From NCBI GenBank assembly GCA_964016885.1, contig OZ024759.1, forward strand, positions 24,304,001-24,368,000: a stretch of DNA of 64,000 nt, read 5' to 3'. Within the stretch, counting starts at the first letter, position 1, and every line of letters starts with the position of its first letter. Positions 1 through 64,000 of the stretch are shown in pieces. The translations under genes and the position numbers were made by a program. This stretch comes from Eledone cirrhosa (lineage: Eukaryota). The notes under the pieces were generated by a model. That model did not search any database, was not told the DNA's origin, and saw only the letters and a list, made by a program, of their open reading frames with translations.

Positions 1-3000
1 CCTATATTCGTCTTTCCAAGTCATGTGCTTTCACACTTTGAGCCCAGTTTACTTCGATATATCTCAATATATCTCTATCTTCCTTTTAACGGAAAACACC
101 ATGCTGTCTGGCTATCTCTCTCCCAATCTACCTCATACTCTCTAGCACTTTTTTAGTAATCCCTTGCTTGTCTTTCAAGCAAGTTGGTCTTTACTCCTAT
201 GGACGTATAAACCTTTACACTATCTCATAACCATTCCTATATTCGTCTTTCCAAGTCATGTGCTTTCACACTTTGAGCCCAGTTTACTTCGATATATCCC
301 TATATATCTCTATTTTCCTTTTAACGGAAAACACCATGCTGTCTGGCTATCTCTCTCCCAATCTACCTCATACTCTCTACCTCTTTTTGAGTAATCCCTT
401 GCTTGTCTTTCAAGCAAGTTGGTCTTTACTCCTATGGACGTATATACCTTTACACTATCTCATAACCATTCCTATATTCGTCTTTCCAAAACATGTGCTT
501 TAACACTTTGACCCCAGTTTACTTCGATATATCCCTATATATCTCTATTTTCCTTTTAACGGAAAACACCATGCTGTCTGGCTCACTCTCTCCCTTAGCT
601 ACCTCATGCGATCTACCTCTTTTTGAGTAATCCCTTGCTTGTCTTTCAAGCAAGTTGGTCTTTACTCCTATGGACGTATAAACCTTTACACTATCTCATA
701 ACCATTCCCATATTCGTCTTTCCAAGTCATGTGCTTTAACACTTTGAGCCCAGTTTACTTCGATATATCTCTATATATCTCTATTTTCCTTTTAACGGAA
801 AACACCATGCTGTCTGGCTATCTCTCTCCCAATCTACCTCATACTCTCTACCTCTTTTTGAGTAATCCCTTGCTTGTCTTTCAAGCAAGTTGGTCTTTAC
901 TCCTATGGACGTATAAACCTTTACACTATCTCATAACCATTCCTATATTCGTCTTTCCAAGTCATGTGCTTTCACACTTTGAGCCCAGTTTACTTCGATA
1001 TATCCCTATATATCTCTATTTTCCTTTTAACGGAAAACACCATGCTGTCTGGCTCACTCTCTCCCTTAGCTACCTCATGCGATCTACCTCTTTTTGAGTA
1101 ATCCCTTGCTTGTCTTTCAAGCAAGTTGGTCTTTACTCCTATGGACGTATAAACCTTTACACTATCTCATAACCATTCCTATATTCGTCTTTCCAAGTCA
1201 TGTGCTTTCACACTTTGAGCCCAGTTTACTTCGATATATCTCTATATATCTCTATCTTCCTTTTAACGGAAAGCACCATGCTGTCTGGCTATCTCTCACC
1301 GAATCTACCTCATACTCTCTACCTCTTTTTGAGTAATCCCTTGCTTGTCTTTCAAGCAAGTTGGTCTTTACTCCTATGGACGTATAAACCTTTACACTAT
1401 CTCATAACCATTCCTATATTCGTCTTTCCAAAACATGTGCTTTAACACTTTGAGCCCAGTTTACTTCGATATATCCCTATATATCTCTATTTTCCTTTTA
1501 ACGGAAAACACCTTGCTGTCTGGCTATCTCTCTCCCAATCTACCTCATACTCTCTACCTCTTTTTGAGTAACCCTTGCTTGTCTTTCAAGCAAGTTGGTC
1601 TTTACTCCTATGGACGTATGAACCTTTACACTATCTCATAACCATTCCTATATTCGTCTTTCCAAAACATGTGCTTTAACACTTTGAGCCCAGTTTACTT
1701 CGATATATCCCTATATATCTCTATTTTCCTTTTAACGGAAAACACCATGCTGTCTGGCTCTCTCTCTCCCTTATCTACCTCATGCGATCTACCTCTTTTT
1801 GAGTAATCCCTTGCTTGTCTTTCAAGCAAGTTGGTCTTTACTCCCATGGACGTATAAACCTTTACACTATCTCATAACCATTCCCATATTCGTCTTTCCA
1901 AGTCATGTGCTTTAACACTTTGAGCCCGGTTTACTTCGATATATCTCTATATATCTCTATTTTCCTTTTAACGGAAAACACCATGCTGTCTGGCTATCTC
2001 TCTCCCAATCTACCTCATACTCTCTACCTCTTTTTGAGTAATCCCTTGCTTGTCTTTCAAGCAAGTTGGTCTTTACTCCTATGGACGTATAAACCTTTAC
2101 ACTATCTCATAACCATTCCTATATTCGTCTTTCCAAGTCATGTGCTTTCACACTTTGAGCCCAGTTTACTTCGATATATCTCTATATATCTCTATTTTCC
2201 TTTTAACGGAAAACACCATGCTGTCTGGCTATCTCTCTCCCAATCTACCTCATACTCTCTACCTCTTTTTGAGTAATCCCTTGCTTGTCTTTCAAGCAAG
2301 TTGGTCTTTACTCCTATGGACGTATAAACCTTTACACTATCTCATAACCATTCCTATATTCGTCTTTCCAAGTCATGTGCTTTCACACTTTGAGCCCAGT
2401 TTACTTCGATATATCTCTATATATCTCTATTTTCCTTTTAACGGAAAACACCATGCTGTCTGGCTATCTCTCACCCAATCTACCTCATACTCTCTACCTC
2501 TTTTTGAGTAATCCCTTGCTTGTCTTTCAAGCAAGTTGGTCTTTACTCCTATGGACGTATAAACCTTTACACTATCTCATAACCATTCCTATATTCGTCT
2601 TTCCAAGTCATGTGCTTTCACACTTTGAGCCCAGTTTACTTCGATATATCTCTATATAGCTCTATCTTCCTTTTAACGGAAAACACCATGCTGTCTGGCT
2701 ATCTCTCTCCCAATCTACCTCATACTCTCTAGCACTTTTTTAGTAATCCCTTGCTTGTCTTTCAAGCAAGTTGGTCTTTACTCCTATGGACGTATAAACC
2801 TTTACACTATCTCATAACCATTCCTATATTCATCTTTCCAAGTCATGTGCTTTCACATTTTGAGCCCAGTTTACTTCGATATATCCCTATATATCTCTAT
2901 TTTCCTTTTAACGGAAAACACCATGCTGTCTGGCTATCTCTCTCCCAATCTACCTCATACTCTCTACCTCTTTTTGAGTAATCCCTTGCTTGTCTTTCAA

Positions 3001-6000
3001 GCAAGTTGGTCTTTACTCCTATGGACGTATAAACCTTTACACTATCTCATAACCATTCCTATATTCGTCTTTCCAAGTCATGTGCTTTCACACTTTGAGC
3101 CCAGTTTACTTCGATATATCTCTATATATCTCTATTTTCCTTTTAACGGAAAACACCATGCTGTCTGGCTATCTCTCTCCCAATCTACCTCATACTCTCT
3201 ACCTCTTTTTGAGTAATCCCTTGCTTGTCTTTCAAGCAAGTTGGTCTTTACTCCTATGGACGTATAAACCTTTACACTATCTCATAACCATTCCTATATT
3301 CGTCTTTCCAAAACATGTGCTTTAACACTTTGAGCCCAGTTTACTTCGATATATCCCTATATATCTCTATTTTCCTTTTAACAGAAAACACCATGCTGTC
3401 TGGCTCACTCTCTCCCTTAGCTACCTCATGCGATCTACCTCTTTTTGAGTAATCCCTTGCTTGTCTTTCAAGCAAGTTGGTCTTTACTCCTATGGACGTA
3501 TAAACCTTTACACTATCTCATAACCATTCCTATATTCGTCTTTCCAAGTCATGTGCTTTCACACTTTGAGCCCAGTTTACTTCGATATATCTCTATATAT
3601 CTCTATCTTCCTTTTAACGGAAAGCACCATGCTGTCTGGCTATCTCTCACCGAATCTACCTCATACTCTCTACCTCTTTTTGAGTAATCCCTTGCTTGTC
3701 TTTCATGCAAGTTGGTCTTTACTCCTATGGACGTATATACCTTTACACTATCTCATAACCATTCCTATATTCGTCTTTCCAAAACATGTACTTTAACACT
3801 TTGAGCCCAGTTTACTTCGATATATCCCTATATATCTCTATTTTCCTTTTAACGGAAAACACCTTGCTGTCTGGCTATCTCTCTCCCAATCTACCTCATA
3901 CTCTCTACCTCTTTTTGAGTAACCCTTGCTTGTCTTTCAAGCAAGTTGGTCTTTACTCCTATGGACGTATAAACCTTTACACTATCTCATAACCATTCCT
4001 ATATTCATCTTTCCAAGTCATGTGCTTTCACATTTTGAGCCCAGTTTACTTCGATATATCCCTATATATCTCTATTTTCCTTTTAACGGAAAACACCATG
4101 CTGTCTGGCTATCTCTCTCCCAATCTACCTCATACTCTCTACCTCTTTTTGAGTAATCCCTTGCTTGTCTTTCAAGCAAGTTGGTCTTTACTCCTATGGA
4201 CGTATAAACCTTTACACTATCTCATAACCATTCCTATATTCGTCTTTCCAAGTCATGTGCTTTCACACTTTGAGCCCAGTTTACTTCGATATATCTCTAT
4301 ATATCTCTATTTTCCTTTTAACGGAAAACACCATGCTGTCTGGCTATCTCTCTCCCAATCTACCTCATACTCTCTACCTCTTTTTGAGTAATCCCTTGCT
4401 TGTCTTTCAAGCAAGTTGGTCTTTACTCCTATGGACGTATAAACCTTTACACTATCTCATAACCATTCCTATATTCGTCTTTCCAAAACATGTGCTTTAA
4501 CACTTTGAGCCCAGTTTACTTCGATATATCCCTATATATCTCTATTTTCCTTTTAACGGAAAACACCATGCTGTCTGGCTCACTCTCTCCCTTAGCTACC
4601 TCATGCGATCTACCTCTTTTTGAGTAATCCCTTGCTTGTCTTTCAAGCAAGCTGGTCTTTACTCCTATGGACGTATAAACCTTTACACTATCTCATAACC
4701 ATTCCTATATTCGTCTTTCCAAGTCATGTGCTTTCACACTTTGAGCCCAGTTTACTTCGATATATCTCTATATATCTCTATCTTCCTTTTAACGGAAAGC
4801 ACCATGCTGTCTGGCTATCTCTCACCGAATCTACCTCATACTCTCTACCTCTTTTTGAGTAATCCCTTGCTTGTCTTTCAAGCAAGTTGGTCTTTACTCC
4901 TATGGACGTATAAACCTTTACACTATCTCATAACCATTCCTATATTCGTCTTTCCAAGTCATGTGCTTTCACACTTTGAGCCCAGTTTACTTCGATATAT
5001 CCCTATATATCTCTATTTTCCTTTTAACGGAAAACACCATGCTGTCTGGCTATCTCTCTCCCAATCTACCTCATACTCTCTACCTCTTTTTGAGTAATCC
5101 CTTGCTTGTCTTTCAAGCAAGTTGGTCTTTACTCCTATGGACGTATATACCTTTACACTATCTCATAACCATTCCTATATTCGTCTTTCCAAAACATGTG
5201 CTTTAACACTTTGAGCCCAGTTTACTTCGATATATCCCTATATATCTCTATTTTCCTTTTAACGGAAAACACCTTGCTGTCTGGCTATCTCTCTCCCAAT
5301 CTACCTCATACTCTCTACCTCTTTTTGAGTAACCCTTGCTTGTCTTTCAAGCAAGTTGGTCTTTACTCCTATGGACGTATGAACCTTTACACTATCTCAT
5401 AACCATTCCTATATTCGTCTTTCCAAAACATGTGCTTTAACACTTTGAGCCCAGTTTACTTCGATATATCCCTATATATCTCTATTTTCCTTTTAACGGA
5501 AAACACCATGCTGTCTGGCTCTCTCTCTCCCTTATCTACCTCATGCGATCTACCTCTTTTTGAGTAATCCCTTGCTTGTCTTTCAAGCAAGTTGGTCTTT
5601 ACTCCCATGGACGTATAAACCTTTACACTATCTCATAACCATTCCCATATTCGTCTTTCCAAGTCATGTGCTTTAACACTTTGAGCCCGGTTTACTTCGA
5701 TATATCTCTATATATCTCTATTTTCCTTTTAACGGAAAACACCATGCTGTCTGGTTATCTCTCTCCCAATCTACCTCATACTCTCTACCTCTTTTTGAGT
5801 AATCCCTTGCTTGTCTTTCAAGCAAGTTGGTCTTTACTCCTATGGACGTATAAACCTTTACATTATCTCATAACCATTCCTATATTCGTCTTTCCAAGTC
5901 ATGTGCTTTCACACTTTGAGCCCAGTTTACTTCGATATATCTCTATATATCTCTATTTTCCTTTTAACGGAAAACACCATGCTGTCTGGCTATCTCTCTC

Positions 6001-9000
6001 CCAATCTACCTCATACTCTCTACCTCTTTTTGAGTAATCCCTTGCTTGTCTTTCAAGCAAGTTGGTCTTTACTCCTATGGACGTATAAACCTTTACACTA
6101 TCTCATAACCATTCCTATATTCGTCTTTCCAAGTCATGTGCTTTCACACTTTGAGCCCAGTTTACTTCGATATATCTCTATATAGCTCTATCTTCCTTTT
6201 AACGGAAAACACCATGCTGTCTGGCTATCTCTCACCCAATCTACCTCATACTCTCTACCTCTTTTTGAGTAATCCCTTGCTTGTCTTTCAAGCAAGTTGG
6301 TCTTTACTCCTATGGACGTATAAACCTTTACACTATCTCATAACCATTCCTATATTCGTCTTTCCAAGTCATGTGCTTTCACACTTTGAGCCCAGTTTAC
6401 TTCGATATATCTCTATATATCTCTATCTTCCTTTTAACGGAAAACACCATGCTGTCTGGCTATCTCTCTCCCAATCTATCTCATACTCTCTAGCACTTTT
6501 TTAGTAATCCCTTGCTTGTCTTTCAAGCAAGTTGGTCTTTACTACTATGGACGTATAAACCTTTACACTATCTCATAACCATTCCTATATTCATCTTTCC
6601 AAGTCATGTGCTTTCACATTTTGAGCCCAGTTTACTTCGATATATCCCTATATATCTCTATTTTCCTTTTAACGAAAAACACCATGCTGTCTGGCTATCT
6701 CTCTCCCAATCTACCTCATACTCTCTAGCTCTTTTTGAGTAATCCCTTGCTTGTCTTTCAAGCAAGTTGGTCTTTACTCCTATGGACGTATAAACCTTTA
6801 CACTATCTCATAACCATTCCTATATTCGTCTTTCCAAGTCATGTGCTTTCACACTTTGAGCCCAGTTTACTTCGATATATCCCTATATATCTCTATTTTC
6901 CTTTTAACGGAAAACACCATGCTGTCTGGCTATCTCTCTCCCAATCTACCTCATACTCTCTACCTCTTTTTGAGTAATCCCTTGCTTGTCTTTCAAGCAA
7001 GTTGGTCTTTACTCCTATGGACGTATATACCTTTACACTATCTCATAACCATTCCTATATTCGTCTTTCCAAAACATGTGCTTTAACACTTTGAGCCCAG
7101 TTTACTTCGATATATCCCTATATATCTCTATTTTCCTTTTAACGGAAAACACCATGCTGTCTGGCTCTCTCTCTCCCTTATCTACCTCATGCGATCTACC
7201 TCTTTTTGAGTAATCCCTTGCTTGTCTTTCAAGCAAGTTGGTCTTTACTCCCATGGACGTATAAACCTTTACACTATCTCATAACCATTCCCATATTCGT
7301 CTTTCCAAGTCCTGTGCTTTAACACTTTGAGCCCAGTTTACTTCGATATATCTCTATATATCTCTATTTTCCTTTTAACGGAAAACACCATGCTGTCTGG
7401 CTATCTCTCTCCCAATCTACCTCATACTCTCTACCTCTTTTTGAGTAATCCCTTGCTTGTCTTTCAAGCAAGTTGGTCTTTACTCCTATGGACGTATAAA
7501 CCTTTACACTATCTCATAACCATTCCTATATTCGTCTTTCCAAGTCATGTGCTTTCACACTTTGAGCCCAGTTTACTTCGATATATCTCTATATATCTCT
7601 ATTTTCCTTTTAACGGAAAACACCATGCTGTCTGGCTATCTCTCTCCCAATCTACCTCATACTCTCTACCTCTTTTTGAGTAATCCCTTGCTTGTCTTTC
7701 AAGCAAGTTGGTCTTTACTCCTATGGACGTATAAACCTTTACACTATCTCATAACCATTCCTATATTCGTCTTTCCAAGTCATGTGCTTTCACACTTTGA
7801 GCCCAGTTTACTTCGATATATCTCTATATAGCTCTATCTTCCTTTTAACGGAAAACACCATGCTATCTGGCTATCTCTCACCCAATCTACCTCATACTCT
7901 CTACCTCTTTTTGAGTAATCCCTTGCTTGTCTTTCAAGCAAGTTCGTCTTTACTCCTATGGACGTATAAGCCTTTACACTATCTCATAACCATTCTTATA
8001 TTTGTCTTTGCAAGTCATGTGCATTAACACTTTGAGCCCAGTTTACTTCGATATATCTCTATATATCTCTATTTTCCTTTTAACGGAAACCACCATGCTG
8101 TCTGGCTATCTCTCTCCCAATCTACCTCATACTCTCTACCTCTTTTTGAGTAATCCCTTGCTTGTCTTTCAAGCAAGTTGGTCTTTACTCCTATGGACGT
8201 ATAAACCTTTACACTATCTCATAACCATTCCTATATTCGTCTTTCCAAGTCATGTGCTTTCACACTTTGAGCCCCGTTTACTTCGATATATCTCTATATA
8301 TCTCTATCTTCCTTTTAACGGAAAACACCATGCTGTCTGGCTATCTCTCTCCCAATCTACCTCATACTCTCTAGCACTTTTTTAGTAATCCCTTGCTTGT
8401 CTTTCAAGCAATTTGGTCTTTACTCCTATGGACGTATAAACCTTTACACTATCTCATAACCATTCCTATATTCGTCTTTCCAAGTCATGTGCTTTCACAC
8501 TTTGAGCCCAGTTTACTTCGATATATCTCTATATATCTCTATTTTCCTTTTAACGGAAAACACCATGCTGTCTGGCTATCTCTCTCCCAATCTACCTCAT
8601 ACTCTCTACCTCTTTTTGAGTAATCCCTTGCTTGTCTTTCAAGCAAGTTGGTCTTTACTCCTATGGACGTATAAACCTTTACACTATCTCATAACCATTC
8701 CTATATTCGTCTTTCCAAGTCATGTGCTTTCACACTTTGAGCCCAGTTTACTTCGATATATCTCTATATAGCTCTATCTTCCTTTTAACGGAAAACACCA
8801 TTATGTCTGGCTATCTCTCACCCAATCTACCTCATACTCTCTACCTCTTTTTGAGTAATCCCTTGCTTGTGTTTCAAGCAAGTTGGTGTTTACTCCTATG
8901 GACGTATAAACCTTTACACTATCTCATAACCATTCCTATATTCGTCTTTCCAAGTCATGTGCTTTCACACTTTGAGCCCAGTTTACTTCGATATATCTCT

Positions 9001-12000
9001 ATATATCTCTATCTTCCTTTTAACGGAAAACACCATGCTGTCTGGCTATCTCTCTCCCAATCTACCTCATACTCTCTAGCACTTTTTTAGTAATCCCTTG
9101 CTTGTCTTTCAAGCAAGTTGGTCTTTACTCCTATGGACGTATAAACCTTTACACTATCTCATAACCATTCCTATATTCATCTTTCCAAGTCATGTGCTTT
9201 CACATTTTGAGCCCAGTTTACTTCGATATATCCCTATATATCTCTATTTTCCTTTTAACGAAAAACACCATGCTGTCTGGCTATCTCTCTCCCAATCCAC
9301 CTCATACTCTCTAGCTCTTTTTGAGTAATCCCTTGCTTGTCTTTCAAGCAAGTTGGTCTTTACTCCTATGGACGGATAAACCTTTACACTATCTCATAAC
9401 CATTCCTATATTCGTCTTTCCAAGTCATGTGCTTTCACACTTTGAGCCCAGTTTACTTCGATATATCCCTATATATCTCTATTTTCCTTTTAACGGAAAA
9501 CACCATGCTGTCTGGCTATCTCTCTCCCAATCTACCTCATACTCTCTACCTCTTTTTGAGTAATCCCTTGCTTGTCTTTCAAGCAAGTTGGTCTTTACTC
9601 CTATGGACGTATATACCTTTACACTATCTCATAACCATTCCTATATTCGTCTTTCCAAAACATGTGCTTTAACACTTTGAGCCCAGTTTACTTCGATATA
9701 TCCCTATATATCTCTATTTTCCTTTTAACGGAAAACACCATGCTGTCTGGCTCTCTCTCTCCCTTATCTACCTCATGCGATCTACCTCTTTTTGAGTAAT
9801 CCCTTGCTTGTCTTTCAAGCAAGTTGGTCTTTACTCCCATGGACGTATAAACCTTTACACTATCTCATAACCATTCCCATATTCGTCTTTCCAAGTCATG
9901 TGCTTTAACACTTTGAGCCCGGTTTACTTCGATATATCTCTATATATCTCTATTTTCCTTTTAACGGAAAACACCATGCTGCCTGGCTATCTCTCTCCCA
10001 ATCTACCTCATACTCTCTACCTCTTTTTGAGTAATCCCTTGCTTGTCTTTCAAGCAAGTTGGTCTTTACTCCTATGGACGTATAAACCTTTACACTATCT
10101 CATAACCATTCCTATATTCGTCTTTCCAAGTCATGTGCTTTCACACTTTGAGCCCAGTTTACTTCGATATATCTCTATATATCTCTATTTTCCTTTTAAC
10201 GGAAAACACCATGCTGTCTGGCTATCTCTCTCCCAATCTACCTCATACTCTCTACCTCTTTTTGAGTAATCCCTTGCTTGTCTTTCAAGCAAGTTGGTCT
10301 TTACTCCTATGGACGTATAAACCTTTACACTATCTCATAACCATTCCTATATTCGTCTTTCCAAGTCATGTGCTTTCACACTTTGAGCCCAGTTTACTTC
10401 GATATATCTCTATATAGCTCTATCTTCCTTTTAACGGAAAACACCATGCTGTCTGGCTATCTCTCACCCAATCTACCTCATACTCTCTACCTCTTTTTGA
10501 GTAATCCCTTGCTTGTCTTTCAAGCAAGTTGGTCTTTACTCCTATGGACGTATAAACCTTTACACTATCTCATAACCATTCCTATATTCGTCTTTCCAAG
10601 TCATGTGCTTTCACACTTTGAGCCCAGTTTACTTCGATATATCTCTATATATCTCTATCTTCCTTTTAACGGAAAACACCATGCTGTCTGGCTATCTCTC
10701 TCCCAATCTACCTCATACTCTCTAGCACTTTTTTAGTAATCCCTTGCTTGTCTTTCAAGCAAGTTGGTCTTTACTCCTATGGACGTATAAACCTTTACAC
10801 TATCTCATAACCATTCCTATATTCATCTTTCCAAGTCATGTGCTTTCACATTTTGAGCCCAGTTTACTTCGATATATCCCTATATATCTCTATTTTCCTT
10901 TTAACGAAAAACACCATGCTGTCTGGCTATCTCTCTCCCAATCTACCTCATACTCTCTAGCTCTTTTTGAGTAATCCCTTGCTTGTCTTTCAAGCAAGTT
11001 GGTCTTTACTCCTATGGACGTATAAACCTTTACACTATCTCATAACCATTCCTATATTCGTCTTTCCAAGTCATGTGCTTTCACACTTTGAGCCCAGTTT
11101 ACTTCGATATATCCCTATATATCTCTATTTTCCTTTTAACGGAAAACACCATGCTGTCTGGCTATCTCTCTCCCAATCTACCTCATACTCTCTACCTCTT
11201 TTTGAGTAATCCCTTGCTTGTCTTTCAAGCAAGTTGGTCTTTACTCCTATGGACGTATATACCTTTACACTATCTCATAACCATTCCTATATTCGTCTTT
11301 CCAAAACATGTGCTTTAACACTTTGAGCCCAGTTTACTTCGATATATCCCTATATATCTCTATTTTCCTTTTAACGGAAAACACCATGCTGTCTGGCTAT
11401 CTCTCTCCCAATCTACCTCATACTCTCTACCTCTTTTTGAGTAATCCCTTGCTTGTCTTTCAAGCAAGTTGGTCTTTACTCCCATGGACGTATAAACCTT
11501 TACACTATCTCATAACCATTCCTATATTCGTCTTTCCAAGTCATGTGCTTTCACACTTTGAGCCCAGTTTACTTCGATATATCTCTATATATCTCTATCT
11601 TCTTTTTAACGGAAAACACCATGCTGTCTGGCTATCTCTCTCCCAATCTACCTCATACTCTCTAGCACTTTTTTAGTAATCCCTTGCTTGTCTTTCAAGC
11701 AAGTTGGTCTTTACTCCTATGGACGTATAAACCTTTACACTATCTCATAACCATTCCTATATTCGTCTTTCCAAGTCATGTGCTTTCACACTTTGAGCCC
11801 AGTTTACTTCGATATATCTCTATATATCTCTATTTTCCTTTTAACGGAAAACACCATGCTGTCTGGCTATCTCTCTCCCAATCTACCTCATACTCTCTAC
11901 CTCTTTTTGAGTAATCCCTTGCTTGTCTTTCAAGCAAGTTGGTCTTTACTCCTATGGACGTATAAACCTTTACACTATCTCATAAACATTCCTATATTCG

Positions 12001-15000
12001 TCTTTCCAAGTCATGTGCTTTCACACTTTGAGCCCAGTTTACTTCGATATATCTCTATATATCTCTATTTTCCTTTTAACGGAAAACACCATGCTGTCTG
12101 GCTATCTCTCTCCCAATCTACCTCATACTCTCTACCTCTTTTTGACTAATCCCTTGCTTGTCTTTCAAGCAAGTTGGTCTTTACTCCTATGGACGTATAA
12201 ACCTTTACACTATCTCATAACCATTCCTATATTCGTCTTTCCAAGTCATGTGCTTTCACACTTTGAGCCCAGTTTACTTCGATATATCTCTATATATCTC
12301 TATTTTCCTTTTAACGGAAAACACCATGCTGTCTGGCTATCTCTCTCCCAATCTACCTCATACTCTCTACCTCTTTTTGAGTAATCCCTTGCTTGTCTTT
12401 CAAGCAAGTTGGTCTTTACTCCTATGGACGTATAAACCTTTACACTATCTCATAACCATTCCTATATTCGTCTTTCCAAGTCATGTGCTTTCACACTTTG
12501 AGCCCAGTTTACTTCGATATATCTCTATATATCTCTATCTTCCTTTTAACGGAAAACACCATGCTGTCTGGCTCTCTCTCTCCCTTATCTACCTCATGCG
12601 ATCTACCTCTTTTTGAGTAATCCCTTGCTTGTCTTTCAAGCAAGTTGGTCTTTACTCCTATGGACGTATATACCTTTACACTATCTCATAACCATTCCTA
12701 TATTCGTCTTTCCAAAACATGTGCTTTAACACTTTGAGCCCAGTTTACTTCGATATATCCCTATATATCTCTATTTTCCTTTTAACGGAAAACACCATGC
12801 TGTCTGGCTCTCTCTCTCCCTTATCTACCTCATGCGATCTACCTCTTTTTGAGTAATCCCTTGCTTGTCTTTCAAGCAAGTTGGTCTTTACTCCCATGGA
12901 CGTATAAACCTTTACACTATCTCATAACCATTCCCATATTCGTCTTTCCAAGTCATGTGCTTTAACACTTTGAGCCCGGTTTACTTCGATATATCTCTAT
13001 ATATCTCTATTTTCCTTTTAACGGAAAACACCATGCTGTCTGGCTATCTCTCTCCCAATCTACCTCATACTCTCTACCTCTTTTTGAGTAATCCCTTGCT
13101 TGTCTTTCAAGCAAGTTGGTCTTTACTCCTATGGACGTATAAACCTTTACACTATCTCATAACCATTCCTATATTCGTCTTTCCAAGTCATGTGCTTTCA
13201 CACTTTGAGCCCAGTTTACTTCGATATATCTCTATATATCTCTATCTTCTTTTTAACGGAAAACACCATGCTGTCTGGCTATCTCTCTCCCAATCTACCT
13301 CATACTCTCTAGCACTTTTTTAGTAATCCCTTGCTTGTCTTTCAAGCAAGTTGGTCTTTACTCCTATGGACGTATAAACCTTTACACTATCTCATAACCA
13401 TTCCTATATTCGTCTTTCCAAGTCATGTGCTTTCACACTTTGAGCCCAGTTTACTTCGATATATCTCTATATATCTCTATTTTCCTTTTAACGGAAAACA
13501 CCATGCTGTCTGGCTATCTCTCTCCCAATCTACCTCATACTCTCTACCTCTTTTTGAGTAATCCCTTGCTTGTCTTTCAAGCAAGTTGGTCTTTACTCCT
13601 ATGGACGTATAAACCTTTACACTATCTCATAACCATTCCTATATTCGTCTTTCCTAGTCATGTGCTTTCACACTTTGAGCCCAGTTTACTTCGATATATC
13701 TCTATATATCTCTATTTTCCTTTTAACGGAAAACACCATGCTGTCTGGCTATCTCTCTCCCAATCTACCTCATACTCTCTACCTCTTTTTGAGTAATCCC
13801 TTGCTTGTCTTTCAAGCAAGTTGGTCTTTACTCCTATGGACGTATAAACCTTTACACTATCTCATAACCATTCCTATATTCGTCTTTCCAAGTCATGTGC
13901 TTTCACACTTTGAGCCCAGTTTACTTCGATATATCTCTATATATCTCTATCTTCCTTTTAACGGAAAACACCATGCTGTCTGGCTATCTCTCTCCCAATC
14001 TACCTCATACTCTCTACCTCTTTTTGAGTAATCCCTTGCTTGTCTTTCAAGCAAGTTGGTCTTTACTCCTATGGACGTATAAACCTTTACACTATCTCAT
14101 AACCATTCCTATATTCGTCTTTCCAAGTCATGTGCTTTCACACTTTGAGCCCAGTTTACTTCGATATATCTCTATATAGCTCTATCTTCCTTTTAACGGA
14201 AAACACCATGCTGTCTGGCTATCTCTCACCCAATCTACCTCATACTCTCTACCTCTTTTTGAGTAATCCCTTGCTTGTCTTTCAAGCAAGTTGGTCTTTA
14301 CTCCTATGGACGTATAAACCTTTACACTATCTCATAACCATTCCTATATTCGTCTTTCCAAGTCATGTGCTTTAACACTTTGAGCCCAGTTTATTTCGAT
14401 ATATCTCTATATATCTCTATCTTCTTTTTAACGGAAAACACCATGCTGTCTGGCTATCTCTCTCCCAATCTACCTCATACTCTCTAGCACTTTTTTAGTA
14501 ATCCCTTGCTTGTCTTTCAAGCAAGTTGGTCTTTACTCCTATGGACGTATAAACCTTTACACTATCTCATAACCATTCCTATATTCGTCTTTCCAAGTCA
14601 TGTGCTTTCACACTTTGAGCCCAGTTTACTTCGATATATCTCTATATATCTCTATTTTCCTTTTAACGGAAAACACCATGCTGTCTGGCTATCTCTCTCC
14701 CAATCTACCTCATACTCTCTACCTCTTTTTGAGTAATCCCTTGCTTGTCTTTCAAGCAAGTTGGTCTTTACTCCTATGGACGTATAAACCTTTACACTAT
14801 CTCATAACCATTCCTATATTCGTCTTTCCAAGTCATGTGCTTTCACACTTTGAGCCCAGTTTACTTCGATATATCTCTATATATCTCTATTTTCCTTTTA
14901 ACGGAAAACACCATGCTGTCTGGCTATCTCTCTCCCAATCTACCTCATACTCTCTACCTCTTTTTGACTAATCCCTTGCTTGTCTTTCAAGCAAGTTGGT

Positions 15001-16560
15001 CTTTACTCCTATGGACGTATAAACCTTTACACTATCTCATATCCATTCCTATATTCGTCTTTCCAAGTCATGTGCTTTCACACTTTGAGCCCAGTTTACT
15101 TCGATATATCTCTATATATCTCTATTTTCCTTTTAACGGAAAACACCATGCTGTCTGGCTATCTCTCTCCCAATCTACCTCATACTCTCTACCTCTTTTT
15201 GAGTAATCCCTTGCTTGTCTTTCAAGTAAGTTGGTCTTTACTCCTATGGACGTATAAACCTTTACACTATCTCATAACCATTCCTATATTCGTCTTTCCA
15301 AGTCATGTGCTTTCACCTTTTGAGCCCAGTTTACTTCGATATATCTCTATATATCTCTATTTTCCTTTTAACGGAAAACACCATGCTGTCTGGCTATCTC
15401 TCTCCCAATCTACCTCATACTCTCTACCTCTTTTTGAGTAATCCCTTGCTTGTCTTTCAAGCAAGTTGGTCTTTACTCCTATGGACGTATAAACCTTTAC
15501 ACTATCTCATAACCATTCCTATATTCGTCTTTCCTAGTCATGTGCTTTCACACTTTGAGCCCAGTTTACTTCGATATATCTCTATATATCTCTATTTTCC
15601 TTTTAACGGAAAACACCATGCTGTCTGGCTATCTCTCTCCCAATCTACCTCATACTCTCTACCTCTTTTTGAGTAATCCCTTGCTTGTCTTTCAAGCAAG
15701 TTGTTCTTTACTCCTATGGACGTATAAACCTTTGCACTATCTCATAACCATTCCTATATTCGTCTTTCCAAGTCATGTGCTTTCACACTTTGAGCCCAGT
15801 TTACTTCGATATATCTCTATATAGCTCTATCTTCCTTTTAACGGAAAACACCATGCTGTCTGGCTATCTCTCACCCAATCTATCTCATACTCTCTACCTC
15901 TTTTTGAGTAATCCCTTGCTTGTCTTTCAAGCAAGTTGGTCTTTACTCCTATGGACGTATAAACCTTTACACTATCTCATAACCATTCCTATATTCGTCT
16001 TTCCAAGTCATGTGCTTTCACACTTTGAGCCCAGTTTACTTCGATATATCTCTATATATCTCTATCTTCCTTTTAACGGAAAACACCATGCTGTCTGGCT
16101 ATCTCTCTCCCAATCTACCTCATACTCTCTAGCACTTTTTTAGTAATCCCTTGCTTGTCTTTCAAGCAAGTTGGTCTTTACTCCTATGGACGTATAAACC
16201 TTTACACTATCTCATAACCATTCCTATATTCATCTTTCCAAGTCATGTGCTTTCACATTTTGAGCCCAGTTTACTTCGATATATCCCTATATATCTCTAT
16301 TTTCCTCTTAACGAAAAACACCATGCTGTCTGGCTATCTCTCTCCCAATCTACCTCATACTCTCTAGCTCTTTTTGAGTAATCCCTTGCTTGTCTTTCAA
16401 GCAAGTTGGTCTTTACTCCTATGGACGTATAAACCTTTACACTATCTCATAACCATTCCTATATTCGTCTTTCCAAGTCATGTGCTTTAACACCTTGAGC
16501 CCAGTTTACTTCGATATATCCCTATATATCTCTATACTCCTTTTAACGGAAAACACCATG
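1..16560. repeat. 235-bp satellite DNA array, ~70 near-identical monomers (234/236-bp variants), runs off the window start
   Basis: Monomer gagtaatcccttgcttgtctttcaagcaag...ctctctacctcttttt recurs every 235 bp (ORF starts 1905, 2140, 2375 etc.). Confidence 0.99.
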
Positions 16561-17360
<800 letters not shown>

Positions 17361-17767
17361 GGCTCTTTATTCGCCTCCACCCGAAATGCAGCCCCATTAA
17401 TTATCACCATGGACACATTATCCATTCTCCCACCCTACACCACTCCACCTCACATTTCTGGCCACGTGTACATGGTGTTGATTTTCGATTACTATGGCAA
17501 TATTTGTGATGGCAGATGGTCACACTTGTGCGAAAGGGTTGTCTGGAATTTCTACAGTCGCTTTTTCACCATATGAACCTCTTTCTTTCGTGTCCACATC
17601 CTCCTTTTACACTACATATCATATATGTATGTATGTATATATATATATACATGTGTATATATATATATGTATATATATATATGTGTGTATATATATGTAT
17701 TTATACATGTGTATATATATATGTACATGTATATATGTATATATATTTATATATATGTGTATATATA

Positions 17768-17816
<49 letters not shown>

Positions 17817-17819
<3 letters not shown>

Positions 17820-18654
17820 ATATATTTAGAAACACACAGATATACATGAATGCATCCACATCCAACCGTGAGTTAATGGTGCCAACCTTACCGATGTTGC
17901 TCGATGAATGACTGGGACAGACCAATCCGGTTGAATTAGACTGAACCAGTATCAGAGCTAAAAGTATATTATGAAGAGCAGTTTAGGAGCAGTCCAGGAG
18001 CAGTTTAGGTATGATACATTTTATTACTAATTATATCTAAATGTTTCTTCTCTCTTCATAATGTACTTTTAGCTCTGATACTGGTTCAGTCTAATTCAAC
18101 CGGATTGGTCTGTCCCAGTCATTCATAGAGCAACATCGCTAAGGTTGGCACCATTAACTCACGGTTGGATGTGGATGCATTCATGTATATGTGTGTGTCC
18201 GCATGTATCTGTGTGTTTCTAAATATATTGTTCATAACTCCCTCTGGTCGAGTAATCTTTGAAGTGTGGTGACTGCTGGAAATCTGCCATTACTCATACT
18301 TCTCGCCCCCTTCACCACCTCTTCTACGGCTTAGATATAAATACCCCCTCCACCTCCGTGGTATTTTCTTCGGGGTTATAAGTGGCTTAGCTCTGTTTCT
18401 TGACCGTTGTATCACGTGACTATCTCCCCTCCGCCTTTTGGGATTCTTTCTCACATCATATAGACGCGTTCTTGAAGCTAGTAAAAGGAGGTATCGACTT
18501 GATAAGTCGGCAGACCTCGCAAAAACTCTATATCCTTATGATGTATTGTTTTTGTTTATGCCACGAAACTACGTAGTCGAGGAATCTAGGAGCAGTTTAG
18601 GTATGATACATTTTATTACTAATTATATCTAAATGTTTCTTCTCTCTTCATAAT

Positions 18655-18659
<5 letters not shown>
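17817..18659 (+). mobile_element. Solo PLE pseudo-LTR-like element: 5' inverted arm, 592-bp unit with 72-bp terminal direct repeat, degenerate HHR
   Basis: IR 17817-17978 vs 18052-18231; direct repeat 17996-18067 = 18588-18659; GAAA-ctacgtag-TC at ~18565-18578; (TA)n on both sides. Confidence 0.65.
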
Positions 18660-18703
<44 letters not shown>

Positions 18704-18705
<2 letters not shown>

Positions 18706-18928
18706 GTTGCGTGGAGGGGGAAGCGGCGGGGGAAGTGTGGAAGTAAAGACGGAAGCCGAGGGGGATAAGGTGGAGGCGGAGGCAGTGGCTGAGGAAATGG
18801 ATGTGGCTGGAGTGCCGGGTTTTAGCGAAGAGAAGGTAGGAGAGTTGAAGGGCAGAGGGGAGATAGCAGGGTGGGGAAAGTTTGAGGCTAGTGTGTAGTT
18901 GGTGGAGAAAGGATCTCAGGCTGGGCAT
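18704..18928 (-). pseudogene. N-terminal fragment of a PLE ORF (tail of the tandem pLTR), truncated by (TA)n
   Basis: MPSLRSFLHQLH...KTRHSSHIHFLSHCLRLHLIPLGFRLYFH resembles the H-x2-FL-x2-C-x4-hhP-x-G N-terminal motif of Neptune-type PLE ORFs; contiguous with the left palindrome arm. Confidence 0.6.
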
Positions 18929-19444
18929 GGTGGGCGTTGGGTGAAAGCAGGGGGAGGGATGAGAAAGCAGGTGTGTGAAGCGGGGTGGGGTTGAACGAAA
19001 GAGTGAGTGCGAAGGATAGGCAGAGACGGGGAAGGGAAAATGAAACAGAAAAACGTAAGGAGGGGGGAGTATACACAGGAAAAATAAAGACAAAAAATCA
19101 TAAAGGTAAAAACACAGGCAATCGTGGACGAAAAATCATAGAAATAAAATCGTAAAAACACAGGCAAAAAATCGTATACAGAAATAAATAAGTACAGTAA
19201 AAAAAATCAAACAAAGGTAATGCGTGGAAGGAAAATAAAAGTGTGGGAAGGTGTGTGGAAAGTTCAGAGAGTGGTCACGGCGGATTAGATCGGGGTTAAG
19301 CCGGTAGTCAGGTTATATTGCAAAGGTATGGAAGCCGTGTGAGCGTGTATTGTATAATGAACAATTGAACGGGAACAAAACAGAGAGGCAGTACAAACAA
19401 ATGTTTATTAATTTCACGCTCTTGAGAGTGGAGTGGGGGTGGGG

Positions 19445-19478
19445 AACGACGTTTCGGGCATGAGCCCTTCTTCAGGTG
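19445..19478 (-). ncRNA. Minimal type I hammerhead ribozyme motif
   Basis: Reverse complement: cac CTGAAGA a gggc tcat gccc GAAA cg TC gtt; stem I only ~2 bp. Confidence 0.7.
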
Positions 19479-21160
19479 AAAAGTGTGTGGGAAGAGAGTT
19501 CAAATGGTGTGTAGGGGAGTGGTGGAGAGACATATAGCAAAAAGGGGGTGAGAGGAAACGGTGCAAATGAAATTAAAAATAAAGGCATGATCAAAATAAA
19601 ATTAAAATGGGGTAAAACAGGTGGTGGAAGAGTGTGGGGCGTGTAGGGGTGGTGGCGGGTGGAGTGGGGAGAGGGAGACGGGGTGTCCGAGCGGGGAGGG
19701 CTGAAGGTGGTGTGTGTATGTAGGTGTACGTGTGTGTGTGTGTGTGTACGTGAAAGCAAGGGTTGGGGGAAGAACAGGGTTGCATGTTCAGGAAGAGGTG
19801 TGTGTGGGGTGGGGTGTAGGTCGGATTGTGTGTGCGTGTGTGGATATAGGGGTGGGGAGAGAGGATTCTGGAGGCTGAATGTGTAAATATGTGGTGGTAC
19901 GCTTGTGTGTGTGTGGTGTTTATGCGTGTTGTGGGTGTAGGTGGCGTGTGGGGAAAAAATTTTTTTTGGGGTGTGTGTGTGGGTGAGTCATAAAGGTAAT
20001 TCCGTAAGAAGGTGTGGTGGAATGCTTAGTAATATCCTTGGATGTGGTGGATTCCGGGATCAAGGTTCACATACGTGTAATCCGTGAAGAGATTGGTCGG
20101 AAGAGGGGAGATGTGGGGTGCGCGCGCAACAGGAAGTGGTCAGAGGGTCAAGGCAGGAGGAGTGTTGTGTGTCTGTGTGTGCGGGGAGGTGGTCAGAGGG
20201 CATAGCAGCAGTAGGGTAGAATGGTAAGTGAAGGTGTGTCAGTGTGTGCGGTGGACAGGGGAGAGGATGGGTAGGTGTGAAAGTTGGAGTGTGGAGGGGT
20301 GTGTGTGTATTAATAGAGGTGTTAGTGGGATGAGTGAGTGTTTGAGAAAGGGTGTGGGTGGAGCGGGGAGAGAAGGGTGTGGGGCCGATAGAGGGAGTGT
20401 AGTGTACTGGTGTGTATGTTTGGTGAAGGGGGTGTTAGTGGGTGTTAGTATACAGGAGGTGGAGAAAGGGTTGAATGCGGGTGTGAGTGGGGGTCAGTGG
20501 TGGTAGGGTGTGTAGAGTGGGAGGTGTAAGAGGGTGTGTGTGTACGTGTGCGTAGGGTTGGGGGTGTTAGTGATGTTAGTTGCGTGTAGGGTGGGTGGTG
20601 TAAGTGGGTGTGGGTGTTCGTGTGCTTGGGGTCAGGGGGTGTTAGTGATGTTAGTTGCGGGGTGGTGGGGTGGATGTGTGGGGGTGAGGGTTAGTGGTGG
20701 TAGTAGGGTGTGTGTTTAGTGTGAGCGCGTGTATATATGTGCCGGTGGGTGTGTGCGTGTGATAAGGAGGGCGGAGGAGAAGAAGGGAGGGATGTTAGTA
20801 TGTTAGTTGGGGAAGGGTGGTCGGATGTGGGGTGGAGGTGTTAGTATTGTTAGTTGTGGGGTGGGCGGTGAAAAGGACGGGTGTGTTAGTGGTGTTAGTG
20901 GGGGATATGTGTGGGGGGAGGGGGGCGGTAGAAGGCTAAAGGAATAAGGGTGGGGAGTTCAGGCCGGGGGGAGTGTGGGTCTGTAAGATGAAGATGGTTC
21001 GTTGTTCAACTCTTAGGAGATTGGCGGGTGTTCCGTGGCATTGGAGTAGGCCATAGACTGTGTGATGGCGTGCGGAATGTCCAGGAGCACCAAAGTGGTG
21101 GGCGATGGGGGAACTACCACCGAGACGAATATCCCGGAGGTGCTCAGTAAATCTGTCCGC

Positions 21161-21403
21161 CAGACTGGACGTCGCCTGGCGGACAGATTTACTGAGCACC
21201 TCCGGGATATTCGTCTCGGTGGTAGTTCCCCCATCGCCCACCACTTTGGTGCCCCTGGACATTCCGCACGCCATCACACAGTCTATGGCCTACTCCAATG
21301 CCACGGAACACCCGCCAATCTCCTAAGAGTTGAACAACGAACCATCTTCATCTTACAGACCCACACTCCCCCCGGCCTGAACTCCCCACCCTTATTCCTT
21401 TAG
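21161..21403 (+). pseudogene. C-terminal part of a PLE GIY-YIG endonuclease (mirror copy 20936-21163 on minus strand)
   Basis: QTGRRLADRFTEHLRDIR...PIAHHF...H...EQRTIFILQTHTPPGLN matches the YIG[EQ]TxRxLxxRxxEH ... E..I..L.T..P.GLN pattern of PLE endonucleases. Confidence 0.88.
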
Positions 21404-22860
21404 CCTTCTACCGCCCCCTCCCCCCACACATATCCCCCACTAACACCACTAACACACCCGTCCTTTTCACCGCCCACCCCACAACTAACAATACTAACAC
21501 CTCCACCCCACATCCGACCACCCTTCCCCAACTAACATACTAACATCCCTCCCTTCTTCTCCTCCCCCTCCTTATCACACGCACACACCCACCGGCACAT
21601 ATATACACGCGCTCACACTAAACACACACCCTACTACCACCACGAACCCTCACCCCCACACATCCACCCCACCACCCCGCAACTAACATCACTAACACCC
21701 CCTGACCCCAAGCACACGAACACCCACACCCACTTACACCACCCACCCTACACGCAACTAACATCACTAACACCCCCAACCCTACGCACACGTACACACA
21801 CACCCTCTTACACCTCCCACTCTACACACCCTACCACCACTGACCCCCACTCACACCCGCATTCAACCCTTTCTCCACCTCCTGTATACTAACACCCACT
21901 AACACCGCCTTCACCAAACACACACACCAGTACTCTACACTCCCTCCATCGGCCCCCACACCCTTCTCTCCCCGCTCCACCCACACCCTTTCTCAAACAC
22001 TCACTCATCCCACTAACACCTCTATTAATACACACACACCCCCTCCACACTCCAACCTTCACACCTACCCATCCTCTCCCCTGTCCACCGCACACACTGA
22101 CACACCTTCACTTACCATTCTACCCTACTGCTGCTATGCCCTCTGACCACCTCCCCGCACACACAGACACACAACACTCCTCCTGCCTTGACCCTCTGAC
22201 CACTTCCTGTTGCGCGCGCACCCCACATCTCCCCTCTTCCGACCAATCTCTTCACGGATTACACGTATGTGAACCTTGATCCCGGAATCCACCACATCCA
22301 AGGATATTACTAAGCATTCCACCACATCTTCTTGCGGAATTACCTTTATGACTCACCCACACACACACCCCAAAAAATTTTTTTTTCCCACATGCCACCT
22401 ACACCCACAACACGCATAAACACCACACACACACGTGCGTACACCCAGATATTTACACATTCAGCCTCCGGAATCCTCTCCCCCCACCCCTCTATCCAAA
22501 CACGCACACACACTCCAACCTACACCCCACCCCACACACACCTCTTCCTGAACATGCAACCCCGTTCTTCCCCCAACCCTTGCTTTCACGTACACACACA
22601 CACACACACGTACACCTACACACACACACCTCCTTCAGCCCTCCCCGCTCGGACACCCCGTCTCCCTCTCCCCACTCCACCCGCCACCACCCCTACACGC
22701 CCTACACCCTTCCACCACCTGTTTTACCCCATTTTAATTTTATTTTGATCATGCCTTTATTTTTAATTTCATTTGCACCGTTTCCTCTCACCCCCTTTTT
22801 GCTATATGTCTCTCCACTACTCCCCTACACACCCTTTGAACTCACTTCCCACACACTTTT

Positions 22861-22894
22861 CACCTGAAGAAGGGCTTATGCCCGAAACGTCGTT
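22861..22894 (+). ncRNA. Minimal type I hammerhead ribozyme motif
   Basis: cac CTGAAGA a gggc ttat gccc GAAA cg TC gtt; AATAAA ~35 nt downstream. Confidence 0.7.
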
Positions 22895-22986
22895 CCCCAC
22901 CACCACCCCACTCTCAAGAGCGTGAAATTAATAAACATTTGTTTGTACTGCCTCTCTGTTTTGTTCCCGTTCAATTTTTCATTATA

Positions 22987-23200
22987 TATATATATATATA
23001 TTATATATGCATGTATGTATATATATTCTTTTATCATTATGTATATATATATTTATATATATGTATGGATACATATATTTTTATATGTATGTATGTATAT
23101 CTATATTTATATATATATATGTATATATATTCATATATATGTATGGATACATATATTTATATATATGTATGTGTGTATGTTTATATATGCAGATATGTGA

Positions 23201-23256
<56 letters not shown>

Positions 23257-23277
23257 TTATATATATTTATTTATATT

Positions 23278-23330
<53 letters not shown>

Positions 23331-23421
23331 ATATTTATATATATATGTATATATACATATATTTATATATATATATGTGTATATATATTTATTTATATAT
23401 ATATATGTATGCATATATATG
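22987..23421. repeat. (TA)n-rich microsatellite
   Basis: Direct reading. Confidence 0.95.
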
Positions 23422-25447
23422 TAACGCTACTGCGGGGTTGTTTTACACCCCGTGGATAGAACAACCCTCAACACCAGGAACACGTTTTGTAGATGTTCCC
23501 GTCTTCCCTCTGTTTATCTTCCTCAACCTACAGGTTTATATACAGAGAAGGCCCATTCACCCGGGCCACTTTCGCCACATGCACCCACCTTTCAGCCAAT
23601 TTACTGGGGTGTAGCACCTCTCTCTCCACTCCCACCTTCCTTCTGAACTGGTACTTAAAGAAGGGGATGAGTTGTTGTCCGGAGAGAAAGGTGCTTGCCC
23701 TCAGTCCTTTTAACCTCGTCGAACTATATTACCTCTTTTGCCATAGCCACCAGACAGAGGAAGACCGCCTCTCCTTCATTCTTAAATGAAGGCGGAGGGG
23801 TGATCCTCACGATGGACTCGGCGAACAACTGGATGAGTCCCACACGTGACAGTAGCTGTTCGACATAATTCCACAGGTCGCTCACCCCTGGGCACTGAAC
23901 AATTGCGTGCAGAACGTTTTCAATGTCCTGCTCGCATCTTGGACAGGTCCTTTTCGCAGGATCTCTGCCAGTGCGTCCGTGCCTGTAGATTTTGTCTCGA
24001 ACTGATAGAGCTCCTCGGTAGCACTTCCAGGTCAGAGACCTCAGGAAGTTATCCATAGGCCCTGGACGGAAAGTCCTCCCGAACAGACTGGTCGGCTTGT
24101 CTTCCTCGATGCCTAGAGTTTCCCCGAGAACGTCGTCGCACTTATCCTCCACTAATCCCCTATAGAATGTCGAAGTGGAGTCTCCGCTGATTGCCGTTTC
24201 CGCTTGGGAGAGTGCTGTGAGCGCCTGAAGTCACATGAGGTGCCCGGCGCCCATTTTCGGTCTTCGCTTGACCCATAACTGCAGCTCTGTTAGTGAGACG
24301 AGTTGTGGAAGAGCTCGTCTCACAAAGAACAGCCACACAGGTTCGCCGGTCAGGAATACCTGGAGATGGCATAGCCTCAGCGCGTGTTTGCGCGTCATCA
24401 GCAACGGCATGCGCAGGCCTCTTTTAGAAGGGTGTTGACAGCAGATGGATCTCCTCACCAATGGACCCTGTTTCTTCCAGAGGAACTTGAAGAGTAGGCG
24501 TTCCATTTTGGTGAGGTATTCGCGGGGACAAGGCACGACTGTCAAGCGGTAATAGATGACGGACGCTATGTAAGTGTTCGCCACCTCCGCTCGACCTTTC
24601 CAGGAGAGTTTGCACTCAGCCCACTTCTGGGTGAGTGCAAACACCTTCGCCCTGACCTCGTTCCAGTTCTTGTCCACCTGGAGGTCTGGACCAAACCAGA
24701 CTCCGAGCAATTTCACTGGTTCTTCCGTCCAGCGTCCAACGACACTGTCGGAAGGCATGGGTTTGCCTCTCCATGTGCCGAGTTGCAAACCGACAGACTT
24801 GTTTGGGTTTAGTCTTGCTCCTCTCAATGTTTCGTATTCCTGTAATAGGTTGCCGATTACCCTGATGTCCGAGGTTTTAGACACCATTACGGTTAGGTCG
24901 TCGGCTAGGCCTGGTTCGATCGGGAACCCTGCAACTTCCGCAGTAATGGATCGAGAGTCAGTACATACAGAATGGAGGAGAGAGGGCACCCCTGGCGGAT
25001 GGAATGCATGATTTGGAATTGCTCCGATAGGTAGCCATTCACCTTGACTGCCGAACAGATGCTGGTGTGCATGGCAGCGATCCAGCCTCTGAAGACGGAA
25101 TCGAAGACGGCCGCCTTGAGAACCGCTTCCAAGTATTGATGGTCGACAATATCAAATGCCTTAGACTGATCTAAATTGATCAGGGCCCCACCGAAGCCAG
25201 GTTTACACCCTACCACCCTCTCTATGGTGTATCGCATGAGGTGGAGGTTGTCGTGTATGGACCTGGTCGGGATTGCACACGTTTGCGCTTCCCCTACCAG
25301 GTTCTCGACGACAAGCGCCAGCCTCACTGCTAACACCTTGGACAAAATCTTTAACTCTGTGTTGAACAGAGTTATGGGCCTGAAATTGCTTATCTGCTCC
25401 CCCTTGTTCTCATCTTTCCTGATCAACGTTACTACGCCTCTGCCTAC
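23422..25447 (-). mobile_element. 5'-truncated, frameshifted Tx1/L1-clade LINE ORF2 (RT plus C-terminal Cys/His motif) with probable 3' UTR
   Basis: NFRPITLFNTELKILSK, QTCAIPTRSIHDNL, LDQSKAFD, RQGCPLS; YADD broken by an apparent 1-nt deletion (gccta-gccgacgac ~24905); KLLGVWF; CPRC..E..LHAIVQC; split over ORFs 24905-25426, 24231-24989, 23724-24152. Confidence 0.9.
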
Positions 25448-25820
25448 AGAACTGATAAATAAACAGATGCGGAGTGGTGATTGATTGTATTTAGTCGATT
25501 GATGGACCCTGTAGTTATTTGTTTTTATTTTTTAAATCTTTATCTTTCGCCCCCCCACCCCCTCCTCCTCCCCACCGCCACCATTCCTACTTTTCCCATC
25601 CCTCCTCCCCCTCACTATTACCAACATTCTTCCCTCCCTCCACTTCTGTCGTAAAGACAAATGCATTCATAAGCACTAATTAGACGCTCAGTCATGCTCT
25701 AATGGCGTCTAGATTTATTGATGCTTTTTCCACGTTCCTCCTCCTCTTCCCTACTCTCATTCACCATTTCCTCTTCATTTTTTTTTTAACACTCATCTCC
25801 CGTTTCATCTATCTCTCTGT

Positions 25821-25824
<4 letters not shown>

Positions 25825-25907
<83 letters not shown>

Positions 25908-25973
25908 AATGTCACACAGACACACACACTGTCTCTCTGTCTTTATTTATCTATCTATCTCTCCGTCTATATT

Positions 25974-26008
<35 letters not shown>

Positions 26009-26139
26009 GCCTGTACGTCTTTCCTTCTTTAGCGATTCCGTCCCCTTGCTTTCCAAGAAAAAAAAAATGTTCATTTAAGACTGGCAGGTGTCGTTTCACT
26101 TGTTGATAAATAGTAGACAACAACAACAACACTACTACA

Positions 26140-26192
<53 letters not shown>

Positions 26193-26240
26193 GGCAGCAA
26201 TAACAACAACAACAACAACAACAACAGCTATAATAACAAC
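25825..26240. repeat. (CT)n, (CTGT)n, (CTA)n and (CAA)n microsatellites
   Basis: Direct reading. Confidence 0.9.
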
Positions 26241-26514
26241 TATTTGCTCTGAGGAAATAGTCTGGAGATCGAGTACACCGGAGGTCTCAATGCCTCAATG
26301 CCTCTTTATAGACCGACACGAAAAGGAAACGATGAGTCAATGCCTGGTATATGATTAAACCCCCTATTTGATACTAAACCGTCTGAACACCCCCACCCCT
26401 CTCCCTGGTTCTGCGAAGAGTTGTTTATCGTAAAGTGTTTATATTCATCTAAAATCCTTTCTATCATAATTTTACGTAAGAAAAGTGTCTAAGTTATGTT
26501 CCAAATACCAGCGC

Positions 26515-26912
26515 AATAATCGTTTCTGATTTAACCACAAGATCAACAAATTTGGGGGAGCGGGAAAGTCAATTACTTTATCTTATCGACCCCCTTACAG
26601 ATAAAAGGTAAAGATAAACTTAGTGGGATTTGAACTCATAATGTAAAGGTCTTTAACTCTATGCTGCAAACCATATCCGACGCCCTTCCGATTCCGCCAA
26701 TCTACCTCCCTAACCAGTTTGATAATTGTTTCTACTTTTGGCACAAGGCCAGCAATTATCCCAGTGTGTTACTGGTACTTTATTGTATCGACCCCGTAAG
26801 GATGAAAGGCAAAGTTAACCTCGGCGGGATTTGAACTCAGACCATAAAGGGCCGTAACTCTTTGCTGCAAAGCATGGTGTCAGACCCTCTACCGATACTG
26901 CTGATCCACCGC
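26515..26912 (-). mobile_element. Two adjacent tRNA-derived SINE copies
   Basis: Reverse complement has A-box-like tggcagtatcggtag, B-box gagttcaaatccc, central ttgcctttcatccttacggggtcgataaaataaagtaccag, tail gtagaaacaattat. Confidence 0.88.
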
Positions 26913-27667
26913 ATGGTTTCTGATTAAGGCGCAGGGTCAAGAATATTTTGAGGAGGGGGGAAAGTCAATTAAATCGTTTGATAATGTAGTCCAAGCAACC
27001 CCTAAAAATATGGAGGGTTTATGGGTAAATGTCTTTGATCATAGTTCTAATGATTACTAAAAACTACAGCAAAAATAACAACGAATTCCCTACTATAATC
27101 TATAACATCGCCAATAATTGCAGCAGCAGCAGCAGCAGCAGAAACAAATGTGAAGGGTAACAGCAGCAGCAACAGCTGTAACGACTACAACAACAACGAA
27201 ATACTTACTAACAACAACAACAACAACAACATTAGGAATGTGTGTAACGGGCAAAGCTTGGACTTAAACAAACAGCTAGCGAGAGGGAGAGGCTTCGGTT
27301 GACAGCTAAGCTATGGTGCATTACTATCATAATACCACTGACCGGAACTAGTAGTACTCCAGCTGTTTGACCCTTTCATTGCTTCCTGTACAGATGAAAC
27401 TAAGGAACATCAACGTTGTCTCTCGACCCCGGAGCTATATGTATGGATGGATGGATCCATAACAACTAGGGTTGTAGTGGCGCCGTCGTCACATACGGGG
27501 TATGGATTGATCAATTTTTGTGGGGTTGGGGGCTGTTCGCTTTGTAGATATGGGCTCAACTGTAATACAGGAATGGATATACGTCCACAAAGCTGTATGT
27601 ATTTCATTTGTTTGAGTCCCAACCGAGGGACTGAGGTCTTGCTGGGGCACCGATACCTATATATATA

Positions 27668-27791
27668 TAATGATTTCACCTGAATGAAACAATTCTAGTC
27701 CTGTAGAAGCCATTTCTATATTGAAAATTTATACTCTGCTATGTATTGAGTACCTTACTTACTGTGGTTACCCCCGATTGAACCCGGGATA

Positions 27792-27793
<2 letters not shown>
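27668..27793 (+). mobile_element. Short dispersed element family X (HHR-bearing pLTR-like fragment)
   Basis: Homologous to 31953-32110, 33907-34096 and 57897-58040 (aatgaaacagttctagtcctgtag...gattcaacccggaataac). Confidence 0.75.
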
Positions 27794-27857
<64 letters not shown>

Positions 27858-28011
27858 TATGCGTGTATATATATACTCACACACATATTTTTATGTTACT
27901 TTTCTGAGCCGCCGAACTGTGGCCATGCTAGGATACACACACATATATATATATATGATCATAGTATAATAAACCTTTTAGGGAATTACACCAGTCCAGG
28001 ATCCTGTTATT

Positions 28012-28046
<35 letters not shown>

Positions 28047-28048
<2 letters not shown>

Positions 28049-31000
28049 GGTTCCCCTTTTCTCTCTCTCTTCTACGATTTCTCTGTATCTTTACCCTCTC
28101 TAACAGTCACTCTCTCTGTTAGCCTCTTCCTCACCCTTCATTCACTCACTCTGTGCTACTACCTCTCCTACTTCCTCTCGTTTGACCTGTGCGTAATTCT
28201 TTTCTCTCGCACGCTTGACCAGGCTGGTTCCCTTTTTCTCTCTCTCGCCTACGATTTCACAGAACTTATGTTCACCGAATTCACGGACTGGACTCCTTCT
28301 ACCTCCCGTTTGACCTGTGCGGAATTCCTTCCTTGCTCACATTTCGACTAAGTTTGATGGTCTTTATTCTCTCTCGTTCACGATTTCACCGAACTAATAT
28401 TCATGGAAATCTGCGACTTGACTCTTTCTACCTCACTTTTCGTTGCTTTACCATCTTTGTTTGTTTACACTTTCGCTCGTTCCCCTTATTTACGTGTCCC
28501 AACGACTTTCTTTAGCCGTTGCTCGCACCAACCGGAGGTATATGGTCTTTAAAGCGATGAAATACCAATGATGGTTGGAAGATCACTGATGAAGGACTAA
28601 TTTTATTCATATGTAACCCATTTGCAACCACGCAGCACGTTTGTTCTCATATTCACACATATATTTTCCCCCCGCTGTGACCCGTCTATTTCGTTCTTAC
28701 TGCTTCCTATTTCTCTGTATCTTTACCCTCTCTAACAGTCACTCTCTCTGATAGTCTCTTCCTCACCCTTCACTCACTCACTCTGTGCTACTACCTCTCC
28801 TACTTCCTCCCGTTTGACCTGTGCGTAATTCTTTTCTCTCGCACGCTTGACCAGGCTGGTTCCCCTTTTCTCTCTCTCGTCTACGATTTCACAGAACTTA
28901 TGTTCACTGAATTCACGGACTGGACTCCTTCTACCTCCCGTTTGACCTGTGCGAAATTCCTTCCTTGCTCACATTTCGACTAGGTTTGATGGTCTTTATT
29001 CTCTCTCGTTCACGATTTCACCGAACTAATATTCATGGAAATCTGCGACTTGACTCTTTCTACCTCACTTTTCGTTGCTTTACCATCTTTGTTTGTTTAC
29101 ACTTTCGCTCGTTCCCCTTATTTACGTGTCCCAACGACTTTCTTTAGCCGTTGCTCGCACCAACCGGAGGTATATGGTCTTTAAAGCGATGAAATACCAA
29201 TGATGGTTGGAAGATCACTGATGAAGGACTAATTTTATTCATATGTAACCCATTTGCAACCACGCAGCACGTTTGTTCTCATATTCACACATATATTTTC
29301 CCCCCGCTGTGACCCGTCTATTTCGTTCTTACTGCTTCCTCTTTCTCTGTATCTTTACCCTCTCTAACAGTCACTCTCTCTGTTAGCCTCTTCCTCACCC
29401 TTCACTCACTCACTCTCTGCTACTACCTCTCCTACTTCCTCCCGTTTGACCTGTGCGTAATTCTTTTCTCTCGCACGCTTGACCAGGCTGGTTCCCCTTT
29501 TCTCTCTCTCGTCTACGATTTCACAGAACTTATGTTCACCGAATTCACAGACTGGATTCCTTCTACCTCCCGTTTGACCTGTGCGGAATTCCTTCCTTGC
29601 TCACATTTCGACTAGGTTTGATGGTCTTTATTGTCTCTCATTCACGATTTCACCGAACTTATATTCATGGAAATCTGGGACTTCACTCTTTCTTCCTAAC
29701 TTTTCGTTGCTTTACCATCTTTGTTTGTTTACACTCTCGCTCGTTCCCCTTATTTACGTGTCCCAACGACTTTCTTTAGCCGTTGCTCGCACCAACCGGA
29801 GGTATATGGTCTTTAAAGCGATGAAATACCAATGATGGTTGGAAGATCACTGATGAAGGACTAACTTTATTCATATGTAACCCATTTGCAACCACGCAGC
29901 ATGTTTGATCTCATATTCACACGTATATTTTTCCCCCGCTGTGACCCGTCTATTTCGTTCTTACTGCTTCCTATTTCTCTGTATCTTTACCCTCTCTAAC
30001 AGTCACTCTCTCTGTTAGCCTCTTCCTCACCCTTCACTCACTCACTCTCTGCTACTACCTCTCCTACTTCCTCCCGTTTGACCTGTGCGTAATTCTTTTC
30101 TCTCGCACGCTTGACCAGGCTGGTTCCACTTTTCTCTCTCTCGTCTACGATTTCACAGAACTTATGTTCACCGAATTCACGGACTGGACTCCTTCTACCT
30201 CCCGTTTGACCTGTGCGGAATTCCTTCCTTGCTCACATTTCGACTAGGATTGATGGTCTTTATTCTCTCTCATTCACGATTTCACTGAACTTATATTCAT
30301 GGAAATCTGGGACTTGACTCTTTCTTCCTCACTTTTCGTTGCTTTACCATCTTTGTTTGTTTACACTCTCGCTCGTTCCCCTTATTTACGTGTCCCAACG
30401 ACTTTCTTTAGCCGTTGCTCGTACCAACTGGAGGTATATGGTCTTTAAAGCGATGAAATACCAATGATGGTTGGAAGATCACTGATGAAGGACTAATTTT
30501 ATTCATATGTAACCCATTTGCAACCACGCAGCACGTTTGATCTCATATTCACACGTATATTTTTCCCCCGCTGTGACCCGTCTATTTCGTTCTTACTGCT
30601 TCCTATTTCTCTGTATCTTTACCCTCTCTAACAGTCACTCTCTCTGTTAGCCTCTTCCTCACCCTTCACTCACTCACTCTCTGCTACTACCTCTCCTACT
30701 TCCTCCCGTTTGACCTGTGCGTAATTCTTTTCTCTCGCACGCTTGACCAGGCTGGTTCCTTTTTTCTCTCTCTCGCCTACGATTTCACAGAACTTATGTT
30801 CACCGAATTCAGGGACTGGACTCCTTCTACCTCCCGTTTGACCTGTGCGGAATTCCTTCCTTGCTCACATTTCGACTAGGTTTGATGGTCTTTATTCTCT
30901 CTCATTCACGATTTCACTGAACTTATATTCATGGAAATCTGGGACTTGACTCTTTCTTCCTCACTTTTCGTTGCTTTACCATCTTTGTTTGTTTACACTC

Positions 31001-31395
31001 TCGCTCGTTCCCCTTATTTACGTGTCCCAACGACTTTCTTTAGCCGTTGCTCGCACCAACCGGAGGTATATGGTCTTTAAAGCGATGAAATACCAATGAT
31101 GGTTGGAAGATCACTGATGAAGGACTAATTTTATTCATATGTAACCCATTTGCATCCACGCAGCACGTTTGTTCTCATATTCACACATATATTTTTCCCC
31201 CGCTATGACCCATCTATTTCGTTCTTACTGCCTCCGCCTTCTCTGTATCTTTACCCTCTCTAACAGTCACTCTCTCTGTTAGCCTCTTCCTCACCCTTCA
31301 CTTACTCATTCTCTGCTACTACCTCTCTATGGTCTTTAAAGCGATGAAATACCAATGATGGTTGGAAGATCACTGATGAAGGACTAACTTTATTC

Positions 31396-31397
<2 letters not shown>
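28047..31397 (+). repeat. 632-bp tandem array (~5 copies) with an internal ~127-bp dimer, flanked by (TA)n
   Basis: Period 632 (28333, 28965, 29597, 30229); each unit ends in ctgatgaaggactaa(t/c)tttattc. Confidence 0.97.
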
Positions 31398-31448
<51 letters not shown>

Positions 31449-31952
31449 GTGTGTGGAGAGAGAGAGAAATGAAGCAATTTGTCGAGATAGGATGGAGTGG
31501 CGTCGCTTCTTTAGGGTAGTTCTCTGTGCAGAAAGTTTATTTATTTTCTTCTTTAAGAGCCGCCATCAGCAGGAAGGAAATGTAGATTAATGGAGCAAGG
31601 TATTGTGATTATAATGATTGACATGTTTGGAGGTGGGTTGCACTGAGCCATGTCTCTCTGTTCTATAACTAGAATGAAGAAACACTAGAAGAATAGGAAA
31701 ATACCATTCACACACACATGCACGCACTCACATATACAAATACACACATATATGCACATACATACAGAGAGATATCTCCCTCTTAAACAACAAATATTAT
31801 ACATGCAGGTATATATTTATACATACACATACGTATATGCTTACACTCTCCTTCTCACACACGCAGACATCGTGAACTGAGTATAAGAACAAAGATGGTA
31901 GTAACTTCTAAGTATGAATGTTTATACTAACACTATATATATATATATAGTT

Positions 31953-32110
31953 TTAATATAGATGAGATTCTACAGGACTAGAACTGTTTCATTCATTAGA
32001 AATAACCACAGTAAGTAAGGTACTCAAAACATTGCAGAAAACTTTTATACCCTGCAATGTATTGAGTACCTTACTTACTGTGGTTACCTCCGATTCAACC
32101 CGGAATAACG
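31953..32110. mobile_element. Family X copy with internal fold-back
   Basis: taaccacagtaagtaaggtactcaa...ttgagtaccttacttactgtggtta inverted repeat. Confidence 0.75.
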
Positions 32111-32113
32111 TAC

Positions 32114-32156
<43 letters not shown>

Positions 32157-32159
<3 letters not shown>

Positions 32160-32399
32160 CAAAGGAAATGTGGTAAGAAACCAGATGGACCATAACGCAC
32201 CAGAGTACTCTATACTTAGGGTAGTAGAGTGGGAAATAGGAAATATATATATAACGAAGGAAGTGTGGTAAGGAACGTGGTGGACCATAACGCACCAGAG
32301 TACTCAATACTCAGGGTAGTAGAGTGGGTAATAGGAAATATATATAACGAAGGAAGTGTGGTAAGGAACGTGGTGGACCATACGCACCAGAGTACTCAA
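32157..32399 (-). mobile_element. Three tandem partial copies of dispersed family Y
   Basis: ataacgaaggaagtgtggtaaggaac...gcaccagagtactcaatac repeated at ~93-bp period; also at 33067-33245, 41903-42073, 43488-43580, 48551-48664, 50306-50492, 51011-51053. Confidence 0.8.
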
Positions 32400-32839
32400 G
32401 CAAGTGTTTCAGTCCTACGGATATTGCTATATATATATATATATAAATTCAGCGAGAATCGTATTTCGGCTGGTAGAAAAAGCGAAACGAAACGCAAAAT
32501 CGTAGAAATGCTGGCAAGCGCTCCAATAGTTAAGAAAACTAAAGCTAAACAATAAGTTAATACGCCATACAAACTGAAAAGTGGTCAAGAAGGCATTAAC
32601 CACCTTGACCAAAAAACAAATCAAACTAAACAGGGGAAACAAAATAAATGATAAAAACAGACCTGGACCCAAGTGGAATTGATGGTAAAATCCAAATGCA
32701 GGCATTCTATGAGACCTAAATCAATAATTGTTTGTGATAGTTTGAACAGTAATAGAGTTGCAGCAAATAGGTTCAGTGAAATATTCTAGTCGGTCACTCT
32801 ACCGCTTTTCCCAAGCTTTGTTCTTCTCACTGTATTAAT

Positions 32840-33022
32840 TAATTGTTTCTACTTTAGGCACAAGGCCAGCAATTACCCAGTACGTTACTGGTACTTTATT
32901 TTATCGACCCCGTAAGGGTGAAAGGCAAAGTCAACCTCGGCGGGATTTGAACTCAGATCGTAAAGGGACGTAACTATGCTGGAAAGCATGGCGTCCGACC
33001 CTCTGCCGATACTGCCAATCCA
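32840..33022 (-). mobile_element. tRNA-derived SINE
   Basis: Full-length match to the family consensus. Confidence 0.9.
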
Positions 33023-33066
33023 CTATGAGACCTAAATCAATAATACTGTCTATATATATATATATA

Positions 33067-33245
33067 GGAGTCAGGAACCCGACGGCTGAGCCCCGGCTGT
33101 TTCGGCAGCTTCTAGCTGTCGAAACGGGCGGAGCTCAGCCGCCGGGGTCCTGACTCTTTTCCTATTACCAAACTCTACTACCCTAAGTATTGAGTACTCT
33201 GGTGTGTTATGGTCCACCTGGTATCTTACCACACCCTCTTTGTTT
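33067..33245 (+). mobile_element. Family Y copy with 5' fold-back palindrome (33067-33157)
   Basis: gagtcagga.ccgacggctgagc...gctcagccgccggggtcctgactc. Confidence 0.75.
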
Positions 33246-33255
33246 TATTTACATA

Positions 33256-33366
<111 letters not shown>

Positions 33367-33534
33367 ATATATATAGGTATGAGGTTGGTTTCTCATTTTA
33401 ATGTTTTTCTTATGCCTCTATTAGCTTATATTCTCTTCACGCTGGTGGTTTGAAATTCCTGTAAAGAAAAACACACTCTTCTGTGTCTTTCCCCCTCTAT
33501 ATATTGTATATATATATATATCACACCAATTATA

Positions 33535-33573
<39 letters not shown>

Positions 33574-33763
33574 ACAGAGAGCGCGAGAGAAAGTAAAGCG
33601 ATTTTGCCTGATGTCCAAATATTCTGTTTATTTAATTTGGCCGTTTTATTATTTTCTAATATGGACATCATTCATCAGACTACTGTGTAGTGGGTCATCA
33701 TAGACATGACAATTTAGTTGACACTTTTATAACACTCCATCCCTACTGTTGACACATACGTAC

Positions 33764-33825
<62 letters not shown>

Positions 33826-33848
33826 GTGTATGTATGTGTGTGTGTGTG

Positions 33849-33905
<57 letters not shown>

Positions 33906-33906
33906 A

Positions 33907-34096
33907 AGTTATTCCGGGTTGAATCGGAGGTAACCACAGTAAGTAAGGTACTCAATACATTGCAGAGTATAAAAGTGTTAATATAGATGAGATTCTACAG
34001 GACTAGAACTGATTCATTCTTGAGAAATCATCAGGAATCTCTGATGATTTCTTAATAATGAAACAGTCCTAGTCCTGTAAAATCTCATCTATATTA
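33907..34096. mobile_element. Family X copy forming palindrome 33979-34096 with HHR-like core CTGATGA...GAAA...TA at 34041-34071
   Basis: tcatcag-gaatct-ctgatga axis; arms taatatagatgagatt / aatctcatctatatta. Confidence 0.75.
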
Positions 34097-34133
34097 TATA
34101 TATATATATATATATATGTGTTTGTATGCATAT

Positions 34134-34191
<58 letters not shown>

Positions 34192-34658
34192 ATGTGTGTG
34201 TATATATGTATATATATATATGTGTGTGTGTGTGTGTATGTATATATATATATATATGTGTGTGTGTTTGTATGCATATACATATATATATATGTGTGTC
34301 TGTTTGTATGCATATATATATATACATATATATGTATGTTTGTGTGTGTGTATATATCTATATCTATAGATGGATGGTAATATGTATCTATCAGCACATT
34401 TTCGAGCGATCGTTCATTTAAAACCATGAAAGTGTTGATATGATAAATATTTTGCCGTATTTTTATGAGTTTTTTTTTCTGCTGTCACCATGACTACTAT
34501 GACAATAATCACCACCTCTAATTTCTCCTACTCCACCCCACCACTATGATCTCAACACGCAACCAATGGAACAGTTCCAAGCAAGACCCCAAACTTTCAG
34601 TGCCACTATCGACACCACCGCTGCCGCCGCTAACTTCACTAGCATTATCACTAGTACG

Positions 34659-34836
34659 GTGGATTGGTAGAGGGTCGGACGCCATGCTTTGACGTATAGA
34701 GTTACGGCCCTTGCCATTCTGAGTTCAAATCCCGCCGAGGTTAACTTTGCTTTTCATCCTTACGGGGTCGATAAAATAAAGCACCAGTAATGCACTGGGG
34801 TAATTGCTGGCCTTGTGCCAAAAGTAGAAACAATTA
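34659..34836 (+). mobile_element. tRNA-derived SINE with 15-bp target-site duplication
   Basis: attatcactagtacg at 34644-34658 and 34833-34847. Confidence 0.92.
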
Positions 34837-35106
34837 TCACTAGTACGTCTTTTCAACTACATAAGCATCTCCACCCCTGCCGCCATTGCTACTATTTCCG
34901 CCTTCACCACCACCACCACCATCATCATATATATATATATACATATTAATATTTTGTTAAAAAATGACAACACAGAGAGATGCAAAAACACAAAGTCTTA
35001 TTAGTATTACGCTTGGGAGGATGTAGAGGAGGGTTCAGCGATTCGGACACAAGTCCTTCTTCAATTGGACTACTTTCACTATGGTCTCGTGGCCAATAAA
35101 ATGTTA

Positions 35107-36097
35107 TTCTCAGTTCAAATCCCGCCGAGGTTAACTTTGCCTTTCATCCTTACGGGGTCGATAAATTAAAGTACCAGTAATGTACTGGGATAATTGCTGG
35201 CCTTGTGCCAAAATAGAAATAACTATTATTAGGGGAAGGTGGATAACATGCTTTGCGATATATAGTTACGTTCCTTTGCGTCCTGGGTCGATAAGATAAA
35301 GTACCAGTTATGCACTGAGGACGAATTTAATTGACTTGCCCACTTTCCTTCGAATTCCTGGCCTTGTGCCTAAAGTAGAAACAGTTATTATAAAGGGTGG
35401 TGGATTGGTAAGATTGGTAGAGCGTCGGATATGCTTTATGGCATATAGTTAGGGCCTTTTAAGGTTTTGAGTTCAAATCCCGCCGAGGTTAGCTTTACCT
35501 TTCATCCTTACGTGGTCGATAAAATAAAGTACCAGTATCGTACTGGGGCCGATTTAATCGACTTTCCCCTCCCCCCAAAATTGCTGGCCTTGTGTCTGCG
35601 GATTGGCAGTATCGGTAGAGGGTCGGACGCCATGCTTTGACGCATTGAGTTACGGCCCTTGCCATTCTGAGTTCAAATCCCGCCGAGGTCAACTATGCCT
35701 TTCATCCTTACGGGGGTCGAGAAAATAAAGCACCAGTAATACACTGGGGTAATAGCTGGCCTTGTGGCAAAAAGTAGAAACAATTATATTCATTTACGAG
35801 CGGAGGATTAGCAGTATCGGTAGAGGGTCGGACGCCAAGCTTTTCAGCATGGAATTACGGCCCTTTGCGGTTGTTGGGCGGTGGATTGGCAGTATCGGTA
35901 GAGAGTCGGATGCCATGTTTTGCAGCATAGAGTTACGGCCCATTACGATCTGAGTTCAAATCCCGTCGAGGTTAACTTTGCCTTTCATCCTTACGTGGTC
36001 GATAAAATAAAGTACTAGTCACGCACTGGGGTCGATTTAATCGACTTTCCCATAAAAAAAAAAAAATTGCTGGCCTTGTGCCTATAGTAGAAACCAT
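35107..36097 (+). mobile_element. Cluster of ~6 co-oriented full or partial SINE copies
   Basis: B-box gttcaaatcccg at ~35113, 35470, 35670, 35953 plus repeated core and tail. Confidence 0.9.
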
Positions 36098-36566
36098 TGT
36101 TGCTGTTGTTGTTGTTGTTGTTGTTGGAAATTTTTTAGTTTTTCCATCGATGCTGTTATAATTATTGTTGATATTGTTGTTGTTGTTGTTTGGTGTGCAG
36201 AGTAAGGAAAAAATCTTTGAAGCAGCTTTATCACAGTCGTCAAGTGAGTCAAACCATTGATGTTGAAGCCTAGCTGGCGCCACCCGGCTGCTGTGTAAGG
36301 AGTTGAAGGGGAACTAGCCCCGTCTCTGATGATTATCCCAGATGAACAGCAATATTGGAGGAGACTTAATACAGAATTTAAAGCCTCATATATTTATTTA
36401 TCTACTTACACGCACTCTCTCTCACACACATACAGGCACACATGCACACATATATATTGTGTGTGTGCTGGTGGGTGCGTGTGGGAATCCGTGTGTGTGT
36501 GTGTGTTTGAATGTATTTCCCCCCACCCCTCCTCTCTTTCTCTGTATGTATGTATGTTAAACGTCT

Positions 36567-36636
<70 letters not shown>

Positions 36637-37672
36637 TATGTACAAGACGTTTAATTTTCTATTATATCGACACACACACACACAATTAAATATATAGATA
36701 TATATGCATGTATGTGTATATATATTAGCCTTTGTCAAGGCAGAATTCTAGGAGAAGGAAAACTCTGATATAACACCTGCAACCCTGATGGTATCCAATG
36801 ATGTTGACTTGTTCTTCTTTTTGGTAAATATCATCTTGGTTAAGAGAGTGGGACTGGCTTTGTGCAGTGCCTTTGCTCACTATAAAAGCTTCACGGCACA
36901 GGCATTGCTTTATATCTGGAGATCTCTCTGCATTTGTCGTCACAGGGTACCATGGACCCAGCACTATGTGTCAATAATTGTCACAAGTGCAGTGTTTGTA
37001 CCAGAGCTTTCAAGTCGCTGGCTGGACTAAAAAGTCACACTCGTTCAGCGCATCGGTAGGGGTTCTCCTACATGGATATAAAGTAGTGGCCGTACTCGAA
37101 AACGAGTTGGCAGCCACCATATATATATATATATATATATATTTCTGAACAAACTGTAAATTAATAGCTGAGATAGATTCAGAGAGAGACAGAGAGCGAG
37201 TTACCCTAAACTTCGATTTGTACTGGTAAGAAAATGAAATTTAACCCTGAAAAATATACCAAACGGAAGAAAGGGGATAGACAAGAAATCTACGATGTCA
37301 TTACACGAAGAATAAGGAATTAATTTTGTAATTTTATCCAGTTTTTCAACAGTTGTCTATGGGATTCAACCCTCCGTAAAGTGGGATGGGTAAAGGAGCC
37401 CGCAAAAATGAGCCCACCGAACAGGAGTAGACTGTCTTTTTCAATGCATCCCCCTCGTTATCTTACGAAGTAACAGCTTGGCTATTCCGTCCTCTACTGG
37501 GACCATGAAGCAATAAACATCCTTCTAAAATTGTGCACTCCAGAGAGACAGACGAAGAGATCGAAAGAATGTGACAGTCTCTCATTGTTTGATTCGTGCT
37601 TTTACCATTACCATATGTATTATGCATATACAATATGTATGTAAATAAATATACATGTATGTGTGTGTAACA

Positions 37673-37880
37673 CAGAGGAGACTGAGGTTAGCTGGACATT
37701 CAGAGTTGACACTGTACTCAGTGCTCTTCTGGAGACACTAGAAGAAGGAAACCGAAGTTGACACATGTTGATGCCCTAAGGACAGACACAGGTCTCTTGG
37801 AGAAGCAGGACATGGCGGCGATGACGGGGGATAGAGACCGCTGGAGAGAAATCGTCCAGGGATCTCGGGAATTTTACCTG

Positions 37881-37885
<5 letters not shown>
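37673..37885 (+). mobile_element. RTE-type LINE 3' end fragment (second copy 57741-57828 on minus strand)
   Basis: RRLRLAGH...THVDALRTDTG...MTGDRDRWREIV, typical of the RTE ORF C-terminus. Confidence 0.7.
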
Positions 37886-37919
<34 letters not shown>

Positions 37920-37969
37920 TATACATTGATGTGCTTGTGTATATATATATACATATATATATATACAAG

Positions 37970-38300
37970 GATGTGTTGTTTCCTTGAGCAAGACACTTTA
38001 TTTCACATTGCTCCAGTTTACTCAGCTGTAGAAATGAGATGATAGGGACTCCAGTCCCTATCATCTCATTTCTACTGCAAAGTGGTCGTGGAGGTGCCAC
38101 GGCAAAAAAGCACCCAGCCCACAATGTAAAGTGGACTTGTAGGCGTCGCGGCAAAAAAAGCACCCAGCACTCACTGTAAATGAGGTTGGTGTTAGGAAGG
38201 GCATCCAACTGTAAAAATCAAGCCAGAATGAGTTCCCGTCCCACCCTTGCAATCAATCAGGGAAAAGCGGACGTAAAATGATGATGGTGATGATGATATA
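37970..38300 (+). mobile_element. Fragments of other SINE-like repeats with a 23-bp-arm hairpin (38028-38075)
   Basis: ccttgagcaagacacttt core-like motif; ttaggaagggcatcca...(gat)n tail. Confidence 0.55.
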
Positions 38301-38381
38301 TATATATATATCACCACTTTCATAGCTTTAAAGGAACTATCACTCGAAAATGTACTGATTGGTACATATTACCATCCATCT

Positions 38382-38458
<77 letters not shown>

Positions 38459-38554
38459 CGTGTGTGTGTAAAAGGTAAACAGAAATAACAACACAATCGG
38501 TACAGTATTTGGAAGGGATATATTAGGATAACGCTTGATATAGCAGGAAGAGGG

Positions 38555-38591
38555 TCTTAACGTTTCGGAATGCTAGTCCTTCATCAGAAGA
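38555..38591 (-). ncRNA. Minimal hammerhead ribozyme motif in family Z element (~38469-38610)
   Basis: Reverse complement: tctt CTGATGA a gga ctagcat tcc GAAA cg TT aaga; family also at 42316-42413, 41782-41820, 56654-56697. Confidence 0.78.
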
Positions 38592-38623
38592 AAGAATGAT
38601 AAATAAGATAGATTGAGGGGACG

Positions 38624-38707
<84 letters not shown>

Positions 38708-39389
38708 CAGTTTGAAAGAATGTCCCTAGTGTCTAAAATCATACAAAATGAACCAAAAATGGTGGGTGAAGACAACGAAACAACGAACTGAACATAGGAG
38801 CGTCCATTCTCATCCGCCGACTGCTTGAGGCCCTCACGTTTTGGTATTTTAAGGTCGATACCACTAGCTCCAGTGCACATGGGACAGTAACAATGATTAC
38901 AAGAGAGGAAGATTGGGCTTTCAACTATTTACAAATAAATAAAATTTGCACCAAACCAATGTGCTTCAACAGGGAAGAAGAGATTGAAAGAAAGCCCAAC
39001 ATATAAACCAAGAAGAGAAAATATGCACAGAAGAGGAAGTGAGGGGTAACTTGTTCGTTTGGACGTAAGTCCTATCTATATACGTGGGTCGGCTGGGAAG
39101 TTCATAGGCTGCCCAAGACACTCTTATATAATAACCAAATGAGGTTATTTTTCAATATATTCTCAGGAAAGAAACAATGCAGTTATTAATAAGAAGAGTT
39201 GAAATTAATGAATGCAAGATTTCACAGCACTAGCATCACTACTTCATAGTCAGTTTATTAACTTTTTACCCCACTCTCTTGGCGGACACAACATTGAAGG
39301 AACAGAGAGAGTAATTGAGAAAAAGGAGGAGGGAAGAGAACAGAGAAAGCAGAAGAGACTGAGGACATACAAACATTAATAAATAAAAT

Positions 39390-39577
39390 AATTATTTCTA
39401 TGTTTGGCACAAGGCCAGCAATTACCCAGAGCATTACTGGTACTTTATTTTATCGACCCCATAAGGATGAAAGGCAAAGTTAACCTCGGCGAGATTTGAA
39501 TTCAGAATGGCAAGGGCCGTAATTCTATACGTCAAAGCATAGCGTCCGACCCTCTACCGATACTGCCAATTCACCGT
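39390..39577 (-). mobile_element. tRNA-derived SINE with TSD cattaataaataaaa
   Basis: Consensus match; duplicated flank at ~39374 and ~39579. Confidence 0.9.
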
Positions 39578-40146
39578 CCATTAATAAATAAAACAATTGT
39601 TCGAGTGCAGAAAAGAAGACAGGTGTATCTTCATACATATTTAAATCTGAGAGATTAAATCGCTATAACAATAAAGACACAACACAGAGGCATGGCTTAG
39701 TCGTAATTGTATATAAAACAAAAAGCTTGACGCGTTATTATTGTATTTCAACTGGCAGTTATATACTTTATATATATGGTTTGATGTCTTCCTATGAAGA
39801 TGTGTAAATGTTATAGTCACCACCTCCTCTAGAATTATTTTGTTTCGTGTTAAGTTTCCAAAGAACACAATATTATGTGTTTTCTCCCAGGATCGTTTGT
39901 TTTTGAAAACATTTTCCTTTTTAATACACGTTCCAGCAAATTTTCTTTATATTGGTGCTGTTGTTGCTACTATTGTTGTTATTTATTATAATTTTTTGTG
40001 TAATAACCTCTTTTGTATTCACGAAAACAAGGAAAAACAAAAATTTAAAGAATGAAAGATAAAGCACCAACTAAAAGAATATAATATATATATATATATA
40101 GAGAGAGAGAGATAGTTGTATATATATATATATATGTGTGTGTGTG

Positions 40147-40204
<58 letters not shown>

Positions 40205-40371
40205 CAAATAACGAAACGAAATTAAATTTCGTTTCGTTTGTAACTCACTTTTGTATGACTGACGCTCAGTGATCAGTGAAAAAAAACTTGGTACATCTAC
40301 ATATGTATACGTGTGTGTATTCATATACATACTAGTATTTCAGTATACATATATGGATGTACATCTTTGAC

Positions 40372-40978
<607 letters not shown>

Positions 40979-41818
40979 TATGTGTGTGTGTGTATCGCCT
41001 CAATACACTGAGTATAATAATAGTGAATGTTAAGATTACAAAATATATGAAAACTGATCCCCTGAAAGAACATGTTCCAAAACATGGCCATAAGTAGGAA
41101 GGAAAACAATAAGGAAGGAAGGATAGATGTGTCGTGGTGGTGGTGGGTGGTGACGGACAGCTAGGTGGTATTGTTGGTGGTGGTGGTGGTGGTAGTGATG
41201 GAGCTTGTGATGATGATGGTGATGGTGACGGATAGGAAGGTGGTGGTGGCGGTGGTACTGTTGTTGTTGGTGGTGTACTTGGTGTTGGTAATAATAAAGG
41301 GAAGAAAGAAAAAGAAAAAAGGTGGAAAGAAAGAAAAAAACAGAAGGAAAGAGAAAGACAAATAAAGAAGGAAAGTAAAAAGGAAAAAAAGAAGGGAAAG
41401 AAGAGGGAAAGGGGAAAAAGGGAGAAAAAGAATGTAAAAGAGAAGGAAATACGTAGATATAATGGATGTTTTCAGACTGTGTATATATTCTTATTGACAT
41501 ACAAACCTAATCTTGTTGAGTTTATTATCTCATTATCTGTGATGGTAGAACTCTAGCAAAAAGCAATAGATTCATCATCATTATCATCATTATCTTCATT
41601 ATGATAATCAGGGCATTGTCACATCTAGGTGAGGAGCAATTCCCTGGACTGCATCCAACGACATCGGTCACGAATCAGCTTTGGCCACTCGGATCTCAGA
41701 GTCTCAAATGACGAGTGAGGTGGACGTCTCTCCATTTCAGTCCTGGTTTTGGTTTTGTCCACTCGCGTGATACATATATATATACTGTACCGATTGTATT
41801 GTTATGTCTGTTTACCTT

Positions 41819-41906
<88 letters not shown>

Positions 41907-42070
41907 CGGAGGAAATGTGGTAAGGAACCAGGTAGACCATAACGCACCAAAGTGCTCAATACTTAGGGTAGTAGAGTGGGTAATAGGAACGAGTAGGACC
42001 CCGACGGCTGAGCTCAAGCCGTTTCGACGGCTAATTCTGGACTCAGTCCAGAATTAGTCCTACTCGTTCC

Positions 42071-42109
<39 letters not shown>

Positions 42110-42249
42110 AGTAATAATAATAAATGTGAAGACTAAAATCCAAAGAGGGCTCGATACGGATAAATATATATCAAATATTAAAGAAACCTAGAGCAAATAT
42201 TTATAAAAATAACAGATTAAAGTTTAAGCAGAGAATCGCTGCTTTCACC

Positions 42250-42316
<67 letters not shown>

Positions 42317-42522
42317 AAAGGTAATCAGAAATAACAACACAATCGGTACAGTATATGGCAGGTATATATTAGGTTAACGCTTGATATAGGACGAAGAGGG
42401 TCTTAACGTTTCGAAGAATAACATTAAGAAAGATCTTTCTTAATGTTATTCTTATACTGAATATATATATATATATATGAGATATATAAGTGGAACTGTG
42501 TTATGAATGCGATAATTTATTG

Positions 42523-42640
42523 AGGCATGTGGCTTAGTGGTTAAGGTGTTTGACCCATGATCATAAGTTGGTGGGTTCGATTTCTGGACTGGCTGGTACT
42601 TCTGTTTTTGATCAAATGATCAATTTTACATTTCTTTCAA
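42523..42640 (+). mobile_element. Second tRNA-derived SINE family, head region (related copy 52322-52600)
   Basis: A-box tggcttagtggtt and B-box ggttcgatttc. Confidence 0.65.
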
Positions 42641-42654
42641 TATACGACCGAGAG

Positions 42655-42995
42655 GACTATCATTAAAACGCATGAGAAAGCTCGTGAGAGGCCAGATAAA
42701 CCAACATAGGTGTAAACTGAGACCACAACATTCATATGTGTATGATAAGATTAAGGCCCCTATCATGTAAACGCTCGAGTAACCTAAAGGGAGACCAGCT
42801 CAACATACATCAGTGTGAGCTATGACAATAACATACATATGTGTATGATAGAACACAGGTCTCTATCGTTAGAACACCCGAGAAGCCTCATGGGAGGCCA
42901 GCTTAGCATACATCGATGTGAGCTGTGACAATAACATACATATGTGTATGTGTAGGATAAGACTGTGCTCACTATCATTCAAACATTTAAGAAAC
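42655..42995. repeat. Diverged ~103-bp minisatellite, ~3 copies
   Basis: catatgtgtatg at ~42733, 42836, 42939 with shared ctatc...gccag...gtgagct context. Confidence 0.75.
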
Positions 42996-43354
42996 TTGCC
43001 CTGAAATGCAACCTCCTGGGAAGCCATCTAAACTGGCAAAAGTATGAGCTGTAAATTTGTGTTAATCTTTTATTTTAATTAGGAATGGAGTTCTAATACA
43101 ACCCTGTTAATTCTCTAGTTTTACTATATTGTTCTAGAAAGTTTATTATTACCGTAGTTGATATAATTTAGTCCACCAACAATTGAACTGATATTATCGA
43201 TTTCAGAATGAAAACAATTATTTTAAAAAAGGAAAGTGACAATGAACCTAGCGAGTGTTTGAATTGGTTTTAAGATTTTGTATTCATAAAATATATGCGT
43301 GTGAGTGTACACTTATTATAAATACATGTTATATAAACACACATACACACACAG

Positions 43355-43433
<79 letters not shown>

Positions 43434-43613
43434 TACAGGAGTTGGGGGTCGTATATATTTCTAGAAATGCCGTCGGGGTTATACATTTTCCTATTACCAA
43501 CTCTGCTATCCTAAGTATTGAGTATTCTGGTGCGTTATGGGTTATGGTCCATCTGGTTCTTTACCACACTTCCTTCGTTATATATATATATATATATATA
43601 GGTGGTGTGCGCC

Positions 43614-43646
<33 letters not shown>

Positions 43647-43653
<7 letters not shown>

Positions 43654-43920
43654 ATACTTGGGGAGGGTCATATTGTTGTAATAGTATTGCCAGAATTAAT
43701 AACAGAACACACTCACTGTTTGGTTGCTTTTCGCTTCTGTATCTTTTATATCTGTATTTTTGACCGTTGGTCAGTCAATGGTAAATATTGAGGACCGAAT
43801 AAATTAAATTAACCGATATAAAAGATACAGAAGCGAAAAGCAGCCAAACAGTGAGTGTGTTCTGTTATTAATTCTGGCAATATTATTACAACAATATGAC
43901 CCTCCCCAAGTATAACAATA
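43647..43920. repeat. Inverted repeat, 106-bp arms with 62-bp spacer, between (TA)n tracts
   Basis: 43647-43752 is the reverse complement of 43815-43920 with few mismatches. Confidence 0.93.
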
Positions 43921-43962
43921 TTTGTTTCGACACACGATTTCATATTAAAAACCTCGCAAAAC

Positions 43963-44064
<102 letters not shown>

Positions 44065-44101
44065 AATACACACATATACATATATATATATAAATACACA
44101 C

Positions 44102-44160
<59 letters not shown>

Positions 44161-44186
44161 CACACACATACATACATATATATATA

Positions 44187-44223
<37 letters not shown>

Positions 44224-44228
44224 GATAG

Positions 44229-44299
<71 letters not shown>

Positions 44300-44779
44300 G
44301 TCTGTATAGTGAATCGCTCTCCCTTGAGAGCAATAAAATACAAAATGGATGAAAATGTACGACGCAAAACACGTCAAAGTGGTAAATGTGCGACATATCA
44401 TATGTGCCATTGCCGAAACTAACAAGAGATAGGTAGAGATACAGAGAGAGGGTGTGTGGGCGAGAGAGAGAATGGGGCGCAAGAGAGAGAGTAAAGACGA
44501 GGGGGCCCTAGAGAGATTTGGAGCAGTATTTATGAGATGACAGGGTACGTAGGGTGCCTTATGCAGTCATCGGGATACTGTTCAGATCTAAAGTGTCGTT
44601 GGTACGAAAGTTCGTTGTAATGAATTGCATCTGTTTGTTAAAAAGGAGGGACCGGATCGTTAGGAGGAGAAATGGAAGAAGAGAGAGGAAATGACACACT
44701 TACAAGTATACACACTCACTTGCATACACACACATGGATAAACATACGCACACACTCACACACAGGGACATGCACATAT

Positions 44780-46120
<1,341 letters not shown>

Positions 46121-46476
46121 ACCCGTAGAGCAAATATTTATTATAAGAACAGATTATATATGTATATCTCTGTCACACACTCACACATATTATATATATA
46201 TATATAGGTGTGTGCGTGTGTGTGTGTGTATGTGTGTGTGTATAAAGACTAAAGATTACCAGGGATTTATATTAAATCTTCTAATTGGTTTACGACCGTT
46301 TCGTTTCGTTAGCCAACAGGAATATTCCATATTTCCAGATAGATAAACAAGACAAACATAGAGGTACAATAATACTAAGGAGACAAGTCGACAAGGAAAT
46401 ATACAGAAGAACAATAAAATACAACGATGATATATATCAGTTTGATTATTGAAGTTTAATATAGTAGAAAAGAGTT

Positions 46477-46510
46477 CTTAAATTTTCGGACCTTAATCCT
46501 TCATCGGAAG
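46477..46510 (-). ncRNA. Minimal hammerhead motif with variant core (CCGAUGA)
   Basis: Reverse complement: ctt CCGATGA a gga ttaagg tcc GAAA at TT aag. Confidence 0.55.
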
Positions 46511-46967
46511 GATAACATGAGAAAGAGAAGAAAAAATAGGAATATATAAATATATATATATATATATATTTTTTTTTTCACGGGGAAAACACATAGGTAT
46601 TAGCTATTCCGAGGGGAAAGGTGACAGTAACTTCTAAGTTTCTGCAAATACTTTCTCTGGAAACAATGAAAAGAAGCATTCGCCGAAACTGCGATGTCAC
46701 TACTAAATTTTTCTTCAGAAAATAAATCTTGCACAGCGCTTAAAGTATTGAGTGCTCACTCAGTTTATGCACACATGTACATAAAACAATCGTCTCAATG
46801 TATGTGTGCATATATGTATAAATATTTATATATGTATATATATATATATATGCATATATTTATTTATGTATATATCTATATGGATATATATGTATATATT
46901 TATATATTTATATCTATCTATCTACCTATCTACCTATATATATATTATATATCTTTCTATCAATCTT

Positions 46968-47022
<55 letters not shown>

Positions 47023-47212
47023 ATGTGTGTGTGTGTGTGTGTGTGTATGTGTGTGTGTGTGTGTGTGTATATATGGTGAGAATGGGAAGTGATGTTTGGG
47101 GGTAGACGAGAACTATGTTTCTAGGATTGTCACGTTTGTCCCCCTCCCCTCTCTCTCTTGTAATTGATATTGGCGATGTCTGCTTAAAGCGACAAGCCCA
47201 ACTCGGAGCGTA

Positions 47213-47282
<70 letters not shown>

Positions 47283-47305
47283 TCTATCTCTCTCTCTCTC
47301 TCTCT

Positions 47306-47375
<70 letters not shown>

Positions 47376-47682
47376 GTGTTCGCTGTGACAAATTGAGCCC
47401 CCCATCCAACGAACGACACTTGTAGAAACTAAATCAGGATCCGTTTTGCCATTTTCTTTTCTGTCTGTCTGTTTCCTCCAGGCATTAACCTGCGGCCATA
47501 CATACATACATGACATAACTCACACACACACACACACACACACACGCATATATGTATATATATATATATATATATATGTTTATATGTATGTATGTATGTG
47601 GATGTATGTATGTATGTATTATGTATATGTGTATATATATGTACATATATAGATGTATATATATATATGTATATATATATGT

Positions 47683-47738
<56 letters not shown>

Positions 47739-47851
47739 ATGTGTGTGCGCGCGCGCGCGTGTTTGTGTATGTGTACATATATGTTTATGTCTTTGTGTGA
47801 ATGCAGCGAATTCATTCATAAATCCTGCCTTTTTTATTTTTTCTTCTGCCA

Positions 47852-47893
<42 letters not shown>

Positions 47894-48457
47894 CTGCCAG
47901 CCCCCAACACTCTAACCCCAGCCGGCAATCGATGGCAAAAGTCGGTTGAAATGTGTGCTACCTGTGTGACTTGCATACAAGATTAACGGGCGGTGTGGAG
48001 TGTGTAGCTAGCTTTACATCTAGAGGGGTTTCTATCCTTGTTAACTTATTTACTTTGTTTGGGCATTTTGGACATTCAAATGAGGTCACATGACATTAAT
48101 TACAAAACCAAACCACTGCGCTTGCTTCCCGTCGGATGTCTAGATGTATTTAGTTTTAGTATATATATATATATATATATATATAAAGAAAGAGAGAGAG
48201 GGAGAGAGAGAGAGAGAGAGAGAGATGTCTAGATGTATTTAGTTTTAGTATATATATATATATATATATAAAGAGAGAGAGAGAGGGGGAGATGTCTAGG
48301 TTGGGTGGTAAATTGACAGACACATTAACATTCATTTAAAACATACGTATATATATATTCATGTATGTATGCATGTATGTGTATATGTATATATGTATAT
48401 ATATATATATCCCTCTCTATATCTATGTGTTTCTATATACAAACAGAAATGTATATG

Positions 48458-48509
<52 letters not shown>

Positions 48510-48806
48510 TGTATATATGTGTGTGTGTGCGTGTATTAATTATATATATATAGGAACGAGTAGGATCCCGACGGCTGAGCTCAAGCTGTTTCGACGGCTA
48601 ATTCTGGACGCGTTAATTTGGTGCGTTATGGTCCATCTGGTTCCTTACCACATTTCCTTCGTTATATATATATAGAAGTTGTATTTAATTTGTTGGAAGT
48701 CCGACAAACATAAATGATTATAACTGATTTAGAGCACTCAACAGTTTACTGGAGTAAATATTCCATGATATTAAATAAATGGAAACTATATTTATAAAAC
48801 CATATT

Positions 48807-48871
48807 TATTTTATTATATATATTTCAAGGGCAACCAAGACACCATTGGTGCGCTTTCATCAGATAAAATA
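48807..48871 (-). ncRNA. Type I hammerhead motif in family V element (~48675-48890)
   Basis: Reverse complement: tattttat CTGATGA aag...ctt GAAA tatata TA ataaaata (8-bp stem I); family also at 56141-56597 and 63266-63373. Confidence 0.78.
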
Positions 48872-48992
48872 CAAAGTTTGTTTTATAAATAGAGACGTAC
48901 CCATGAAAATCATACCTTATCCAGTGAATTTCCAACCGAAGGGGTCCAGAACCCAATGAAACTTAAGTATCTGTTTAGTTCACTGTTGCAAT

Positions 48993-49136
<144 letters not shown>

Positions 49137-49276
49137 GGTTTGTTGGTTCACCACCGGATAGAATTGGTCATTCCGTATGGTCAATCTTGATGCAATATTA
49201 TGAAGAGTACTCAACGTAGTGCAGTTCACCCGTCTTCGTTTCTGTAGTTGGTGGTGCTAATACGGAGTTAATTATA

Positions 49277-49693
49277 ATGAATAAAATAACAGGAGGCTGG
49301 ACTGGTGTAAATCCTTGAAATGTCTATTATACTATGATCATTTCAATGAACGGGTTCCGTATGAATCCGGTGATATCATCAGGTATTCGAAATATAACAA
49401 AGGAATATATAAAAAACAATGGGTCCGAAAATCAGTGACAGAGAGGTCAACTGACCAACTAGCAGTTTTAACCTCGGTCTTGAGGGCGACTGACCGAGGT
49501 GAAAACTGCTAGTTGGTCATCGTCTTCTCTGTCACTAATTTTCGGACCCATAGTTTTTTATATATTGCTTTGTTATATTTCGAATACCTGATGATATCAC
49601 CGGATTCATACGGAACCCAGCCATTGAAATGATCATAGTATAATAAACTTTTCAAGGATTTACACCAGTCCTGCCTCCTGTTATTTTATTCAT
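49277..49693. mobile_element. 417-bp palindrome with mirrored hammerhead motifs (49329-49386 minus; 49584-49641 plus)
   Basis: atac CTGATGA ... GAAA tgatca TA gtat, then AATAAA; 12-nt central spacer at 49480-49491. Confidence 0.85.
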
Positions 49694-50305
49694 AATATAT
49701 ATATATAAACAAAGTTAAACACCAAGTATACATCACACAATACTTCAAAAACAAAGACCATAGGTACATTGTGAATTCGCTACAACCCAAACTAATAAAA
49801 ATTTAATAAAAAAAAAAAAAAATAATAATAATAATAGCAACAACTGCAACAGCAACGACAACAACAACAACAGCAAGAACTGTAACAAACAAAATAAAAT
49901 CTAATTTCTTCTGTGTAGGTTTTTTTTTTTTCTGTGTTTCCTGGTACAGAGTATTGTTCTGTTTTTGTTTCTTCGCTGTAAATAAATGGTTATTGGGTAA
50001 TCAAGTCCCCCGAGACCCGGGTAATGTTGGCGGTGCGGTGCTCCTTGTAGAGCGCTTTATTTATGTTCCCCTAGGCCAGAGGGGCCATTAATCTGTCTAT
50101 GTATTGGTGAATTTGGTGTATTGGTGAATTATGTACATCGGATTTAGTGCGCAGTGTTTAGTTGTTTAGAAAGAGGTCTGTTGTCTTTGAGGTCATGTGC
50201 GCAAGTATGTGTATTGTGTGTTTCGATTCTGCTTTATATATATATATTCGTGAGGAAATAATATTATAATATATATACATATATACATATATATACATAT
50301 ATATA

Positions 50306-50492
50306 TAGGAACAAGTAAGACCCCGACGGCTGAGCTCAAGCCGTTTCGACGGCTAATTCTGTACAGAATTAGCGGCTAATTGAGTACAGAATTAGCCGTC
50401 GAAACGGCTTGAGCTCAGCCGTCGGGGTCTTACTTGTTCCTATTACCCACTCTACTACCCTAAGTATTGTTCCTTACCACATTTCCTTCGTT
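50306..50492. mobile_element. Family Y palindrome
   Basis: ataggaacaagtaagaccccgacggctgagctcaagccgtttcgacggctaattctg and its reverse complement. Confidence 0.88.
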
Positions 50493-50499
50493 TTATATA

Positions 50500-50538
<39 letters not shown>

Positions 50539-50705
50539 GGGATAACAAGTTATCGTTATAGGTGATCCACTTAGAGGTAGTTCGGTTAGAATACTCCGTG
50601 TTGTGAATGGTTTTAACGTGCGGCTTAGTTTGACTCAACAAGATGCTTCCATAGTGATGCAGCTAGTTCGCTGTAGTTTCTATGCAGGTTATACTTGGAG
50701 TAATA

Positions 50706-50933
50706 ATAGTTAAAGAAAGAAGAGTAACAGGGTTGGCTGTACAATAAGGGCTTTATTCAAATTGCTGACAATTCCACTTGCTCTGATGTCTTGACTGGTT
50801 GTAAACAACGTTTTGGAGATCGATTGACACAGCATCAAGCGATTAGCGAACTCTAGACGCAACAGATCAACGAAACAATTGTTAATTTGAATAAAGCCCT
50901 ATTGTACAGCCAACCATGTTACTCTTCTTTCTT

Positions 50934-50940
<7 letters not shown>
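50706..50940. repeat. Inverted repeat (~57-bp arms, 120-bp spacer) with HHR 3' half GAAA-caattg-TT
   Basis: 50706-50763 vs 50884-50940. Confidence 0.85.
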
Positions 50941-51006
<66 letters not shown>

Positions 51007-51053
51007 CAAAAGAGTCAGGACCCCAACGGCTGAGCTTCGGCCGTTTCGACAGC

Positions 51054-51115
<62 letters not shown>

Positions 51116-51295
51116 AAATAAGAGGTTAGCATAAGGTTTCCCTGCTAGATCCCGTTAAGCGTTAAAGCACCGATTCTTTGCTTAAAGTTTAATCTCTTAT
51201 TTTAATAAATATTTGCTCTAGGGTTTTTATATATTTGATATATATTTATCCTTTTCAAGTCCTCTTTGAAGTTTTGTCTTCACGTTTATTATTAT

Positions 51296-51334
<39 letters not shown>

Positions 51335-51350
51335 TGCATGCGTATGCGTA

Positions 51351-51384
<34 letters not shown>

Positions 51385-51604
51385 CGTACATTTTTATGTA
51401 TATATACATGTGTTTATATATATTCAAGTATATATATAAATGTGTGTGTGTGTGTGCGCGCGCGTGCATGCATTAAGATTACTATAACAGGAATGGATTA
51501 TTCCAGTTATTTTAATGAAACGATCGTCAATTAAATGATTTGATCTAAATCACTGTTAATCCTTTTATATACATATATATTTCATGTATATATATATATA
51601 TGTA

Positions 51605-51660
<56 letters not shown>

Positions 51661-51795
51661 TACATATATGCACACAGATCTATGTAAAGATAGATAGATA
51701 GACTCGCAAGTGGTATTACGAATAATTTAAAATAAAAAGTTCCCAATATATCGAGTGGAGACAATATTTAGTGTGTATATATATATATATATATG

Positions 51796-51845
<50 letters not shown>

Positions 51846-51880
51846 CATGTGTGTATATACATATGTATATATACACACAC

Positions 51881-52062
51881 TGGATTGGCAGTATCGGTAG
51901 AGGGTCGGACGCCATGCTTTCCAGCATAGTTACGTCCCTTTACGATCTGAGTTCAAATCCCGCCGAGGTTGATTTTGCCTTTCATCCTTACGGGCTCGAT
52001 AAAATAAAGTACCAGTAATGAACTGGGTAATTGCTGGCCTTGTGCCTAAAAAGTAGAAACAA
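51881..52062 (+). mobile_element. tRNA-derived SINE
   Basis: Full consensus match. Confidence 0.9.
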
Positions 52063-53699
52063 ATATTTATCTTCTTGAAATTGACGTTGTCTACTTTGTT
52101 TTTACTTGAAGACTCTCGTTGGTGCGGCAGTCGACAATTAGTATATTAATATTTCTTGAAATGCTAATGGATTTAATTTTACTGTTCAGTGTCTCGATAT
52201 GGTGTCTTGTATATTGGTTGGCCTTCTTTCTTTATGCCCGGAACATTAATCAGGTTCTATTTTGCAATGCACCGTTGTGATTCACTTCTTCCATTAATAT
52301 TGGGAGTGTAAATATAGATTTGAAGGCGAGTGGCTTAGTCGTTAGGGCGTTTGGTTCACAATCATCCGATTGTGAGTTTGACTCCCGGACCGGGCGTTGC
52401 GTTGTGACCTTGAAGAAGACAACTTATTTCATTCAGCTGGAAAATAAATTAGTTGCAAAGCCACTGTTGAAAAGCATATCGAACTCTGCCCTTTCCTTCC
52501 CACAGGGAGGGGAGACTGGCGCCAAAAATGCCTTGCCTAGGCTTGTGCTTCTCGGGAGAGCTTTCTAGGAAAAAAGTCCATGGCTATTTGTAACCGTGTG
52601 GTGTCTTTACTCTTTATCCTTTATAGTGATTGATGATTGAATGTACGTTGTAGAATTGCCCAGACAGACCTGGCTGGATAAGGATGTTTTATTCCTTATA
52701 TCTTCATATTAGATGGTGAGTCTATGATTGAGAAAATGACTTTTGCATTTTGTCGTCGCTCATACAAATATATATAAAAATTTAGTAGAAATAGAAGCTT
52801 TCGTCGTATTTTTGATTAAAGAAATTTAAGCCTAAAAATGTGATTTAAAACCCTCTCACCCTTATCCATTTTTAGAGAGTTTTAAACCCCACTATCAGGC
52901 TAAAATTTCTTAAGTCAAAAATACGGCGAAAGCTTCTATTTCTGCTAAATTTCAAAATTCGCTCGCTGTTTTCTTTTTCTCCTTGTCCTACTTGCTTAAG
53001 ATTTTGAATTCGCTTCATAGACATTTCCTCTAAATAAGAATTGTCTATAATGAAACTCTTCTCTTGTCCTGCGGTTACATTCGTCATTTTGAATGCTGTT
53101 CTGAATGGCTCTTCGAAATTTACTCCTTGTTATGCTACTGACATTTGTTGTACAGTTGTAACTGACATTGGCGAAGTCATTCTGCTGGAATTCACTTCTC
53201 GACAGACATTGCTCAAAAACCGTATAAGGACCCAATAGTTTAAAGAAACGATTTACTCGTCAAATTTACAGTGCTACCCCTTCTTACAGCAGTGAATTAG
53301 TCCGACATTGTGACGCGATTAAAATTACTTACGGCTAGATGGACTGACCCATTTGTGAGTTAAGTGTCTGGGACACGCACAAAGTGCAGTGGAAGTAACG
53401 TGATACACACTACCAACTTGCCCACGCTTTTAGTACACACACACATATATGTATATATAAATATATATGTGTGTGTGTATCTGTGTGTGCGTGTTTGTGT
53501 TTTACACAAATAATTCGGTTACTGCGGGCAATGCGTGTGGCAAAATCAACGTAGCATTCGGAACTGAAATATTCTTAATATATAAATCAATACACAGGAA
53601 ATTATCGATTGTTGTATAGACAGCACTCTCATATTGCTGGTTGTTACCTCACACCATGCATCATTAGTTTAACAATAAATTAACTTCTTTTTCTCCCAC

Positions 53700-53850
53700 T
53701 TATTTCTGAGAGGGTCGTGAGGAAGAGTCCTCAAACACTCCCCCTAGCGGGTCCTGTCAGAAGCAACCATCTCCAACTGATCCGGCGGGATCCCCAAGCG
53801 TGAACAGTCAAGCTGATGGATATTATCCAACCATCTTGCTCGGGGTCTAT
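53700..53850 (-). mobile_element. RTE-type LINE 3' end
   Basis: Reverse complement encodes RPRARWLDNIHQLDCSRLGIPPDQLEMVASDR; same family as 60405-60720. Confidence 0.75.
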
Positions 53851-54121
53851 GAATTAATTTATATTAAAATTCTTCCAAAATTCTTTAATATTAATTGTAC
53901 TTTTCAGTCACCTGAACACATTTATTATGTAATTAGTTGGCTTATTTGTTGACACCCGCTGGTCCAGAGAGACTTTTAATCAGTTGGCACTTGACACACA
54001 GAATTTGAAATCCAAGGGGAGCAGTTTAAGTCAATGGGGGATTGGGGAGGAATCTACACTGGAGCAATATAGCCAACTATGATCCATAGTTCACAAAAAT
54101 GTTTTTAAAAAACTGTTGTTT

Positions 54122-54298
54122 CAGACTGAATCCTGTTATAACGAAATTCATGTGATAATAAAAATATCGTTGTAACGAAAAATTCTTTATAACGAGATCA
54201 ACCGAAGCAAATCGAGCGTTAGTTTGCTATTATTACCTCTGGGATTGAGAAAAGTTTCGTCATACTGAAAAATTCGTTATAACGGAATTTTACCTGTA
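54122..54298. mobile_element. Degenerate MITE with imperfect TIRs
   Basis: cagactgaatcctgttataacgaa ... ttcgttataacggaattttacctgta, with internal gttataacga-like subrepeats. Confidence 0.5.
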
Positions 54299-54362
54299 TA
54301 TATTTATGGAGGTGTGGAAAGCCAGGTCCTGATAATATGGTGCTCGAGTGAAAAATTACAAG

Positions 54363-54597
54363 ATAATTGTTTCTACATTTGGCACAAGGCCAGCAATTAT
54401 CCAGTACATTACTGGTACTTTATTTTATCGACCCCGTAAGGATGAAAGGCAAAGTTAACCTCGACGGGATTTGAACTCAGACCGTAAAGGGACATAACTA
54501 TGCTGGAAAGCTGGTACTTTATTTTATCGACATAATTGTTTCTACGTTAGGCACAAGGCCACCAATTACCCAGTGTATTACTTGTACTTTATCGACA
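54363..54597 (-). mobile_element. 5'-truncated SINE plus tandem partial 3' ends
   Basis: Consensus match. Confidence 0.85.
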
Positions 54598-54816
54598 TAA
54601 TGCTATATATTTATACTTGATTTTAAATACAGTGTATTTTACTATAATACATTAAAGGTCCTTTAGGTTGTTATCTATTCATTACTGGACAAGATATATG
54701 TTATGGAAAATTGCATAGCTGTTCATATGTCCAAATATATATATCATTTGTGTAATAATATACATTATTGTTTTAAAAGTTAATCCCTTATATACAATGC
54801 TATTACATTATATATT

Positions 54817-55016
54817 TAATTATAAATGTATATGTACTTAATTATTATTATATTGTGTTAAAGGTAGATCCCTAATATACATGTTATTAATTTAAATATT
54901 TAATTATATAATTATAAATGTATATGTACTTAATTATTATTATATTGTGTTAAAGGTAGATCCCTAATATACATGTTATTAATTTAAATATTTAATTATA
55001 TAATTATAAATGTATA
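54817..55016. repeat. 92-bp tandem duplication (~2.2 copies)
   Basis: tataaatgtatat at 54821, 54913, 55005. Confidence 0.9.
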
Positions 55017-55034
55017 TATAGTTTATTATTACAT

Positions 55035-55220
55035 CGGTGAATTGGCAGTATCGGTAGAGGGTTGGACGCCATGCTTTCTAGCATAGTTACGTCCCTTTAC
55101 AGTCTGAGTTCAAATCCCGCCGAGTTTAACTTTGCCTTTCATCCTTACGGGCTCGATAAAATAAAGAACCAGTAATGTACTGGTAATTGCTGGCCTTGTG
55201 CCTAAAGTAGAAACAATTAT
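55035..55220 (+). mobile_element. tRNA-derived SINE
   Basis: Consensus match. Confidence 0.9.
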
Positions 55221-55493
55221 TACTTATTACATTAAATGTCTCTACATATTAAATATCCCTTAGTGTATATAATATAATTAAGCTATAGTAGTTATATCAA
55301 AAGGTGGTAACTTAATGTTTAATTCTAACAGTTATATTATCTGTTGCATGTATTCCACTCTGTGATTTTATTTTGATTTTGAATCTTTGTACAATTCTCG
55401 TAAAATATATGTCACATCCATTCCACCCTGTAAATACGAAACTGTTGTTCACAACATCAATATATATGTATCTATATTATTGTTCAGTTGGGC

Positions 55494-55663
55494 AGTGGAT
55501 TGGCAGTATCGGTAGAGTGTTTTCCAGCATAGTTACGTCCCTTTACGATCTGAGTTCAAATCCCGCCGAGGTTGACTTTGCCTTTCATCCTTACGGAGGT
55601 CGATAAAATAAAGTACCAGTAATACACTGGAAATTTCTGGCCTTGTGCCTAAAGTAGAAACAA
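55494..55663 (+). mobile_element. tRNA-derived SINE with TSD attattgttcagttg
   Basis: Consensus match; 15-bp flanking duplication. Confidence 0.9.
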
Positions 55664-56016
55664 TTATTGTTCAGTTGAATAGGAGGTTAATTACATGTAC
55701 AAACATTGATAAAGCTCCGATGACTCCAAACGAGAGTTTGGAAGAAACGATTGTCAGCTATTAAATGATTTGAACACAACTTTGATAATTGTCTAATTTA
55801 TTTATATATTTTCCTGCTCTGTAAAGCAACTGATGTTCTTACATTGAGCTAGTTCTCTTACTGGTAATAAGGTAGTAAATTACTGACCTTTCCTGTTTAG
55901 AGTTGTTTATAGTATACACATAACTATAAATAGTATTATTATTATATATATATATATTTTACATACATATAAATGTGTGTTGATATGTGTATAGTGTATA
56001 TATATATGAATATATG

Positions 56017-56096
<80 letters not shown>

Positions 56097-56140
56097 TATA
56101 TACATATACATACATATATGTATATATATATATATATATA

Positions 56141-56509
56141 TACGATATTAAATAAATGGAAATTATATTTATAAAACCATATTTATTTCATTATATATAT
56201 TTCAGGGATATCATATTAACAATATGTTATGCCTTCTTCAGACAAAATACAATATAGACAGTCTTATAAATAAATAGATTCGACATACCTTTCAACATCG
56301 ACTTGCATTTGAAAAGTTGATTTGGCAAATCAACTTTTCAAATGGAAGTCGATGTTGAAAGGTATGTCGAATCTATTTATTTATAAGACTGTCTATATTG
56401 TATTTTGTCTGAAGAAGGCATAACATATTGTTAATATGATATCCCTGAAATATATATAATGAAATAAATATGGTTTTATAAATATAATTTCCATTTATTT
56501 AATATCGTA
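56141..56509. mobile_element. 369-bp near-perfect palindrome (1-nt spacer at 56325) with mirrored hammerheads (56184-56249 minus; 56401-56466 plus)
   Basis: tattttgt CTGAAGA agg...cct GAAA tatata TA atgaaata; right arm continues to ~56597. Confidence 0.9.
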
Positions 56510-56699
56510 AATATACTCCAAATACTTGTTGAGTGCTTTTATATCAGTTATAAATATTTACTCGTTGTAACCCAACAATTTAAATATAACTTTTCATGTA
56601 TATATATATATATATATGTGTGTGTATATATAGTATATATATATATATATATCTTCCATATACTGTACCGATTGTGTTATTTCTGTTTACCTTTTACAT

Positions 56700-56759
<60 letters not shown>

Positions 56760-57121
56760 CTGTGTGTATATATAAATATGTATATATATAAATATGTATA
56801 TATATAAATATGTATTTATATAAATATATATAAATTTATATATATACATACATACATACATACATCCATATGTATGTAAATTAATCCCCACACCTCACAG
56901 CCCCATCCCCCAAAAAAACAGAAACACAGTCAGTTCCTTGTTTGTTGTTCCTTGTTTGCTCCGCTGTGAACACCATTCTACTGGCTGGAGAGACCAGACA
57001 TCAGAGAGAATTCTGTTTCTCATGTCACGTACCGTTTCATCACCAGTATTAATTATATCTTATCAACTAAATTCACACTGGTGCTGGGTGAAGAGGGGTA
57101 TATCAGATTCACCTCACCCGC

Positions 57122-57195
57122 TCTTCTTCTTCTTCTTCTTCTTCTTCTTCTTCTTCTTCTTCTTCTTCTTCTTCTTCTTCTTCTTCTTCTTCTTC
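57122..57195. repeat. (CTT)n microsatellite
   Basis: Direct reading. Confidence 0.95.
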
Positions 57196-57313
57196 ATACG
57201 CCCCCCTCCCCGTACACCCCCGCTCCTTGTAGTTACGGCGGGTGTTATTGACACCTCATTACAATCTTTACTGATAGACAATAGCGTTTATACATCATAC
57301 TTCACACCATATC

Positions 57314-57377
<64 letters not shown>

Positions 57378-57566
57378 TATAGATAGATACGTGTGTGTGT
57401 GTGTATTTGTACACACACATAAACATATATCTTGTTTGTATATACAAATATATATGTATATATATGTATATATACATATGTATGTGTATAAATATATATA
57501 TGTATGAATATATATATGTGTTTGTATACATATATATATATATATATATACACGTATATATATATA

Positions 57567-57619
<53 letters not shown>

Positions 57620-57842
57620 TTATATATATATATATATATACATATATACATGTATATATATATGCATGTATATATAAATATATATGCATGTATATATATA
57701 TATATATACATGTATATATATACATGTATCTATCTATCTAAGGCGGGTAAAATTCCCGAGATCCATGGACGAGTTCTCTCCAGCGGTCTCTGTCCCTCAT
57801 TATCGCTGCCATGTCCTGCGTCTCCAACATGTATATATATAT

Positions 57843-57882
<40 letters not shown>

Positions 57883-57896
57883 ATATATATATATAT

Positions 57897-58040
57897 ATTC
57901 TTTAGAAATCATCAGGATGATTTCTAAAGAATGAAACAGTTCTAGTCCTGTAGAATCTCATCTATATTAAAACTTTTATACTCTGCTATGTATTGAGTAC
58001 CTTACTTACTGTAGTTACCTCCGATTCAACCCGGAATAAC
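57897..58040 (+). mobile_element. Family X copy with short 5' hairpin
   Basis: attctttagaaatcat-cagg-atgatttctaaagaat, then family body. Confidence 0.8.
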
Positions 58041-58049
58041 GTATATATA

Positions 58050-58123
<74 letters not shown>

Positions 58124-58482
58124 ATATAGAAATAGCTTCTACCGGAATATTATATATATTATATATATACATGTATATATATATATATACATGTATATAT
58201 ATATATATATATGTGTGTATATATATATATACATGTATATATATATATATATACATGTATATATATATATATATATGTGTGTATATATATATATACATGT
58301 ATATATATATATAGTATTTACGTATCGAGAAAGAGAAAAAAAGGGGGGATAGGTGATACATATAGTTATTTGCCAAGTAGCGTATGCCAAAGGTGCTCGA
58401 TACTAGTGCCGGCAGTATTAAATATTCGATTTAACCCCAAAAACTCTTTCCGGGCAATATAAGGAACACTTGTGATTATTTA

Positions 58483-58522
58483 TGCCCTTGAGAAGCCCAA
58501 CTGGGCGAAACGTACGTAGGTG
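58483..58522 (+). ncRNA. Hammerhead-like motif with variant core CUUGAGA
   Basis: tgcc CTTGAGA a gccc aact gggc GAAA cgtacg TA ggtg, then AATAAA. Confidence 0.55.
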
Positions 58523-58577
58523 ATATTTTAAATAAACATGTTTTAACGGTCTATTCTCCGATTTTTTACTTTCCCAC

Positions 58578-58633
<56 letters not shown>

Positions 58634-58956
58634 ATTATATATTATTATATATACATGTATATATAAATGTATATATATATATATGTATATATATATATAC
58701 ATGTATATATATATATATTTGTATAAATATAAGTATGTATACATACATAGATATATGTATACAGACGTACAGTAGTATGTATATTCATCCATACATGCAC
58801 ACATATATATATATGTACGTATCGGTTTACATCGTTCCTTTGTCAGTGTTGAACATTTATTATAATGTTCGGTTTGTTTGTAAAAAAAACAGCCCGAATT
58901 AAGCCGTACAGTGTTCGGCAACCATCGTTGCCCTTTTGTTCAACACTGACAAAGGA

Positions 58957-58999
58957 ACGATGAACTAGTTTCTAGCTTATTAGCTGTCATCAGCACCGT
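58957..58999 (-). ncRNA. Well-formed minimal type I hammerhead ribozyme
   Basis: Reverse complement: acggtg CTGATGA c agct aata agct a GAAA ctag TT catcgt (6-bp stem I, palindromic CUAG loop III). Confidence 0.85.
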
Positions 59000-59268
59000 A
59001 TATTTTCCTGTCAATTGATTGATCGTTTGAAAGTATATACTTTCCTTATGCATATTAACGGCTGAGCAGCCTAATTTGCATATCGAGTGAGTTAGTCGGC
59101 CGGGCGCACCGAAAACGATAAATGGAAAAAATGAAATGAAATTTCATTTCTCACTCTTAGTACGGCTGATACTTAAATATAAGTATGTATATGTACATAC
59201 ATATATGTATACAGACGTACAGTAGTATGTATATTCATACATACATGCACACACACACACACACACAT

Positions 59269-59308
<40 letters not shown>

Positions 59309-60060
59309 ATATATATATATTTGTATACACTACTATTGTTACTATCGCTTTCCTCTAGCCATGGGAACTTGGAGACATGAGCCGAATACTACCATTCTAT
59401 TATACATGTGATGTGGGACTGCTCTTTCTAATAACCAACTTTTCACTATCTTATTAATTTGTGTTTGAGAGACGTTAACTGAGAGATTTTGGCGGGAACG
59501 AAAAGATTTGTTTTCTATTCTGCCGCCACCACGTAAAAGTTTGTAAATCGGTGACTCGTCGAGGGACAGAGTTGTATCGGATTCCAGTTGCTAATCACTT
59601 TACCGTGTCGGCTGTCACAAACAGTCATGGCCGGCATGGGCTGGGGTTTGGATTCTTTTGATCGATTGGTTATTGATTAGGCGATACCTGCTGATGAAGC
59701 CACATACACCGATTATGCATTGCTGCATAATATATGCAGACGGAGGGTGCAGTGCACCTTACTGCTGTATTAAGTGTGGCCGAAACTCGCGTCCGGGAAC
59801 TATTATAGGCACCCGTTTTACGTGTGTTGTATTGAAGCGAATAACTATGTGTATACTCTGGGAATGTATCTTACATCGCCTATTGAGTACGCTGAGATAC
59901 AACCGGTCCTGGCATTGATAAATATGATGGGTCCGTCAACTCCTTATTATATGCAAATATATATAGTTATCAATTTAGAATCAGACCTTACAGGTGGCCG
60001 AACATTTTCGCAGTAACTTTGAGAGATATATGTCTTCCTAGATAGATTCACGCACTCCGT

Positions 60061-60105
<45 letters not shown>

Positions 60106-60218
60106 ATAATAATAAATTTGAAGACTAAAATCCAAAGAGGGCTCGATAAGGATAAATATATATCAATATATATCAATATATATCAATAAATATTTATCAA
60201 TATAAAGCTGGAATTATA

Positions 60219-60269
<51 letters not shown>

Positions 60270-60404
60270 TATATATGTAAAGTAATCCCCACCCACACGC
60301 ACTTATCCATCATTAACTGGCGTTAGGAACATAATTCAACAAAGGTTCTTAAATATAATTATAACCAAAGTATAAAAAAATACTAAAACTATTCTTCTTT
60401 GCAC

Positions 60405-60720
60405 ACTTATTCCTTATATGGTCGCGTGAGCAGAGTCCTCAGATACACTTTCGTTAGGGTTCTATCAGAAACAACCATCTCCAAATGATCCCCAAGTGTG
60501 ACCAACCATGATCATGGATGTTATCCCGCGATCTTTGTCCTCTTCCATCTGGCTCGTCCCCTAAAATCTGCCCATCGACTCTTTCCTTAGACATTTTAAC
60601 CCTATGTCTATAGTATCGGAGCCGTGATCTTTCGATGCGAAGTAGTAGTTGTTTTATATACAGTGATTCCCTCATCTCAAAGCTACAAACTCTATTGAAT
60701 AACATTATCCCTAAGGACCC
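60405..60720 (-). mobile_element. RTE-type LINE 3' fragment
   Basis: LLLRIERSRLRYYRHRVKMSKER..QIL...DNIHDHGWSHLGI. Confidence 0.75.
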
Positions 60721-61498
60721 AATTTCGGCGGTTTGTATTCAGAATGGTATTTTGGGGGTTAATACCCAAGATTCATGACCCTAAGTAAAGGTAAACACGA
60801 ACATCGAATTAAAGACAGTAACGTAAATACGTAAATATTTGTTGTTTGTTGTATCAACGTTTCTTTTCCTCCAGAGATATCCGGATGAAATAATTAATAG
60901 CTTACTTTTCTTCTCTTTAATTTTTGGTAAATATTTTTTTTTCTGTAAAAGTTTTGTGTTTGTTTCACTGAGAGTCCCTCTTGATCTGAAAGCTGGAATT
61001 ATAATTAAACAGTAAACCGATAAATATTTTCCGTCTACTGTATTAATTTGTAATGGAATTTCAAGAATGTATTCTAATGAATTTTTAAAGTATAAACAGT
61101 AACTGTGCGATATTATGTGTCTGGGGGAAGTAGGAAATGTACAAAGTAAGCTTATGTGCCTCGTTGATCTTGTTGCTTTTGCTGCTGTTGCTGCTGTTGC
61201 TGCTGCTGCTACTACTACTGTTCTAGTGAGGCGGTAAATTGGCAAAATCACTCAAATTCTGACAAGGTAAACTTTGCCTTTCATCCTTTTGAAATACCAG
61301 TCCAGAGGTCGTTTCTAAATCTATATCACTTTCTTGCCCACCATATCTATCCCTCTCACTTCTCTCAAAGAAATCGGCTGTGTTCATACCTGGAAAGGGG
61401 CAAGTTCCACTAGGTTTGAATATTATAACAACCCTCCGAGGAGGTCGATAAATAAAGTACCAACCCAGTATTGGGGTCAATTGTTGGCATTGCTTCCA

Positions 61499-61536
<38 letters not shown>

Positions 61537-61538
61537 TG

Positions 61539-61574
<36 letters not shown>

Positions 61575-61579
61575 TGTAT

Positions 61580-61661
<82 letters not shown>

Positions 61662-62211
61662 ATGGCTGTGAGTCCAACTCTATGTTTATAATGTTTACTC
61701 CATTTCTATTATATCCTTTGGGAGATAATAGAAATGGAGCTTAGATCCCCCCCCCCCACCTTCAGTACTATTTTTGAAGACCCCATGGGGTCAAAGCACC
61801 CTAGTTCGCGAAACATTATTTTAGAGCGTGTTAGCGGTCGAGAATCGAGAAATAAAACGAATCTTTCTAAGGACTAATGCTTGGCTGTGTTTAAAAAGTT
61901 CACTTCGCAACTAAATGTATCTTGGTTGAATCCTAGTGGGGAGGAAACAGCTACAAAAGAATAGAAAAAAAAAGACATTCACACACATAAACACATAAAT
62001 ACAATTGTTTCTCTTTTGTTTTTATTTTATAATCATTTTTTTACATTTTTTGTACATGATGAACCTCTGCTCAAAATAATAACATGAATAGTTTAATATA
62101 TTATTTTATCACACGTTTATTTTCTTTATCTTTATCTTCGATTTTTTTTTCTTTTCTTTTCGTACATTTTTAAATATAATAATAATAATAGTAATAATAA
62201 TAGTAATAATA

Positions 62212-62635
62212 ATGGTTTCTCATTTAGGCACAAGGCCAACAATTTCGGGGAAGGGGAAAGTCGATTAAAGTTCGTTAGTGGTACTTTATTTTAACGACCC
62301 CCGTAAGGATAAAAGGCAAAGCTAACCTCGGCGGGATTGGAACACAGAACGTAAAGGGTCGCAACTATGCTGCAAAGCAACATGTACGATGCTCTACCGA
62401 TTCTGCCAATCCACCGCCCTTCTAATGGTTTCTAATTTATACACGAGGCCTGCAATTTTGGGAGAGTGTTAAATTGACTCCCAGTACTTGACTGGTACTT
62501 TACTTTATCGATGAAACGATAAAAATGAAAGGCAAAAATCGACCTCGACGGGATTTGAACTCAGATCGTAGAGAGCCGGAACAAATATCACGAAGCATTT
62601 TCTCCGATGTTTTAACGATTCTGCTAATCCGTTAC
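62212..62635 (-). mobile_element. Two adjacent older SINE copies
   Basis: Consensus match, more diverged. Confidence 0.85.
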
Positions 62636-62891
62636 TTCGGATCAAAAATAAAGACGTAGCATCATGCCATGTAATGTCTTGGTAATTAGAATACCATCTT
62701 AAATACCATCTTAAATCAATGTCCAGACTTATGATAAAGCAAAGTCTGGTGTAAAATATACACATAAGGCAAATATCTAAATTTGACAATGTTAACAAAC
62801 ACACAGCCACACACACACACACTCATGCACAGATATACACTCATACAATCGTTCTCTCGTATCGTAATTTTCTTGAATACTATAATGTATG

Positions 62892-62922
<31 letters not shown>

Positions 62923-63043
62923 GTATAATAATTCAGAAAGGACTCGATAATATATATATTCATATATATTCATTATATATATATTATACATAATACATAC
63001 ATATATATATATATATATATTCATTATATATATATAATACATA

Positions 63044-63102
<59 letters not shown>

Positions 63103-63207
63103 TTATATATATGTACTATACATAATACATCCATATATATATATTATATTCATTATATATATATTATACATAATACATATTATATATATATATATATATA
63201 TACATAT

Positions 63208-63268
<61 letters not shown>

Positions 63269-63369
63269 AAAGTTCTATTTAAATTGTTGGGATACAACAA
63301 GTAAATATTTTTATAACTGATATAAAGCACTCGACAAGTATTTGGAGTAGATATACGATATTAATATCG

Positions 63370-63427
<58 letters not shown>

Positions 63428-63805
63428 ATTGTATATATATAATATATGATATACATTATATATAATCATGTGACTCTGTGTGGGTGGGTGTGCAATTGTT
63501 GATCAAATACCTATTTGAACAGGTTAAAAGAAGATTTGAAGATCCCGAAAAAGGTTTAAAGCAAAATTGTTGGTTTAAAATTTTAATCTGTTCAAATAAT
63601 ATACATATATATACATTCTTTCAATCGGTTCATCCATCTATTTTTTTTTTTTTTCCGCCTCTTATCATTTTATATATTACAATTGGTGTGATTTATTTTG
63701 ACACTAAACAAAAATAGATGAAAGAAAACTTATATATATCAAATTTTATGTATATATATATATATATATAAAATTAATTAAAATTTATCTATATATATAG
63801 AATTG

Positions 63806-63857
<52 letters not shown>

Positions 63858-63930
63858 ATTGAATTTCATATATATATAAAATTAGATATGTTTGTATATA
63901 ATTACATTCTATGTATATATGTATACAATT

Positions 63931-63984
<54 letters not shown>

Positions 63985-64000
63985 GTATGTATGTATATTC

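Follow-up and report, generated by a model that had tools for sequence, protein, structure and literature searches.

A head-to-head palindrome of two 5'-truncated Penelope-like element copies, with a step in arm identity and a one-sided tail

How does a transposon copy come to face its own mirror image across a dozen nucleotides? The question is raised by a locus in the window analysed here (the whole stretch of DNA under study, 64,000 nucleotides from Eledone cirrhosa), in which a first-pass annotation had noticed a 3.6-kb palindrome with two 1.8-kb arms and a 12-nt spacer, centred inside the GIY-YIG gene of a Penelope-like element (PLE), and had attributed it to snap-back priming of a cDNA. 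The palindrome is real: it consists of two 5'-truncated copies of a dead PLE, arranged head-to-head, and is devoid of coding capacity. The arms, 1811 bp each, are 97.8% alike (1773 matches, 36 substitutions and 4 gap columns in the alignment of one arm with the other), in agreement with the dimensions first given, and the mirror symmetry of arms of this length is far beyond chance. The limits and landmarks of the locus are collected in Table 1. A Pfam search of 28 open frames elsewhere in the 64-kb window, which was not exon-aware, gave no matches, and a PDB search returned nothing meaningful.

Table 1. Features of the palindrome and its borders (positions in the window)
Feature	Position	Strand	Description
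(TA)23 target tract, left end	18659..18704	.	Common to the neighbouring small element
One-sided tail, 648 bp	18705..19352	-	5' UTR and first ~74 codons (ATG at 18928), next tandem unit
Left arm	19353..21163	-	5'-truncated PLE copy: C-terminal part of GIY-YIG gene and 3' region/pLTR
Hammerhead-like core, left arm	19448..19475	-	CTGAAGA-stem II-GAAAC-GTC, by inspection
Homogenised core	20013..22326	.	Inner ~1150 bp per arm; 7 arm-specific substitutions, 10 shared rare alleles
Axis	21161..21178	+	CAG (21161-63), 12-nt spacer (21164-75), CTG (21176-78)
GIY-YIG endonuclease coding remnant	21161..21403	+	Downstream of YVG, 80 codons
Right arm	21176..22986	+	5'-truncated PLE copy; stops at the family's usual 3' end
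Hammerhead-like core, right arm	22864..22891	+	By inspection
Degenerate (TA)n tract, right end	22983..23420	.	

The arm sequence has approximately 2,000-2,900 candidate places in the 3.0-Gb assembly, and the copies of the family show variable 5' truncation throughout. A full unit of the family, 4739 bp long (locus L092), contains a frameshifted reverse transcriptase (RT), a CX4CxxC linker and then GIY-YIG. Pfam matches within this unit are weak (E=0.014 and 0.0068, the latter to PF01541 and below the cut-off); its RT region retrieves 82 proteins of 610-1130 amino acids among 774 candidates, most of which carry PF00078/PF28514/PF26215, with PF01541 also present in 18 of the 82. Two cysteines are found between GIY and YIG (VYGLRCTECSATYVG in family copies), histidines follow in the open frame of the window (their exact assignment within the CCHH motif being tentative), and the linker upstream of GIY-YIG, CSRPRCNTC in the L092 frame, is of the CX2-5CxxC kind that the available text of PMC8557442 defines as a Neptune/Nematis-type feature. 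On the strength of these motifs, the element can be classed as a C-terminal EN+ PLE with Neptune/Nematis-type motifs, its clade being putative. Assignment to the Naiad/Chlamys PLEs, where the endonuclease is N-terminal to the RT, was rejected since GIY-YIG comes here after the RT, and so was the Hydra clade, where CCHH is absent and DKG is changed to DKT: the present element has PADKGG as well as both internal cysteines. Most of the 29 loci that hold the 5' region have a partial copy upstream, i.e., a partial tandem (pseudo-LTR). The boxes of a hammerhead-like core are visible in both arms and stem II folds; an Rfam hammerhead search of the palindrome gave no matches at E<=1. The identification of the gene as the GIY-YIG gene of a PLE is thus upheld by the full unit and the relatives of its RT region, and also by the context of the axis in 28 other loci of the family.

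Upstream of the axis these 28 loci run on into sequence that is not mirrored and mostly reads VYGLRCTECSATYVG-QTGRRLADRF, so the motif lost from the palindrome is YVG, the equivalent of YIG. The fold point lies directly behind this YVG, at the QTGRRL motif, just where the first-pass annotation had placed it. The spacer and the axis belong to the right copy, where they are native, in sense orientation, and encode QTGRRL; the native CAG and CTG stand 12 nt apart in it and form a 3-bp inverted match, itself part of an imperfect 7-of-9 inverted match. The exact junction at the axis is found once in the 3.0-Gb assembly. Several other views of the axis were considered and rejected. A recurrent fold site, or a palindrome propagated as such, does not agree with a single-copy junction pattern and with the absence of the axis from all other scored candidates. 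A pre-formed hairpin is not favoured by the predicted folding of the native single strand, of which the junction stem is not the minimum-energy fold (z -1.9 and -0.5). Rfam microRNA matches at the axis score under the gathering thresholds and reflect hairpin shape, and the copies that start within ~20 nt of the axis (L063, L072, L130) are too few, and partly selected, to make it a truncation hotspot. Logan contigs from one study and one RAD-seq run contain the family and leave the axis unbridged; these data are fragmentary or reduced, possibly derive from other individuals, and are uninformative.

The two copies end differently. The right arm stops at the usual 3' end of the family, CATTATA followed by a TA repeat; 26 of the 28 loci collected with an internal 3' probe (L063-L090) align to this point and pass straight into the TA repeat, and the remaining two differ there by a few letters. 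The left copy extends for 648 bp past its arm before it meets (TA)23, and the right arm has no equivalent of this tail, which was missed when the palindrome was delimited by the outer ends of its arms. The tail is native element sequence, as all 29 other loci picked with the tail stretch continue into the ORF, and at its junction with (TA)23 the native letters are TAT, so that element and tract overlap there. This end occurs once in the assembly, and the closest match to the tail elsewhere in it is 94%; tails of at least 45 bp are seen in none of the 29 loci picked by their 3' end (shorter ones would escape this listing). Since the right arm is without the 648-bp native tail, a simple fold-back chimera of a read and a plain snap-back of a single cDNA are ruled out. 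The original claim that both 3' ends are joined to (TA)n holds for the right arm and fails for the left one, unless the left end is set at 18705. Both ends lie inside TA repeats, so that a target-site duplication is unreadable and a single insertion event remains a proposal.

The differences between the arms are distributed unevenly (KS p=6e-7), and we compared the arms with 45 family copies spanning the same region, obtained from 52 loci tried. In the outer zone (arm positions 732-1811) the arms differ at 26 of 731 clean sites (3.6%), in the manner of unrelated copies: the family median is 3.57%, and 484 of 990 copy pairs are as close. In the inner zone (arm positions 1-731) they differ at 2 of 623 clean sites, against a family median of 2.8%, and none of the 990 pairs is as close. 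The cut at 731 was chosen post hoc; a rank test free of any cut gives p=1.3e-4. The best change point, matched by none of 300 uniform shuffles, lies 1150 bp from the axis. On its inner side 10 rare alleles are common to both arms and 7 substitutions are arm-specific; on its outer side the corresponding numbers are 1 and 29. Six of the 10 inner shared alleles are found in none of the 45 other copies, and the lone shared allele outside, at arm position 1415, is in a CA run and is weak. The distance to the family majority is 0.96-2.3% for the arms, compared to typical-copy medians of 1.3-1.8%, and 2.0% versus 1.2% for the tail. Exact 21-mers with shared or arm-specific alleles (three patterns), searched in the whole assembly, are restricted to the palindrome; a 21-mer with two shared alleles is present, genome-wide, solely in the two arms, and no donor copy carrying the alleles of the palindrome was found in the assembly.

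The simplest reading of these alleles is that the inner mutations would have arisen at the locus and would then have been copied between the arms; it is likely that the inner 1.15 kb was overwritten from arm to arm long after insertion. Four of the 7 inner differences cluster within 41 bp (scan p ~0.005), and in an unrelated 7.6-kb palindrome 0.5 Mb away identical and diverged patches alternate, independently of the distance from the flanks; together, the cluster and this patchwork suggest patchy conversion. The single sharp step at 1150 is fitted by one event as well as by repeated conversion. The 10 shared changes have no evident GC bias (1 towards G/C and 4 away, a small sample). Pooling of 54 other, mostly short palindromes gave no significant inner/outer bias of differences (168 vs 191, p=0.25), and inner homogenisation is therefore not general.

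Palindromes as a class are common in this genome, and a long abutting pair is rare in the PLE family. With a minimum arm length of 120 bp and a maximum spacer of 150 bp, an unselected 600 kb beside the window contains 29 palindromes, a count that misses some because each 10-kb piece was searched alone; 25 of them adjoin TA runs and 2 have arms of at least 400 bp. Among 45 further 10-kb loci in which the family is present (46 were fetched, one of them empty), 4 have some inverted piece and none has an abutting mirror pair, which is likewise absent from sets of 57 and 29 shorter loci, partly from the same places; these head-to-head counts come from sampled loci and are biased to the copies closest to the query. 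Locus L252, a candidate for a second PLE palindrome, proved not to be one. The length of the mirror image, initially called unusual, is so within the family, in 45 other loci of which no abutting pair was seen, and is less so in a wider context, the layout having been published and palindromes being common in the genome. Directly to the left of the palindrome there is a small TA-targeting element. Of 29 distinct places where this element occurs, the one in the window included, 13 show an inverted piece that abuts it. Two fixed sites account for the outer end in 11 of these 13, and the inner ends are asymmetric in 12, with a perfect fold-back in 1. This pattern fits priming from both ends of the target and joining of the inner ends, with fold-back in the minority.

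The account that we prefer, and to which we would give an even chance, is a single insertion for which both sides of a cut (TA)n would have served as primers, with a centre sealed by fold-back and with later conversion between the arms. The enzyme of the element would have cut (TA)n; one DNA end would prime cDNA synthesis at the usual start site of the family (position 22986), and the other end, pairing with TAT (position 18705), would prime on a tandem RNA at a point ~665 nt inside the following unit, so that a second cDNA would be copied back across the unit junction. The first cDNA may then have halted within the GIY-YIG region and used the 3-bp CAG/CTG match to fold back, and annealing of the extended strand to the complementary second cDNA would produce the symmetric centre. 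Since then the arms have aged like other copies, a pattern that is directly seen, while the inner mutations would have been copied between them in patches. Among the points that count against this account are a left priming site that does not recur as a start and a junction stem that is not the best predicted fold. A related idea, which we hold to be quite improbable, is that the identity step itself is a fossil of a step in PLE transposition, the inverted copy being a hybrid in which a fold-back copy of the first cDNA annealed to a second cDNA, primed on tandem RNA from the other target end. If that were true, long PLE palindromes would generally be mosaics, with a core identical between the arms and outer parts of another origin, and a genome-wide survey of them would chart the formation of inverted copies.

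The sharpness of the change point at 1150, and the exact symmetry of the centre, an infrequent outcome of insertion (1 of 13 cases for the neighbouring element), could also be explained by a one-off repair. An old, asymmetric head-to-head insertion would have suffered a central break, after which a single-stranded DNA end would have folded back at CAG/CTG and copied ~1.15 kb of the right arm; annealing of the copied strand to the homologous left arm would make the core a product of DNA repair and not of the reverse transcriptase. Such events have parallels in the available text of two sources, i.e., yeast foldback inversions that proceed via short-loop hairpins and are stabilised by homology, e.g., by single-strand annealing (PMC7467729), and inverted duplications that 2-bp self-annealing yields at L1 breaks (10.1101/2024.12.14.628481). 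We nevertheless think this repair unlikely, given that the few differences that would postdate it are clustered, 4 of 7 in 41 bp, and that one shared rare allele, weak as it is, lies outside the core at 1415. It is distinctly less plausible that a textbook unit, made of an inverted fold-back copy with its tail, a direct partial copy and the full 4.7-kb unit, collapsed between 1.8-kb direct repeats, the full unit being lost as in the formation of solo LTRs and leaving a hybrid right arm. A single cDNA would then suffice for a symmetric centre, a tail on one side only and a right end at the usual place; the layout of the unit is described (PMC8557442 and PMC3846280, in their available text), and 5 of the 29 loci holding the 5' region have a partial copy upstream that measures 1.1-1.5 kb or more. 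An inverted 5' copy, however, occurs in none of these 29 loci, and collapse alone leaves the inner arms no younger than the outer ones, so that conversion, or else a decayed donor, has to be invoked as well. If an old, decayed tandem donor was copied in trans, the insertion could be young and the identity step would directly record the insertion intermediate: fold-back copying of the first cDNA would have given the inner left arm, and the upstream unit of the donor would have supplied the outer one. A single step and shared rare alleles confined to the inside are predicted on this account and are near to what is seen; it is very improbable all the same, as the assembly holds no donor, the three exact allele patterns are unique, the best other tail match is 94%, and there is no young pair among the 45 copies, the closest differing by 0.8% in the inner and 1.8% in the outer part.

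We give equally little credence to an assembly artefact, either in the form of a fold-back chimera that generated the whole palindrome or of polishing that homogenised its inner arms. The fragmentary or reduced runs examined have no read spanning the junction, homopolymer indels between the arms could be sequencing errors, and the diverged zone adjoins the anchoring flanks. A chimera, however, would mirror the flanks and would be near-identical throughout, whereas here the mirror stops at the 3' end of the element, the left side carries an additional 648 bp that are native to the element, and the arms differ by 36 substitutions. Polishing with mis-mapped family reads would shift bases towards the family majority and not towards alleles present in 0 of 45 copies, and the patches in the nearby 7.6-kb palindrome do not track the distance from its flanks. 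As for the original proposal, in which a single cDNA snapped back, copied itself to the end and had both 3' ends joined to (TA)n, a centre of fold-back type survives: the short spacer is in native orientation and is flanked by the 3-bp inverted match of CAG and CTG, and self-priming has been proposed for junction palindromes of PLEs (PMC3846280, available text). As the sole origin of the palindrome, plain snap-back is extremely improbable, for it offers no source for the 648-bp tail, short of a loss of that tail from the right arm exactly at the usual end, and it predicts an even divergence of the arms, which the KS test rejects, the outer arms differing like unrelated copies.

The head-to-head architecture of PLEs is already known, and what is instructive in this locus is the identity step together with a tail that excludes plain snap-back. 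The significance is modest, that of an ordinary structure with one instructive detail: the palindrome argues against plain snap-back and for the use of both target ends, and arm identity cannot date such insertions, given that the same palindrome reads 0.3% in the core and 3.6% outside. A literature search on the head-to-head PLE layout, conducted mostly outside subscription journals and in main texts without supplements, returned no report of conversion within PLE palindromes.

Among known systems, the closest are the inverted units of C-terminal EN+ PLEs. The available text of PMC8557442 describes inverted 5'-truncated PLE copies, one-sided tails and (TA)n targeting, and states as an open question how PLEs produce inverted copies; that of PMC3846280 describes junction palindromes of PLEs and reads them as self-priming. 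As in the units portrayed in these sources, there is here an inverted 5'-truncated copy at the 5' end, a junction palindrome, a one-sided tail, a (TA)n target and, as a candidate, a hammerhead-like core near the 3' end, and the 15-nt offset between the inner ends is like the 15-bp overlap of Pen2a_Av (same sources). Unlike the canonical inverted unit as depicted there, the tail is 648 bp long, against 30-40 bp there, and its end is a site used once in place of a recurrent start site; the right side has neither a full unit nor a direct pLTR tandem, and the arms have an identity step. A basis for proposing priming from both ends is Poseidon PAc of Anolis, which in vitro cleaves and extends both strands at AT-rich DNA and initiates internally on tandem pLTR-ORF RNA (PMC11167929, available text). 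According to the same text, synthesis on PAc begins at two fixed sites that lie 30-40 nt from each other, whereas only one recurrent end was seen in the present family; Poseidon is also without the CX2-5CxxC linker that the Eledone family possesses. Gene conversion between arms is established in palindromes such as P6 of the human Y (PMC3723533, available text), which resembles our case in having derived alleles on both arms and kilobase-scale tracts, and differs in being large and gene-bearing, while ours is a 3.6-kb transposon relic with a 12-nt spacer, homogenised only in its inner part. Finally, foldback inversions, as presented in the available text on yeast (PMC7467729) and on L1 (10.1101/2024.12.14.628481), share with the palindrome a short-loop hairpin, priming on 2-3 bp and resolution by homology, but here the mirrored DNA is the element itself, the mirror stops at its 3' end, and the host flank is not duplicated.

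The palindrome, a head-to-head pair of 5'-truncated Penelope-like element (PLE) copies, has in common with a smaller neighbour the (TA)23 tract at its left end; this neighbour, a non-coding 593-bp element made of tandem units, adjoins the tract and occupies window positions 17801-18659. Its unit is accompanied by a partial copy upstream. Candidate places for the element number 2189. Its ends fall at two fixed sites, near unit positions 591 and 163-168, and at 13 of 29 places an inverted piece abuts the copy. A PLE probably mobilises this element, which would make it non-autonomous.

Components of the 593-bp element (window coordinates)
Component	Position	Remark
Unit	18067-18659	
Inverted piece	17832-17978	further fragments beyond

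Elsewhere in the assembly, a copy of the studied PLE family contains an 88-bp inverted piece (L118:7163-7250) that is the element's own downstream sequence, which suggests a template switch in the course of reverse transcription. Young palindromes, with arms differing by 0-0.3%, are found at L119:5255-7044, L130:1351-2927 and L217:3937-4925; they are built of hammerhead-bearing tandem units, 310 bp and ~474 bp long, and the one at L119 sits within a copy of the same PLE family. The 7.6-kb palindrome at L252:1596-9201 (G000:C20:24848001-24858000) consists of mixed non-PLE DNA, its 3.8-kb arms meeting at a short tandem repeat, with diverged and identical patches in alternation.

A local duplication of 5816 bp, 99-100% alike (L091/L092, G000:C2:338242506-338253665), spans an upstream partial copy and the 5' part of a near full-length unit of the PLE family. 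Within the window, a satellite with a 235-bp unit (70.7 copies, 96% matches) and strong strand skew fills positions 1-16623, and a decayed LINE, with remnants of RT and zf-RVT, lies on the minus strand at 23724-25531.
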